Of a stretch of 64,000 nucleotides of DNA, positions 1 through 64,000 are shown piece after piece. A program made the translations under genes and the position numbers. The notes below the pieces were generated by a model that had not been told where the DNA came from, did no database searches, and was given only the letters and a program-made list of their open reading frames with translations. The stretch comes from Trichosphaerium sp. ATCC 40318. Lineage: Eukaryota > Protista > Tubulinea. The stretch covers positions 1-64,000 of the forward strand of contig JALMLS010000411.1 in the NCBI GenBank assembly GCA_038496445.1. Direction: 5' to 3'. Positions within the stretch are counted from its first letter, which is position 1. Every line of letters starts with the position of its first letter.

Positions 1-1454
1 GCGAGCATTGTTGATTCTTTTGGCGTATCAACCACTGTGAAATCAACGTGCCTGTCTTTCGTGTCAACGTGCCCACCAATGACTATTGACTCTTTGGGAA
101 GTTGTGCCAACATGGCTGATAGTCTTTCCAGGTGTCTATCAGTAACGATACATCCCGTTCGCTGTTGAAAAGTGGTATTAATACTGGAGGTATTGAGACA
201 GAGCTTAAAAAACGTACGCTGGTGCCATTGGGAAACATGGTTGCCACTGACTGCTTTAGTTCAGCGACAAGTTGGTCTTTTACGGAACTGTGAACAAAGA
301 CATGATCAGGAGCCACGCAAGCCTGTCCACTATTCGCCATCTTACCCCTGTGTAGTAATGTTATTTCTACGATGCAAATCGAGGATCAAAATAGCAACAA
401 GTACCACAGTAAGCGTTTTGCAGTCATAGCAATATCAGCATCTTTATGTACAATAGCAGGATTCTTGCCTCCCAATTCTAATATCACAGGCGTCATATGC
501 TGTGCAGCCGCCTTTGGATTAATGTGAACACTTCGTTGCATTCATCCTGAAAACATGCCTTCATGACGATCTTTCCAACATGCAGCGCTCCTGTGAATAT
601 TATTTTATCGAACTTGTGTGCCAGTATCGTTGTGGTTTCCGGGACGCCACCAAGAACACAGCGTATAGTACGCGGATCAGCATATCTTTTGAAAAGTAAG
701 AACACATATAGGACAAAGGGGGTAGCAAGTACCGTTCGTTTGAAAAAAGCGAGTGCAACAGTGCTGAGGTGTGCGTCGAAATCTCGGATGGTTTAATCAA
801 ACACGCATTTCCGGCTGCTATGGCGCCTAACAAAACATCAACTAGCTGTCACTGGGTTGCTATTTATTGTGCCTATCAATGGTCTGATAGTGAGCGTAAG
901 TGGAAAGTTCCATGGAGCTATAATGAGGACAACACCATATGGTTCTTGTTTTAGATATGCCGACGCCATCTAACAAACACGTGTTATGGGCAATGTCTCA
1001 ACTTTGAGTGGCGTCTGGACCTGAATTGTGGATGGTACAGATGCTTTACGGTTTGCACACCATTTCTTAAGGTTCTTACATGCTGTCTTTACTTCTTGTA
1101 CGCACACGTCTATGATACTGTTGCCAAACCCTGCAGGACGCTTTAAATCTTTATAAAAGGCTTCAACGAACTAGTGACATGATTATCAGACGGTAATGAA
1201 GAAAATACCATTCAAACAGGGTTTTGATGCGTAAAATATGTGTTGATCTATCTGACACTGCGATTTTAGTGCTCTAATCGTACCTTTGATCTGTTTTCTG
1301 AGAGTAACGCCTGTAGCTTCAACAATTGCTTCTTTCTGTACGCCACCTAGGTCGTATAACTACTTAACACCTATTGGTAGCATACTGGAAGCGTAATCCG
1401 TGACGAGAAGCCAGTACGCAACGACTGGATGATTTGAGGGATAGCATCGCTCAT
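1..1454 (-). CDS. Aldehyde dehydrogenase, ALDH3/fatty-aldehyde type (multi-exon, 3' end runs off the window)
   Basis: Spliced translation [16 protein letters not shown]...; motifs [58 protein letters not shown] (catalytic Cys). Confidence 0.93.
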
Positions 1455-1650
1455 TGCACGCGGTTTTTAACGTGTTGTACACGAGAAACGCGAATTGACT
1501 TCGGGACGTAAAAAACCCAAAAAAAATTTTGACACGTGCAAATTAGCGTCAAAGGGAAAAAAAGTTACATACAAGACGTCTACAATGTAAAAATACTACA
1601 TTATCACAGGGAAATCAATGAAATAAATTAGCAAAAAAGAGATCGCTGTG

Positions 1651-2117
1651 TTACTTTTTTTCTAGCATGTCTTGCATTGCGTTTCTGAACATTTGTCTAA
1701 TGTCGCTGCGTATTAAATCGATGATAGCCTCTTTACAGAGTTCCCTTACTGCTTGTTGATCTGCTAGTGCGACTCTTTGTGGCCCACGTGATCTTGAAAT
1801 CACTGTAAGCAACGTGTTTTCTTACTTTTCGAGGGTTACATACATGTTTGGAAGAAAACTTGAATCGTCCTGTCTTTTAGAGCCCAGAGTAATAGTTGTC
1901 GTGCGTCCATGTCCCCTGGTTTGTATCGGTGACGCTTTTTGTCGGTCAGGTCGGGAACTTCGCTTGAACATGGACATGTGAGGCTCACTAGGACCACTAC
2001 ATCGATGTGTAAAGTAAGAAAGCGTGAAAGCTGTTTTAGTTCTTTTTTATAAAAAACCGGATTTACATCACTTACAGTATCTGAACAGTTGCTTCCTCTT
2101 TTAAAAATACGTAACAC
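1651..2117 (-). CDS. Hypothetical small protein (start uncertain)
   Basis: ORF 1836-2117 joins via a gtatgt...ttacag intron to an in-frame last exon LISRSRGPQRVALADQQAVRELCKEAIIDLIRSDIRQMFRNAMQDMLEKK*; no recognised family. Confidence 0.35.
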
Positions 2118-2281
2118 TTGTCGTGAAAGCGCACGTTAAAATTGAAACTAGCGCACACAACCGGATAAATTTGTGATAACTTAACTTCAATATTTGTAAA
2201 TTTCAATATGTGGTACCATCCCAAATGGACTCAAGATATAAAAATACAACCAACTTTTACTTAAAAGGAGGGAGGACATAA

Positions 2282-4720
2282 CTATGATCTCCTATCGCCG
2301 TAATTTACAGATATACGCCTGCCGAGGATGTGCACGCCATCCATATTCGCCACTGCTTTGTCTGCTGCGTCTGGGTTACTGAAATCAATAAAACCGCAAC
2401 TAGACAAACCATTCAGTTATTTTGAATAAACGTGACATTTTCTTACCCCTTAAACTCTCCATTGACGACCAAGAAACGAATGTGTTCCACTCTACCGCAC
2501 CAAGAAAAGTTATCTCGCAATATCACTTCTGTAAATTGCTCTGTGAGGCCACCCACGAATATAGTAGTACAAGCGTCATACTTGGGATGTTTATTTGGAG
2601 GTTTACCTAGTGCTTGTCAGTCACCCAAGAATATTGTGTAGAACATGCCTTTTACTGTGGCCTTGTCAGTCGCAAAGGATATGTGCATTGGCTTATCATG
2701 TAATTGATAGCCATTGAGACCAGATAGAGCTGCCGCTGAAGCAGTACCATCGTAAAATTGTACAAACCCAGATCCCATATTTACTAACTCACCTGATTGC
2801 TTTTCTTTTGGCCACCTCACTTGTTTCACTTCACCAAAGTCTGAAAACAAGGCCACGAGATCTTGTGAGGTGACAGTTTTCGCTAAATTGTTGACGTATA
2901 ACGTGTCACGTGATAATCCTGGTCTGTCTAAACGTGTAATGTGAACACATGCTACGTACTCAAAATATAAATAAAGCATACCTGTAGCTAAATAGGTTGT
3001 AGGGTCTGCACTCGGTGGCCCAGTTTGAGGCTGATACTGGGACGATATCGGTGGATTGCCTAATGTTTCTTAGTTTTTAACTATGTGGAGGAAAACTAAC
3101 CATAGTTTGTCCCTGCGCCAGCTGAAGAGAATGTCGGTGGCTGGGCGTATCCAGGTTGAGCTGGTAGATTTTGTAAAGTATTGTTAATAGCTTGTAACAA
3201 AGTCATCTGCATGTACAAGTCAGACTTAGACCTTGTTAACCGATACGCACAGTTTCTGCAGGGATGGAGTTCTGTAAGCCTGTAAATCCTGTGCTGATTG
3301 GCTGAGATGTAAAAGAAGGCGCAGGAGAGGTGTTTGTAGATGGTGCCGACATTGGCGCTACAGGTTATCAGTGTCTCACAACACATAGCTTATCGTACGT
3401 GCGTGGTGGTCTCCCCTGCTTCTTGTTCTTGGTGGATATGCAGAGTTAGCAGTGTCACCATTATAAGGCTGCCTGGTCGATTTTCTAACTTTTGAGCGAT
3501 GTCTGGCAGTGTCATCCCTATCAGAAGCGTTATTGTTATCCTCAATACTTGGTAATTCAGTCTATGCTTACTCATGTCTCTTTGAGTCATATAATGCGCT
3601 AAAGCCAACTGCCTTTGTACTAGATGGCTGAGTATTGTCGAGTTTACGGCGCTTGTATGGCCTATCTTCTCTAATCTCCTCTTTCTGCTAGAGCTCAATC
3701 GCTTAGGTTGTCAGTGGTGACATAGGGACATACCTTAGCAAACTTTACACCAAGGCGAGGAAATGCATGTGCGAGATAATCCAAAGCGGCAGTAGCCTCC
3801 TCTGGTGTTCTAAAATTTGCAAAAGCAAAATCTTTTCTTCCTGTGTTTACCGCTACAATCGCACTTTAATAAAGCCATGAACATTTAATTTTAGTACCTG
3901 TTACGGTGAATGGAGCAAGCATAAACCGAACATCTTCAGCTGGAAAGTTTGAAGGGATACCTTGAATAAATAATTTACAAGAGGCGTTAGAAGGCCTAAA
4001 ATTATACATTACTTTTTTGGAATATGCAGATAATATTATCTATCGTACACGTCCTGAGCCTCTGCTTTTATTGTGATATTTCTACCCATCTCTAAGCCAA
4101 CCTAACATGTGTTAGTTGTAAGAAATATCACAATAAAGAGTGACCTTGCTAAAGTCAACTGAATGTTGCTTGGTTTCTTGCACTATTAAATCTTGAATCA
4201 ACCTTGCAAAGCTCGTCACAGAGGAGGAATACTCCTGCAACCGCTCTCTCATTGCGTTGCCATCCTTTGATAATTTCTTAGATTGCAGTTTCGGGCTACA
4301 TAGGTGTCAACCAACACCATAATTAGACAGATAAGCACCAACCGTAGGTTCTCCAAATACGAGTATAATTTTAAAAATACAGTTTCTAGCGCGTCTGAAC
4401 GTGTGTCTACGCTACTGCCAGCCTCTTGTTGTTCGTGGCTACCTATCACGTGTAAATCGCCACGAGGAGTAACGTTTTCGCTCAACGAGATTCCTCGTTA
4501 CGTACCTAGTGCTTCTTCTGGACCCTCTGGTGTTGATGGCGCCGGATAGTGAACTGCCGCCTTGCTCTGTTGTTGCAATGTGTCACCGACTGATTTTTGC
4601 CGTGTGTCATCGATACTAAATCGTAGTGAGCGTAATGTATGGAGTTTTGGCGATATGACGAATTGTGGTCAAGTAAAACGCTGAATAAAGAAACATTTAC
4701 CCTACTATGGGCAAGGACAT
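2282..4720 (-). CDS. RNA-binding protein with three RRM domains and a low-complexity linker
   Basis: RNP motifs LFIQGIP...DFAFANF, LYVNNL...GSGFVQF, IFVGGL...KGCGFIDF after splicing; TAG stop at 2282-2284. Confidence 0.85.
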
Positions 4721-5128
4721 TATGTATGGTTACTAAGAAGCCCTACAAGCTTAGTAGGTACGACAAATAGAGAGAAGGGTGAAGAAAATGAACTAAAACG
4801 CGACACGAAGATGGTTACGCGACCAATTAACCTCACACATACTACTGTGTGGAAGAAACGGCAAGGAATAAACAAAAAGAATAATTGTACTGAAAATGTT
4901 AAAACAGTTAGCTTTACCTCTTGGCTTGGTGAGCGTAGGTTGTCTTGCTAAAATTATAAAGTGTTTACGCGTATTGACATTTGATAAAACCTCAATGTCC
5001 GGATTGAGCCGGCTGTCGCTAATAGTCAGATAGTCATCTATCCTTCGCTCACGTGGGTAACCTGGAGTATAAAAAACAAGGCGATAGTTGAAGACTGTGT
5101 TTATTGATTCCTTTTGCAGAAATATTGC

Positions 5129-6160
<1,032 letters not shown>

Positions 6161-6618
6161 GCTTGTTAAACGGATTGCTACAATGATTGTGCGCGACTGT
6201 CAACAAAAATGTGCATCCAAAACCACAAACGCCAAGAATTATGCGTATCTCGTGATGTGTAATGCGTTGAACATAGAATAATATCACCCTGTATTTTAAC
6301 GTTTCAAGGGATGTCTAGCATCGGGATTGACGTAAAAGGTTAAAAACCATGAAAGAACGCTCCCTTTCGCTTGTACATTCGCAGTTGTGAATGTGGGAGT
6401 GAGTTATCGATCTTTTCTAGAGCGTTATTTAAATTTTTTTTATCCGTAGTGTACTCCGAAAGAATGATGTAATAGCAACACTAAGCTACCTTTTTGTTGT
6501 TGTATCCGAATAACATGATAACTGACACAGGTGTCTTTTTTTTCACCTTTTTCGAAAAAATCGACCAAAAAATTTTCGTGACGGTTCAAAAGCACGTGAT
6601 AAACTTGTCAAGGCAACG

Positions 6619-9218
6619 ATGGATTTCCTTGCCGAGGTCATTTCAAATACCACAGTAGAAGGGGAGAGCAGTTGCTCCCTTGTAAGTACCATCTAAAAGC
6701 AAGGGTAGTTAGTCACTTTTGTTGAGGAAGGAGATTGGTTGCCATGTTCGAACAACATAATAGCCAACATCTTCTTGATGATATTCTACGGTTATATTTT
6801 GGGGTTTGTACGTCACGTTTTGTTTTTTATGCTTAACACATTCTTACGACTTCAAAAGGGCTCGAAACTTATCGCTGATGGTAGTGAATTGCTATTGGAC
6901 GTATGTTGCAGCTTATCATTTTGACAAACACTAACATTTATAGATATTAAACCCTGGTACGGTATGGGTACGCGTACATTAATTGACGCCAGTACAGGTC
7001 TTATTGGTGGATTCGTGATACCATTTTTGGGTGAGCTAGATGTGCTACTACTTTCTCGCTCTAAATTTTCGTAGGTGCAATGCCAGACGCTATCATTGTC
7101 ATTGTCAGTGGTCTTGGCGCAGCTCATCGTGTCGAGGAAGAAGTAAAAGGTTCGCAAGCATTCACTATCGGCATAACCGCCGAAATGTATTCAACAGTGC
7201 TTTCGTTGTAATTCTTCTCCAAGTGGGCGTCGGCACCTTAGCTGGTAGCACAATCATGCTTCTTACAATAGCCTGGGGAGGTATGTGCTTATTACACAAC
7301 ACAAAACTGACCTGGTCACAAAAGGGAGTGTGTTAATAGGACGATGTGACATAAAGGATGGCGAAGGTATTCTATTTTTTTAATGCAATGAAGGACAAGT
7401 GTTAACCCCCATGTACAGCTGTCGATAAGACCAGAACAAGCAAGTGGTGTACGTGCACTTAATTTGGTATGAATATTGACGTGGAGTTCGTAGCGTTATT
7501 GTCAACAGGCGTTTCTTGTGAGCCTGACATGAAAATACAATCTCGAATCATGCTTGGGACATCTTTGACTTACCTCATTATTCAAGTACGCAGCCACCAC
7601 CTAAATGTCAATATTAATATGTCTCTAGGCAATCGCTTGGGTCTTTACCGACAAATCCCGTAGGATCCAGATAGACCAGCAAGAAGAGTTCGCTTTGGTA
7701 CCCTTTGAACAACCTTGTAAAATGAATCATTTTTAACTTGTAGCGTTTAGGCTGGGTTCATAGTAGCTACCATCCTATTCATTGCCTACAGTATGTTCAT
7801 GGTCCTCAACACAGAACAACAAGAACGTGAGATAGAAAAAGCCCAACAAGTTTTGCTCCACAAGAACGTATGTCGAAATTCAAACCCATGTAGCTTCATA
7901 AATTTGGTTGATCTCATTCACGTGGTAGATTGTAAAAGTGCTTGAAGACGAGATTGAGAAAATTGAAGAAGAGTTCGATGCTAAAAATGAGTCAATGGTC
8001 AGTGGTATCAATTACCTTCACACCAGCGACGAGGAAGCTCAATCGCTAATTTCTGCGTTCCCTCAGCCTGGTGAAGCAAGTCCAAGTGGCATCGATATTG
8101 GGTAAGCCAACAAAACACCTTTAAATCCAAAAAATGATAGTGTTGTCAGTAATCCTATTTTTAAGGACCCTTATCCGAGACCAAAACAGAAAGAACTCAG
8201 GCAGAGATACTCACGTATCCAGTGTACGTCTCATCCACACGTCACGCGAATTTCACAACTTTCCTGCAGGCCGTGTCGAAAATGCGTCGTTTGGTAAAAC
8301 GTCTTGAAGAGAACGAAGAAAGCACCCCAGTAGAGGAAGAGGAAGAGGCTGAGGAAGAAGTTGTTCTAACCAAGCGAGAAATACTGATTCGCAGTCCACT
8401 CATGCTTCTAGGTATTTAAATGAATCGTGTCACCCTTTGCTAACTTTATCCAAGTTGCCACCGTCTTATTATCTGTCTTTGCAGATGGCATGGTACTCTT
8501 AGTTGTTGATTATCCCAGATGTATTCTTACTCTATATGTCTAGGTAAAAGCGATCAGCAACTTTGCAGACGGCGTTGGTATTGATGCTTTTTACATTTCT
8601 TTTGTGGTATGTCCCTCATTAAAACAGTTTGGAAGCGTCTCATTTTATGTGTAGGTCACGCCGTTTGCTTCAAATGCTAGTGAACTTATCGCCAGTTTAA
8701 TCTTTGCCGCTAAAATGAAGAAAAAGAATATGACTATCACGTGCGCACATACTTTACCATTCGTTAAATTAACGTTTCACGAATAGCTTTGGAGCTATTT
8801 ACGGTGCTGCAATTATGGTGAGTTAACTTCCATCAAAGTACCCTTCTTGACACTGTTTTTCTAGAACAACACGCTTGTACTTGGTATTTTCCTTGCATTG
8901 GTTTACTTTAGGTTCGCTGCGATGTTCACAGTCATTAAGAACTTTGAACTCATTTTCTTCATATTAGAAAGATTTTATGGACATTTTCAGCCGAAGTAAT
9001 TACTGTTATTACCATCACATTCATCGTTGGTCTATTGGGTAGTTTTATGACAACCTTCAGGCACGTGTCATGACATGTCAATTGCGATTTTGTTTTATCT
9101 GTTACAAGGGTGTTAACCACTTTCTTAAAGGGCTTACTGGTCACCAATTATACTTTCCCTGTTCCCTCTGTCAATTGCCTTGGTGGCGGTACTCAGAACA
9201 TACGTGGTTTCTACTTGA
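6619..9218 (+). CDS. Na+/Ca2+ exchanger-like protein (NCL/CaCA family)
   Basis: GSKLIADGSELLL, GLIGGFVIPFLGAMPDA, VGVGTLAGSTIMLLT, TPFASNASELIAS, YGAAIMNNTL motifs typical of plant NCL. Confidence 0.85.
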
Positions 9219-9322
9219 ACCAAATAAGTGTTGTGAGAACCACCTCAAATAATAAAACGAAGTTTACAAACAAAATGTGCTGTAACAACGACGTAATCCC
9301 AATAGAAATGTTTATTGGTGGT

Positions 9323-11367
9323 TCATATGGCATCAGGTCTACCAACTACCCTTAGCCTTGGTGCTGCAAAGTTGAGCTCTACATCAGAAAACAGCTTTTT
9401 GAATTGAGAGATCAGGAGTTCGCGGTTATCACCCTCCCTGTCTTCAATTCCTAGTTTCTTGAGATTTGGTAGGCGTCCTAGACGTATGATACTATCGTGC
9501 GACAGCTCGAGGCATGTCAGGTTGAGTACTTTAAGATTAGTCATTGTTGAAATCATTGATGAAAAATCGGTTGGATAGGATTTTCTGCTTTGTAATGATA
9601 ACTCAGTGAGCGATGTAACTTGCGTCAAATGAGAAATGTCTTCTACTGTGCAGTCCTCACTAAGTAAAAATGTTGGTTTTGAACACAACCAGCAAAGAGT
9701 TGTACGTACAGTGTGCAGAATGTGGTGAGCGACACGAGACGTGTGAGTCGAGGTAAACTCGGTAAAGCTGGCTTCAATGACATGCCATTTATCCCTATGA
9801 TTGGTAAGAAAGACGTACAGGTAAGGTATTTGCTGTAACTAGCACTAAAATACAACTAACCTAGTACTTCGAGATTGTACAGCCAAGACAGTTTCTCTAA
9901 ACCAAAATCTACATATGACATTCTCAAATTGCGCAAATTTGTTAACAAGCCCAATCCAGACGCTGTAATCTGTTTGTAGCCGCCACCAACTGCACTCAAC
10001 GCCAATGTATCCAATACTTGCAAATGTTGTAAATAGTCGAGTGATAAACAGTACAACGGATGATGGACATGCACGATTAGTTGCTACGTTCGTCAGTAAC
10101 ATGCAACGTTTTAGAGCAAAAACTGACCTGTATTCGACGTTCAGCGAAACTCTTTAACGAGGCTGCTGAAGTTATGACATATGTACTGTCCTCGTCATAC
10201 GCATGTTCAACTATGGCATCGTTAATAGATCAGGAGATTAAATGATTGCACATACATCGTGGGTACAGACAAAGCCTATTCAATCGCGGTAATCCACTAA
10301 GAAATCCTGTGTGCAAGTTCTGCGTGGTGCCTGTCGAGTCTTAAAGACGCTCACAGTTAGCCTCACGTCAAAACTTTACTGAAGCATTATACGTACTCCA
10401 AAAAAAGCAAAGAGATTCCAATGTAGTTAATCTAGAAAGAGTTCTAACACGATCAAGGCTGAACCAATTGTAAAACCCAAAAATCTTCAATTTAGGCAAT
10501 TGAAGAGCAGTAAAGTCTATCACATCAGACACACGTTGTTGGTGATTCTGACGCGCACTGTAATCAGTGATACGCAATTGAGTAAGATTAGACAAGGCGT
10601 TGATTGACTCAAAACAAGGAGACGAAGGCATGTAGCCCAACAACGCCACTTCTAGCTGAACCAGCTGTGTCAATTGAACTATTTCTTCTGGCCACAACTT
10701 CTTTAGGGATATCAATGATAGATCAAGCCCTATCACGTGACATAAGTGTCTATAGCACAGTATCTAAAAAACTAGGAAAATGTGTCAAATTATACCTCTG
10801 AGTTGAACCATGAGTGGTAAGCTAGGAAGCAGCATCTTGGCGATTGTGTACTCCAAGTCAATCAATGACGCTTTTTTCTTTGATTCCATGTTCATCACGC
10901 CAAAACTGTGCAAAAGGAGCCCATGAGTGCTGATCAGGTGGTTCGTTTTCTGAGTCAAATCACTGACTAAACAGGTGGCGTTGATGACGGTTTTTGATTT
11001 GATGTACTGGGTGCGTGTACGTACCTTCTTTATTACTTTCAAAATCCGTGAATGAGAACGTTACTTGTAGGTGACGCAGGTGCTTGAACCTGAAGTTGGG
11101 TATAACGGTTTTATGGTGTAATTTAATTTTTAAATGTGTAATGTTACTGTCAACTACATTTTGTATCGGTTTACTGATTGCAGAGTAAAATAGAGTTGCT
11201 GTGGACGTTATGTCGCTTAGATAATCGAACAATCGCCAAACCAACTCGTCTGGTAGCATAGAAAAGCAATTTTGATGCGTTATGGCTGTAATGGTAAGCA
11301 TTAACTACAAAAAAATGCTAGTACCTTTGGTACCATCACCAAGAGCGCGCTTATGCGTGCCAGACAT
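9323..11367 (-). CDS. F-box/leucine-rich repeat protein
   Basis: FSMLPDELVWRLFDYL F-box-like N-terminus, then many LxxLxxLxL repeats (LTQVTSLTELSL, LPNLKKLGI). Confidence 0.7.
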
Positions 11368-11612
11368 GATTGCGAGCGTTCGTAGATCAACTAAGGTGAC
11401 TTAAAAAAAAGCCAGTACAAGTCAACTCAGAGACATTTTAAATTCACTTGTACTACTATTTTGTGATGTTCAAAGGGTGTATCAGCCACAAGTTTATTTT
11501 ACAAAAAAATAGGACAATCAAAAAACAGTAGTATCACTGATGGCGTCTTGTCCAAGAGGATTGGTGGCTGATCCATGATTGGGCTTTTAAATGGTCTACG
11601 TTACCAAGATAT

Positions 11613-12576
11613 TTAGATGACTCCCCACTTCTTCTCAAAAGCAAAACAAATCTTGGAACATGCACAAGCAGCACTTAGAGGGTATTTCGAAAAGCATATT
11701 TTTGTGTCAATCCAATCAATGTTTATACTTCCTCTAGCGAACCCACCAACTACAAACACAATATCTCTATCCAAGGTCTGTACGTAATTATCTAGATCAA
11801 TTGGCTCCGAACGACAAGTCGTACCTTAGGGAGTAGCAGGGTAAGTCCTTGAACTTTAAACAAAATAGAAGGTGGAAGTAAACAAAAAAAAAGTGACATA
11901 CCAATCTTTAGGGCGTTGATGCTGAAGTACTGTGTCACTGGATTTTTAATACATCTGAACAACATTTGAGGTCCAGATCCCGGCTTACCATCCGTGCGTT
12001 GTGCTTTGATTTTGAGCTCGTGTAGTAGTTGAACTGTATAAATGAGTAACAGAAATATAATTAACCAAACTTACCCATCAAGCCTGCAAATCTAGGAAAA
12101 GTACGTGGTATGCGCGTCTCAGGGTGGATTGTGATGAGCACGTTTTTACGAGTATGAATATACACTGTCAAGTGACCAGCCTTATTCAATGGGGAGTCCA
12201 TCAATGCGAGGAGACACTGTAGGAACGCATTTGTTAAGTTTCAAGCAGAATAAAATGTGGAATTTGAAGTTCCTACCTGGTGAACTACATCAGGCCTTGC
12301 CTCGTTGACGTCTCTGTCAAAACGCTTCATTACCTATTTGTTCATTAATTTTCTCGTTAAAATAGAGAAAATGAGAAAAACAAGCAAATTGTAGCCTACA
12401 ACGCGTTTAGTACCTTCCTATGCGCAGCTGAATCGCAATTTAACAGCTCAAAACCAGCTTTTGTTTTAACAATCTCCAAACATGCTCCTTCCAGCACTAC
12501 GGTGAGTCTATTGCGTAAGACTGTGTTTGGAACGACTAACAAACGTACTGCCCCTTTTTCTTCTTGTCTTTTTCAT
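11613..12576 (-). CDS. EMG1: rRNA small-subunit methyltransferase NEP1/EMG1
   Basis: [64 protein letters not shown]. Confidence 0.95.
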
Positions 12577-12882
12577 CGCCCGCTGATACTCTTGTAAACG
12601 ACATGTGGTATAGTTACTTGTAAAACAATGGAAAAAAGAGACACGAAATTTGTAATGTCAAAGCAAGTCGTAAATACGAGAGAACAGTAACTCTGTACTG
12701 CGTACTGAGTAAAGGCTACAAACTTACATACCAAGTTGTGGAGAATACGCTCAAAAAAAAAAAATACAAATACAAGTGTGCGTAAATATTGATTTACCAA
12801 TCGCTAGAATTGTACAGCGTGCATCGGGTTTGTTTTGATACAAGTAAAATGTCCATGTGATGAATACGAGCGAGAAAACTTA

Positions 12883-13266
12883 TTACTCTTCGAGTCCTGC
12901 GAGGGCGGCTTGAGTTTCAACGTATCTGTTTACGTCAGGCCACAGTCTCTATAAGAATTATCAGTAAATTAAGGCGTACAAGAGTTAAAGAGTGTTGTAA
13001 CGCATTTAAATTGCTTGCAATTAAAGCGTGGTACGTACGCCACTGTTTAAGCTGAGCCAGAACCACTCAGTTGCGTGCCATCCGGCGGTTTCAATTACCA
13101 TAGCGCCAGCAACAACGAAAAGTACTACACCAGGTGTTTTACGAAGTAATCCTCTGTATAATAAGCTGCTGAATCTGTTTACTCCAATGTTGTTTGCAGG
13201 AGTAACGCTGCCACGATTGAATGGTGGTCGCACATTGTATGGTCTCTTTGGCACTCCTTGGCTCAT
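12883..13266 (-). CDS. QCR9: Cytochrome bc1 complex subunit 9-like, with an N-terminal extension
   Basis: LYRGLLRK...FVVAGAMVIE...WLSLNSGRLWPDV matches the QCR9/UQCR10 pattern (single TM, W..N.GKLW.D). Confidence 0.65.
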
Positions 13267-13448
13267 CTACAGGCGTTTTGAGTAATTTTTATCGTAAGTT
13301 TGTTTGGTGGTTTTTGTGTTAGTCTAGAAAAAATCCAACCTTACCTTGTTTGTATTGTGAGTTTGCTAACAAGTGCGAAGATGTAGAAAGTCAAGCAAAG
13401 TTGTTTGGCTCATATTTTTTGTCATTCCACACAACCGCTTTTATCAAA

Positions 13449-15637
13449 ATGACCGACAGCGCGTCCCAATTCCTCACCTACGTAAATGCGAGCCCTTCTC
13501 CGTTCCACTGCGTGGATAAGACCGTAGAAATGCTCAAATCAAAAGGTTTTAATTACCTGTCAGAACTAGGTGCGCATGCCACTAGTCTACGAGACTTATA
13601 CCTGTAGATGATTGGCAGAACAAAATTGAGCCAGGAAAAAGTTATTACTTTACAAGAAACCAAAGCACTGTCGTTGCGTTTTCTGTGGGTAGCAAGTACG
13701 CGCAAACACGTATCTAAACACCATTTACTAATTTCAGGTACAAACCCGGCAACGGTTTCAACGTCATTGGAGCACACACTGGTACGTACAGCCGCGGCAC
13801 TTTTTACAATGATCAACTGACTTTATGGCACAGATTCTCCTTGCTTGAAGGTACAATTGCAAGTTTTACACGTAGACTCACTGGTTGACAGTTAAAACCA
13901 ATCTCAAAAATCGCCAAACAAGGATACCTACAAGGTAAAGAGCAAAAGCAATTTTGTGGTGTTAACGCTTGTTCAAGTTGGTGTTCAAACATACGGTGGC
14001 GGTTTATGGCATACATGGTTCGATAGAGATTTAACAGTAGCTGGACGTGTTGTTGTAAAAGATGGTGACAAATTCGCTTCAAAGCTTGTCCACGTAAAGA
14101 ACCCTATTCTCCGTGGTGCGCTCCACCTTTTTTCATCAAACCGTCATTTTTATTCTGTTAACCACGTTCTCGTAGTTCCAACTCTTGCAATTCACTTGGA
14201 TAGGTCAGTACGTGATGGTTTCAAGTTCAACGACGAAACTCACTTATTACCTGTGCTTGCCACGTATGTATCAACTGATAGTTAACGTGATGTGTTCTGT
14301 GCCGCTTCTCACTTTAATTTCTAGAACCTTAAACAAAGTCGAAGATGGACAACACCATTCAGAGTTAATGAGGTACAGTTAGATGTCTCCATATAGCTAT
14401 TCCATTACCTAAGTTTTCCTGTAGTATCCTCGCTACAGAGTTAAAGTGCAAAGGTAAATACTTGATGCCATACTCTTGTCAACAGAAAAGTTAACTTATT
14501 TGTGCCTTAGTGGAAGATATATTGGACATGGAACTGTGTCTGTGTGACACTGTAGACGCTTGCTTCGGTGGTGCTCGCAAGGAGTTTATTTTCTCTCCAC
14601 GTCTAGATAATCAAATGTCATGCTTTTGTGCTCTTGAAGGGCTACTTGCCGCCAACACCAAGGACTCTCTGGCTAATGAAGAAAGGGTACCTACCTTATA
14701 CAATGTGTTTACAATGCTTACTCGCCACTAATAGGTTCGTATGGTTGTTATGTTCGATAACGAGGTACGTTTTACACAGCACTACGAAGTGTAGAGTAGT
14801 CTTTCAGACCTGAATCAATTCCTAAGAGATATTCCTTTTAGGAAGTCGGATCTCGTTCAGCTTACGGTGCTATGGGCCCTTCACTTGAAGATGCTCTGTT
14901 ACGTTTGGAAGTAGCTCAAGGAGGATCCACATCTACTGTGCGTTGTCGTTATTAAAACCCGACAATAACCATAGCTTTGTTTTAGTTGAAGTTGAGTCTT
15001 AGACGCTCCATGCTCATTAGTGCTGACATGGCTCACGCAATTCACCCGAACTATGCTTCAAAGCACGAAGGTAATCACCGCCCTAAAATGCACGACGTAC
15101 GGTTTGCTTTTGTAGTACAAATAATGGGTTGATGCTCGTGTAGGGACTAGTCATTAAGTATAATGCAAATCAAAGGTATGCCACTACGGCAGAAACCGCC
15201 TTCTACCTGAAAGAACTTGCGCGCAAACACAACCTCCCTATACAAGAGTTTGTTGTTCGTAATGACTCTGCTTGTGGCAGCACTAGTACGTTACACTCAG
15301 TTTTGAAGCAAATTTGTAGTACACAACATAGAAACTAAAAGTGTGTGACCCTGTTTAAATGTGGCCGTCTTTACTCCAACAAAACTAACAATTGTTTTCT
15401 GTAGTTGGTCCTATCATCTCTTCGAGCACTGGTATTAGAACAATTGATGTTGGTATTGGTCAGTTGAGCATGCACAGCATAAGGCAAGACTAAATGAATG
15501 TTTCCCTCTTTTCGTTTATTATTAACTTACGAGTCAGAGAAATGTGCGGAAGAAAGGATGTAGCAAGCACCATATCACTCTTCACTGCGTTCTTCAACGA
15601 GTTTACCGCATTAGACGCCAAGCTACAAATTGACTAG
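13449..15637 (+). CDS. DNPEP: Aspartyl aminopeptidase (M18)
   Basis: [79 protein letters not shown]. Confidence 0.96.
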
Positions 15638-15776
15638 AAGAGCGATCACGTTTAATTCTTAAAGTTCACGTGGGTTTGTATTGTTCTTGTTCTACATTGG
15701 GGTGACATTAATAAAAGGCTCTTCTTTGCGGATGGGGGACACTACTTAAAAACTGCAAATTGTGTTGTGCACAATC

Positions 15777-18700
15777 ATGTACGCCCTAAACGGCAAAATA
15801 TTACGAGCAAGGCAGCTCATGCTAAACTTACACTTTCGTACAGCGGCATTGGTGCTCTGTTGCCTCGTTTCCGCTTCGGTGGGGTCAATATGCGGGTCAT
15901 CTGACCTTCAGAACGCCCGTTGTTATTTAACTGATAAAGAGAGAGTCGGTGATACCTTACTTACTGTTGGACAATTTACACCTCCTGCATTCTCCGGTAC
16001 ATGCACAGGGTTTATTATAAACCAACAATTTTTCATTACAACGCATCAGTGTGCTGAAGGGTATGAAAAGAATGTTCTAAAACCTAAAGCGTACTAATCC
16101 AACCGTCACTCTCTTCAGAGATAAAGCTGCAACGCTCACAGTCAACTTTCAAGCATTTCAAGACAGTACAGACTGCTCCGCTACAGAAAGAGTTGGGGAT
16201 TCTTCTTACAAAAATACGCCAAGGACGTTTACGGCAGAAGTACGCGATATCACGTGTAGTTTTTTTTTTTTTTCGCATTTTTTAGTTTTTGCTCTTTAAC
16301 TTAATTTTCCTTTAGCGCCTCTGTCAATCCTATTCTGCAGATTTCTCAGTGTACAAACTTGCAAGTGTACGTAATTCCAAGGGTTTTTTTTTGGTTCCGG
16401 TTTGTAGTTGTTGCATTTGTTGAAGTGGTTGTAGGTCGCAACATTTACAGGCGTATCCTATGCAGGGACCTATTACGGAAATCTCAATTTCCCTACGGAC
16501 ACGACAAAGACTGGCTCTGGAACATCCATCTACATCCCACAGGCACAATAGTTGATCTTAGCGTCAACACGTGCTAATTGAGTCATCAATAGTTTCAAAA
16601 TGATGTTGGCATGCAGATTGCAATTAACGAAGATACAAGCTCTGGAACCTGTACAATTATAGAAAGCAACGCGAATTCGTGTATTTCGGGTTCGGTGACA
16701 AATTTTGGTCACGTTTGTGATGTCATTGAGTATGTTTTTTTTCTTTCTTTTCTATTTTTATCAAAAAAACGAGTGGTATCGCTAACGTAATGAAGGGATG
16801 CAAGTGAAAGTGCAAACTTCGGTGGAGGTACGTATTTGGTAACTTCGTCTTTGTTTACACAAAGGCTCTAACATTTTGTTAAAGCACCTATTATTGCAAC
16901 AGGCACAACGGTAACACTTTTTCTGGAAACTTCAAACAACAATAAATATCTAATTACCTTTTTTTTGGTAGACTGTGCTTGGCATGCATCATTGCAATTC
17001 CGCAAATAGAGATGTTTGTTCATTTGATTCTAAAATCAGCTCGAGTACTGCCCTTGATTTCTCAAAGATTGCCATAGATGTACCGGTTTTTTTTGTCTTT
17101 GCTGAGCTGTTGATAACATTTTGTCATAGTTCTCAAGTTGTATGGCTGGCTGTGCAGACACAGCCCTTGATGGACTTACAGCGTGTGTTACAACTGGGAA
17201 AAAACGTCAAACTAGTGTTCGTGATATTAGTCAACGTTTGGCTCCCGTATGGACTCGTCCACCTGTTGGTTTTATTAGTCCAAGTACATTCTTTTATTCG
17301 CAATTTTAGCACTTATCCCTTTCTTTTCTTACTCCCTTCTAGACGCTGCCCAATGTTGTACTTTTAATTTTGCAAATATGCGTACTCTGGACTCTACAAG
17401 TATGATTATTCTTTTGTGTTCCTTTGTTTAACTTGAGTGATATTAGTATACAATCTCAGAGTCACTGGTCACTACATTTACGCCAGGACTACCGACACAG
17501 CAAACCAAGAAACTGTTTGTGCAAAAACGAATTCTCTTTCAAGAGGTATGTGTATCACGTGTTTTGTTATCTTTTTTTTCTCAAAGAAGTTGGTTCTCAT
17601 TTTTTTCCTTTCTCTCAGGTGTTATTCAGCTACTCGGAAGTTCGCTTATTGATGGAGATGACTTTGCTATTAGCGGATGTTGCGGAACGGTTACTGGGTT
17701 CTCAGCTAATAATGTAGACTTTGGACCAAAGTTTTTCCTGGACGCCTTTCAGCTGTTTGAAAACGGTGATGTGTTCCGTAGTGCAACAGGAGGGACATAT
17801 ACCAACCAAGTGGCACACTTTTCTAATGCTCCTGGAAACAATGGGTTTGTGACTGAACGCTCTATATTCCTCGACAAGGTACGAACGGCCCTCAACAGAT
17901 ACGAAAATACTTAACGTTAAACATCAGGCAGCAATTGAAGGATACTCTGTATTGACCTTCTTGGATACTTTTACAAATAACAACGCTCTTTCGATATCTA
18001 AAAGTATAGTTATTGATGCGTTGTTGGTAAACAATGTAGTCATTGGTGGCGAGGACTTTGGAACGCTCACATTGGTAGAAGCGTTCGGAGGATTTCCAGT
18101 ATCTGAGTATGACCTTCATATTTCCTCTCACAATTTTCGTTTAACTTGAGCTTTAGAGACAGCGAATGGCTCCTTTACTCAACACCACAAGGTAGAGGTT
18201 CCGTTGGTATCCTTACACACGGTCCTGGTGCCCAAAAACCTATAGCAATTGATCTAGAAACTATGTGCAGCCGTGGTGACTGTACGTGGCTTGTTTGTAT
18301 CCTGCTACAAAATCTGATTTCGTACTTTTAGACGAAAATGGCGTAAAATACACATGGGACATCAACTTGAGTCCTGGCCAAAGTGTAACACTCATGTACT
18401 TTGCTGTCGTCGATACAGCCGTTGAAGGAGTGCGGAGCAACAAATTTTATAAATCTATTAAGTCCTTATATTATCTTGTTTAGGGTGATGGCATTGTGCA
18501 GTCACTCGCCGAAATGGTAGCCGCTGGATCAGTGGCTGCTTGGTCTCATGTAAAACAAAATAACCTCAATGTCATCAATTTCCAGGCACCTTCACAAACG
18601 CCACCAACATTAATGACTTCCGGTATGCGACTGAGCGCTAAGTATACACCTAAATTTACTTGTGTTTTAGAGTTTGATTGTGGCCCAAATGTTCCAGAAC

Positions 18701-21700
18701 TGGACGGCTCCTTCGACATGGGTCCGGCCATTATACGGGGCGGTGACATGCAAGTAGACAGACAGGTATAAATGATCGTGATACCCTTTTAAAGTTTTTT
18801 AAAACTGTTCGTAGGTTACTTGGACAGGTTTGAATAGAATTGGTACATTCTCTGGTGCTCAATTTTCACTTGGACAGTTTGGTATCCCAAAATTCTCCGG
18901 TGGTTTTCGTCTTTTAGTAGGAGGTGTACGATACATCGCCTCCGCTGCTATGCCTACTATTAGTAACAACGGTCCGCTTCAAATACGCACCTTCCCTGCA
19001 GTGCGCATGCGTGGTCTTGATGTCTCCAGAAGAATCGTACTTAACACTGGACCAGCTTCATCGTGGGTGCGTTATCATCTATTGTAACTACAGATACAAG
19101 ACGAAACTCAAACACTTTTTAGTTGCGATACACTGAGATTTTCTCGAATCCTTCATCCACCAGCATAACCGTATTGGTTACAATCGCCACTACTGTAAGC
19201 AAGAACGAATTGGTTGTAGAAACCTCTTCAGGCAATGATAGATTAGGCATGAACGATGCATGGATAGTTACATCACAAGGTAATGTGAATGGATACTGAA
19301 GACGACAAACTAATGTTGTGGTTTTTTTAGATTTCTTCTCCAGTTTTCCTTTCACTGGTTGGACGTTCAGAGGCAGTACTGGGCCTCAACCTGTTCGTGC
19401 CCAATTTAGTAGTGTTTGCGGTGGGCCAGGAACTCTTCGTGAAATGGTTATCTCCTTCAGAGTTACTGTTCCACCTGGAGAGCGCCGTGCAATCATTCAC
19501 TTTGCTGACCCTCGCCTTACAAAAACAATGGCTGCACAAGACGCGTCAGCTACGGCTTTAATGGATATTACAGCGAGCCCTGATCAACTAAGGGGCATGG
19601 AAGACTTTGCTTCAGCTGAGATTTTCAATTTCGCAGCACCAGTGTCAGCAAAGAGATCTTTGGATGAACAAAACAGCGTGCACGTGCCAGCGGATCACAT
19701 GATAAAACCAGGTAATTTATCAGAAAAAAAAAACCATTCGGGAGTGTTTGATCTCACCACCTTTAGTGAGACCATATATTAATATCAAGGACACGAATCA
19801 AAAGCGTACGGTAAAGCCTGTCCTAGAGCAAGATGATGTCGAAATTCAAGTTGGTTATGTGTCAGCAGGATACGGATTCACAAGAACAGTCGCCGTGCGT
19901 GTCTCTTTTATTTTAACAAGAAAGCCAGCCAAGTGTTTGTAACGTATTGTTGGTAGGTTGCAATGCAAGTCGGTGATATCGTTGTATCTGTACGAGAGAC
20001 AGATGATGATCCTCCAAGGCTACAAATTATGTACGACGATGTAGAGTACAGACAAGGGCAACCCACACCTGGAGCAAGGATTACAGTTGCCAGAGAAGAA
20101 TATGGACGCGTTTTCATTACACTTGCTTTTGCTAGTGCGTTACAAAAATCATCTCTACACTATGCAATATTACTAATACTTCTCAATAGATGAGCGTGGT
20201 ATGAAGATAGATGCTGTACCAGGCGTTTACCTCAACTTTTGTCCAAAACTTACAAGTATGTGAACATCATACAACGAACGAAACAACCTAATTATAAAAT
20301 AGGTTTTGATGTGAGGAATATTGAAGGATTGATTGGTTTCTGGAATAACGACCCTTCTGACGACCTTAGATCATCCGATCGCGTCATCACTGACGCAACA
20401 GATCAACTTGGAATACTACAATTCGCTAATTCCTGTACGTTGGAGCTATGTATTTAACTCAAAATGTACTGACACGTGTTGCTACCTACAGGGCTTCTTC
20501 AGGGAGATGACTTTAATCTATTCACCTTGGACGACTTTACTACTGATGAATTCTTTGATCCAAACCACATGCCAAGCCACGGTGGTTTAGCTGACCTCAA
20601 GCGTACGTGTAACGACCGACTGCCAACAAAGTTCGCTCACCATACTTTTTAGAGAAAGTTGATCCACAACTTGTTCAGGAGGCCATACAAGCATGTGAAC
20701 AACTTGGTGTTGAGTTCCTTGAGCGTTACACTGGTGGTCAATATACGTTGATTATACCTGAGCCGGTATGACTTGTTTGTAAGACACGCATTGCGTTGTG
20801 ACTAACTTGATGCTGTAGAACGTTGCCAACACCCAATCCTACAAGGATGCCTGTGTACGCGATTTTATTTTGGCTGGTAACGATAGAGTACTTGAAGCAG
20901 AACCATACGGATCTCGTACGTCCTAATATCGATTTAAATGATAGTGCCGCAATCACTAACTTTTAAACACCCAGCTTGCACGACGAATTGTAACGGAAAT
21001 GGAAGATGTCTTGAGAACGGAACATGTATTTGTGCCGAAGGATACAGCGGCCCACTTTGCGATGTAGCAACAGGTTGTCCTAGAGACGATGAAGGCAACT
21101 TATGTTCCGAGAATGGACGTTGTAGTACTAACGGGCTATGCTCCTGTTACTATAGATACGAGGGTGAAGCTTGCGAAGGTGCCCAAAAAAGAACCAGTGT
21201 TAGTTCTCATTTTTTTCTTACTGTTTTCTTACAGACGAAACCGAGTGTGAACTCTTTAAAGATCCAACTACACCTCCACTAATTTCGTTGTCAGTCGACA
21301 CCATAACAGATACAGTTACAATTGAGGTGATAGTACCATTTGTACCTGGTCAAGTGTTCTTGATTGGATTCAGCCCATTCGATTCACGTACCCTCAAAAT
21401 TTAGTTTATTCTAAGGTGCACAAGCTTACAACATAATAGGAAGAAACGTAACACAACCACTACGATGTGAAAATTACAACGCAGACGTTTTTGACTCGAT
21501 TGAAGACGTACTACCATTTTTGCCGTTTGTTTTCTTTTTGATTTTTCAATATTAAACGATCAACTAATTATGGCTGCAGTACGAAGACTATTGGGATTTC
21601 CCTGTTGATGCTGAGGCACCTGAGGCCCTTGGCACTAGTAGATACCCAACACAACCTTCTCCTAACTTAGATTACTGGAGTATTGAAGCTGTAGATTGCG

Positions 21701-22064
21701 GTACTGTCAAGTGGACAGGTGTCTTTAATGTTTTAGATCTCGAAGAGTGTTTTGACTTTGATGGTATGACTACACTAGCTTCGTTTGAATCCATACCAAT
21801 AAACATATTTAGGCGCTCAGGCAATCATAAACCAGAATGGAAGAATTGCAGGCTCAATTTGTGTTAACAGGATGTAAGTGGCCGTTTTTTTGAGATTTTT
21901 TTTTCTTCGCGTTACATTATGCAATCAAAAACTGAAGGCTAATCTTTTTTGTTATCAGAGCTCCTGTCGATGAAACAGACCCTGAAGCTGGATTTATATG
22001 TGAACCAACTGAACTAGAATTCGATGAACCATTTGACGATGAAGATGAAGAAAACGATAACTAA
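15777..22064 (+). CDS. Large secreted mosaic protein: signal peptide, inactive trypsin-like (lysyl-endopeptidase-type) domain, two beta-rich repeat domains, VWD domain, EGF repeats, acidic C-terminal domain
   Basis: AALVLCCLVSASVG signal; ICGSSDLQNARCY...CTGF...IYIPQ...HVCD...LGMHHC; EGLIGFWNNDPSDDL...QFANSW (VWD); CNGNGRCLENGTCICAEGYSGPLC and CSENGRCSTNGLCSCYYRYEGEAC (EGF). Confidence 0.75.
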
Positions 22065-22182
22065 ATGACCAAAAGGGGGTGTTCCGTTTTACCCCCATAA
22101 AAGATGTAGATTTATAAATAAATAGTATTATATAATGTTCATACTTTGTTTGATCTTGTGATGGGGACTGTGTTTATTGTTA

Positions 22183-24332
22183 TTAAATACAGCCTGTGCA
22201 GCTGGCAAACATATTATCTTTCGATTTTACTTGTGCAGTACAGTTACATCGACGTACTGCATCGACATTGCCTATATCCATGTAATTGTGTACAACCAAA
22301 AATTGAAGATTCTTTGCAAACTTTGTGGTTTCAGAAGCTTTTGATTTGTCTGTAAGATAATCCAAAATGTTAGGTATCTTCACGCCTGGCCTAGTGCTTT
22401 CTTTTATAATCTATCAAATTATGTCAGAAGTAGAGCTGGACATATCAGATTCGTACTTTCTTCAAAGAGCGGCTGGAAGCCCAGCCTATGCCGCTTTTTC
22501 TTAATTTTGGTAATACACTTTGCATCTTTTTGTAAAACTGTTCTCCATCGAATAACTGAGTTATTGGCATTGAGGAATGCGCTGAGGTATTTATAAGACA
22601 CGTTGTGACTCTATGATAACAATAAGTTTGCATTGGAGGAAGGGGAGGGGAGTACATACGCGCAATGTGGAGAAGGTCTGATCATGTATTTGCCATAACC
22701 CAACATGGAGATAAACGGCTCAAAAGCAGATAAAATAGTGACAGGCAAAAAATCCTGTGGTGTGATTGGGTGAAGTGCCTTTGTTTCTACAACGCATTCA
22801 TAAGGGAGACGAACATAAAAAATGAAGACTTACCACAAGATACTTGTGAGACCCACTCCAAACTGGTGTATAAATCCATACAGTCCTCATAGGTATTACC
22901 TAAAAGTGGTGTGAATTATGGATTGTGACAAATTTTAGATAACAAAAAAGATGAGAAAAGGGCACCTGGTTCGAGCTCTTCTATTGTATCTGTTGGTACT
23001 GATCTTTGTGAAACAACACCTAACGGATCACCATTTTCTTTTGCTTCCCTAGCTTTGATTTTCCTAAGTTTTATATCTTGTTTGACCTTGAGCTCTGCTT
23101 GTCTCTTTTTTATCACACTAAACAATAAACACCAATTTAAGAAAACGAAACAAAAAAGAAATCTAAATTCTGTTACCTTGCCCGCACTTTCTTTACTACA
23201 TCCTGTGGTGGTCTCTCCATTACGAACTCTATTAGCCTTACAAAACCATAGCATTGACGCAATGTATCCATGAGACGGGATATACTTGGATACGGAGGCT
23301 CAATGACGAGTGTTATAATCAGTTGTATCCCGTCAAACTCTCTCAGAGTTGCTAGAGTGCTGCTTATCTCTTCTTCGCATTGTCTTTCATCGCCCTTCCT
23401 CAAGTAATATCTAAAACATACACTTGTCAACTAACTACTTAATCACATGAAAGGCCAGTATTTGTACTTGATGTTTGGAAATATTCTAGGTTTCAAAAAT
23501 GCAGAGTCATCAAGATCAGCAATGGCAGCCATTCTCTCATGTGACAAGTCAATGAGGATTGGTATCCCTCTTAATATCTCGCTTATATACAAGATCTTGG
23601 TATTGAGGACTTGCATGTCTGTAGCCAGTTTGCCTATGAGTCTCAAAATGAACTAAATGACAAAAAGTGTTAGAAGAAAATGTGACAAAACTCGACTCAA
23701 AAATTAAGTTTAGGAGTTTAACGATTACCTTGTGCGTCTTTGGATACATTGCGAGCATGTCAGTGACTTGTTTGTGTATTTCCTCATCTGTGAGGAAGCT
23801 GCCCTTGTTGAAGAGTACTAGCTCCATAACAAGTGGTAATTTATCGTGTGTTGGCGCTTTTTTGGATGTAAATTGGGATAGCTCTTCAATATCGACTGGT
23901 TGATTCGCTACAGATTGGAAATGATTACTAAAAGCAAAAATAACAAGGCGTACATGTTGAAGGTGTTTTTAGTGAGTAACTGAGCAGCTATTAACGTCAG
24001 TGCGAAGTTTCTGTACGCATTTCGAAGTTACCTTTTTAAAAAACCCTGTATTTTTGCTTACAAGCACTCGTTGTGGTCCATGGCGCTCACAACTAGCTTA
24101 TATAAGCGTGGAATTCGAAGCATCGCTGATATACTTTCAGTCCGTTTAAAGTGACGTACGGTGTGATAATCCATATGCCGGCGCCAATTTGAACAACTTC
24201 GGCGTCTTTTAGAACAGCTCCTAGCAAAAAAATCAGATAGTGCCACTAATACGACCGCTCACCTCTGCTTTCAAGTAAAGCACACCGCGGACAAATGCTG
24301 CGAGTGTCGTATAGCTTCTGAGTTGCGCTCAT
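22183..24332 (-). CDS. Tetraether-lipid-synthase (Tes/GDGT-MAS, MJ0619 family)-like protein lacking the radical-SAM CxxxCxxC motif
   Basis: N-terminal TRSICPRC...AEVV...CERHG; internal DFLPV and RPSPHCA; C-terminal HNYMDIGNVDAVRRCNC...FASCTGC. Confidence 0.6.
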
Positions 24333-24678
24333 AAATGTCAATTAATCATACGTATGACAGGAGTAATGCAAGGAGCGTAAAGTGTACTATACAATGCACT
24401 TTATTTAAATTGTCACTGAAGGTCATTGTCAAACTGGCTTAGTTGGTCCCACTCTTCAAACTCACTGCAGAGGAGCGCTCAGAGGCAACACAGTGATTAT
24501 TTAGCTTTTAACTACTGTAACTGAAAGTGCAATTCATTTAATAGCAGAACACCAAAATTTTTCGCGGTTCAAGTCTGCTCCTAATTCACTTTGATTGAAA
24601 TTTCTCGGCTTTTTATTTGGTCAACTTTTATTCGTTCATTCATTCAAAACAACTCTGTCGAACAAAGCAACTCTTCAA

Positions 24679-27310
24679 ATGTCCTCAGATAATCAGTCAT
24701 TCGGAGGCTCATGGGTACGTCTACAACTAGTTATGATTAATAACGCCAAGTACTACTTGGATTTGTTATTGCTGGGCGTAGAGAGGCTTGTATAGTTATT
24801 AATTATAATTTAGGCGGACGCTAAAGGCTCAGATGACTTCAAAAGTACTTTCAACGCTGAAGAAGAACCTAAAAAAGCGTTCGTATCGCTCTCAAGCCTC
24901 ACAAAAAAAGACGACGCAAAGTCAGGAGGTTTTGGCTTTGGAGCCTCTGATTCTGGCTCCAAAGGCACAACAACTACGTTCGGTGGCTTTGGAAAGCAAT
25001 CAGGAGGATTTGGCTTCGGTTCTACGACCTCTCCTGACAAGGAAAAAAAACCAGGTTTCGGTTTTGGCCAAAGCAGCGATAAACCAACTTCCTTTGGTGG
25101 TTTTGGTTCTACAACGACTCCAGAAAAGAAAAAACCAGGGTTTGGTTTCGATCAATCAAGCAAAGATGATAAACCGAAGCCGTTCGGCTTTGGGAGTAGC
25201 TCGTTTGGTACTGACTCAAAGTCGCCTAGCGACAAGGACAAGAAGCCATTCTCCTTTGGTAGTTCAGGCACCAGTTCATTCGGTGCAACACCAACAAAAA
25301 CTACTACATCTTCATTCACTGGTGGGTTTGGCACAAGCGACAATAAAACCCAGGATACAAAGAAAGAAAACTCATTTTCTTTTGGCGCATCAACCACTAC
25401 TTCTTTCGGTGAAAAAGATACAAAAGCAAAACCGTTCAATCCAGCTGCAGCTTCATTTACACCATCTTCTCCTACACGTGAGTAAAATGTTTTTGGTTTT
25501 TTTTTTTCGTGGAATTTTTATTTTATTAACCAATGTGCTTTTATTGCAGAAGATAAACCAAAACCAAAATATAAAAAAGCAGCAATGCCTGCAGAATATG
25601 TTGATGATGAAATAACGTGGAAAACACTAAATTTTGAGCCTAAACTAATTCAAGGTATGTAATTTCAATCAAACTTTTTTTTTTTTTTGCAATACGAAAT
25701 TAACGTTGTTGTTTAGTGTTGTACGAGATGGAATTTATAAGACCAACAATAGTCCAAGCCAAGTCCATACCAGAGATTAGAGCAGGTAAAAGTGTCGCAG
25801 TACAAGCAAAGACTGGAGAAGGCAAGACCGCCGCGTTTCTGCTAGGATCGATGTTGAGTATTGGTACGTTTACTTTTTTTTTTTACTTTCAATCAAAAGA
25901 GTAAATATGATGATGACGATGATGACACTAATCAATCTTCATAGACCAAAACATTAAAGCACCTCAAGTCCTCATAATTTCTATGACGCTGGAGCTCGCT
26001 GACCAGACGTTTAAAGTCGCCGAAAAACTGAACAAGGGAATAGGCGTATCAATTGGATTTCTTTCCACCCGCAAACACATTGTACGAATTTTATTTTTCA
26101 CTCATAGTGTTTAATTTTGAGTGACCTAACTTTTGTGTAGAATGACTCAAAAGTAGACTTGCACTCTCAATTGATAATAGCTACTCCTGGTAAATTCAAA
26201 ACGGCGTTAAAAAGGAACCTTCTTCCACAACGTGATCTTAAAACAATGATATTTGATGAAGCAGATCACATGCTCGCCGAAGGCTCCAAATTCTATGCTA
26301 TCATCAGACAAATTAGAAAAAGACTTAAAAAACTACAACTCTTGTTGTTTTCTGCAACCTTCAATGACACGGTAAGAAGAACAGCTTAAAAAACTTGGCA
26401 CACTTCTGTTTTTTTTTTTTTTTTTTCGATTTTTCACTAACTTTTGGTGTGTTAGATTAAGAAGTTTGCCATGGATTACTGGGGAGACTCACCTCATTAC
26501 ATGCTTGTACAAGAAACTAATACAACGCATGATGAATCAAGACTAATACAAATGTATTCAGTGTGCACTGTACGTGTTTATTAACTTGTAGTTTTTTTTT
26601 TTTGTTTTCTTGTTTTGTGCTAATTGAAAAAATATTAGACTGATAAAGAAAAACTGGATCAACTCGCAAAAATTTATATTGCAATGGACGTTGGAGAAGC
26701 TATAATATTCTGCAACACCAAGAGAACAGCAAACATTATCAAACAGCGCATGGGTGCTGATGGTATACACCCGCCTTTTAGCCTTACCACTAACTAACTG
26801 TTAAATTAGGACATGATCCTTCTCTTCTAACAGGTGATTTGGATCCTGCAGCTCGCCTTGCATTGTTTAGAAGATTCATTGAGGGTTAGTACACATTTAT
26901 CAAACTAAATTAACAGTTTTTCTTTCAGGTGAAACACGTATGCTTATCACTACTGATGTTTTGAGCCGTGGTATCGATAACAAGGCTGTCAGTTTAGTTG
27001 TAAACTACGACATGCCTGTCATTTACAATCAAAACGGCGCACCTAATAAGGATCTGTATATTCATCGTACTGGGCGTACAGCGCGAATGGATCTACAAGG
27101 TGTAGCCTTTTCATTCATCTCACCTGATCAACAATCTCACATTGGTACGCACCTTTTTTTTTTTTTCAAATTTATTCTTTCTCCTTTGCTTATTTGTACT
27201 TTATAGACTTCTACGAGAAAGAATTGGATATCAAGTTTAGAAAAATGCCAACATGTGATGTAGAAGACCTAATGGATATTATGGAAAAGCTGAACCTATC
27301 GACCACTTAA
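24679..27310 (+). CDS. Dbp5/DDX19-like DEAD-box RNA helicase with an N-terminal FG-repeat domain and PAM2-like motif
   Basis: Q motif PTIVQ, AKTGEGKTAAF, TPGK, DEADHML, FSATF, IIFCNTK, TDVLSRGID, VVNYDMP, YIHRTGRTAR; exon 24813-25478 encodes about 20 FG dipeptides. Confidence 0.88.
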
Positions 27311-27570
27311 AAATGTAACAAGAAACAATCGTCAAGAAAACCTTTTTTCAAAAAAAAAAAAATTTGTACTGACATGAAACGTGTAATTAAAATAAGACTT
27401 GTCAACTTCAACCATGCATCGTATTGTGTATTGTTCAAAGCATATTCTGGAAGTCCGTTTACCTGAGATTTTAAAAATGTCCTCCGCATTATTTTTACCG
27501 ACCGTTTTTTTTTCCCTGCGCATTTCTCACTTTTGAAAAATACATTTCTCAGTTTCCTGGTGCGCGTAAC

Positions 27571-30500
27571 ATGAGAAAGTCATCAAAAGCTTTTGACGAT
27601 GGCCCTGGCCGTTCGCACGTAACAAGCAAGACTAAAAAAAAAGCACGCATCAGAAACAGAAGGAACATCGACAATCGCCTCAAACATGGCCTACGACCAT
27701 ACGCAAAACCAAGAAATCCACTGAAACGCGAACTTGCTTCAGCCCCTAGTGCGTATTAATTACCCTGTCTCCATTCTAAGTCAAGCGTAGTACCTGATGT
27801 GAGGCCGCCTGAAGATCAAGAGGTATTTGTACCTATGGGTCCTCGCAGGTGCGTTACATTGCCTATTTCTTAATGCTTATACATACAGGGCGCCTATATT
27901 GGCTGCAGGCATCGATCCAGACATAGCAGATTTTCTTGACGGAAATGATGATTACGAGCCGTCTGAAATGCAAGCCTCGGAAGCACATAGAGCTGTAGAA
28001 GAGGTAAATTACCATTTTAGTGTATTTTACGTTTATGTTAATTTCGTTTTTTGTAGCTCGCGTCAATGCCTCCTAGAGATCTTCAAAACATGCTAGAAAA
28101 ATCTAAAATAGAAGAAAAAGAATACGAAAGAAAGTCTAAAGGCGTAGAGTTCTTGGAGAGTGCGTTTTACTTTTTTTTATTTTTGCAAGAATACCCAGCC
28201 TTTCAACTTGTTTTCTGACTACTTTCAAGATGAAACCAACTTGGAGCTACCACCTCACATGGTACGAGCATCTCTCAAATACTTGCTGCCAGACGTACTA
28301 ATACAGTATTAGCGCCCAAAAGCTACAGAAGATGATGACGAGAGCGAAGAAGAAGACTCTTCAGAATCCGAAACTACGAAGAATAGAGAAATGTTGGCTC
28401 GTCTTCGTGCTGAATCTAGAGCGGAACGCAAAGCAGCTAATAACACTGATGACAGTGAAGAGGAAGAAGATGATGATGAAGCTGAAGCTGAAAGAAATAG
28501 AGAGTACCAGGAAGCTGTAGCTGAAGAGCAGGAAATGCAAGAAGCTATGGAACATTTGAAGCACATTGATCCTGGATTCTACAAATACATCAAAGAGACT
28601 GATCCAGAACTCACTGAATTTACTGCTGTACCACCTGAGGATGATGAAGAGTTACCTTTCGGAGACGTAGTGCTAACAGAAGAAATGTTAGACTCATGGA
28701 AGAAAGGTTGTGTTGCAGTACGTACCAACTCCAAATTTTACTGTTTTTGGCATTTTTTTTTTTGCGTACGAGTGATGAGAAACTTTCATAAGAAGCTCGT
28801 AAGAGTATAATGCTTGATTTGTTTGATATCTGACACGCGTTTTTTTTTCAAAAAAAAAAGAAAAGAAAGATTAGAGGACCTGTTCTCAATCAATTACGAT
28901 TGAGTTACTTTTTTTATTTCAAGTATTTTTGAGTATTTTTCGAAAACTAAAAACGCGCTTTTTTTTTAGGGACAATGGCGTGCTCTTGCAAAGATTCTTT
29001 CTGCTTTCAGATCAGCTTGTCACTTGAAAGATCCTCCAGAGGAACTACAAGCACTACAATTAAAGTTTGTGATCAAAGACAGTCAAACCTACAACAGCGT
29101 CATGATGTTTTGTATTAAGCACATGCCAGCTATTTTCGGTATTTTCCTTGGTAGAAAACCAGAAAAAGAACACGTGTACGTCATCAAATCCTAAGATGTG
29201 TCTCTACACACAACTCTCTCCAACAGTGATGCTTATGTTTTTTTGTTTGTAGATTCATACCAGCCAAATACAGCAGATGGCCATCTATTCGAAAACCTGT
29301 TGTCAGTTTCTTGTCTTCACTTTTGAACATCCTCAAGTACATCGAAGACGAGTCAATGATTGTATTCATCCTAAAGAACCTCGCTGAAAGCGATGCTATA
29401 TCATGGATTGGATGCATACCTGCACTAAAGAGAGTATTCCTAAAGGTACGTACAACAAGTTTAAATGGAAATTCTGAAAAAAACGCGAAAAAACGCAAAA
29501 AAAAAAAGCGATGATTATGAAAACCCAATACGATTACTCTATTGAAGACAAAGATTTACCATAACTATCACTCTTGGCATCTGAGACTTTTTTTTTGAAT
29601 TCAATTCAAAAAACAATTGCAACTAGTAGTTTGTGTCATTTCTCACTTTTTTCGTCTCTGAAGGTCATGCTTGGTTACTGGAGTGAAGGAAGTGAACGTA
29701 TGCGTGTATTGGCATTTGTTATCATCTTGGAAATGGCAAAGAAGATTCCTTACCCTTTTATAAACGATTGCTTGCGCGTACGTTTATAATTTTTGCAAAA
29801 CAGGAAAAATCAAGTTGCTGCATGTTTTTACGTCTTCCTTTTTTGGGTGTCTGTCTAATCTTGTTTTTAGCAATCATACTACGTATACGTCAAGAACGCT
29901 AGAACGCATACACATGAGAATATGTCACGTATCACATTTATGAGAAATTGTGTTGTGGAGTTGTGCGGTGTAAGTTTTTTTTTGGTTTTTTGAAAAGTAT
30001 GTTTGTTGCTCTTTGTTCACACTCTATTTTTTTTAGATTGACTTTGCTACGACATACACCTATGTATATACCTACATTAGACAATTGACAATTGTTGTCA
30101 GAAATACATTGAAGGACAGACAGAAGGTAAGCAATCCAATTCCATTTTCAGCCTTTTTTTTAATCCAAAACCCAATGTTGTGCTAAAGATGTCTTCATTT
30201 AGAACCCTGTAAAAGCTGTCTTGAATTGGCAATTTTTCAACTCTGTACGATGCTGGGCTCACGTACTTTGTGCCTATCCAAACCAGGAAGGATTACAACT
30301 ATTGATTTACCCAATAGTGATGTTGATACAAGGTAACATCTCAACCCCTCCACTATCCAAAATATACCGTTCGTACTAACCAACCTTCTATAGCTGTATT
30401 ATCTCTTTGTGAGGGTCCACCATGGTGGCCAATCCGCCTGCAATACATTAGACTATTGAACCACATTGGAGCAACAAATGACGCCATTATTAGCGCACAG

Positions 30501-31685
30501 ACATATCTTTTACAAGTACGTTTAAAGCGCTAGCACTTTTCTTCTTTTTTCTTTGTGTACTATGATGCATTGCGAACGGGCGGACGGAATTGATGCCGTG
30601 TCGATATCTACGTTACTGACTGAGTTCAACACAAAAAAGAAAAAAAAAACCAAAAAAAACCAAAAAAAAACTCTTTTTTTTTTCGATTTGTAACAATGTT
30701 CGACTGACGGCGTTGGATTTAGATGCTTGAGTACAACAGATTCCTAAAAAAGACTGTATCAACAGAAGCTGCTGTTCCTCTATCCATGAACTGGCTACAA
30801 AACTACAAATGCCCAGAAAAAGACAAGAATAACCCAATTTATTTGGTACGTCAAGAGTTTGTCTTAGTGGACAAATAATTCCCTTTCTTTGTATCTCCAG
30901 TTTTGAGTAACATTGCAAACAGGATGGCGTTCTTGATCGTGTTATTGTTGGCTTAAAAGACTTTTACGGTACACACGCGTACTCTGCAGCCTTCCCTGAG
31001 TTGGTATTCCCTGGTCTCCGATTCTTGAAGCGTTTCGCGAAAAAGTGCAAAGAAAAGAAAAGAAGAGATAAAATAAGCGGCTTGACTAAGATGGTACGTG
31101 CTCAAGCTATTATATTTTGTAAATATCTAACAAATTGGTATCAATAGCTCGAGGAAAATGCTCGTAAAATCACTGAAGCCCGTTCTAACATCACAACACC
31201 TCCAAAAGAACTCATCAAGTTCAACTCGTTCCTCCTCGAAGAGAGAGAGAAGGGCAAGGCCTTGTCTAAACTACAAGCACATGGATTGAGGTTTAAACAA
31301 ACATCACAACGTGGTATCACTCCAGGTATGTCTGGCAAACTATCATGCTCTTTTTGGTTTTTTGTGCTGACTCTTTTTTTTTCTTCACAGATGACTTGCA
31401 AGTCAGGAAGATACTCGAACGCGAGCGAGCAAACCCAAATCAACGTGTCAAACGTGCCAGAAATCCAGAGAGACAAGAGCGTAGAAGACAGAAGAATATT
31501 CGCCAAAAAAGAAAAGCTGCACATGAAGATATTGACAAGCGAAGGTAAATACCAAAAAAAATATTTCATTCAAAAAGTTAACATGTTTTTTTTGTAGAAC
31601 CAAGCGACCAAGAGCATCAGGTGCCAAGCCTAGTAGTATTGTAAGAGACTTTACTTTGGATGATGTAGAGAGTGATAGCGAATAA
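27571..31685 (+). CDS. NOC2: Nucleolar complex protein 2 (60S biogenesis)
   Basis: LKHIDPGFYKYIKETDPELTEF, AFRSACH, FMRNCVVEL, YIRQLTIVVRN, NWQFFNSVRCWAHVL, YSAAFPEL. Confidence 0.92.
28764..28838 (+). ncRNA. Candidate box C/D snoRNA in a NOC2 intron
   Basis: Perfect box C GTGATGA (28772) and box D CTGA (28830) closed by a GCGT/ACGC stem, inside an unusually long intron. Confidence 0.6.
29504..29592 (+). ncRNA. Candidate box C/D snoRNA in a NOC2 intron
   Basis: Box C-like ATGATTA (29511), box D CTGA (29581), flanked by A-rich and T-rich complementary arms. Confidence 0.45.
30555..30632 (+). ncRNA. Candidate box C/D snoRNA in a NOC2 intron
   Basis: ATGATG (30562), internal CGGA and TTGATG (D'/C'-like), CTGA (30616/30620), flanking tttgtgt/acacaaa arms; GC-rich island in an AT-rich intron. 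Confidence 0.5.
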
Positions 31686-31822
31686 AACATGTATTAATAC
31701 CAACGTTTAATCAAGTTGTTAGTGCGACAGGGACACCCATTTATTGGGAGCACGTGTTTTATTCGAAAACGGAAAATATTTTTTTGATTTTGCGGAATGG
31801 AGATTTTAGCCAGTTCAATTTA

Positions 31823-33516
31823 TTAATGTACAAGGCACGGTTGTCCACGTTGGTCTGTTAGACCAAAGTAATAAGGTGAATGCTTATGAGGAGATGAAAG
31901 CTTGAAACTACTTCTACCAGTTGCACCACATGGGCATTTCTTTACTGAATGCCAGTATAAGACTTAAACAATTTTTTGTTGTTTAAGTTATGTAGCTTAG
32001 TCTACAGTGTTGTCGAAGTACGTTCGACTTCAGTTTTAAGTGCTGAAACTTTAGACCATTGGTCTTTTGCTTTTTTGGATTTTGTCTAAAGTAGAAGGTA
32101 AGGTCAATGTGCCCAGAAGATAGTTTTGGGAAAAGAAAGTTAATGGTTGTTTTTTTTGTACCTCAATTAATTTCGTAATTTCAGGGCTATTAAGCGGTGT
32201 TAGAAGCTGTTGTTTAGCATCACGCTCTGCTATATAATACAGCTCAAAGTAGAACTTTGCATATTCTGCAGAGTTCATAGTTACTTCGAAACTTAAAGCA
32301 CCTGACAAAAGTTAAGCCAAAAAAAAAAAAACTTAGTCGCAAAACAAATTCAAGGCATACTCAGAAAATAGCGCTCAACGCTGTTCAAGTCCTTCAATGT
32401 CACATCAGGAAATACACGCAGATAATCTACGTTCCAAACAGCATCTTCCTCCCATACTAACATTGGTATTCGATTAGCTATCAATAAAGTTGGATGCCGA
32501 TGTGAAGAATACCTTTTTCCGCTATCAATAGGGATCCAAGAACTGTACGGCGCCAGTTTGACGGATGTAGTGTCAAGTTGATTTTATTGCACAATCTGTC
32601 AATGTACACCTATTAAAAATGTGTCAAAAAACGTCACATTTCGAAGGAGGTCAAAACAAGACATACCATGCCCATAACACCAATTTCAGGGCTGAGTTCT
32701 TCTAACCGAAATATTGCCGACAAGAACTCTTGTATGTACTCACGAGTTGGGCAAATATCCCACAACTCCCTCTCCGTGATTGAGGCAGCATTCTTTGTCT
32801 ACGAAAGCCGAATATAAGCGAACAAATAGTAAAACGGTGAAACAACCGATAAATTGTACTGCCGGCTTTAATACTAACTAGTACATACCAAAGGATGCTC
32901 TCGTTCGTCTAGTATGTCTGGTAGTACAAAATTAGACTTATCGCAATCATCTCCAGTATTCTTGCGCATATTCCAATACAACGCTATACTCATGCTTTAT
33001 GTGGCTGTGAGTATAAAAAATACTCGATCAAAATAGTAAAAAGAAACCCAAAAAAGGGTGGCCCTGTTTGGGCCAAGAGTGTAAGCGTACCATCTGTGTA
33101 GTTCCGTCATGTTTGGGTTTGATACTGTACTGTCAATATACAATGACGTTGTAGAATTAGATTTAGGTATAACTGTCTGCTTTTTAATGAACTGCATGCG
33201 TCTAGAGTTCAGTATTGACGAGTATTTGTCCCGAGACGCTTTTTTTGGCGGTTTACCTACATAATACGCTCAGAATTGGTGTGTTTAGGAGTTGTGGAGT
33301 GTTTTTGATGAAAAAAAAACAACGCAAGTGTTTGTACCGCGTTTGATTAGTTCGCTCTCAAGCTGCGAGTCTGTTCTCTTTCTGTGTGGTACTAGTAGCA
33401 GTTAACAAACAGCTTTTTTCAATCTTGGTGCTATTCCGGCACGTACTTTCTTCCTCGTCTGCAAAGGACAACAAGTCAACCTCCAAGGGGAGTTCTTTGT
33501 GGGATAGCGGCTCCAT
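31823..33516 (-). CDS. CCNY: Cyclin Y-like protein
   Basis: KSNSTTSLYIDSTVSNPN, YIDRL...HPSNWRRTVLGSLLIAEK, WEEDAVWNVDY, DLNSVERYFL, SAEYAKFYFEL match cyclin Y; ends approximate. Confidence 0.88.
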
Positions 33517-33892
33517 AGGAATAAATCAAATACAATAGCTTGCAAATTACGTTGGTGCCCTTTAACGGACTTTAGAGGTGATGTCAGACGTTTTGGAAGT
33601 CCCAAAATAAGAGCCAAATGTAGTCACTTGTAGTATTTTCGCAACGCAATCAAAAAGGTATTTAAAACGTAATCAATATACTTCAATCATCTAGTTTATG
33701 TATATGACGCGTAATTGTAGCCCAAAACGCACCACATTCCAAAAAACCCAAAAATCATTGTTAACACGTGTGATGAATGTACCATATAGCGCAACTACGG
33801 AAAATAGAGCGTTATTGTGCGATACTGTCGTTCAAATGTTTTCAACATTTTTGGATTATTTTGGATTTAGTTAAAAAATCAGCAAGACAGCC

Positions 33893-36563
33893 ATGAGACT
33901 CACTCGTTTCACTAGAGGGTCTTCTAAATCGTACGCATACTACTACTGTTCGTCTTGTTCACTACAAATAGGGGAACTAAGAGCTCTAAATGGCTCAAGA
34001 CGCTTATTGTTGGAGGGTTAGCTGCTGGAGTTGTAGGAGCGTCTGTACTCCTTCAAAGTACGTTTTGTCTGTTGTTATAACCGCTTTTTTAACTAATCGT
34101 GTTCACAGCTGCTTATGCTGATGCTGACGAAGAAGGCGAAGATAAACCAAAATTAGTTGTCCTTGGTACATTATCAGTACAACACAAAAGTTGCTAATTC
34201 AGCGTAAAAAGGGAGTGGATGGGCTTCTACAGGCCTTTTAAAACAGCTAGGTGATTCATACGATGTTTCAGTCGTGTCACCCCGTACGTCGCGCCACGTC
34301 ACGGCTAACTACTCACACTGCGTAGGAAACTACTTTTTATTTACTCCTCTGCTTCCTTGTGTGACAGTTGGCTCACTAGAGGCAAGAACGCACGTAATTC
34401 ATTTTATTCCAAACGTACTCGTCTAACTCACAGGACAGCATAACACAACCAATCCGAGATTTTTTGTATGGAAAGAATACAGCAAAGTTTTATGAGGCTG
34501 CCTGCTACGACCTTGATGTTTCGAACAACACAGTGCGCTGTAGGGACGCCTCAGCAGTTGCTGGTGTTGCTGCTGATTTTACACTGCCGTATGACTATCT
34601 AGTTATGGCTGTTGGTTCAGTCAACAACACGTTTGGGTGCCCTGGTGTTGAAGAAAATGCCAGTTTCTTGAAGAGTGTAGAAGGTAGCCAAACAACATTA
34701 GAGAAGCTCTAACATGTACTTTTAGATGCTATTGGTATAAGGAAACAGATCATTGACTGCTTCGAAACAGCTAATAATCCTGGGTTAACTACAAAGGTAC
34801 AAACAGATTCCTACTTTTTTGCAACAATGACGCACATTATTTTTGTCCACGTGTTTTTTTGGCTAATACACTGTTTTCAAAGGAGCGAGAAGACATGCTT
34901 AGTTTTGTAGTTGTTGGAGGAGGTCCTACTGGCGTAGAGTATGCTGCAGAGCTCAGTGACTTTGTTCATGAAGATCTAAAGAAATGTAAGTATTACTGCA
35001 CAAGTCACGTGTCACGATTCGTTTTGTTTTGTTTTTATTTGAAGTGTACTTGATGTATCTTCGATTTACACTTTATGCTTAGTTTTCCCTGACTTGATTC
35101 CACATGTTAAAGTGCATTTGATTCAGAGTGGATCACATATTCTGAATACTTTTGATGAGAAAATAAGTATGTACACTGAGAATAAATTCGAACGTGACAG
35201 GATTAAAGTCATGACAAACCACAGGTAACCGCTATTTCTCATTATCACCCCACTGCTTTATTGAATATTGATGTTAACTATAATTTGTGTAGAGTACACG
35301 CAGTGAATAAAGACAACGTGACAGCGTTCTGTAAGGTACAACAACAACAAGGACTGGACATAAACAAAAAAATTAAACCAAGTCAAGTTTTTTCTTACCT
35401 TCAAATAGAAAACAAAGACGGAGAGTGCTATACCTTTCGGTCTTTGTGTTTGGTCCACAGGCGTGAAACCAAATCCTTTGGTTCAAAAAATAAAGTACGT
35501 TTATTAAGTTACGTGTCTCTAAGCGTTTGTTAACCATTTGAAAAAGAGATTCGATGCCACTTGTACAACGCAACAGAAACGGTTTATTGGTAACCATTGA
35601 ACTAACTTTTGCTTTTTGTCCATTAATACTTTTACTACAAGGTTGATGACCATCTTCTTGTGAAAGGAACAAAAAATGTATACGCTGTTGGGTACTTACT
35701 TTGATCTGTTTTTTTCTTTTTTTTTTGGTAAAAAACGGGATCATTCATTTGTTCCGATTTTACCTGTTCACTTTTTCATTAAATTTATGCATTGATTATA
35801 GTGATTGTGCTGTCTTGGATACACCAAAACTTCATGACCATCTTATTGAATTATTCCAAAACGCTGACGCGGATAAAAATAACGCACTAGATCGTACAGA
35901 GTTTGAAAAACTTTTGAAAGATGTAAACAAGACGTATCCTCAGCTAGCGACATATAGCAACAAAGTTGAAGATCTCTTCGGCAGAGCAGATACAAATAAT
36001 GATGGCGTTCTTTCATTAGATGAATTTGAAGAAATCCTTAGAGATGCTGATAAATACCTTAAAGTTCTTCCAACAGTACGTCCTATGCACCCAAAATTGG
36101 ACATCCCGTTTTTGTTGTTTTGAACTAATTCAACGTCCTTAGACTGCACAAGTTGCCTCTCAAGAGGGATCGTACATGGGAAAATCACTAAATGCAATAG
36201 CGAATGGCAGAGAAGCAAAACCTTTTGTCTATCACCACATGGGATCACTTGCGTATGTTGTCATGATAATGGATTTTTTCTTTTATTGATACACGTGTTT
36301 TGAGACTAACATATCCAAAAAGCTATGTTGGTAAGTCCGCTGTTGCTGAACTACCTGGAGATATCAAGGCAAATGGATTCTGGGTTTGGTGGTTATGGAG
36401 GGGTATATACTGGTCTAAACAGTTCTCATTCAAGGCGATGTACATGCTCTCTGTGGATTGGACAAGAGGTAACGAGAATTAACCATAATGTTATTGTGAT
36501 TATCATCTCTAATGCTTTTGTTTTTTAGCACTATTCCTTGGGCGTGACACTTCGAGATTTTAA
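33893..36563 (+). CDS. External type-II NAD(P)H dehydrogenase with EF-hands (NDB-type)
   Basis: [48 protein letters not shown] loops [13 protein letters not shown] and [21 protein letters not shown]. Confidence 0.94.
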
Positions 36564-37055
36564 GCGGTACTTACCACAGTATTCAAGACATTGGATATAC
36601 ATGACACTACAGCACAATAAACCAAAATTTTACCTTTGAAAAGCAATTGCTGTTGTTCTTTACTGTTTTCTAACTTAGCTAACACCACGAATCTCACTTA
36701 TTTGCACATATTTTGTTTTTGCTAATATGCTATGTGGGATTCTGTCACCTTCCTCGTGAGATAACGCCAGTGTCACTTTGAATTCTTTCTACGCCAAACT
36801 TCCAATAGAAGGCCTTTTGTAAGTTATAACATACATATCTAAGGTGTAATAAGGGGTTGTGTAGCTGGTGTAACCAGTAATAAATCAAGGGTCCAATCAA
36901 TAATGTAGAATGTTGTAAGTAAACAAAAGTTTTGTTTCATAATTTATTGTACACAGAGAAATGTGAGCGTAAGAAGTTACAATGCCTTTTCAATGGAAGA
37001 GTGTACTGGCATGCATTAAAAAGCAGCGCTATTGCAGGAATGGCAAAAAGATTAG

Positions 37056-37127
37056 CTCCCGATCGGGGAATCGAACCCCGAGCTCCCGGATGAGAACCGA
37101 AAATGTTAACCATTACACCAATCGGGA
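37056..37127 (-). tRNA. tRNA-Glu(CTC), copy 1
   Basis: Cloverleaf: TCCCGAT/ATCGGGA acceptor stem, loop TT-CTC-AT, GTTCGATTC T-arm, TTTTT terminator 7 nt downstream. Confidence 0.93.
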
Positions 37128-37227
37128 ATGCTTGATTTTCATTTGAAAAATATCTGTAACAATCCGTCACACCCCACCAGTACATTTTACTTAGCAGAAA
37201 TAACACGGATACATCCCTTGACACACA

Positions 37228-38382
37228 TCACCCGTTCTTTACCTTATGTTTAAGGTATGGCTCCATGCTTTGGAATGTAGCGCCTTCATCAAGAAAACAA
37301 ACGAGCCACAGTAACATGTGAACGCCAAGCATGAAGGACCCGAATCCTACAATAGCGAACGACATGCGTTCATACTCGTAAAGCGTACAAGTAAATTCAT
37401 GCACCTTTAAACAGTCAGACAAGAATCATGTACAAAGTTTGCTGTCGATTTGCATACCTCATATTTCATCATGACAAGTCCCCACACAACTACCCATATG
37501 AAGCACGTGAAATTAGTAGAGTGCCACCAAAACATGAGAGGATAGAATACAAGTCCTATCACGCCTATTATGTGACTGATACGTCGACGCAATCCAACTG
37601 ATTCAACGCAAATACTTTGCTGTTCATCATATTGTCTGCATATAGTGTTCGATAATGAACACGTGAGTGTCTCCATTTTAAATCCTGACCTACGACTTCT
37701 CTTCCATTCCTCGATTATTTCTTCTTCAGTTATGCCTTCACACTCAACATTATATGCTGTATAATTGCAATGTGTAGTGAGAGGCTCATTAGAGGTGTTG
37801 GCACTCACAAAATCTATCGTGGCATCTACAAAACAACATATAAGTCACCTTATCACGTGATACAAAAAAATTCTTGAAAACACAATAAACAACACAATAA
37901 GGCTTACCCCAAGCCCGTACCTGTGCAAACACCGTTTAATTTTGAGTCTCGTACGTCATAGCGTTGTATTTGGGAAAAGACAAAGGTGTGGTTGTAGATT
38001 TGTCGCCAATCAGGTGTTGTAGAACAAAAAAAGTTTATCTTGAAGTCGTATTTCAAAGCATCCCTTGTAAGTTCTGCATCATCCTCTCTTTTCGCCAGGA
38101 GCGCCATTAGAACAAAAACAAGGAAGATGCTAGGATTTGTTGCTGAGACTTTCCAAAATATGAATTTCCAGTTCCGTATACATCTAGAACGCGTAGAATT
38201 CTTGTTTAGGCAACCCTTGTATAGTTTAATGGTGCGTAGTCACATAATTCGCCAACTGATGTAAAGAGTTGCCTAAAAGCACTTACTTTCATACTTCTAT
38301 GCGCTAACGGTGTGTTTGTACTTTTGGAGGTATCCCTAGCGCTAAATGATTCATCACTCTCTTCATGCCATTTATTATACAT
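37228..38382 (-). CDS. Hypothetical multi-pass membrane protein with a Cys-containing luminal region
   Basis: Several in-frame exons joined by GT-AG introns; hydrophobic segments IIGVIGLVFYPLMFWW, FIWVVVWGLVMM, FAIVGFGSFMLGVHMLLWLVCF. Confidence 0.5.
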
Positions 38383-38505
38383 TATTGTGCTATTGCAACC
38401 ATTGGCTGCACTATACAGGCGCGTTACTGTTTTTTAATGGTCAAACGCAATTCTATCTACAATTTGATTTCCATTTGCAGCATTAGATAGGCTGCGCATT
38501 TATCG

Positions 38506-39002
38506 CTACTTGTTCTTCTGTAGTCTCCTCTCAAGCATTACAAATGCTTTTACACCTGGCTATCTAGTTAGACCTTACATTCTGTACTATGTACTTGGCG
38601 GCGTACTAGGATCCAAGTTGGGATCGTCCAACAAGTCACCTTTTACCTCAGGATCGGGTTTCGTAATTTCGCTTTTTTGGGCTTTCAAAGCCTCCTCATA
38701 GTCGTCCATTTCGTTTAGGTAAAGAATCTAAGCGTTTATTAAGCGTAGTTGCGGATTTCTCCGTACCCACACGCATTTGGCACAATATTGGCCACAACAT
38801 TCCCCTTCGCCTGGAGGCTCAGGCTTTTTAAGTGTCACATTACCTCTGGCAAAAAAGCATTACATAGTGCTTTAAGGGCGATTATGAACCCTACGTACGT
38901 TGTGGATGCGCGTACGGGGTTTTTCATACCATTTCGCACAGAATTTATCCTTTTTCTGTTTATTACGCGTAGTCCATTGTGTCTGAGCGCTGCTCGTAAC
39001 AT
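38506..39002 (-). CDS. OXLD1: Oxidoreductase-like domain protein, probably mitochondrial
   Basis: Arg-rich N-terminus, then KPEPPGEGECCGQYCAKCVWILYLNEMDDY; not present in the ORF track. Confidence 0.75.
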
Positions 39003-39130
39003 GCGCCCTTCTATTTGATTTTACTCACTGTAAGTTCAACGTGAGTACTGTTTGAAGTTAAGTAACTGCTGAAACCATTTGTGGTTACTAACAAGTTAGT
39101 ACTACACTCATAGTAACAACCTCAAACGCA

Positions 39131-40269
39131 ATGGCCGTAAAAAGTTTCATAGGTGGTTTCACTTCCTGCCCGCTTTACCGCCTTGGTTCGCAAACAGATA
39201 TTAGATACCTATTAAAAGAGGAAATGCCTGGTACAGAAATTACAGTACATTCTGGCCCAAAAGGTGAAGAAATGATACATCCAGAGCGACTGATACTCAA
39301 AAACGGCAAAGGTATCGTAATAGTACTGATTTCACCTCATATAGCCCCTAGCGTTACTAAAACAACTTGTCTTGCGTAGAACGCACCTAAAACCACTTTT
39401 GAAGTAACCGCAGCTAGTTAAAACGCTAATTTCCTTGTTTTAGAAGTAAGCACATACCAAGGCGTTTCCTTTTACTCTCACCGCCTCATTTACCCTCACA
39501 AGCATCGTTTTGTACTTCCATCTCGATCTGTAATACCTGATGGTCTTCGATTTTATCACAACCACAAGCACTGTTGGTACGCTGTACCAAAGGAAACGAT
39601 GCCTGTAGCCAAATATATCGACCTTTTAGAGGAATTTGGGTACGTCATAACATGTCAAATAATCACGTGATGGCGGTTACAATTATGTCAAAAACTCTGA
39701 ATTATTGACATTTTTTTTTGTTCAGAAAAGAACCTCCATGGGCACCTGATAGTATTGATGTTGACGATGGAAAATATGATGACATTGTGCCTTTATTTGA
39801 AGGCAAACAAATTGGAAGTATAAAGAACTATGTCGTAGAAGCAGTTAATACTCATATGAACATGCTCAAGGCTGCTGCAGCTGGTGATCCTTTATTCGAT
39901 CTAGCTATTCAAAAATACATGGCTATCATACGACAAATGGTGATTGAAGATGAGGGTATGCCATTGATGAAGTACATGGACGTCTCTAAAGTGAACTTTC
40001 ACTACATTACAGATTATTTTACAAAGCACAGACACGCCATAGGAGATGAAGGTATATACGAAATTAACGGTGTTGCTATTGACCAAGCCGACTTGGCTGT
40101 TGGTACTGCATTGCTACAAGTTTATGAGGAAGCAGCAGAAGCAATGGATAAGAAGAATGTAACAGATGATGAACTTCATACGTTCTTATTTCTGAGACCA
40201 TACTTTACATCAGAAATGGCGGAAGCGGCTGCTAAATCAAAAGGACCGGACATACCAGGTATGACGTAG
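39131..40269 (+). CDS. Tse2-like ADP-ribosyltransferase-fold protein with an acidic helical C-terminal domain
   Basis: LYRLG...GVSFY...FVLPSRSVIPDGLRFY...HCWYAVPKETMPVAKYIDLL after removing two GT-AG introns. Confidence 0.6.
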
Positions 40270-40484
40270 AAAATAAAAAAGCATTTGTACAAAATGACAT
40301 AACCGAATTGAATGATAAATTGACGATACACGTGGTCAATGAGGTGAAAAAGTTAAAGCGATGTAGTCACCAAAACGAATTATTTGAGAAACACGTGATT
40401 ATTTTCTTTTTTGGTTTTTGAAGTACTAGGTCACTTTCCTCGCAGTATTTGTGCCACTGTATCATGTAAAATGGATTATTGCGT

Positions 40485-40843
40485 CTATGGCAAGTCTGCA
40501 AATGATTTCTGCGGTTGGTTAAGTTTAACGTTATCAAAATACGACGTACTGGTGCTGGTGGTTCGCCAAGGTTAAGTTTTTTCTTGGTTTGGCGTCCAAA
40601 GCCTTTTTACAAACGCGTGTAAGAAATTATACATCCAAAAAAAAAGAAAACGTTAAAACGCGCGGTACCTGAGGTGGAATGAGCACCATGGTCATCGTGG
40701 TGCTTGTTAGGTGTCCATGTAACTTCTTTTTTGATCTGGATAAGAATTATTATTTGTCAAGGGGGTACTCATAGACGTCACACCTTTTTAGGTTGTTGTT
40801 CCTTTATCTTATTCTCAAAAAAATTCTTATGTGTCGATGCCAT
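40485..40843 (-). CDS. Four-exon microprotein of about 67 aa
   Basis: Three GT-AG introns join MASTHKNFFENKIKEQQPKK-IKKEVTWTPNKHHDDHGAHSTS-GFGRQTKKKLNLGEPPAP-KSFADLP*. Confidence 0.6.
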
Positions 40844-40986
40844 GATTACAAGCTTTTTTGGTTGAGCGTTGCTTAACCAAAAGCGTAAATTAAGAAATAT
40901 TTTGCAGAAAGGTATGTCATCAGTCAACCGTAAAGAATAAAGGAACTAACGTTTTATTGGAGCATGCATGATTGAAAAAAAAAAAA

Positions 40987-43082
40987 TTATTGTTTTGCTT
41001 CCTCTTCTTTGTCTTCTTTTTCGTCGACTTCCATTTTGTCTGCTTTAGGTTCTTCTGCAGGTTTTGAGGCAGGTTTCTACAAAAGTTATGTTAATTGAAA
41101 AAAAAATGAAAGTAAAAGTAAAACAGAGTCCATGTGAAGTAATACGTACCTCTTTCTTCTCCATCTCGCCTAGGCGTGTGAACAAGTTGGCGAATGTCTT
41201 CTTATCCTTTTTCTTCTGTTGATTGATTCTTTGTTGCAAGCGTTGTAAAGCACGTTTGACTTCCTTGTTATCAGGATCGAGTTTCAAAGCACTAATTGCA
41301 AAAAATTAATCACCAAAAAAACAATCAAAAAGATGATAAATGATTTGGACGTTACGTTTTGAGATCAGTTCTAGCATCATCCCATTTATCAACAGCAATG
41401 TATGTTTGACCTCTTCTGTATAGTGCCTTAATATTATTGGCATCTTGTTCTAATACCTAGCGACAGGGGTAAGAAACTGCAGTACAAACGGAGCAAAAAA
41501 AAAAAAAAAAAAAAAATGAAGCATAAAGTTCTTCGCACCTTCTTGCAATGCTCGAGGACCTTGGCGTGGTCTTTTTTACGCATGAATACGGCAGCCATAT
41601 TGTTGTTGCAAGGCACCTTAATCTTTTCTTTAGCCTCAGCCTTTTCTTCATCCTTCAAATCATTGTCGTATTGAAAGAACTTTACGGCAACTTCGTATTT
41701 CTTCAAGGCACGATCGAATTTTTTCTGTTTGAATAATTCATTACCTTGCAGACGACGTTTCATAGCAGCTTCCATTTTATCAGAAAATTCTTTCATCTCC
41801 CAAGCTTCTTTCTCCTAAAACAAAAAAAAAATCAGAAAACAGCTAACATCAAAGAGGGAAGGGCGTTAAAACACAATTTGTTGGTGCCCAAATAAAAGTT
41901 GCACGTGACATGCATAACCAAGATTTTTAAGTGAAAAAAAAAAGTATTGGCAACACGTGAAATCATCAAGTAGTTGGGTAGTGGTACATACACGTGTGAA
42001 CTCTACGAGTTCGATAGTGTAAACAAGTGTTGCATTTGCAGGAATACCAAGTGCTTCTTCGCCAGCCTCGCCATAAGCATAGCTTGGTTGAATAGTGAGA
42101 ATTGCTTTTTCTCCTTGTTTCATGCTCTCCAAACCAACTTCAACACCACGGACTACTTGCTCTAAAAAAAACGAGTAAATAAATTAAATCAATCAAAAAA
42201 TTTCATGAGATGTATGTATTTCATTTTGTTTACCATCTCCAAGAATAACCTCAAAGTTTTCTCTCTCTTCGATTACTTTATCATTGCACTCGAGTTTAAG
42301 GTTTAGTTTACACTTGGTTTCGAATTTTGGTGTTTGATAGGCTTCCTTTGATCCCTCTACAAGTGTCTTCTTCATAACACCGCCATCCTAATGATAATAT
42401 AAGCAACGAGTAGCCAAGAATGTAAAATTGTTTTCAAAAAGAAAAAAAAACCATTTGAGTCGCGTTTGGGTTAGGTGGTAGGTAGGCTTGAGGAGGTGGG
42501 TTTGTTTGAAAGAAAATAAACATACATTTGACAAATCCCGTTCGTTGGAGAAAGAGACTAATTCTACTTCAAATACGAGTGTAGCGTTTTTAGGGATTTT
42601 AGGAGGGGATCCATTTTCGCCGTAAGCGTACTCAGGCGCCAAGGTGAATTTGGCGATTTCTCCCTTCTTCATGGTGGCTACACCTTGGTCCCAGCCCTTA
42701 ATGACGCGGCCTTGGCCGATTGGAAACTCAAAGAGTGTCCCTCTATCTCTTGAAGAGTCGAATTTGGTGCCATCGAGCAGGGTACCGACGTAGTGCACTG
42801 ATTGGTTGTAAGTAGGGCGTTGTTAGATATTTGTAGCCTATCAAAACAAAAACTTTGCAAGCAGCATTGTAGGCGTTTATAAAGTTCTTGGGCGGTACAA
42901 AATATGTAGTTATTGCGCGGAAACAGAAAAAAAAATGTACCTTTGACCTCTGAGCCGTTTATTGGCCTCTCGAAACCCTCTCCCTCCTTGATAATCTCTT
43001 TTAATATTCCTCCATCATTATTGATGTCCTCAGGACCTTTGGAGTCTCCTGCTTTTGCTAAGTTATCTTGGGTATCGGCCAT
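40987..43082 (-). CDS. FKBP-type PPIase with TPR domain (FKBP4/5/ROF-like Hsp90 co-chaperone)
   Basis: [19 protein letters not shown]...VIKGWD, second FKBP domain, TPR GNELFK...KALYRRG. Confidence 0.95.
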
Positions 43083-43342
43083 TGTAAAACGAGTTGCTTT
43101 GCTAACGAATTATGAAGATGAAACTATTTTTTTCAAAATTTCTGTGTAGTCCACACCAACTTTCCACCTTTTTTTCGCCCAGATTCCTTTTATTGGTGCT
43201 ATGGCTCTTCCAAGTTCAGCGTCGCTAGTGCGTGTAAATTCATGACATCCTAGAAGTTGTGACACGTCGCTCCTATTAGCGGACTAAGGCAATATGTCAG
43301 TTTTAAGTTGTAAATAGAAGAGTGAGGAATCTAGTACGATTG

Positions 43343-44461
43343 ATGGCGTTGTATGGCTATGGCAAGAAGTATTTTACGTGGATATTCGCGTACATTGGGC
43401 TAATGTTGTTTTGCAACATTGCTGGCTATGGAGTATGCGTTTCCTGTATCTACCACACGTTTTTAATCAAAATCATTATTTCCGTTTACCCTTGACTCGT
43501 CAGACGTAAAAGGCATACTTCCTAAGGCAATATTATGGATTACTGGCGCTATGTCGTTCTATTTTCACTTCAAGGTTCCCAAAAATAATTTAAACCGTAG
43601 TTTACGCCTGTCATAGGTTGTACATAGCGACCCAGGGTATTTACCAAAAACACAAAAGCAACCTCCACAAACTACACCTGGAGTGGGTCCACAACATAAA
43701 AATTGTTACACTTGTAACGTACGTTAACAGTACGCATAGTTATTTACAACTGACTTGTCATAAACTTGATAGATTGTTCGCCCATTACGCTCAAAACATT
43801 GTCGCGTTTGTGACCGTTGCGTACAGAAATTTGATCATCATTGTATCTTTGTGAATGCTTGTATTGGACAGAAAAATTTTGCTGTATTTTTTGCATTCAT
43901 TCTTTCTACTGCAGCACATATTTACTCCGGTCTTGCTTTGGGTCTTTACTGTACGTCCCAGCACAAATATTCTGTTACTAAAAGGTTGATTAGATTTTAT
44001 GTATGAAGAGCCAGATGAAAGCGTTATCTTTTGGGGTTTTACGCGTCACGTGATACTCATTGTGTACAATAAGTTCTTTTGAGAAGTTGAAAAAAAAAAT
44101 AGTATTTTGACATTTTGTATGTAGGTGTATGACGTGGGGAGTGTATTTGACATTTGGTATTACACTAGTAACAATCATTGCGTTAATTGCTTGCGTATTC
44201 AATGTGACACTAAATGAAGTGCTAAATAGGTACGGTCTAGCGGCTCACTCAGGCGTACAAAATCAAATACGTCGTTGTACAAGTGGTATTTTATTGACAT
44301 TTTTGTTTAGTAAGAGGTATGGCTATCCAATTTGGCGTCCACGGTTCTATAATCCGTTCTACAAGGACGCCACAACGAATTTATTAATGACATTGAACTT
44401 TATCAAAGAACCTGTTCTATATGACTGGAAGTTTATACAAGATGGCTCCAGAGATGTTTAA
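43343..44461 (+). CDS. DHHC palmitoyltransferase
   Basis: [42 protein letters not shown]; start approximate. Confidence 0.9.
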
Positions 44462-44488
44462 CAAGAAAAAAAAAAGACCATATTAATC

Positions 44489-45055
44489 TTAGCGCACTCG
44501 TCCTTGTCTCTCAAGCTGTTGAAGGATGGATACGAGAAACTGTTCTATAGAGCAATTTTTGGGAGGTCCTGTTCTTTTTAAAGTGCTGTGAACTCTTCGA
44601 AAGTAAACGAAATATTCTGACGAGAAGTCCTTGTATTTTTTTCTCATTGCTACGTTCACGTGTCAAATACAATCAATCACGTGTATTTTATATAAACAAA
44701 ACAACTAACGTACCATCATACAATGCAGCAACAAATGAGGCATCTATAATACCAGTGTTAGAGGTTAAATTACAAAGGCAAGCGTACTCTCTTCAGTTGG
44801 AGGTAAAGTGGATTTCAATAGAAAAACAGCATAAAGATGCATCTGTTTTGTTGCCATTTTCCACCATCTCTTGCATGTTTTTCTCGCTCTTTTAAGGTCA
44901 TACATGATGAGGTATTTTAGAATCTCTGTAATAACGTCGTCTGGGAGAACAGGTAACGGTTTTGTCAAATCGATAAGTTCGCAACTTTTAGTCAGATCAA
45001 CATAACCTATCTTAGACGGTTTACATTCTATAATTTCGGCGTCTACATCTATCAT
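44489..45055 (-). CDS. Small F-box protein with N-terminal SIM-like motifs
   Basis: YVDLT and LIDLT precede LPDDVITEILKYL...RKTCKRWWKM. Confidence 0.7.
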
Positions 45056-45192
45056 ATCGCCAACTAATAATGTTTAGCGAATTACACATGTAAATGGTTT
45101 CCAAACCCTGTCTGTACGTCAAAGCAGGCATGTCCATCGCGTTTCAAAGGAAGATTGCGGAATGCTCGTTGGTTTAAGCGCCAAGGGCTTAA

Positions 45193-47127
45193 ATGGCTGT
45201 AAAAGTAATGCCTCAGGAGCAGCGAAAGGTTCGGTATGTCACACCGGGCACGTTGTGGTACAAAGATGGCGTACGTTTGTTCTTCAACGCGTTTTTAAAT
45301 TTATTAACCGCTAGGCGTCAAGTACCTACGTCACGAGTTCTACAACGTAAAAGATTGGACAATGTAGCAAAGAAGGCTAAAATAAAGGATCTAGGTAAAA
45401 CATTGTTTAAAAACAGCATTAATAGCGAATAGACGGGTGGTACAGTAACGGTGCCAAACTTCTGAAACATGCGGAACCTCAATTAATGTAAAACGCCTCA
45501 AACCTATCAGAATCCTAACGTACGTTTAGGAAACTCTATGGTGGTGATGCTTATCTTTGCTTTTCTTCACTTTATCCAGCACATGGCTGGCTGTCATGGA
45601 AATTTTAGTACAAAAACAAAATGCTTTTTTGGAAAGTTTTTTAACATCTTGGCAGTACCATGCCTCCACATTACTGGCATAATAAACAGAACCAACGTGT
45701 ACATATGGACCAAATTAGTGAGATTTTGGGTGTCAAGCATTTAGATGATTGGTATGGCGTTAAGAGCCAGGATATCATTGAAAACGCCGCTGCGTTATTT
45801 GGGCACGTGCCAAATAGAAAAATTTTCTGGTGTTTACTTTTTTTTCAACAGGTACTTTGGCAACTCTCTTTCCGCCTGCCTTTCCTCGGTGTACCCTCAA
45901 TACCACTGGGACCCAACGAAGTTCAAGTAGGCATTTCTTTTGGAAGAACAAGGAGTGATTGATGTTGCACTTAGGCATACACCAAACAAGTACTGGGACG
46001 ATGTTGACAATCAAAGGAAACATCTTGATGCCATTGGAAAAAAGTTGAACCTGAAGCTTATGGATGATTGGCACACAGTGCTAGTCTCTAGTGTACTTGA
46101 TAATGGTGGCACACAAATATTGTATGTCATACTTGGAGTTACTATCCATGACCTTGATTAAGGCGACGATACAATAACGTGATGGAACAATGTCTGAGGG
46201 AGCTGTATCCGGATGTTACTTGGAAAAAGTGGAAGTTCTCAATCTATGTTCAAAAAAAGTGGACTGAAGTAAGTAAGAGAAAGTATCTCTGGCAAAAGCC
46301 ATATTGGATGCAAGAAAAGAACCAGAAAGCATTCTTGATGAAACTACAAAGGAATTTAAATATAACAACGCCGGAAATGTGGTAAGCTCTAACTATCGTT
46401 TTTCTCAAAATTATTTCAAGGTTTCTTGTCTTAAAGTCCTTTAGGTACAGAGTCTCATTCGATGACCTCAAATATAGTGGTGGATCAGGTATACGTAAAT
46501 ATTGGCCAAGGGCATTACTATCTCTAAGACCAGAATTTCCTTGGCAGTGGCGAGCGTTCAGTCACTTAAACAAACAAGCTAAACAAAGGTAATAGATCAT
46601 AACATTTTAGAATTTATTTGTTAATGCAACCTCTTTAGAGCTCTCATTGTAGTCCTTTGTGACATTTTTCCAAACATGGATATCATTGAAGAATTTGCAG
46701 TGGAGATGACTGACAGCATCTCCCCTTATATCACAGTGGATGCGTATATCCCATCGCTTGATCTTGCGTTTGAATACCAAGGTACATAGACGATTCTTAG
46801 GACTTTTATAACATGTACACAGGAGAGCAACACTACACTGACGTTCTTCCATGGCATTCTTCAGGGATGCAAATTTCTAGAGACAACGTCAAAGCTGAAA
46901 AGTGCAGAAGCGCTGGTAAGTAGAAATATTTTTCCGTACTTTTATTTCAAGAGTTTAATTAAGTGTTTTACTCTTTAGGTATTTCTCTCATTCCGATACC
47001 GTTTTGGTGGAAAGGAGACCACGAATCCGTAGTAGCAACCATTCTATATTATAGACCTACCATTGGCTTGATGCCAACACATGCACAACCTCTTCTTCAA
47101 AGTATAGCTAATGAAATGGGCAAGTAA
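45193..47127 (+). CDS. Tandem ~70-aa helical-repeat protein with a C-terminal PD-(D/E)XK (Vsr/DUF559/RAP-like) nuclease domain
   Basis: Four repeats P..YW....NQR...D.I...L.....DDWY.V....GG..L..Y......L...YP...W..WKF, then VDAYIPSLDLAFEYQGEQHY...RDNVKAEKCRSAGISLIPIPFWW; start uncertain (45193 or 45236). Confidence 0.8.
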
Positions 47128-47158
47128 AAATAAGTGTTTTAGTTATTGACTCGTTCAA

Positions 47159-47546
47159 GGGCATCTCATGAAACCAAATCAAGTATCTGTTGTTGTACAG
47201 TAAAGACAAGGTAGATACAGATACAGAATGAAGTAAGCTAGCAACGCTGGCGGACTGACATGGCACGTTTTGCATGGTTAAGTAAGCATTCCCGATTGGT
47301 GTAATGGTTAACATTTTCGGTTCTCATCCGGGAGCTCGGGGTTCGATTCCCCGATCGGGAGCTAATCTTTTTGCCATTCCTGCAATTACACTGCTTTTTA
47401 TTACTTGCCATTGACGCGATACATGAGCTGCGATTGTGTTTAAATTGGATACAACGACAAAGCAGAAAATATTTATTTTCGTTGTACTACATTTATTACA
47501 ACATGTGGTACTTGCAACATATCAATAAACCTTTTCAGGTTAAACC
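47159..47546 (+). repeat. ~390-bp direct repeat, copy A, containing tRNA-Glu
   Basis: Near-identical to 52241-52632 from gggcatct to caggttaaacc. Confidence 0.95.
47290..47361 (+). tRNA. tRNA-Glu(CTC), copy 2
   Basis: Identical 72-nt cloverleaf to copy 1. Confidence 0.93.
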
Positions 47547-47905
47547 TCCTATTGTAAACATCTCCTGTTACCAGCTGGGTTCTCGCAATTCAAACGTTCC
47601 AGAGACTTGGCACAAGATTCCCAATGTTGTTAAAGTAATTTAGTAATTTGATTGCACAAACCCAAATTCAGGAAGAGTGCCTTACAACCATGATCTAGTA
47701 TTTCGTGTTCGCGTACAATAAAATGGTTGTACGTTAAAAGTTATGTTCAGTAGGAATCACTACACTATTTAAACGAAAGTGTTGACTGGTTTCCTGGGTG
47801 AAACAGTTGTTTAATAGTACATGAGAGCTGCTTCTTTAGCTCTTCTTGGATAAAAAAATTGATTACAATAAAAACACGATCGTTGTTGTAGTACTTGCGG
47901 GTTCC

Positions 47906-49038
47906 TTACATTACATAGCGGTAAGTTACTAAACAACATATTAGACAATGCACCAACAATAAAAAAAATTCATAGAGAAACATGGGTGTATTAACGTACT
48001 GTAATGGCCTGCTGTTACACTCTCTCTGATAATCTTTACAACCTATCAACAGCATTATTAGGTAAAAAACAATGAATAACATAACAATGAAGATAAGTAG
48101 GTTGAACCTAAAACTTTTTGACGCAAATGGAGTAAAACACTGTAGCCCCGAATGCGAATGAAAATTTATATAACTTAGCGAATCACTATCATACCTGACC
48201 CCGCACAAGTCCAAAATAACGTGAAACAGGATCTGTTGCAAGAACACGAGGTAACTGACCTTCTTGAATTTTACTAGTGATACAACGTTAAAAACAAAAA
48301 AACCCAAAAGATAACAACGATCAGACTTTTTCACGTACTGTTTTTGGAGCAGTTCTTTCTTCTCGTGTCTTGTCAATACAATATGTCTTGGCACAGATTC
48401 ATGTCTTGTAACATTAATAACAAGCTCTGCTTCTCGAAAATGCTCAATAAAGATCTTTGATCGTCTCATTTTGACAATGTGCTAATTGGTCGATGACACA
48501 TGTCAGTTTCTCAATTTTTACAAAAAACAAATTTGTTTACCTGCTTTACACTTGGCGTGAGAGGTCCTGCGCTTATCATTATGCACCTTTTCAAGCCTTT
48601 TTCGCGTATAATCTCGTAACACTATTTTTACAATGTTAACTACAGTAAATTGGTTGCATTGAGCGAGTGTAGGTCACCTCTTTCATTTTATCAGCGCCAA
48701 CTTTGACAGTGTCAATATAAAATATCATAATGCCCATATCTGGTTCAGGATGCGTGTATGTTGTTGGTAGAGCTCCACGACTAAGTTTTACGGTTAAAAA
48801 TTACTATAATTACTTTATAATGGTTAAATAAGCTTACAGTATATCGTTACCGCCGTATTGTTGCATAAATCGTTCTAAACGGATTCTTTTCTCGTCTTCT
48901 GGAACTATATAGCCTCTTTGCTCATTAGCGGTACAAGACTACAATATATACGCTAAATTACCTGTCCAATAGCATTTCTACAACGGTTTTGTATATTTTG
49001 TACAAATGAACCCCTAGACCCTCGTATATATTGGCCAT
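47906..49038 (-). CDS. RPB5: RNA polymerase I/II/III shared subunit RPB5
   Basis: [62 protein letters not shown]...TYRYV. Confidence 0.93.
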
Positions 49039-49166
49039 TGCGACGGTGGTTTAATTGAAATGGTCTTTGATAAACTAGACAGTCTGCGAGAGTCTTTGCG
49101 CCAAGAAATTTCTCAAAAATTAAAAGACCCCGTTTACTGGTACCAGCACTACCATGGATTAAAGCC

Positions 49167-50951
49167 ATGAGTCATTCAGTCGCGATTAATCCAGAGGAGC
49201 TTCAAAATAGTAACGAAAACAAAAAAGCTGTTAAAGAAGCTCTACAACGTTCAACGTACATCGTACTTGATGTTCGAACACTTACATTTGGAAAAGTACG
49301 TTAACTAACAACAAACATCGCCGTTTAAAAATGTAATTTCAAAACAAGATTTGTGAGCTTGTTAAAGGTATTTCCAGCAAGCCTTTGAGTACATACTGCC
49401 CTATCAACAACATACAAGACAATACAAGCCTTACTTCAACGATATCAGAGCTATGTGCTCTAAACAAGGCGTTCTTCGATAGACACACATCACAGATATT
49501 ACAAGAGGTTCCTAGCGCCACTATGGTGCATGGCAACTGTGTTGGCTTCCAAAGAGATGCTGAGACTCGCTCTGCACTTGAAGTATGCACCAACCATCCA
49601 CGATGAATACACTTATTTAGCTTCTAGGTAAGGCTGAATGCAAAAGGTAGGATTGAAGGTGCTCCGAACGGCGTATATGAGAAAATTGTAAGAAAGCTTT
49701 GTACTCTATTCCAGCTAAGTGTTTTTGAGGTTCTAAGTTACCTTGTTATGATGAAACTCCTTGGCATGTTCATGATATCAGTAATCACTTCGTGTGATGA
49801 TACTGTGTCTATATATAACGCCCTCGAGGCGTATCCTATGGAAGAAGGCCATCTAGACGGTACTCTTGTGAGTAAAAACTTGCTACCTCTTTTTTGCCAA
49901 AGCCTATCATTTTTTTAATTAAAACCTTATTCAAAACGAAAGGTTAGATCATGTGCCTACGACAAAGACCCTTATAACTACGTGGATCCAAGCAAGCGAA
50001 AATCACGTTGTTCACCGCATATAGGTGAGTGCGCTACGTCGTTTTTACCAAACTTATGATTTGGTATTAGACTATGGGTTCATAACCTTAGATCCGATCA
50101 GTGATGAGCCAGGGCTTGAAATTTTCAATAGAGAGACAAATGAGTGGGATGACATTGAAAATAAATTCAGCTGCGATGGGTATGTATCGCTAATTGTAGG
50201 CCATAAACTTGCTTACGCCTCAGGATTCTACTTCACACCTACTATACACACAGTTGTACGTTTGCACTTTCGTAGCTACAGAAACAGAAAACCATCTTAG
50301 TATACATAGCTTGAGCCTGTCAATCCAAGGATTTCTTTACCTTGTCTTATAAGAGAAAACAAAAGACTTTTGGACACTAATAATGGTACGAGAAAATAAC
50401 AAGAATTGTTTGAAAGTAATGTGCTTTTAACCTTATGTTTTGTTCATTTATAGCCAAAAGTATAGACTATAAAAAACTTCATGACTATATTTATAAGTTC
50501 AATGAATGTCTGTCAAATAAGAAAATATATCGATGGTACTTCACTTGGCTCACGTTGCTGCAAGAATCAAGAGAAACAAACGATGATAAAGCGTTTGGCA
50601 AGTGCAACCAGTTTCACTCTAGTTAGCTGATTAAATATCTATGGTTTAGGTGTTTTCATGGATACAACCTCCTCTGAGAATCCAGTAGTATTTGCTGTTT
50701 ATTCAATAGAAAAACTCCCGTCGAAGCTGATAGGTTTAAACGGCTTTTCGATGTCACAGTGTAATTTTTTTTTTCAACAAGTTTAGAAGTTGTTGATGTT
50801 TTTAGGTGATAACCACAAGCATGGCGTTCGGCGTACATACAAGAAAGAAGATATTAGTCTCGTTATTGTACATGTAACTCTCGAAGAATGGATGAAGATG
50901 GCCCACGATGCATTCATCGTGTTATTAAACTACACTCTTTTCTTATCATAA
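49167..50951 (+). CDS. 2OG-Fe(II) oxygenase (IPNS/DIOX-like) with a C-terminal extension
   Basis: RCSPHIDYGFITL...PGLEI...IVGHKL...PTIHTV...RIS (HxD...H...RxS); 3' exons approximate. Confidence 0.8.
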
Positions 50952-51042
50952 AAAAATCCAAATGTAACAACCTCAAAGTAAAGTTTGGTTTTTCTCAAAG
51001 CTATTTATTTCAAAAAACATGGGTCACGTGGTTTTTTTAAAT

Positions 51043-51966
51043 TTACTTTAGATCTTCGAAGCTAATGGTCATCTTTTCTTCAATTTCATCAACGTTTGAT
51101 ACCATCTAGGTGTTGATTAGCGCAAAAATAGGTAAAAATACAGCGAGGTTAAAAACAGAAAAAATCAAGTTCTCGAGGAGCCGTACACTTTTAAATTCGT
51201 CAAAAGATATTTTGCCGTTTCCAGTCTTATCTCCTTCAATGATTGTCTTGTCTACAATTTGCTGCAACTGTACATCTGTCAAGTTGGAACCAACCATCAT
51301 TTTTAACACTTGGAACAATTCACCGTTTGAAATAAAGCCATCTGCGTCAATATCGTAGACTTTGAAAGCGACTGAAGGCAAAGGTTTAGATTTTTGTAAA
51401 AAAACTCAAAAAGAAAATAAAGGCAATAACCGCTCGCGGAATTAGCCCTGGTTATGGCGTAAATAGAGTGTCTCGGTGTACGTACATCGTAATTTGGCGT
51501 CAGAGTTTCCTTTGTCGCTGAAAATGGAGAGCGTTTCAATAAACTCTGTAAATTCGATTTGATTGTCGTTGTTTTTGTCAAATATAGAGATTACACGTTC
51601 AAGGAGAGGATTTACTAGTTTTGAAAAGAGTTATTACACTTTAAGTGAGTATATTGGGTAGTAGGGGCGTACCTGCTAGCTCGGGCACTTCCATAAATTC
51701 GTTCAACGTCAGTGTGCCAGAACCGTCTTTATCTAGTTTTGTAAAACGTCTGTGTAGCCTCTGGAGCTCACGATCGCTGACTGAAGGGAGTTACAAAGAA
51801 TTCAAGGAGCTAAAACGATAATTTTGTTTTGTAGTTAATTAAAGATACGCTCAAGCGTGCGAACAGTTGGTATAATCAAAAATAAAGGAGGTAGCGAGTA
51901 CTTACAATTAGACATTTCGCGCATGGCTTGGACTTCCTCTGGAGACAACGAACTAATATTTCCCAT
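51043..51966 (-). CDS. CNB1: Calcineurin B regulatory subunit
   Basis: MG myristoylation start, [66 protein letters not shown]. Confidence 0.96.
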
Positions 51967-52240
51967 GTTGTGTACAGCAGTTTTTATTTAACGACGCCTT
52001 AAATAAAAACCACAGCCACCACTTAATATGGCCATCAATACAGTTGCCGCCTAACTAGCAAACCGCTTGATTTGTTCTATGAGGCATGTGAAGTACGTAA
52101 ACGTAATTGTATACAACCCTAGGCGCAAGAAGCTTCCTCCCTAAGTGAAAGTGGTGCGCTTTTACCTGTACAACGCAATTTAGAAGGCAGGATAGCGAAT
52201 TGTGAAGTGTTTTAGCAGTTTTAATTATTTACCGTTTAAA

Positions 52241-52632
52241 GGGCATCTAATGAAACCAAATCAAGTATCTGTTGTTGTACAGTAAAGACAAGGTAGATAC
52301 AGATACAGAATGAAGTAAGCTAGCAACGCTGGCGGACTGAGATGGCACGTTTTTCATGGTTAAGTAAGCATTCCCGATTGGTGTAATGGTTAACATTTTC
52401 GGTTCTCATCCGGGAGCTCGGGGTTCGATTCCCCGATCGGGAGCTAATCTTTTTGCCATTCCTGCAATTACACTGCTTTTTATTACTTGCCATTGACACA
52501 ATACATGAGCCACGATTGTGTTTAAATTGGATACAACGACAATGCAGGAAATAAATATTTATTTTCGTTATACTACAGTTATTACAACATGTGGTACTTG
52601 CAACATATCAATAAACCTTTTCAGGTTAAACC
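52241..52632 (+). repeat. ~390-bp direct repeat, copy B, containing tRNA-Glu
   Basis: Near-identical to 47159-47546. Confidence 0.95.
52372..52443 (+). tRNA. tRNA-Glu(CTC), copy 3
   Basis: Identical 72-nt cloverleaf to copies 1 and 2. Confidence 0.93.
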
Positions 52633-52749
52633 ATGCGTTAGCAAGGTGTTCTTGCAACAATCAAACTGTTACTCCAGAGCCATGTGGAACCAGCGAAACA
52701 AGATACTCAACATTTTAAGTTATGTTTTATAATAATACATTTTTACATT

Positions 52750-54074
52750 TTAAAATACAGTTTGTACATGAACATGCACCTGAGGTACCAATCCAAGTGC
52801 CTCAAGCGATTGATCGCCTTTATCTACACCAAACACCTAAACTAAATTAACACTACTAATTTTAATTGGTGCTACCTTGCGAGGATAGTCTACTACCAAA
52901 CGGATGTTGTCCGGAACCTCAACTCCTTTAAGTTTCTGGCTCTTTATGTACCAAAAAACGGTTGACAGTGACTCCTCACGCCTAAATAAGCGCTTGCACC
53001 TTTCTCCATTTGGCATTCTTAAAAGGAGCAGCGTCACATTTTCTCGTGTCCTGACAAATGTAAATAAAAGTCATGTCTAACACTCAAAAACATACTCAGC
53101 TTCTGGAGCTTTTGGTAATTCTTCCTTCAACTTATAGCTTAACGTGATGTCCTGTAACACTTGCTTAAACCCGCTGACATGCGAGGTACGACTAACGACT
53201 ATGTGAGCATCGTGTATGTGACCGATGATTTTGAACTTACGCCATGTCAAATTCAGCTTGTTGGTCAGCCTCTAATGAGGCTTGAAATGCCTCGTTTTGG
53301 CTATGAATAAGTGCTCTCCTTTCTTCTCGCTGGTTTTCAAGTTCCTGGAGCATGTCAACCGCCTCCAGCTCAATCATCCTATTCCAATGTGAGTCACGTG
53401 TTATTAACGTCGTAATCAAAGTTTTTTTCTATTAAACTCATGCAATGGACGCGAATGTGTATGTACCTTTCAAACCGTTGCTCTTTTCGCTTGTTTTTTC
53501 GCAATTTTTTGGATTTTTTGCGGGAGTTGCTTGGCGGGTAACTATTAGCGTAAAAATCCGTTATGGCTTCATCTACGCTCTTTGATTGCCATTTAGCATG
53601 CCTACAAGCGCGTAAGAAACAAAAGCTGCAATTTCAGTGGAGATTTATTGTGAATCACTGTAATCAATAGCTTTCGCGATATAAACGCGTTGTAGCACGT
53701 TTGCGAGCGTTACGCCAAAAAGTGAAATTCTGAACGTTAGCAATGTTCTTACCTTCGGCTTTCGCTAGTTCCACGCACATCAGAGCTCCTACGACCAGGA
53801 ATATTTATGCCTGAGGTTTGTTAGCAAAAGTAGCGATATTTTATTACAAAAGATACCTCTCGCACTAAGAGACGTACTACGCGTATCAAATCTAACGAAA
53901 AAAATAAGTTTACAAAAAGAGCAGGAGACTTTGGTACTTTTTTGATGAAGGTAATGAGCTTTTTGCTCTTTTACGCCTCCTGCGTCTGTTGTTTCTTCTC
54001 TTACGCTGAGGAGAGTTTTGGGATTGAGCGTTAACGTCACATTCGACATTTTCATAGACTGCGCGACGGGCCAT
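52750..54074 (-). CDS. UBX-domain protein (FAF-like coiled coil + UBX)
   Basis: RRALIHSQNEAFQASLEADQ, then LLLRMPNGERCKRLF...DYPRK...SLEALGLVP. Confidence 0.8.
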
Positions 54075-54412
54075 GTTTTGGATGTTATTTTAGGGTTGTA
54101 GAGCTTCCGGAGGATGTTTAGGTAAGTGTTTGACAATAGACACTTATCGGGGTGTTTATAAATTTAATAAAACTTCTTTTGGCTTAACTTTGTATTTCGG
54201 CTCAACTTGTTTATCTTGTGTCTAAACTCAAGCGCAGCAACAAAAAAATAAGAGCTGTTTCTATGTGGGTGGTTACGTTATGCTATTCCCAAGTGCAACT
54301 AGGTATAACGAAAAGATATTTTAATGTGCCGATGACACTCTTTTAATTAGTGATGGTTGAATGAATACCATTGGTTTTTTTTTTTGTTGATTGTAGAATT
54401 CTACATCTCAGT

Positions 54413-55166
54413 TCAAGCGAGTGAGGTCAAGTATTGTACAATTTCGTCGTGGCCATTAGTACGAGCAATATCGATTGCAGTTGCATCATTGAGATGAGGC
54501 ATAGCAACATTGACATCAAGATCTACAAAAAAAAAATGTGAGCTCATTCCAACATGAAAACATGAAACAAAACAAAGTACCTTTTACGTTCTCTACGAGG
54601 TATTTTACAACTGGTAAGCTTCCTCCTAGGCATGCCCATTGTAGAGGGGTACCACCAAAGCCAATAACTTGTTTGGTTACAGCACAAGGATGGTACATGC
54701 CGAGTTCACTGTTGAAGCTAATTGTGGCTGTGTATGGCTCGTGGAAGTTACCTAAAACGTTGTGAGGAGTCGTCAGTTGCAAGGATGTACTCACCATAGA
54801 ATATCCAGTCGTTGAAAACATGAGGTTTGTTTGGATCAGTGTAAGACTCACTGTCTTTATCGAGGAGTGCAGCGCGGTTTTTAGACACTTCGTCTACCAA
54901 CCCTAGGTTGCCGTTAGTCGTTTTTGGTAAAATATATATAGAAACGTCGTTAAATTAGTGTCAACGGGTAGTTATTGCGTAGGCGCACCCTTGAAGCAGT
55001 TTTTTGCGATTTTCCTTGGTGCTGTTAGTTTTATAACTGAAAGTTGTTGGTTTAGTACCCTGGCTCGTTAACAGAAGGAGCAGGTGTGGTATCAATCCAT
55101 GTAGGCTGGTTTTAATTTAGTATTGCAAATCGACTTTAGTGAAAAGCTTACTTGAACAGCTGTCAT
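54413..55166 (-). CDS. Small ankyrin-repeat protein
   Basis: GGTPLQWACLGGSLPVVKYLVE and TAIDIARTNGHDEIVQYL; 5' exons approximate. Confidence 0.7.
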
Positions 55167-55289
55167 TTGATTACTGTTTCAGTTAGTTTGTGAAATCACG
55201 TTTCTAAGACTCAAATAGACTTTTTTCACGAAAGCCACATTTGATTTTGGTCGCATTTGTTCAAAAGCCGTGTTGTACCGAAATTAACC

Positions 55290-58200
55290 ATGGCAGCCAC
55301 CGAAGAGAACCAACGCGAGGCAGGTGATAAGTTTTACGCCACCCCGGAAGAAGACGTCGATAGTGTCATTGACGGCGACGAAAGGGAGGAACTTAATAGA
55401 TATAAAGAATACAACAAGCAAGTAGCCAACTTGGAGGCATTGGCAACAGGAAAATGTAAATTTCTAAAGCAATACTTGACCAATGGCCCATGGTATACTA
55501 ACACGCCTGAACTTTCAATAAAAAAGGGTTTGGAGCCATTAAGTAAAGAAGCGATACAAGCAAAACGTAAAGAGGCAAGGATTGCATCAAGAAAACTTAC
55601 AGAGCAATTTGAAGGTACATACACATACAAAAGCCAAATTACTGTTGATTTCCCAATTTTTATATTTTTTTGTTTTATTTCCTACAACGTATACTTTACG
55701 CGTATGAGAATACAGTACAATAGTTTTAAATCTACAAAAAATATTCCGAAAAAAAAAACTAACCGAAAAAAATCTGTTTATTGACAAAATATGTTCATAG
55801 CTCGTTTCAGTCAAAACAAGGCGGAAAAATGGATGCGTGATATGATAAAGATGGGTACATTCGGAAATAGAATGAGCGTTTCAGCGCTCTTGGTGCTTGG
55901 TGCACCACTTTTCAGATTAAAGGTAAGCACGTGATTCAATTCAGTCGAAAACTATTTCTACTCAAGAGTCTTTTTTTTTTTTTTTTTTTTTTGGAAAGCA
56001 TGAAGCTCACTTAGAATTAGAGGTTGGATAAGATTGAACAATTTTGTAAAAAGAAGAGAAGGGAGACTGTCCAAGCAACAAAAGTATTAAAAGATTTGTT
56101 CATGCAATTGCTACCTAAGAGCAGAAAATTAACGTGCGTGTTCACTTGTTTTTTTTTTTGAAATATTATTTTCTTCTTCGGTGTACTGTTCCTTTTCTGA
56201 TGGGTATAGGTGGTTTCAAAAACAACCTTTGGAGCAACCAGATGTTGGTGTATCCCATCTTATATATTGGCAGTTTGAGCATGAATTGAAAGAGCGTTAT
56301 GAAAAGTTTATTAGATACTTACGTGTACGTTGATTACAAAAAAAAAAAGTAAAAAATTTGAGACAGCGCAGAATCGAACTGCGATCCCAGCACTGGAAAT
56401 GCCGCATGCTAACCTTTACACCACTATCCCTTCTATACATAAGTGCATAATATTGCAGTTGACGCCGCTCGCCTGAAGCGCAAATGCAGCACGTATGGAA
56501 GGAAGCGATGTGGGTTTTTTGACAACTTTTTTTTTTTCCTTATGGTCGTTGTAACTTTGTGAAAAGGGTCGGGCTTTCGATGAGATGATGGATTTTCGTA
56601 TTTCTACATTATCTGTAGTCTATCAATTACTTTCAAACAGACAAGAACAAGAGATGCAACTCTTAGGCATTCTTGTTACAAAACTGGTACGAAATACGTT
56701 TTTAGGTCTTCGTGACGGTTACCTTCCTTTCTTCATTTCTTTTGCCAGAGGCACTCATTGTATATTTAGTCTGACGGAAACAAATCTGTCAGTAGTATAT
56801 CAGATAAACTATTAACTCGGTTACTAACAAAACACACAAACATGAAATTGAGCGTGATAAAGGTACGTAAATTACCACTAAGCACCTTTGCTTGGTTTCT
56901 ACCTTAACCTTATTTGTAACGCTATATCTCAGGCAATTGCAAGTCATTTGGCAAGTCTCACAAAGACAGCGCAACCACTACAAAGGTAAGATAACCGTAC
57001 TACAACTAGGACTACTCGAGAAATTGTTGAATTCTGTCCTCTAAAAAAACGATGATATTCACTTTATTTGACTAACTTACCATGTAGATACTACGCATTA
57101 ACTTTCTTAAATAATGTCATACTTGCGAGTGGTGAAGTTGATGTAGCTAGAACACTTATTGAAGTCTACCTAAAAACATTTAATGACATGCAAACCATCT
57201 ACAAAGGAAAAGCTGAAAAGAAAATGTTGGACCCAATCATTACTGGAATTAAAAGAGCTGAACCATATGCCAGGCTAACAGAAGCGTAAGATCAATAATT
57301 TTTAATGTATCCCTTCTAACCATACGCTTAGTGGTAAATACGATGATTATATCAGTGTTTTGTTCAGACTTGCTCATTCTGTTGATCTAAGACATGGTAT
57401 TATGGTTCTTCATGTTCTATACGATGTTGCCATTAAAGATAGCGTAAGTTTTTTTTCTTTATAAAGAAGCCAAGGTGTTGAGCTAACATTTATTCAAAAA
57501 ATAGAGCATCAAAGGACGCTACTTTTCTGCTTTGTATTCAAGAATGTTATCTCCTGAAGTGTGGACAAATGATAACTTATCAACATACTTGAATGTTATG
57601 TACAAGGTATAACACAAAACCTTTTTTTTTTGGATCATGTGATTCGTCAACTTATTTTTTTGGTAGTCGCTTAAACACGATACCTCACTTATTCGTGTTG
57701 TGGCTTGCATGAGAAGATTGTTACAGACTTGTTACTACCAAAAGCCTAATACTCTGTTGGCCGTATTACTTTTGATATCCAAGGTATTGTGTTGAAACCC
57801 TTCTAAACAAAAAAAAATTGCGCATTTTGGCTGACTTGTTCTGTGTTAGTTGCTTAAGCAAAGGCGTGATTTGAAGGATTACTTAATCAGACACAACGTA
57901 TTTTTTACAGCACGCTTCACAAAACCAAGACAAAACTTGGTCGGTGATGATAAGAAGGAGGAAGAAGAAAAAGAAGCTCCTTCAAAGAACGAACAAGAGG
58001 AAGAACAAGAAATGGACTCTGATATCGAAGTATGCTCTATACCTATACGTTTAGTATCTCAAACTATGAATTAGGAAGGTTCAATGTCAAGTGATGACGA
58101 AGACGACGATAGGCAAGATAACAAGCGCAAACGAGAAGGTACACCTCAGGATGTGCGTAAGGCGTGCTAATCGTGAGATTTGTAGAGCGACCTAGAGTTG

Positions 58201-59496
58201 CAAAGGAGAAGTTGTCCGATTTGTCTTATGATCCTATGGAGCGTAATCCTCTGTATTCTAATCCAGTATCTCGTATCTACGAACTGGTTCGTTTAAATTT
58301 GGTTTTGTCGTGTAGTTGATTGTTGCTTACGTGCAAAAAAATTAGGATGCTCTGGCAAACCACTTTCACCCAAAGGTTGCAGAATGGGCTAATACATTGC
58401 TTGCTGGTAAATCTATATACTTTAGAGCAAACCCAATGGATGAATTCGCAATGGACGAGTACACAAAGCGATTTTTGTACGTGTAGATACTTTATCAGCT
58501 ACTTGTTTTGTATTCTTTTAAAATATTTATTGTTTGCGCGCACTAGGTACAAAAAACCTGATAAAAAGGATCAAGATGAAGGAATGAGCAGGATTAAGCA
58601 AGTATTTGAACGTCAAAAGAACGTTCAAACAAAGACGAAAGTCAACACAAAAAAATTCTTGCAAAGAAAAGCCGCTTCACAAGAGGTACCCCATAGCAAG
58701 ATACTCAACATATAACTAAGTTTGGATTTTCCTTAGAAATTCTTCCAACAGTTTTTTGAAACAAAACGTGCACTTGTGCGTATGCAAAAGAGGACTGCAA
58801 AGGAAAAAACAGTTCTTGTTGATGAAGATATCGAAACAGAGATTGAAAATGTCAACAGTGACAGCGAAGTAAGTGACTTTTTCTTTTTTTTTTCCTTTTT
58901 TTTTTTTTCAATCTCCTTCAAAAAAAAGTTTGCAATTACCCCAATGAGTCCACACGCGCTAATATTGACATATAGGATATCGATAGATTCCTTGACGAAG
59001 AAATGGCACGTAAATTTGGAGATGACATTCCAGATGACTTTTCAAGTGATGAAGAGATGGAAGATGCTCTAATGGATGACGGTGATGATGATGATGGAGA
59101 TGTTGACATGACTGATGGAAATAGTCCATTTGTTTATGATACATTACCTAAATTCGATGAAAACGCTTTGGAATTCAAAGATGCTGGTGAAGTTGATGAC
59201 TTGTTCCAGTTCTACAATGCTGATGAAGACTTCCAAAGTACGCTTTGTTTTTTATCACGTGATAAATCACAAAAAAAAAATTTGAAGAAAAGTATCTCTC
59301 AATGACGTTTACTAAATTGTTCTTTGTTTTAGATGAGTCTGATGAGGAGAATCCATTGACAAAGAGAATGACTAACAAGGATGATGAGGACCAAGGCTTG
59401 TATATGGCAGGAGATGATCTAATGGCACTGTTGGAAGAAAACGATGATCAAATGAGCACATACCAACCAAAGAAAAAAAAGCAAAGACGCCGATAA
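55290..59496 (+). CDS. CEBPZ: CBF/Mak21/NOC1 60S biogenesis factor
   Basis: GTFGNRMS, EQEMQLLGILVTKL, YYALTFLN, ITGIKRAEPY, LFRLAH, YDPMERNPLYS, HFHPKV, acidic tail ending in KKKKQRRR. Confidence 0.88.
56359..56430 (-). tRNA. tRNA-Gly(TCC), antisense within a NOC1 intron
   Basis: GGGATAG TG GTGT AAAGGTTA GCAT G CGGCA TT-TCC-AG TGCTG GGAT CGCAG TTCGATT CTGCG CTGTCTC A, followed by T runs. Confidence 0.85.
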
Positions 59497-59602
59497 GACA
59501 GTAAAATAAAAAAAAAACTCATGCTCTCACCGTAAAAAAAATAAAAAATCTTGTACACTTCAATTGTACTTTTTGGTGTTCAGTATTGGAAGCTGTGGAT
59601 GC

Positions 59603-61519
59603 TCATGAACCTATACTGTTGCTCCAAGGGTCCGTGGGAAAATACACATCGGATACGTTTCTTGATTGCTGATAAAGAGCACCAACTTGCGTTTGAATTG
59701 TCCCTACGAAATTGAAAGCACAACTGTAAATGTCAAGTTTAATGAACAACAATTAACCAATCAATCACTCGAATTTATTGTGTAAAATCTGTAGAATCCA
59801 TAGAGAAGCTAAAACTTCCACTCCACCTATTATATACAGCACTAAAAGATGATTGTCTTCCACTTTCAGATGATACCTCTAAAACATAGCTTTTTTCAAC
59901 TAATCACGTGGTTTAGTTATAAAACACGTGTCAAAAGAAAACGTACTAGCGTATTTTTTACAGAGAGAACGTAGCTGTTTAGCGTCAATTGTGACTGCTA
60001 CATCGTATACTTCCTGGGCATTACTTCTATCCAGGATTTTAAAAAGATAATCAGAACAAAGCTGTTTAAGCCTTGGAAGATCAAGTGTATGAGCCTCGAC
60101 CATAATGTCGAGAACAATATCATAATCCCAATCATATGGGTCTATGGTACCGCTATAAATAAAGAATACTACAGCATGTACAACCTAGACAAAGTGTGTA
60201 ACTAAAAGATTTTGTTTGTAGTTTGTATGGTACTCAAAAGAAAAAGACTATGCTCACTTTGTACACTGATTTAAGAGTTATTGTTTTCGCAGAACTCTCA
60301 CGCCATCTAGCATGTCCATCTCCAAACATTGCTCTAAAGAAAGGACACCTTGAAGCGAGTATAATCTAAACAAAAATCAGGCGTTTTGTGGGACATGACC
60401 TCTTTTCATTCAAAAAAGCAGAAGAAGGTACTTTATGAGCAAAGATTTTGTTGTTTTCTACTGTTATAGTACAATCTGAGAACCTCTCTATATTAAATGC
60501 TAATTTATAGTCTGTACACAATCTAGTAGGCTTTAGCCTTACTTTCTGTATACCTTCTGTAATGAAAAAAAACCGAGTTAGACATATGTCGTTTTCTTCA
60601 TGTGATATATACTTACCTTCTTTATGTAGTGGTAATTTCTTTTGTAGATAATCTATTTTAAACCTATTTGCAAGTTTAAGTAATTCTTCTGATTCCTAAA
60701 ACCTTCTTAGAAGTCATAAAAAAATTGATGAATATTTTGCTTTGCTCAAAAAAAAAAAAACCAAACAAATTACCTCAAGCGTTGATGTGTTCTTTAGAGT
60801 ACACTGACCGCTATAAATCAGTTTTAAAAGTTTTGTAAACATTCTAGAATTCACATTATCTATTGGGACAACTGTCATATTACTCTAAAGGATGAACATT
60901 ATGACTTTTCGATAAATGAAATTAGGTGCATGTGGAATTTAAAGATGACTCACAAGCATCGATATCAAATATAGCGCGTGCACGTGCCTTTGAATTTGAT
61001 AAAGAACGCGCTTTTGTGGCCATTTCTAAGAGTCCCTTTGCTCTACAGAATAATACTACATTGTGGGCGTGTAGGACGCCGTCAGGAACTATTTTTTAAA
61101 AGTAAGCTATTACTTCTCTACAGTGTTTTTTCAAGGTTTCTTAAACCGTGTTTTTGTAATAACAACGCATGGGCTGTTGTATTTAGTGCTGTAGTTAGAC
61201 ATTAACGTACGTTTAAGTAAAATATCTGCAAACGCTTTATTATTGGTGGCATACGCCATAGCATTCATTCTAGGTTCTGATATACGTATTTGAAAGACTT
61301 TTTTAAATACCAGTACAACGTCAAGCCATCCTGAGCATGTACACAATCGATATCCCTAAAATAGGTTATTATAGTCAGTATCGTATTAAATACCTTAGAT
61401 TCCAAGTCATTAGAGCACTCAGCAAGCGTTCCCTTGTAAATGGACTGTGTAGATTTCGTTTCGAGCAGAATACACTCGTGGTCTACTTTAGTGAGCGTCA
61501 CACTGTCTATGAAAGCCAT
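59603..61519 (-). CDS. Tandem BTB/POZ-domain protein
   Basis: FSDCTITVENNKIFAHKIILASRCPFFRAMFG, FIYSGT, LDLPRLKQLC; an earlier BTB-like region with GHKSAF and LIYSG. Confidence 0.8.
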
Positions 61520-61648
61520 TGCGTATTGTTGTCTGGTCTTAACGGTTTGTTAAGGCGGATTTGATTGCAGTTGTATTTATTAGCACTACAACGCCGCATG
61601 TACATTACCCTAGTTCTATATAATCAAAAAGGGGTTTAAATTGTTACT

Positions 61649-63810
61649 ATGTTGCTTAAATACACCAAGTATTGTAGAGTTAGCTGTAGGGTAGGTATTA
61701 GTAACCAAACAGCATTGTTACATAGTTTTGTACTAATTACTGTTAAATAGCGTACGCCATCAAATCATGCTCAAAGAGTACCGTACCGTGGTTTCAATAC
61801 CAAACCACGCAAACAGCGTGTTTATGGAAGCCCAAAACCAAAATTCACCCTAACCCCCGATGGCGCTAAAAGGTGGTACGGAGTACACTAGTAGTAACGT
61901 AACAGCGTAATAACGAAGCGTTTAAAAGGTATTACAACAAAAAAGGTAAAGAGCAAGATACTGATAAACTGGTTGGATGTTTCATATGGGCTCTTAGACA
62001 AGCTCATTGTTGGTCATTTGCTAAAGATGAGTATGTTCATTTGAAGTCTCATAAAGATTTTGAACCGCACATGTACCTATTCTGTTCAATGATAAAAGTG
62101 GCTCCATCTTTTGATGCTGTAAGAGAGATTATTGGAGAGATAGCAGCTTGTAACGTAAAACTTAACTCTTACGCACTCTTCGAGATGGTAAAGATTTGTA
62201 AAAAACATGATGATTTTGATGGGTACGGCACGGATCATCATGATATTTTACACGACCAATTTACTATTTTTTTAAACAAACGATACTATGCTAATCTCAA
62301 GGGCGATGTGTCGTTTGTTTATTCTTTACCAACACGCCAGAAAATCCAACCAAAACCTTCATTGTTTTTTTTTTTTCTTGTTGAAAAAGAAGTTTCTCTT
62401 TTTTTTCGGACCACCTTCACTTTTTAAACTGAATTGCATATGTATAAGTACCTATAAATGTGGTCTACCTCGTCATATTTATAATGTAACTGTATCGGTC
62501 GTTTGGACGGACCCTCATTCAATTTTTTTTTTCTCTTTTTGTTGAGTTTAGTGTTGACATGGTTGTAGGGTAATGGAAGTTAGAGACCTCATTAAAAAAC
62601 ACGACTTCAAGCCTGTGACAGTTGTTTGGATACCAATGATAGAATTGGTTTGTAAGTATGACAAAAAAATTGCTAAGGAGCTTTTGGACGAGCTAGAACC
62701 GTCAGTTGTTAGCGCACACCGTAGATTGGACAATGTATTAGAATAAAAAGCAGTGTGACAGGCCAACTTTGTAAAAAAAAGCGGTTAATTGACTTTTTAC
62801 TTTTGTTCTTTTTTTTGTTCCAAAGAGCGTTGTACCCCGGTATGGACCTTGATAAATCTAAACAAGGTCTTTTTACAGTTGTTAAATCTAATCTACCTGA
62901 TTTCGAAGAGTATTCTGAAATAAAGGTCGAGGATGTCATAAGCAATAAGGTATACCGCGAACGTTAACACGTGTACGTTATTTTTATTTTTTTGTTTACA
63001 ATTGTAGGTTTTTGCTATTCATGGCGTTCTTTCTAAACAGGTATGTCACGTGGTTGTTGTGAGGCTATTTCTAAATTACCTTAGGAATGTAAAGTGCTTA
63101 TTAAAGGCGGAGAAGAAATAGGATTCGATTCTAAAGCGTCTCAAAGCTTGTACGCTTTTTACGCTGTTTTCTACTGTTTGACATTTTTTTCTTATCACGT
63201 TGAGGTAGATATGGTTTTAGGCAAGTGTATTGGGACGATGACATGGCATCCTGGCTCTTCAATAAATTTGAAAAACACATACCGTCCAATATCAAGAAAG
63301 GCTGGAAGGCTAGTGGCCTAGCAACTCGCCTAACAATGAACAAGTCAGTTTTTTGTATTCTTACAAAATAGGCAAGTGATTTAACGGTTCACTTAGATAC
63401 CAGAGTGGTCATAGATACGAGGCACACATGGACGAGCAGTTCTTCGAGAATTTTAAAAAAAGAAGTGTGTTCAAGGCCCTAATCTATTTGAACGATCCTA
63501 TCGGGGACTATCAAGGTTAGGAGAACATCCAACAACAATTTTTTTTTTGTTAATTGTTTTCTATCAGGAGGAAACTTGAACTTTGTCCATAATTCTACTG
63601 GTAAAATTATAAACTCCATTATACCTAGCGCTGGCACGGTTGTTCTTATATTACAAGGTAACAAATTATTATATCTTTTCTTCGTACGCCGTGTGTAATT
63701 GGTGGATCTTTTTAGGTGATCCCGAAGTAGTCTATGAAGAAGCAGTCGTCACTTCAGGGATAAGAGGAAAATATGTTTTGAATTGCGATGTAATGTACCA
63801 AAAAGGTTAA
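61649..63810 (+). CDS. PPR-like repeat + prolyl-hydroxylase-like 2OG-Fe(II) domain fusion, probable mitochondrial presequence
   Basis: Basic N-terminus; repeats EPHMYLFCSMIK, KLNSYALFEMVKIC, KPVTVVWIPMIELVC; then HGVLSKQEC, KYQSGHRYEAHMD, LIYLND, GGNLNF, GKYVLNCDVMY. Confidence 0.7.
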
Positions 63811-64000
63811 GGTGGTTTCTCATAACTTAGCACATCCTACAAAATAACATATCCAATCCAATTTTCCTCCTTTTTTCTTAGTCAATAAACAGAATATCAA
63901 ATCAACATCAAAGATGTCTCTAAGCTCCATTGTTATAGTTTTATACAATTTTTAGGTTTATTGGTAATTTTAGAAATAAATCACGTGTCTTTCAAGATGC

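Follow-up and report, generated by a model that had tools for sequence, protein, structure and literature searches.

Tetraether synthase (Tes) welds membrane lipids into tetraethers and is regarded as an archaeal, patchily bacterial, lipid enzyme; no eukaryote is known to make or use tetraethers. The reference protein for this work is Tes/GDGT-MAS (MJ0619; PDB 7TOL and 7TOM; InterPro IPR034474, earlier annotated as HMPTM). GDGT-MAS binds lipids next to its C-terminal cluster, and its C-terminal domain adjoins two lipid-binding pockets (PMC9433317). Bacterial Tes-like proteins (Acidobacteriota, Planctomycetota and Patescibacteria MAGs) belong to the same family as archaeal Tes and, unlike the eukaryotic family described here, have PF04055 and the full set of cluster motifs without exception. 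The auxiliary-cluster radical SAM enzymes MoaA, viperin, SuiB and ChlB share the central barrel type of the eukaryotic family, but resemble it far less than GDGT-MAS does and have neither the rubredoxin domain nor the Tes C-terminal domain. No description of eukaryotic Tes-like proteins was found in the literature searched.

Within the window, i.e., the whole 64,000-nt stretch of DNA from an amoeba-like protist that was analysed, we identified an intact, transcribed minus-strand gene of this kind (Table 1), with one colinear copy detected by tblastn. Its twelve exons total 1548 nt, or 516 codons, and contain no in-frame stop. Spliced RNA-derived contigs (runs X1-X3, three studies) confirmed 10 of the 11 introns and spanned exons 2-12 continuously, and all ten joints seen in RNA read CT..AC on the plus strand, i.e., GT..AG on the minus strand. 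Gene structure, transcription and splicing are thus established, intron 1 alone being predicted only. The first-pass annotation had read an intron-rich gene here, which these joints bear out; it missed, however, the 34-nt exon 4, which was revealed by the RNA contigs, contains no Cys and is required since it closes the reading frame. The strings it quoted all lie on the minus strand where it had placed them: TRSICPRC in exon 1, CERHG in exon 3, DFLPV and PSPHCA in exon 10, MDIGNVDAVRRCNC...FASCTGC in exon 12, and SNQPVDIEE...LPLVMELVLFNKGSFLTDEEI, which has no Cys, in exon 5. Four SNPs were detected in the gene, three synonymous and one replacing V with L, a pattern counted in favour of selection. 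In exon 7, three SNPs from other runs were all synonymous.

Table 1. Coordinates of the gene, its exons and motif-bearing positions within the window.
Feature	Position	Strand	Encoded sequence and assignment	Support
Gene	22183-24332	-	12 exons	
Start codon ATG	24332-24330	-		
Exon 1	24332-24263	-	MSATQKLYDTRSICPRC...; TRSICPRC; first CX2C of rubredoxin-like site	Family HMM 4-24, E 1e-6; also canonical Tes HMM 'slCPeC'
Exon 1 Cys codons	24293-24291 and 24284-24282	-		Sequence
Intron 1	24262-24221	-	Donor AG/GTGAGC	Prediction; no covering RNA contig
Exon 2	24220-24160	-	...AVLKDAEVVQIGAGIWIIT...; beta-hairpin between the two metal-binding knuckles	Family HMM 29-43; 3' joint 24160/24092 in X3 RNA contig
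Exon 3	24092-24032	-	(P)CERHGPQRVLVSKNTGFFKK; CERHG	Family HMM 47-65; aligned to canonical Tes 'CpeHGef'; joints RNA-seen
CX2H half of rubredoxin-like site	24091-24080	-	In exon 3	
Exon 4 (micro-exon)	23987-23954	-	LLSYSLKTPST; Cys-free linker in the place of the Tes N-terminal auxiliary-cluster domain	Joints 23987/24032 and 23907/23954 in X1 and X3 contigs
Exon 5	23907-23729	-	NQPVDIEE...LPLVMELVLFNKGSFLTDEEI...; barrel strand 1 and following loop; no Cys	Family HMM 81-136, E 1e-12
Exon 5 loop	about 23777-23893	-	Site of CX3CX2C in canonical Tes	hhalign: exon 5 stretch opposite Tes 'IDLTNRCNLxCPxCFA'
Exon 6	23652-23468	-	FILRLIGKL...IPILIDLSHERMAAI...; barrel strands 2-3; conserved D/E and E-R at strand end	Family HMM E 3.1e-21
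Exon 7	23410-23177	-	YYLRKGDE...IQLIITLVIEPPYP...VRLIEFVMERPP...; barrel strands 4-6; conserved GDE and ERxP motifs	Family HMM E 4.5e-26
Exon 8	23117-22966	-	Lys/Glu-rich variable linker from barrel to C-terminal domain	Variable, unaligned stretch of family alignment; RNA-contig cut moved +2 to give GT..AG
Exon 9	22899-22834	-	NTYEDCMDLYTSLEWVSQVSC; start of C-terminal domain; family-invariant Asp	
Exon 10	22786-22660	-	...PQDFLPV...MIRPSPHC(A)	Family HMM E 1.9e-15
DFxP motif	22743-22754	-	In exon 10	
Exon 10 Cys codon	22664-22662	-	Equivalent of Tes C338	
Exon 11	22610-22457	-	VTTCLINTSAHSSMPITQLFDGEQFYKKM...	Family HMM E 1.6e-15; direct match to canonical Tes HMM 375-415 ('iPvtRfiDve' segment)
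Exon 12 with stop	22410-22183 (coding to 22186)	-	...LQFLVVHNYMDIGNVDAVRRCNC...ASCTGCI; Cys equivalents of Tes C455 and C470, plus two extra Cys	Family HMM E 2.6e-32
Exon 12 His codon	22290-22288	-	Place of Tes Met439	
Stop codon	22185-22183	-		

The gene belongs to a eukaryotic family whose profile comprises about 50 full-length protist proteins (49 in the motif survey), with members from Amoebozoa, Thecamonas, Chromosphaera, Diphylleia, Hemimastix, Pterocystis and Percolomonas; by group, the family occurs in Amoebozoa, apusomonads, ichthyosporeans, CRuMs, hemimastigotes, centrohelids and heteroloboseans. In an exon-by-exon hmmsearch the window exons were colinear on this profile, the large ones with E values of 1e-12 to 2.6e-32, a match far beyond chance. 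By hmmsearch and exon-wise hmmalign, the window protein has every one of the twelve family-invariant residues (P202, D301, D321, F322, G341, C351, H446, M449, D450, D455, C462 and C480, P0020 numbering). All of these are likewise common to DFA_11780 (Cavenderia fasciculata), AMSG_08973 (Thecamonas trahens), PROFUN_11363 (Planoprotostelium fungivorum) and Nk52_evm43s745 (Chromosphaera perkinsii); these four members of the family are probably orthologues of the window gene. They stand in databases as hypothetical proteins, and the literature searched contained no mention of them.

The window gene clearly descends from an archaeal-type Tes/GDGT-MAS, with full-length colinear homology at the level of the family. 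Against PDB sequences, the only significant match of the family profile was GDGT-MAS 7TOL (E 1.4e-15); hhalign of the family against real Tes sequences gave a probability of 99.0% (E 4.2e-18, 417 columns), and the family HMM matched all 122 of the 122 canonical Tes proteins tested. Single window exons returned nothing meaningful from Pfam, NCBIfam or PDB sequences, their shortness and divergence being too great. In the homologues, Pfam recognised the zinc ribbon PF23545 with scores that reach the Pfam cut-off (Zn_ribbon_HMPTM, up to 42.7 bits in P0020), and nothing besides this ribbon was found by Pfam or NCBIfam in the Tes-like region of the family. The fold was established on a homologue: the AF2 model is of P0020 rather than of the window protein (pLDDT 87.7; 54% identity between the two over exon 12), and it matched 7TOL by Foldseek (E 6.5e-22, TM 0.67) and 7TOM by VIA (Z 25.8, rmsd 4.1, 424 residues), with MoaA, viperin and SuiB as the next VIA matches (Z 10-12). 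This model has the overall four-domain Tes fold with a six-stranded, radical SAM-type partial TIM barrel, and lacks the N-terminal auxiliary domain. ESM Atlas matches were Tes clusters, and language-model features also pointed to Tes. Tes and the eukaryotic family have in common the N-terminal CX2C...CX2H rubredoxin-like domain (PF23545), the partial TIM barrel, and the C-terminal domain, in which DFxP, xCG and MDxxxxDxxRxxxC are followed by a last Cys, while the family differs from Tes in being eukaryotic and intron-rich, with FYVE or PX fusions in some lineages.

The sites of radical chemistry are missing throughout the family. The CX3CX2C motif (C98, C102 and C105 in Tes) is absent from all window exons, and neither it nor any looser tri-Cys motif was found in any of the 49 full-length members; homologues from many taxa that have no introns or come from transcripts lack the motif too. 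PF04055, present in all 120 canonical Tes proteins listed, had no match in the window exons or in eukaryotic relatives. The SAM-binding motif GGEP, which follows barrel strand 2, is absent from every family member, and hhalign places it opposite a family 'KxxGxL' (RLIGKL in the window). Similarly absent family-wide is the N-terminal auxiliary [4Fe-4S] site CPxxCGLCxxH (C73, C77, C80 and H83): this region of Tes is unaligned or lies opposite non-Cys family columns in hhalign, is replaced in the window by the Cys-free exons 4-5 (LLSYSLKTPSTSNQPVDIEE), and the auxiliary-cluster domain of Tes is cut down to a short linker in the eukaryotic family. With CX3CX2C, GGEP and the N-terminal auxiliary site all gone, a 5'-deoxyadenosyl radical cannot be generated, which rules the protein out as a tetraether synthase; lacking the site that generates the radical, it is expected not to join two phytanyl chains through a C-C bond.

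In contrast to these losses, ligand residues are retained at two sites. The rubredoxin-like site of the window protein reads C14-X2-C17-X27-C45-X2-H48 (exons 1 and 3), with X27 against X20 in GDGT-MAS and seven extra hairpin residues, and its Cys and His are kept in every family member with an aligned N-terminus. Of the C-terminal ligand positions (P0020 numbering), C351 is kept in 48 of 49 members and H446, C462 and C480 in 47 of 49 each; equivalents of all four are present in the window protein. The three Cys correspond to Tes C338, C455 and C470 and are near-invariant in the family, whereas the labile Met439 of Tes has become a near-invariant His, the invariant Tyr459 of Tes is not conserved, and two additional C-terminal Cys (C460 and C483) are conserved in the family and not in Tes, which could make for a metal site unlike that of Tes. 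Whether a cluster is bound at these ligands is not something that sequence can decide, and there are no metal data. Taken together, these comparisons agree with most of what the first-pass annotation had proposed. The Tes consensus it gave (CxxC...CxxH, CPxxCGLC, CxxxCxxC, HPHCG, MDxxNxDxxRxxxC...PFC) holds in real Tes sequences, and the relationship to Tes/GDGT-MAS is supported by profile-to-PDB and profile-profile comparison, the homologue's structure model and language-model features, the match to GDGT-MAS being that of the family profile and the P0020 model, not of the joined window protein. The metal site and auxiliary-cluster ligands it described as kept are near-invariant, and the radical-SAM motif it described as lost is missing both from the window exons and from all 49 full-length members. 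It had named a missed exon with CxxxCxxC as grounds for refutation; the RNA contigs exclude such an exon, and since the exon that was in fact missed is Cys-free, those grounds do not apply.

With the ligands kept and the C-terminal domain lying beside lipid pockets in GDGT-MAS, the window gene most likely encodes a protein that binds metal and lipid tails, and since the iron-sulfur motif is lost from it and all its relatives, it probably has a different role at membranes. The reading we consider most likely, with moderate confidence, is that of a non-radical, metal-binding, lipid-associated Tes derivative at endomembranes; the metal content, the binding of lipid, and where the protein sits and what it does there are all inferred. 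Specifically, the surviving C-terminal ligands would bind metal, probably Fe-S, lipid tails would sit in a hydrophobic pocket inherited from Tes, and the protein would bind lipids, sense them or serve as a transfer module, without radical chemistry. FYVE and PX domains bind PI3P; an N-terminal FYVE was found in five family members and a PX in two, scattered over the tree, and in several lineages these domains would bring the protein to PI3P-positive endosomal or phagosomal membranes. The window protein has no FYVE or PX domain, and the recurrent fusions in relatives lend only indirect support to a role as lipid binder, sensor or scaffold, which remains an inference. They also suggest that the endosomes or phagosomes of protists contain a component linked to lipids that has so far gone unstudied, testable in tractable amoebae.

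An alternative that we regard as possible, though unlikely, is that the barrel was refitted with new polar catalytic residues and acts on a lipid or other substrate, or, as a variant, that a C-terminal Fe-S cluster with a His ligand performs non-radical or non-canonical chemistry, e.g., hydration, dehydration or redox. The active sites of TIM-type and radical SAM proteins lie at the C-terminal ends of the barrel strands, and it is there that near-invariant charged residues occur in the family (E111, D/E178, D/E182-R183, E213 and E270-R271, P0020 numbering), with near-invariant E/D, E-R, GDE and ERxP motifs on strands 1 and 3-6; the Asp residues common with Tes (DFxP, MD....D) are invariant, and conservation is strong across supergroups. 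However, the only known motif recognised by Pfam or NCBIfam is the zinc ribbon, with no recognisable catalytic motif, and the conserved barrel residues might just as well serve structure or bind a ligand. Because these charged residues would also be compatible with a newly acquired site for catalysis or a ligand, a 'non-enzymatic' role is not established: the pseudo-enzyme suggested by the first-pass annotation is to be qualified in that a new enzymatic activity at the former active-site end of the barrel is allowed for.

More doubtful is a pure adaptor or scaffold, in which the Cys/His sites bind zinc, no lipid ligand is involved, and the Tes fold serves as an endosomal protein-interaction platform. 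Pfam does assign the N-terminal domain to zinc ribbons, and FYVE/PX fusions are typical of endosomal adaptors, but it is precisely in the domain of the cluster and lipid pocket that conservation with Tes is strongest, and four conserved cluster-ligand positions, including the Met-to-His one, would be unnecessary for a plain scaffold. It is barely credible that the protein is still a canonical radical SAM synthase of tetraether or membrane-spanning lipids whose motif escaped because an exon was mis-predicted or the assembly is wrong: one exon was truly overlooked at first, but it is Cys-free, the continuous RNA contigs over exons 2-12 reject a further Cys-bearing exon, and intronless and transcript-derived homologues lack the motif as well, along with GGEP and PF04055. 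A decaying pseudogene or bacterial contaminant without function, for which catalytic motif loss is the only support, can be virtually discounted given a 516-codon frame open across eleven spliceosomal introns, spliced transcripts in three studies, eukaryotic genes on both sides, every family-invariant residue in place and mostly synonymous SNPs.

Radical SAM enzymes have rarely given rise to cluster-reduced proteins that are still under selection, and this Tes-derived family is one such case. It also provides a concrete gene for testing phylogenetically whether tes was present in the archaeal partner of eukaryogenesis, a matter under active discussion in the membrane-transition debate. One scenario, which we consider tentative and rather improbable, is that the family is a LECA-age relic of tes from the archaeal host, whose radical chemistry would have been lost after the switch to bacterial-type lipids and which was then kept to sense or handle lipids on PI3P endomembranes in an Fe-S-dependent way. 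If true, tes was present in the archaeal ancestor of eukaryotes, contrary to the inference drawn from its absence in most Heimdallarchaeia and Hodarchaeia (PMC12042123). HMM scores, the structure atlas and language-model features disagree, so that no donor, archaeal or bacterial, can be named: the nearest relatives were archaeal clusters by the structure atlas and bacterial clusters by language-model features. In the tree, whose canonical Tes sample comprised Methanocaldococcus and mainly Acidobacteriota and Planctomycetota and lacked labelled sequences from Asgard or TACK archaea, the eukaryotic type lies beyond a long, 100%-supported branch, apart from the bacterial Tes-like proteins, and attaches in an unresolved polytomy. 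The eukaryotic profile matched bacterial Tes-like proteins with E values of 6.5e-27 to 5.7e-7, its best bacterial matches being the Patescibacteria-MAG protein L005 and P0138.

Spliced contigs and sequence resolved 22183-24332 on the minus strand into a single gene of 12 exons and 11 introns (see table). Ten exon joints, all CT..AC on the plus strand, i.e., GT..AG on the minus strand, appear in spliced contigs from three public runs, each belonging to a different study; intron 1 (AG/GTGAGC...TTTTTGCTAG/G, 42 nt) lies outside all contigs and is a prediction only. All eleven introns are 42–76 nt long and canonical GT..AG (span 22411-24262), and the exons total 1548 nt, or 516 codons, with zero in-frame stops. 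The other runs differed at four sites within the gene, three of them synonymous and one a V to L change, and tblastn with relatives identified no second colinear copy in the 64 kb. While every string quoted in the first-pass annotation was present in the raw sequence and three-frame translation, its exon set was incomplete: spliced contigs revealed an overlooked micro-exon, E4. That annotation had proposed that a missed exon containing CxxxCxxC would refute the loss of the radical SAM motif; E4 encodes no cysteine, so this test was negative and the motif remains absent. Any gene finder ignoring exons as small as E4 would break the frame at this point.

Exon structure of the Tes-like gene
Feature	Position	Strand	Support
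E1	24332-24263	-	3' end from predicted intron 1
E2	24220-24160	-	5' end from predicted intron 1; 3' joint from spliced contig
E3	24092-24032	-	spliced contigs
E4	23987-23954	-	spliced contigs; 34-nt micro-exon, LLSYSLKTPST
E5	23907-23729	-	spliced contigs
E6	23652-23468	-	spliced contigs
E7	23410-23177	-	spliced contigs
E8	23117-22966	-	spliced contigs
E9	22899-22834	-	spliced contigs
E10	22786-22660	-	spliced contigs
E11	22610-22457	-	spliced contigs
E12	22410-22186	-	spliced contigs
stop codon	22185-22183	-	sequence

The gene is packed closely between its neighbors on both sides. The end of a plus-strand gene, with an acidic tail (...DEPFDDEDEENDN) and a stop near 22064, lies at 21838-22066, convergent with this gene and ~120 bp from its 3' end, and a divergent Dbp5/DDX19-like helicase gene on the plus strand, from 24679, starts ~350 bp upstream.

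Single exons yielded no meaningful match to Pfam, NCBIfam, or PDB sequences. An exhaustive phmmer search with E12 alone returned 87 proteins (28 with E ≤ 1e-10), many of them 420–600 residues long and aligned at their C-terminus. Using a family HMM built from 28 full-length members (alignment A1), we found that E1, E2, E3, E5, E6, E7, E9, E10, E11, and E12 matched in strict colinear order (best E 2.6e-32), with E4 and E8 as variable linkers, which identifies the gene as a complete member of this eukaryotic family. Named members include the amoebozoans Cavenderia fasciculata (DFA_11780), Acytostelium, Physarum, Planoprotostelium, Dermamoeba, Arcella, and Pellita, along with Thecamonas trahens (AMSG_08973), the ichthyosporean Chromosphaera perkinsii, Diphylleia rotans, Hemimastix kukwesjijk, the centrohelid Pterocystis, and the heterolobosean Percolomonas cosmopolitus. 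Several come from genome assemblies and the rest from transcriptomes, for which prey contamination cannot be excluded. Database entries are labeled “hypothetical” or “uncharacterized”; full-text literature searches, some of them for the locus tags of deposited members, turned up no account of Tes-like proteins in eukaryotes, and the Tes literature searched mentions eukaryotes in general terms only.

The proposed kinship with the archaeal tetraether lipid synthase (Tes, or GDGT-MAS) was borne out by profile and structure comparisons. The only Pfam domain in family members is PF23545, a zinc ribbon that lies at the N-terminus of “HMPTM”, the former name of MJ0619. Against all PDB sequences, the A1 profile significantly matched GDGT-MAS alone (7TOL/7TOM, E 1.4e-15), across the N-terminal ribbon and residues 307–491. 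A back-translated motif was used to retrieve canonical Tes genes, i.e., those with the radical SAM cluster, from three bacterial MAGs as well as from Methanocaldococcus; the annotation of one reads “tetraether lipid synthase Tes”, and the relatives of this set include M. jannaschii MJ0619. Profile–profile alignment of A1 with canonical Tes spanned both proteins end to end (probability 99.0%, E 4.2e-18, 417 columns), the family HMM matched all 122 canonical proteins tested, and window exons 1, 3, 10, 11, and 12 aligned to the canonical Tes HMM in the correct order. The AlphaFold2 model of a homolog, P0020 (pLDDT 87.7, pTM 0.89), retrieved 7TOL as the best Foldseek match (E 6.5e-22, TM 0.67; next matches ~1e-4) and, with VIA-align, matched 7TOM at Z 25.8 over 424 residues, with MoaA, viperin, and SuiB, all radical SAM enzymes, next at Z 10–12. 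Searching the ESM Atlas by shape and comparing language-model features likewise returned Tes clusters. The window protein was tested one exon at a time, and P0020 rather than the joined 12-exon protein served for the fold test.

Canonical Tes (residue numbering after PMC9433317) has invariant C9, C12, C33, and H36 (rubredoxin iron site), C73, C77, C80, and H83 (N-terminal auxiliary cluster), C98, C102, and C105 (radical SAM cluster), G144–P147 (SAM-binding GGEP motif), and C338, M439, C455, Y459, and C470 (C-terminal cluster region). By contrast, CX3CX2C was absent from all 49 full-length eukaryotic members, as was any looser tri-Cys motif outside FYVE domains, and no conserved Cys was found in the family core columns, extending the radical SAM loss noted for the window gene to all 49. 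GGEP is replaced by “KxxGxL” at the aligned position, and the N-terminal auxiliary domain has shrunk to a short, poorly modeled linker. The rubredoxin-type ligands, however, which the first-pass annotation had listed as a retained CxxC...CxxH metal site, are kept in every member with an aligned N-terminus, with X27 rather than X20 spacing. In P0020 numbering, C351 (Tes C338) is kept in 48/49 members, and H446 (at the labile Met439 position), C462 (Tes C455), and C480 (Tes C470) in 47/49 each, while Tyr459 is not conserved; two additional cysteines, C460 and C483, are frequent. The window gene has all of these kept positions.

Without the radical SAM cluster and SAM motif, Tes chemistry is expected to be impossible for these proteins. 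The family is conserved across distant protists, and the window gene is transcribed and intactly spliced, with variation that is mostly synonymous; all of this speaks for a function that has been maintained. In GDGT-MAS, the C-terminal domain holds the C-terminal cluster beside two lipid pockets (PMC9433317). This domain is the part of the eukaryotic family best conserved with Tes. An N-terminal FYVE domain is present in five family members and a PX domain in two (a further one looks PX-like by eye); both modules bind PI3P. FYVE- and PX-bearing members occupy different parts of the family tree, so PI3P-binding modules were gained more than once. In addition, two amoebozoan members (P0045, from Pellita catalonica, and P0095) have a ~100-residue insert between barrel and C-terminal domain with sub-threshold similarity to GOLD_2, a membrane-trafficking domain. 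Given the lost chemistry, maintained function, conserved lipid-pocket domain, and FYVE/PX fusions, we lean modestly towards a metal-binding, lipid-associated, non-radical protein at endomembranes, its metal content, lipid binding, and localization all being inferred. The main rival, which we regard as rather unlikely, is a refitted enzyme using the putative surviving cluster or conserved barrel residues; near-invariant charged residues do occur at the C-terminal ends of barrel strands (E111, D/E178, D/E182-R183, GDE213, E270-R271-x-P273).

The FYVE-fused member P0014, intronless and located on an 80-kb metagenomic contig (L007:2711-5788), lies head-to-head with a class I SAM-dependent methyltransferase gene ~320 bp apart, whose Pfam matches include CMAS (cyclopropane-fatty-acyl-phospholipid synthase family). 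This pairing may be due to chance.

A tree was built from 43 eukaryotic and 24 canonical sequences, the latter without labeled Asgard or TACK representatives; one long branch separated the two types (SH-aLRT 100%), and amoebozoan sequences mostly grouped together. This fits one origin of the eukaryotic family and one loss of clusters. The attachment point of the eukaryotic branch was unresolved and similarity measures disagreed on the nearest canonical group, leaving open whether the putative donor was archaeal or bacterial. This question bears on the work of Chen et al. 2025 (PMC12042123), who take the lack of tes in most Heimdallarchaeia and Hodarchaeia as grounds to infer an archaeal ancestor of eukaryotes without tetraethers. 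A Tes from a Patescibacteria-group MAG (L005:380-1909) was the top-scoring canonical protein against the eukaryotic profile (87 bits) and shares 52% identity with the Methanocaldococcus enzyme, compared to 39% and 43% for two other aligned bacterial Tes; inter-domain transfer or faulty binning may explain this similarity. Finally, the PX-like member P0023 shares a 90%-identity cluster with a protein of 49 residues deposited as “hypothetical protein [Escherichia coli]” (WP_175566211.1), which probably stems from eukaryotic sequence contaminating a bacterial assembly.

Follow-up and report, generated by a model that had tools for sequence, protein, structure and literature searches.

The locus described here raises the question of whether a single polypeptide can carry a nucleoporin-type FG-repeat arm, a peptide resembling a PAM2 motif and a DEAD-box helicase core of the Dbp5/DDX19 type, and, if so, what such a protein would do during mRNA export. 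The gene occupies positions 24679-27310 on the + strand of the window (the 64-kb stretch of DNA that was analysed), where eleven exons encode a protein of 650 amino acids in a poorly sampled, amoeba-like protist. Database, family-scan and structure-prediction runs were carried out exon by exon, and the spliced 650-residue model, kept in window coordinates, was compared locally with fetched proteins by BLAST, HMMER, alignment and tree building. Among the other large open reading frames of the window, only Rpb5, FKBP and EF-hand fragments found a match.

Transcript contigs from several public runs show that all ten GT..AG introns are spliced as modelled. Two of them, of 1,998 and 2,028 nucleotides (runs X1 and X5), skip every intron at the modelled sites; a contig from a third run joins exons 1-4; and the splice of intron 1 is present in four runs, a true RNA-seq library spanning that intron. 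The contigs start at about 24643 to 24660, giving a 5' UTR (24643-24678) that holds no upstream ATG, and end at about 27331-27333. A preliminary description of this DNA had placed an FG-coding exon at 24813-25478, had remarked that its real frame was missing from the list of open reading frames, and had proposed a splice across an intron at about 25479-25549 that would put the FG region, a PAM2 segment and a DEAD-box core in one chain. The exon was found at 24814-25477, one nucleotide away; the list does hold only an out-of-frame reading frame of 260 residues (24833-25615) in this place; and the contigs confirm an in-frame splice across intron 2 (25478-25549), with all three elements on a single transcript. 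Contigs from three runs link exon 2 to the helicase exons and thereby rule out that FG exon and helicase are transcribed separately. With all ten introns spliced exactly, a single mRNA carries both, and the gene is intact, transcribed and encodes a single-chain FG-domain, PAM2-like and DEAD-box protein.

The FG-bearing part of this protein is confined to its N-terminus. Exon 1 (24679-24714) comprises twelve codons, among them the start codon, the first FG dipeptide (24700-24705) and the first half of an SWAD motif (residues 11-14, 24709-24819) that is interrupted by intron 1. Exon 2 (24814-25477; 221 codons plus one nucleotide) then encodes the FG-repeat domain, which is disordered, and after it the PAM2-like peptide. 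Residues 1-212 of the spliced protein include 20 FG dipeptides, about the number that the preliminary description had estimated for the FG exon, and the other 438 residues include none; 19 of the 20 form the array proper (residues 52-211, 24931-25410), separated by K/D/S/T spacers. The units occur as GGFG (five), FGFG (four), PGFG (two), FSFG (two) and (S/T)SFG (four). Lysine, aspartate and glutamate make up 23% of residues 45-215, which hold no arginine, and serine plus threonine a further 33%; L, I, V and M together appear just four times in residues 1-235, leaving phenylalanine as nearly the sole hydrophobic residue of the region. When the N-terminal 250 residues were shuffled 20,000 times with their composition preserved, no shuffle reached 20 FG dipeptides. 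Exon 2 has no predicted secondary structure (mean pLDDT 47). Its Pfam scan returned no match, Nucleoporin_FG included; in the ESM Atlas, the nearest named cluster is Nucleoporin_FG, at a score of 0.86 that lies below the reliable range and serves as a lead only, as does the Nup42 family cluster at rank 9. FG-rich, disordered, poor in hydrophobic residues and built with polar or charged spacers, the N-terminal region is, judged by its sequence, a nucleoporin-type FG-repeat domain. It resembles the disordered SxFG/FG repeats with polar spacers found in the nucleoporins of the cytoplasmic face, Nup159/Nup214 and Nup42; unlike those proteins, it is accompanied by no nucleoporin anchoring domain (propeller, coiled coil or Gle1-binding motif).

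Tandem Repeats Finder detected nothing in the DNA of the FG exon, even at a score of 30, and a recent tandem DNA repeat was therefore rejected as the source of the exon. Among the strains represented in the public runs, which are more than 99% identical, seven of the nine substitutions in the gene are synonymous and none falls on an FG dipeptide or on the PAM2-like peptide; within the FG exon itself the count is four synonymous to two non-synonymous.

Downstream of the FG exon, the complete set of DEAD-box motifs can be followed through the remaining exons. Exon 3 (25550-25654) encodes a basic linker and the start of RecA1, upstream of the Q motif. Exon 4 (25717-25863) carries the Q motif FIRPTIVQ (25734-25757) and motif I, AKTGEGKT (25806-25829); exon 5 (25945-26081) carries motif Ia, MTLELA (25983-26000); and exon 6 (26141-26371) carries motif Ib (TPGK), motif II (DEAD, 26255-26266) and motif III (SAT, 26351-26359). 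RecA1 ends in exon 7 (26456-26569), which also encodes the inter-domain linker. RecA2 starts in exon 8 (26639-26762) with motif IV, IIFCNT (26702-26719), and continues through exon 9 (26810-26884) into exon 10 (26929-27144), where motif V, TTDVLSRGID (26949-26978), is separated from motif VI, HRTGRTAR (27063-27086), by an extended loop (27012-27059). Exon 11 (27207-27310) supplies the C-terminal tail and the stop codon (27308-27310). Pfam DEAD and Helicase_C matches extend over exons 4-10 (DEAD in exon 4 and, at 1.6e-12, in exon 6; Helicase_C in exon 10), all ATPase motifs are present, with motifs I, II, III and V intact, and the diverged forms of motifs Ia and VI read exactly as had been reported. 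Exon 6 further encodes a basic helix, RQIRKRLKK, at the place of the DDX19 segment SIRIQRM, in a stretch where the alignment is ambiguous; two arginines of SIRIQRM presumably contact Nup214.

Several lines of evidence bear out the earlier description of this core as Dbp5/DDX19-like. Its profile score is 370 bits for Dbp5 and 194 bits for eIF4A, the sole alternative family profile compared; this margin of +176 lies within the range of known long-branch Dbp5 proteins (+110 to +240), whereas unrelated DEAD-box proteins give +43 to +67. In pairwise comparisons the best Dbp5s score 242 and 224 bits, against 177 for the best eIF4A. The best PDB matches are yeast Dbp5 for exons 6 and 8, and Dbp5, DDX25 and DDX19B for exon 10, to which only Dbp5, DDX19 and DDX25 chains align without an eight-residue gap. 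That gap reflects a loop between motifs V and VI, longer by about eight residues, that is common only to Dbp5, DDX19 and DDX25: the RGxD to HRxGR spacing is 28 residues here and 26-28 in most Dbp5s, as opposed to 20 in eIF4A, DeaD and others. Of the 63 family columns conserved at 90% or above, 52 are kept, the changes being mostly conservative in the alignment. At the extreme N-terminus, SWAD corresponds to the W-A-(D/L)-acidic signature of the family; 11 of the 45 full-length representatives compared have this motif too, a jakobid, a red alga and unlabelled relatives among them, as do vertebrate and mollusc DDX19, and in metazoan DDX19 the same region holds the SLIP1-binding motif (bioRxiv 10.64898/2026.07.31.742013). 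A maximum-likelihood tree puts the protein inside the Dbp5 family (SH-aLRT 94-95), adjoining a Gregarina sequence, but an AU test does not reject a position just outside the family (p = 0.48). Since the Gregarina protein is itself a long branch, we read this pairing as long-branch attraction and set Gregarina aside as a true sister; the placement of a microsporidian Dbp5 among the outgroups is ascribed to the same effect. By these sequence comparisons, the core scores as a member of the Dbp5/DDX19/DDX25 family, its nearest relatives among DEAD-box proteins.

Between the FG array and the helicase lies the segment KPFNPAAASFTPS, at 25429-25467 where the preliminary description had located a PAM2 motif. 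Within it, FNPAAASFTP (residues 220-229, 25435-25464) lies in a disordered region and fits the loose PAM2 pattern, [LFP]-[NS]-[PIVTAFL]-x-A-x-x-[FY]-x-[PYLF]. Shuffling the N-terminal 250 residues yields this pattern in 0.5% of cases, and a stricter version, defined after the motif had been seen, in 0.002%. FNPAAASFTP is the only match to the pattern in six frames of the window; by our estimate, about one loose match would be expected there by chance. The peptide may serve as a dock for the MLLE domain of poly(A)-binding protein (PABP). It may also be a degenerate FG repeat unit, given that it shares its K-P-F prefix with the FG units. PAM2-like peptides turned up in the N-termini of two unrelated members of the Dbp5 family, P0173 (alveolate-like) and P0322 (Aphelenchoides), two being found where 0.15 were expected; neither motif is conserved in the nearest relatives of its protein. 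Because of these two occurrences, it is conceivable, though in our view doubtful, that Dbp5 has been linked to PABP repeatedly among eukaryotes, either directly or through an adaptor, metazoan PAIP1 being one such solution.

The preliminary description had implied that a Dbp5/DDX19 protein with an FG domain of its own would be new, a claim that falls because the same architecture has already been described in nematodes. C. elegans DDX-19, a protein of 1,022 amino acids with 21 FG motifs and at most 11 per 200 residues (PMC8311347 Table 1), has been termed an FG-containing mRNA export factor (PMC3063144) and localises to D granules directly on nuclear pores (bioRxiv 10.1101/2024.03.25.586584; PMC3063144). 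Like the amoeba protein, nematode DDX-19 has a Dbp5/DDX19 core behind a long, disordered, FG-bearing N-terminal extension. Five to twelve FG dipeptides are present in the N-termini of the nematode orthologues that we fetched (Plectus 12, filarial species 5-8), and, among about 148 full-length family members fetched, more than four N-terminal FG dipeptides occur only in nematode DDX-19s. The two designs nonetheless differ in detail: FG density in the amoeba protein (20 in about 210 residues) is roughly twice that of C. elegans DDX-19 and the extension is shorter, its FG units, of the GFGFG/SFG kind, are set apart by K/D spacers, the FG domain leads into a PAM2-like peptide, and the host is unicellular and lacks a germline. 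The cores are about 30-31% identical. Nematode DDX-19 nests within animal DDX19 (SH-aLRT 99-100), and the amoeba protein stands elsewhere in the maximum-likelihood tree; a grouping of the amoeba protein with the nematode clade is not rejected by an AU test (p = 0.19). Given the taxonomy of the host, and since nematode DDX-19 nests among animal DDX19s that are otherwise devoid of FG arms in the sequences fetched, the simplest reading is that the amoeba FG arm was most likely gained separately. The protein is thus most likely a second, separate case of the FG-plus-DDX19 design and not a new kind of protein, and in the literature we found no description of an FG arm, a DDX19-type helicase and a PAM2-like peptide combined.

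How might such a protein act? On balance, we slightly favour a Dbp5/DDX19-family ATPase that acts in mRNA export and whose N-terminal extension has been expanded into a nucleoporin-type FG domain of about 200 residues, inserted between the conserved SWAD motif and the helicase core and followed by the PAM2-like peptide. Canonical Dbp5/DDX19 of yeast and human shares the core family, the ATPase motifs, the extended loop, a flexible N-terminal extension and an SWAD-type motif; those proteins, of about 480 residues, carry no FG repeats and are placed beside such repeats in trans by the Nup159/Nup214 propeller, whereas here the FG arm is present in cis. The N-terminal extension of DDX19 is flexible (PMC5998080) and acts as a docking platform for MIF4G-domain cofactors (bioRxiv 10.64898/2026.07.31.742013); the FG expansion would thus have occurred in what is the partner-docking region of other Dbp5/DDX19 proteins. 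The core, catalytically intact by its motifs, would remodel emerging mRNPs as Dbp5 does, and the PAM2-like peptide may dock on the MLLE domain of cytoplasmic PABP and so tie the termination of export to the PABP that is bound to the poly(A) tail. A comparable tie between the N-terminal extension of the export helicase and cytoplasmic PABP exists in metazoans, where, according to a 2026 preprint, PAIP1 binds an N-terminal motif of DDX19 and bridges DDX19 to PABPC1 at the pore (bioRxiv 10.64898/2026.07.31.742013). A PAM2-MLLE contact is the candidate link in the amoeba protein as well; in metazoans it is the adaptor PAIP1 that bears PAM2 and that binds DDX19 through its MIF4G domain, so that the connection runs in trans, whereas the putative PAM2 here is on the helicase itself and would make it in cis. 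In its strongest form, which we regard as doubtful, this proposal would have the single polypeptide hard-wire the final stage of mRNA export: its FG arm would reside in the FG phase of the pore or on an export receptor, and a genuine PAM2 would hand the poly(A) tail to cytoplasmic PABP.

Export itself may be performed by a canonical Dbp5 encoded elsewhere in the genome. An unlikely but credible alternative builds on this point and takes the protein to be a specialised paralogue outside bulk export, its FG arm acting as a sticker into perinuclear or cytoplasmic RNP condensates and the canonical Dbp5 carrying out export termination. The divergence of the core speaks for such a paralogue: it is at most 35% identical to any Dbp5 and 30-32% identical to eIF4A, Dbp5s of different supergroups in the fetched set being 45-55% identical to each other, and its terminal branch is the longest in the tree (2.51 versus a median of 0.76). 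In the alignment, the surroundings of motifs Ia and VI are altered, and the RFG of the family is gone downstream of motif VI. Exon 4, moreover, looks like a generic DEAD-box sequence: it reads IRAGKSVAVQAKTGEGKT in place of the PPQNLIAQSQSGTGKT type of Q-motif/motif I region seen in Dbp5s, shows a two-residue gap relative to them, and has DbpA, DeaD and Has1 as its best PDB matches, with no Dbp5/DDX19 chain among the best 60. Searches for closer relatives returned full-length proteins that were 31-37% identical at best in the protein libraries searched; an exhaustive HMMER search with exon 10 against 1.84 billion representatives gave none above 60% identity over about 65 residues, and a metagenome scan yielded one unrelated, intronless DEAD-box gene without FG repeats. 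FG-bearing DEAD-box helicases of C. elegans (GLH-1/2/4, RDE-12 and DDX-19) are, in addition, condensate components (PMC8311347, PMC3063144, bioRxiv 10.1101/2024.03.25.586584). In GLH-1/2/4 and RDE-12, N-terminal FG/GFGG repeats are likewise fused to a DEAD-box core and anchor the helicases in the FG environment close to the pore (PMC3063144, PMC12050070), although these proteins belong to other subfamilies (Vasa/DDX4-like and others), have zinc knuckles and operate in the animal germline. A PAM2 motif would be no less fitting in a protein that acts on cytoplasmic mRNPs. Set against this reading are the ancestral SWAD N-terminus and the Dbp5 loop, both retained as in an orthologue, and the charged character of the FG spacers, which is that of the less cohesive kind among nucleoporin FG domains.

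Less probable still, in our view, is an ordinary Dbp5 orthologue that is recruited in trans by Nup159/Nup214 and Gle1, with the FG stretch a functionless low-complexity expansion and the PAM2 match a product of chance. Dbp5 N-terminal extensions do vary freely in length and composition, one chance PAM2 match per window is about what we estimate, the PAM2-like motifs of P0173 and P0322 were not kept in their nearest relatives, and the DNA of the FG exon shows no recent tandem array, leaving no repeat-expansion mechanism visible either way. Such an expansion, however, sits poorly with 20 FG dipeptides in a region where phenylalanine is nearly the only hydrophobic residue, a number far beyond composition-based chance, with the restriction of comparable N-termini to nematode DDX-19s, and with strain substitutions in the FG exon that spare every FG. 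Finally, that the protein belongs to a lineage-specific DEAD-box group, eIF4A-like or other, and resembles Dbp5 only in part of RecA2 is very improbable: the AU test tolerates a position with the outgroups (p = 0.48, log-likelihood difference 2.1), exon 4 is generic and in pairwise scores the lead of Dbp5 over eIF4A is modest, but the profile margin typical of true long-branch Dbp5s, the family-specific loop before motif VI, the SWAD motif and the position in the maximum-likelihood tree all argue for the Dbp5 family.

Two matters are under active study: the means by which Dbp5/DDX19 comes to lie close to FG repeats and export receptors, and the way in which exported mRNPs take on cytoplasmic PABP. 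Were the protein just a paralogue that has diverged and bears a low-complexity tail, it would amount to a minor annotation note. If it truly unites the helicase in cis with an FG arm and a peptide that docks PABP, it would offer a compact test case, in a unicellular host far from nematodes, for two ideas: that what counts is how close Dbp5 lies to FG repeats, in keeping with a study which reports localisation of Dbp5 at the pore to be sufficient for export (PMC7553267), and that cells generally need to couple export to the loading of PABP. Taken with nematode DDX-19, the amoeba protein suggests that FG-armed DDX19 arose more than once, and therefore that the arrangement is useful rather than a nematode oddity.

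Reading the forward strand between 24300 and 27700 by translation in three frames resolves an 11-exon gene on the + strand, whose splice borders recur in transcript contigs. The exons lie at 24679-24714, 24814-25477, 25550-25654, 25717-25863 (exon 4, which carries the Q motif and motif I), 25945-26081, 26141-26371, 26456-26569, 26639-26762, 26810-26884, 26929-27144 and 27207-27310; spliced together they form a 1,953-nt coding sequence for 650 amino acids with no internal stop, and all introns are GT..AG and 45-99 nt long. Over 24500-27500, contigs of 1,998 nt and 2,028 nt, from the public sequencing runs X1 and X5 respectively, each lack all ten introns with borders exactly as modeled, a 913-nt contig from a further run, X2, joins exons 1-4, and X4, a declared RNA-seq library, joins exons 1 and 2. 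Because the X1 and X5 contigs skip every intron at the modeled borders, separate transcripts for the FG exon and the helicase, the principal objection anticipated in the preliminary description, are excluded; the X1, X5 and X2 contigs join exon 2 to helicase exons, and the FG arm and helicase are made from one mRNA. Contig ends (5′ at ~24643-24660, 3′ at ~27331-27333) indicate that this mRNA is essentially the coding sequence with short UTRs, although, with contigs as the evidence in every run, both its ends and its level of expression are approximate. The runs differ from the window at nine sites, seven of them synonymous; the amino-acid changes, P92T and T175N, both fall within FG spacers. 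Uninterrupted T runs of ~10-17 nt occur in six of the ten short introns (25478-25549, 25655-25716, 25864-25944, 26372-26455, 26570-26638 and 27145-27206), and an A13 run occupies 27350-27362 in the 3′ flank. The neighbors are ordinary housekeeping genes: large ORF pieces match the Rpb5 C-terminal domain (47909-48469, −), an FKBP-type prolyl isomerase (42391-42798, −; E 8e-33) and an EF-hand pair (35701-36120, +).

The preliminary count of about 20 FG dipeptides proved accurate: residues 1-212 hold 20 and the remainder of the protein none, a number reached in 0 of 20,000 composition-preserving shuffles of the first 250 residues. The units are of GGFG, FGFG, PGFG, FSFG and (S/T)SFG types, and the coding DNA, by a repeat check, is not a tandem array. 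Judged from its sequence, the arm has the composition of a nucleoporin FG domain, with 13.5% F, 19% G, 33% S+T and 23% K/D/E (no R) across residues 45-215, and just four L/I/V/M and one W in residues 1-235. Pfam returned no match in this region, and a single-sequence AlphaFold run gave it no secondary structure (mean pLDDT 47); as a lead only, its closest named ESM Atlas cluster is Nucleoporin_FG (0.86). The helicase carries a disordered, FG-type arm.

An FG domain built into DDX19 itself has precedent, contrary to the novelty first implied, since the published C. elegans DDX-19 is an FG-containing mRNA export factor (PMC3063144) and nematode orthologs are FG-rich. The worm protein, with 21 FG in 1,022 residues (at most 11 per 200), is among the most FG-rich in that animal, where other DEAD-box helicases, GLH-1/2/4 and RDE-12, also bear FG repeats (PMC8311347). 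Of ~148 full-length proteins of the family that were compared, those with more than four N-terminal FG are all from nematodes (Plectus 12, filarial worms 5-8). The Trichosphaerium arm is denser and shorter and belongs to a unicellular protist; going by the taxonomy of its host, it most likely represents a gain separate from that of nematodes. In C. elegans, DDX-19 assembles into D granules that lie immediately over nuclear pores (bioRxiv 10.1101/2024.03.25.586584; PMC12050070), and a condensate-resident paralog is one alternative reading of the protist protein. An ordinary Dbp5 with a functionless low-complexity tail is another, against which stand the FG count and the scarcity of hydrophobic residues other than F.

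Relationship to Dbp5/DDX19/DDX25, as initially proposed, is supported by several comparisons. Pfam, PDB and representative searches were run exon by exon, and the spliced model was used in local profile, pairwise and tree comparisons. The Pfam domains DEAD and Helicase_C together span exons 4-10, and exons 6, 8 and 10 retrieve yeast Dbp5 first from the PDB, then DDX25 and DDX19B, before eIF4A. Divergence appears unevenly spread along the protein: exon 5 matches weakly, and exon 4 over 25719-25862 is of generic DEAD-box type, retrieving DbpA and DeaD first, with no Dbp5 among its best 60 PDB matches and no Dbp5-specific PPQNLIAQSQSG-type segment. In an exhaustive search of representatives, relatives are all ~40-60% identical over exon 10, full-length ones being 31-37% identical to the core, and every relative with a name is a DDX19/DBP5: those with JGI names, Andalucia DBP5 and, as one of the neighbors of the fetched protein P0079, Cryptosporidium 'Dbp5p-like'. 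As these had been pre-selected by a Dbp5-specific exon, we fetched eIF4A sequences and compared profiles. The core scores 370 bits against a Dbp5 HMM and 194 against an eIF4A HMM, a difference of +176 that falls among those of known long-branch Dbp5s (Gregarina +201, a microsporidian +110) and exceeds the +43 to +67 of unrelated DEAD-box proteins; in pairwise comparison the best eIF4A reaches 177 bits, the best Dbp5s 242 and 224. Motifs V and VI lie 28 residues apart, within the 26-28 of most Dbp5s and farther than the 20 of eIF4A/DeaD types. Of 63 columns conserved in at least 90% of 42 Dbp5s, the model retains 52; the non-conservative changes are an I-to-T replacement in motif VI and loss of the FG that follows this motif. 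These signatures identify the core as Dbp5-type, with ATPase motifs that read as intact.

A maximum-likelihood tree (LG+C20+F+G4 PMSF, quick search, 58 rows) also places the model within the Dbp5 group (SH-aLRT 94-95), beside the likewise long-branched Gregarina, but its terminal branch is the longest (2.51; median 0.76), and both a placement among the outgroups (p = 0.48) and a grouping with nematodes (p = 0.19) survive the AU test. For these reasons the family assignment is based on the profile and signature evidence and not on tree position; a non-Dbp5 lineage, which the AU test does not reject, sits poorly with the profile difference. The sole metagenome locus recovered with exon 10 (L001:2108-3055, contig Ga0193952_1001520), an intronless DEAD-box gene of 34% GC and 30% identity to the model, has no FG-rich frame and is not a relative of interest. 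Several long 'DDX19' database entries (P0175, P0180, P0298, P0315, P0370) resemble gene-model fusions with neighboring genes, not genuine long isoforms. Two come from Camelus (819 and 685 aa) and one from Galemys (1,014 aa); an Auanema entry of 1,149 aa contains additional Pfam domains, and one from Vipera bears the name of a different gene. N-terminal extensions are consequently hard to judge by length alone.

Near the N-terminus, SWAD (residues 11-14; 24709-24819, interrupted by intron 1) corresponds to a segment that in human DDX19 is the SLIP1-binding motif, which docks MIF4G proteins and is said to be restricted to metazoans (bioRxiv 10.64898/2026.07.31.742013). The same W-A-D/acidic motif is found at the N-terminus of vertebrate and mollusc DDX19. 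It also occurs in non-animal Dbp5s (first 60 residues; P0076, P0099, P0021, P0050, P0103, P0126, P0133 and P0142), namely those of the jakobid Andalucia, the red alga Timspurckia and several unlabelled representatives, and in the Trichosphaerium model. The motif, or a precursor, may be older than metazoans.

At residues 220-229 (25435-25464), FNPAAASFTP agrees with the loose PAM2 pattern of the literature. Shuffling the N-terminal 250 residues yields that pattern in 0.5% of cases and a stricter one, defined after the motif was seen, in 0.002%. The pattern and location of the PAM2 motif first described hold up, and the peptide is the sole loose match in six frames of the 64-kb window; because roughly one such match is expected by chance per window (an estimate), and the peptide shares its initial K-P-F with the FG units, we rate it a good candidate at the level of pattern only. 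Across 283 N-terminal extensions of the family, two other proteins match, where ~0.15 are expected: P0173, an alveolate-like EukProt transcript (LSAEAKPFVP, residues 20-29), and P0322, the DDX19 of Aphelenchoides avenae (FNVNAPSFVP, residues 19-28). Their closest available relatives have no match, which points to sporadic gain or chance; P0142 has a near match at residues 79-88.

Our literature search found no description of PAM2 on any Dbp5/DDX19. A concrete functional parallel comes from metazoans, in which PAIP1 binds an N-terminal motif of DDX19, bridges it to PABPC1 and promotes PABPN1-to-PABPC1 exchange at the pore (bioRxiv 10.64898/2026.07.31.742013); there PABPC1 is reached through PAIP1, whereas in Trichosphaerium the PAM2-like peptide lies within the helicase chain itself. 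We propose that the FG arm would concentrate the helicase in the FG phase of the pore or on a Mex67/NXF1-type receptor, where the core would remodel exported mRNPs and the PAM2-like peptide would dock PABP.

Follow-up and report, generated by a model that had tools for sequence, protein, structure and literature searches.

A Trichosphaerium gene joins tandem ~70-residue repeats to a Vsr-class PD-(D/E)XK domain in a candidate modular endonuclease

In plants, algae, animals and apicomplexans, organellar gene expression is run by proteins in which helical repeats are joined to a small nuclease, and the repeats of TALE and PPR proteins have become programmable tools. The RAP proteins (human FASTK/FASTKD1-5; Chlamydomonas OPR-RAP proteins such as Raa3; apicomplexan HPR/RAP mitoribosomal proteins; Arabidopsis RAP) consist of a targeting-like N-terminus, helical repeats and a C-terminal Vsr-like PD-(D/E)XK domain. 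A second set of relatives, the Vsr, DUF559, DUF2726 and EDxHD (I-Bth0305I) endonucleases, comprises small bacterial and phage enzymes, or enzymes that carry zinc-finger or NUMOD modules. Here we describe a gene that has the layout of the RAP proteins and is built on a different repeat. It lies at positions 45193..47127 (+) of the window, the whole 64,000-nucleotide stretch of Trichosphaerium sp. DNA that was analysed, and was delimited by a splice model with its translation and by alignment with homologues.

Splicing of 11 exons (45193-45394, 45433-45487, 45530-45607, 45656-45793, 45852-45926, 45975-46121, 46163-46381, 46445-46588, 46639-46781, 46823-46915 and 46979-47127, all +) yields a 1443-nt open reading frame (ORF) that encodes 480 aa without an internal stop. 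The splice sites were placed on the basis of GT..AG boundaries, reading frame and homology, and all ten introns run from GT to AG with lengths of 38–63 nt. Translation starts at the ATG at 45193, which has an in-frame stop immediately 5′ of it. That the repeats and the nuclease form one protein follows from alignment of the model, over its full length, with homologues encoded by a single ORF (E 1e-73, ~30% identity). Around 60 single-ORF homologues carry both parts, co-linear with the 480-aa model, which rules out two separate genes and counters the possibility, raised in an earlier note on this DNA as a way in which its proposal might fail, that the nuclease exons belong to a separate transcript. 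The central claim of that note, a single gene for tandem ~70-aa helical repeats and a PD-(D/E)XK domain of the Vsr/DUF559/RAP class, is borne out by these homologues and by hidden Markov models (HMMs) of the repeat and the nuclease, and the peptides that it quoted are all encoded where it had placed them. The spliced protein gave no paralogue elsewhere in the window by tblastn.

The 480-aa protein contains four Trp-rich repeats of 63–73 aa each. A repeat HMM of 73 positions, built nearly entirely from other proteins, matches repeat 1 (aa 49-111; 45337..45605, +; without the first ~9 positions of the unit, spanning introns 1 and 2; E 5e-15), repeat 2 (aa 114-182; 45660..45924, +; spanning intron 4; E 8e-25), repeat 3 (aa 185-257; 45979..46238, +; spanning intron 6; E 1e-27) and repeat 4 (aa 279-343; 46302..46559, +; spanning intron 7; E 2e-15). 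Internal cross-matches exceed chance, with E values of 2e-10 and 1e-8 when the spliced protein is compared with the window by tblastn. Repeat 4 belongs to a degenerate, nuclease-proximal type, and homologues conserve this type at the corresponding position (index-specific conservation). In the model of a homologue, the unit of ~70–73 aa folds as five helices. The array has a pI of 9.6 and a net charge of +19, and the nuclease domain is acidic. Given this charge, the repeats could bind nucleic acid.

The five-helix unit has no significant solved counterpart by Foldseek (best E 5.8 for a single repeat) or by VIA-align against 48,161 chains (best Z 4.0). The best VIA-align matches, to TetR-type proteins, the Slx4 CCD and SAM domains, are too weak for any of these to be taken as the repeat fold, and PDB sequence profiles gave no real match for the repeat or the nuclease domain. 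Pfam repeat families matched none of the family proteins scanned, and the unit differs from those of PPR, OPR, TALE and mTERF proteins; membership of these four families, which the earlier note had also denied, was rejected on both counts. The likeness to fusions of TALE, PPR or PUF repeats with nucleases is one of concept only, namely tandem modules coupled to a nuclease, with a repeat number that varies between paralogues. There is no relation in sequence or fold, the unit is twice as long and no defined specificity positions were found in it. Moreover, the one-repeat-one-base codes of TALE and PPR proteins are those of short two-helix repeats, whereas the unit here has 73 positions and five helices. 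The variable positions (33-42, 45-46 and 49-53 among others) are scattered over helix 3 and the following loop and form no clear two-residue code, and the earlier proposal of a repeat code gained no support.

Searches with the repeat profile retrieved 970 protein clusters at 50% identity, none of them named, from Amoebozoa, Heterolobosea, a marine protist and many metagenomes, with 2–25 repeats per protein; the family is expanded and uncharacterised, as had been supposed. In the literature we found no paper describing a family that pairs this repeat with a nuclease, none tying a RAP-like family to Amoebozoa and none on DUF4046 (PF13255), an uncharacterised Pfam family named in Bacillota clusters to which the repeat shows a remote link. 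AlphaFold models of DUF4046 match the repeat region (Foldseek E 1.9e-7 over 314 residues) at 13–19% identity, a match in the ESM Atlas reaches a TM of 0.64, and precomputed PF13255 matches are present on the family members P0159, P0173 and P0094. When we scanned with PF13255, 2 of 61 family members matched at E<0.1. A protein atlas search with exon 7 returned only unnamed amoebozoan clusters and DUF4046 leads.

The C-terminal domain (aa 352-470; 46584..47094, +; spanning introns 8, 9 and 10) was assigned to the Vsr/DUF559/DUF2726/RAP class of PD-(D/E)XK nucleases by a family nuclease HMM and by the fold of a homologue. The HMM, built solely from 41 other proteins, matches aa 334-460 with 127.7 bits (E 1.5e-41) and is gapless at the three exon junctions that it crosses. 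An alignment of 41 diverse nuclease domains at ~35% identity (A2) has eight invariant and seven nearly invariant columns, all of which are kept in the 480-aa protein; among the invariant ones are D387, E398, G401, H404, D421 and K424. The motif VDAYIP (aa 386-391; 46736..46753, +) supplies the family-invariant, ‘PD’-type Asp and a Pro (A2 columns D56 and P60). FEYQGEQHY (aa 397-405; 46769..46836, +; split by intron 9) supplies invariant Glu, Gly and His (columns E67, G70 and H73), and SRDNVK (aa 419-424; 46876..46893, +) places an invariant Asp and an invariant Lys on the next helix (columns D93 and K96). Past the last core strand lies IPFWW (aa 438-442; 46996..47010, +), with a nearly invariant Pro-x-Trp-Trp (columns P111, W113 and W114). 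The protein thereby shows the Asp ... Glu-x-x-Gly-x-x-His ... Asp-x-x-Lys pattern of the Vsr/DUF559/DUF2726 clade, and the catalytic-type residues are intact, as had been claimed. It departs from the Vsr, DUF559, DUF2726 and EDxHD enzymes at the residue after Glu-x, which is Gln, Asn or His in the family and Asp in those enzymes. It further differs from them in pairing the domain with a long repeat array and in being encoded by an intron-containing nuclear gene of a eukaryote.

Structure models were those of homologues ~30% identical to the 480-aa protein, with P0160 (pLDDT 91.4) used for the nuclease. As the earlier note had anticipated in proposing the fold as a test, the homologue domain is predicted to have the PD-(D/E)XK fold, with Vsr-class matches at Z 8.7–11.0. 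Its core fold matches Vsr, I-Bth0305I and the DUF559-like structure 3hrl with Z 8.7–9.8 over 92–125 residues and a Foldseek probability of 1.00; the values for the P0160 model are Z 9.8 for I-Bth0305I, 9.3 for 3hrl and 8.9 for Vsr. Because all the invariant columns are kept and the homologue fold matches Vsr-class nucleases, the nuclease is likely to be catalytically active.

This conservation bears on a reading in which the protein is a non-catalytic scaffold, its repeats giving protein–protein or ribosome-assembly contacts and its nuclease-like domain serving as a binding module. Such a role was concluded for FASTKD4, the Vsr-like pocket of which reportedly has no activity (PMC11879112), and in apicomplexans RAP proteins are built into the mitoribosome as structural components (PMC11652630, PMC11742926). 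However, the 41 sequences, at ~35% identity, share Asp, Glu, His, Asp and Lys without exception, as would be expected if selection maintained an active site, and the ligase fusions described below imply strand breaks. We consider a scaffold highly improbable.

The first 45 aa (45193..45327, +) are presequence-like in composition, with 8 K+R, 2 D+E and a pI of 11, in agreement with the description of the N-terminus as basic and acid-poor in the earlier note. Several homologues have classic Arg/Ser-rich, acid-free N-termini, and among the homologues with presequence-like N-termini are two that are fused to a ligase. Given these N-termini, the family most likely acts in the mitochondrion.

A mitochondrial location would suit an organellar RNA-binding or RNA-processing factor like FASTK, OPR-RAP or HPR-RAP. 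Its repeats would read a specific mitochondrial transcript, and its RAP-like domain would either cut that transcript, a function reported for FASTKD5, or only hold it. The strongest solved matches to the P0160 model are consistent with this possibility: two T. gondii mitoribosomal proteins (Z 11.0 and 10.6; Foldseek E 3e-4), a Tetrahymena mitoribosomal protein (Z 9.1) and the RAP module of FASTKD4 (Z 8.9). RAP proteins are also the best whole-length structural matches of the family (Z 8.9–11.0 for the nuclease part), those among reviewed proteins being Arabidopsis chloroplast RAP and FASTKD1-4. The automatic UniProt name of one relative, ‘RAP domain-containing protein’, is a lead in the same direction, as is the organization of the family, in which many paralogues carry differing numbers of repeats, as in the PPR and OPR families. 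In a published survey, no RAP could be detected in Amoebozoa or Excavata (PMC8190603). Since our family is present in groups without detectable RAP, it could be the missing RAP counterpart.

Several observations nevertheless count against an RNA factor, which we rate as plausible but somewhat less likely than the endonuclease reading given below. DNA nucleases reach nearly equal Z-scores, and Pfam RAP (PF08373) matches only 1 of the 41 nuclease domains (E 0.034). The nearest Pfam family is instead DUF2726, which matches 17 of the 41 below its curated threshold, a threshold that P0038 passes (29.6 versus 24.7 bits); this family was found in the literature in surveys only. Pfam, including RAP and DUF2726, gave no match on nine exon translations taken exon by exon. 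The catalytic constellation, invariant here, is only ~50% conserved across RAP domains (PMC8190603). The family also differs from RAP proteins in its repeat: the ~72-aa five-helix unit is unlike their 34–38-aa helical hairpins or FAST_1/FAST_2 regions, and Pfam recognised no HPR, OPR, PPR or FAST-type repeats in the proteins scanned. Other relatives are annotated as uncharacterised or as DUF559/DUF4046, with one ESM Atlas cluster largely from giant viruses, and the recurrent fusion partner is a DNA ligase rather than an RNA ligase, a domain that further separates some family members from RAP proteins.

Another reading is that the gene encodes a selfish or conflict DNA nuclease, of a family that arose from homing-endonuclease-like genes in phages or giant viruses, has expanded in amoebal genomes and serves a mobile element or defence in place of a housekeeping function in organelles. 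Among free-standing enzymes, I-Bth0305I, an EDxHD homing endonuclease, has the closest fold. The nuclease part also has many structural matches among phage and giant-virus proteins, most of them annotated as homing, restriction or DUF559-type endonucleases. One AlphaFold DB entry, presumably of viral-metagenome origin from its accession series, aligned along nearly the full length (E 4e-18). By contrast, an EDxHD or Vsr-like homing endonuclease would be expected within an intron, intein or mobile element, whereas 45193..47127 is a free-standing nuclear gene, whose ten spliceosomal introns are spaced periodically within the repeats. No terminal repeats were noticed around it, its flanking genes are ordinary host genes, and the presequence-like N-termini suit a host organellar role. 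A scan of viral contigs with P0033 gave no match. NCBIfam and PADLOC returned nothing meaningful on family members, apart from a weak PADLOC match of one protein, on its nuclease part, to mREase_II, a methyl-directed restriction enzyme. The suggestion of a role in defence was therefore not supported, and we regard a selfish nuclease as improbable.

In three of ~75 nuclease-bearing representatives, P0094 and P0088 among them, the nuclease is followed by an ATP-dependent DNA ligase of the Lig E type. PF01068 scores above threshold in two of the three, the ligase regions resemble bacterial DNA ligases of solved structure (E 6e-25 and 4e-24), and ligase motif I is intact in two and degenerate in one. 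Further fused members, sought with the ligase region, yielded unrelated architectures only. These fusions suggest cut-and-seal activity on DNA in the members that carry them.

Taking these data together, we tentatively favour, at a little under even confidence, a modular endonuclease that is probably mitochondrial and acts on DNA more likely than RNA. Members of the family would probably find and cut specific DNA or RNA. We infer that the four five-helix repeats of ~70 aa, as a strongly basic array, bind nucleic acid over an extended length and would position the C-terminal, metal-dependent Vsr-class nuclease (Asp387, Glu398, His404, Asp421 and Lys424) beside the bound site, where it would nick or cut. 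The basic, acid-poor N-terminus would probably send the protein to the mitochondrion, and the substrate would more likely be DNA, with nicking or cleavage of mitochondrial DNA serving repair, recombination or replication. We lean to DNA because the Lig E-type ligase is found in three homologues from two separate parts of the nuclease tree, because DUF2726 and not RAP is the nearest sequence family, because the viral structural matches are mostly annotated as DNA endonucleases and because proteins in AlphaFold DB that have DUF559 as their sole annotation align with the model over most of its length. Against DNA, all characterised eukaryotic proteins that pair helical repeats with a Vsr-like domain (FASTK, OPR-RAP and HPR-RAP) act on organellar RNA (PMC9181182, PMC12242768), proteins of these types are the best solved and reviewed matches to the whole architecture, and the ligase is confined to a few representatives, the 480-aa protein itself having none. 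The weakness of the structural matches to a single repeat counts against a modular endonuclease. Mitochondrial RNA processing, the role put forward in the earlier note, thus stands as one of two live options, with the ligase fusions and the nearest sequence relatives pointing at least as strongly to DNA.

A further-reaching reading, which we consider unlikely, is that this family represents a modular nuclease system of natural origin that reads sequence through a new kind of recognition repeat. Ligase-fused members would then be single-chain enzymes that recognise, cut and re-join organellar DNA, and the rules linking repeats to targets could be open to decoding and re-programming, as those of TALE and PPR proteins were.

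Independently of that reading, the repeat-plus-nuclease design recurs here with a repeat that lacks a clear Pfam family and any entry in the structure databases, next to a nuclease with fully conserved active-site-type residues, and in lineages (Amoebozoa, Heterolobosea) reported to lack detectable RAP (PMC8190603). We have not seen cut-and-seal on DNA described for such proteins. Which nucleases process or maintain the mitochondrial nucleic acids of amoebae, and whether a new modular recognition code exists, can now be tested.

Two local departures from the homologues were seen in the 480-aa model. Repeat 2 is 4 aa shorter at intron 4, and the linker between repeats 3 and 4 is 15 aa longer. 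Within this linker, exon 7 contains a possible eleventh intron of 30 nt (46269-46298, +), in frame and of the form GTAAGT..AAAAG, which is shorter than all ten accepted introns and would cut 10 aa from the linker if spliced out. The gene itself has an F-box-like gene on one side and a tRNA gene on the other.

The gene at 45193–47127 (+), within which all peptides quoted in an earlier note on this DNA were found, comprises 11 exons and ten GT..AG introns (38, 42, 48, 58, 48, 41, 63, 50, 41 and 63 nt, in order), giving a 1,443-nt open reading frame (ORF) of 480 codons. Splice sites were placed by GT..AG consensus, reading frame and homology, and an in-frame stop lies immediately 5′ of the ATG. 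Because a divergent F-box-like ORF (44765–45055 (−); motif LPDDVITEILKYL) ends 137 nt before the start codon and a tRNA-Glu gene starts 163 nt past the stop codon, the gene is complete between these two neighbours. A 30-nt in-frame GTAAGT..AAAAG stretch (46269–46298), within the extra-long linker of exon 7, might be an additional intron.

The earlier note claimed that tandem repeats are fused to a PD-(D/E)XK nuclease, a reading that would fall if the nuclease exons belonged to a separate transcript. Run against 1.84 billion cluster representatives, a profile of intron-free repeat first halves retrieved 970 proteins at E ≤ 1e-3, of which 217 also passed E ≤ 1e-10, and aligned with as many as 17 separate stretches of one protein. 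Local phmmer found the C-terminal domain of the spliced product to be C-terminal also in about 60 of the best 150 of these matches. By BLASTP, residues 51–472 align with single-ORF homologues at about 30% identity (E down to 4e-73), and the multiple alignment spans all ten exon junctions with only two length differences: 4 residues at intron 4 and an exon 7 linker that is 15 residues longer than in the homologues. Moreover, a nuclease hidden Markov model (HMM) built from other proteins only matches the product at 127.7 bits (E = 1.5e-41), with no gaps over three junctions. This co-linearity with single-ORF homologues indicates that the repeats and the nuclease are parts of one protein and argues against a separate nuclease transcript.

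The tandem repeats themselves are real. The spliced protein matches its own exons in other repeats (E = 2e-10 and 1e-8), and a 73-position repeat HMM, built iteratively from 996 repeat copies in 178 proteins, identifies four units at residues 49–111, 114–182, 185–257 and 279–343 (E = 5e-15 to 1e-27). The consensus reads P-x-x-Y-W ... N-Q-R-x-F ... L ... W-Y-x-V ... G-G-x-x-L-L-x-x-Y ... S-L ... L ... Y-P ... W ... K-F, in which Trp 6, 31 and 68 and Pro 64 are near-invariant. Seven of the first eight introns (positions 45394–46589) are in phase 2. Because the introns of repeats 1–3 occupy two fixed points of the unit, past the closing K-F and mid-repeat, always in phase 2, so that each half-repeat corresponds to approximately one exon, we regard them as a sign that the array grew by exon-pair duplication.

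The repeat is undescribed. A predicted model of a single unit (68-row alignment; pLDDT 88.1) has five helices; Foldseek against the PDB returned no match under E = 5.8, and comparing it with 48,161 chains by a method independent of Foldseek gave a top Z of 4.0. The weak matches were scattered over TetR-type helix-turn-helix, Slx4 CCD, RAD51 N-terminal and SAM domains, with scores too weak to assign any of these as the fold of the repeat. None of the Pfam repeat families matched in scans of the homologues, and the sole recurring family link is to DUF4046, itself uncharacterised. Among 13 close homologues, conservation follows the place of a repeat in the array, the nuclease-proximal and preceding repeats having signatures of their own, and positions 33–42, 45–46 and 49–53 vary within and between proteins. 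These positions would fit a diversifying binding surface; the repeat code that the earlier note proposed is not demonstrated by such variation. In the window protein the repeat region is strongly basic (47 K+R versus 28 D+E; pI 9.6) and the nuclease domain acidic (pI 5.2).

Across 41 nuclease domains (about 35% identity), Q19, D56, P60, E67, G70, H73, D93 and K96 are invariant, and W5, A65, Y68, Y74, P111, W113 and W114 nearly so. The window protein keeps all of them, in the motifs KQRAL, VDAYIP, FEYQGEQHY, SRDNVK and IPFWW. Structures and database scans were obtained on homologues about 30% identical to it. An AlphaFold2 model of homologue P0160 (residues 63–499; 61-row alignment) reached pLDDT 91.4 and pTM 0.72, and its residues 307–437 were compared with known folds by VIA-align. 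The best matches were Toxoplasma gondii mitoribosomal proteins (Z = 11.0 and 10.6), the I-Bth0305I catalytic domain (9.8), the DUF559-like 3hrl (9.3), a Tetrahymena mitoribosomal protein (9.1), the FASTKD4 RAP module (8.9) and Vsr (8.9 and 8.7), with further PD-(D/E)XK enzymes beneath. The C-terminal domain is therefore predicted, from this homologue, to adopt the PD-(D/E)XK fold (Vsr-class Z of 8.7–11.0), as had been claimed. Such modelled structure alone is unable to tell the RAP (RNA) branch from the Vsr/DUF559 (DNA) branch.

We put a DNA substrate at nearly an even chance. In three homologues the nuclease is followed by an ATP-dependent DNA ligase domain of Lig E type (P0094:655–964, P0088:495–758 and P0152:700–1082, the last a Cavostelium isoform). 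Two of the ligase regions pass the Pfam PF01068 threshold of 26.2 bits, with scores of 35.5 and 38.7. Solved structures of minimal bacterial DNA ligases (Lig E type) are matched at E = 6e-25 and 4e-24, and RNA ligases were absent from these match lists. Two of the three homologues retain an intact ligase motif I. The fused homologues occupy two separate places on a nuclease tree in which many forks are unresolved; therefore, the link to ligation is not one single accident. To our knowledge, the fusions have no described parallel among repeat–nuclease proteins. The window contributes one well-resolved, ligase-free member.

A role as an organellar RNA factor, like RAP proteins, is a serious possibility, although we rate it lower. 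The layout of targeting sequence, helical repeat array and Vsr-class nuclease is a known design. Characterised eukaryotic proteins that pair helical repeats with a Vsr-like C terminus are all organellar RNA factors (PMC9181182), cleavage of pre-mRNAs is reported for FASTKD5 (PMC12242768), and apicomplexan mitoribosomes are built by RAP and HPR proteins (PMC11652630, PMC11742926). Among solved and reviewed proteins, the top matches over the whole length are likewise organellar RNA factors, the N termini are presequence-like, and the family lives in Amoebozoa and Excavata, in which RAP is reported to be undetectable (PMC8190603). By contrast, the nuclease lies outside the curated RAP model, which gave a single match among the 41 domains (E = 0.034), and is closer in sequence to DUF2726, matched under threshold by 17 of the 41 and above it by P0038 alone among scanned members. 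Catalytic-type residues, invariant here, are only about 50% conserved in RAP domains (PMC8190603), and FASTKD4 is reported to be inactive (PMC11879112). Moreover, among viral proteins structurally related to the nuclease part, most annotations name a homing, restriction or DUF559-type endonuclease, and full-length relatives bear DUF559 annotation only, which again favours DNA. What likelihood is left is divided between a selfish or conflict-related nuclease and a scaffold with no catalytic role.

Named members come from Cavostelium apophysatum and Nematostelium gracile (Amoebozoa), Heterolobosea sp. BB2 and an MMETSP transcript, the last being, in the nuclease tree, the closest relative of the window protein (SH-aLRT 97); the others come from metagenomes or unannotated assemblies whose adjoining gene calls look eukaryotic. 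The sources give no functional name except an automatic 'RAP domain-containing protein', and the literature searched held nothing on this repeat–nuclease family. AlphaFold DB matches, some spanning repeats only and some also a DUF559-type nuclease, are annotated solely as uncharacterised, DUF559 or DUF4046 proteins; we take their accessions to include dictyostelid, planctomycete, Bacillota and giant-virus-metagenome entries. Architecture varies: repeats number up to 25, the Cavostelium transcript P0038 carries two tandem nuclease copies (343–487 and 554–696), and a 1.37-Mb metagenome-assembled eukaryotic contig encodes an intronless 2,124-residue member (L001:6001–12375) with 17 profile matches, flanked by kinase and TIM-like genes.

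Elsewhere in the window, exon-sized ORFs at 41434–43082 (−) resemble an FKBP-type prolyl isomerase and, after it, a TPR-like segment, and would form an immunophilin-type gene. Four tRNA genes, three of tRNA-Glu(CTC) and one of tRNA-Gly(TCC), are dispersed at 47290–47362 (+), 37055–37127 (−), 52372–52444 (+) and 56359–56430 (−). The intergenic promoter region between the F-box-like ORF and the repeat–nuclease gene is very short.
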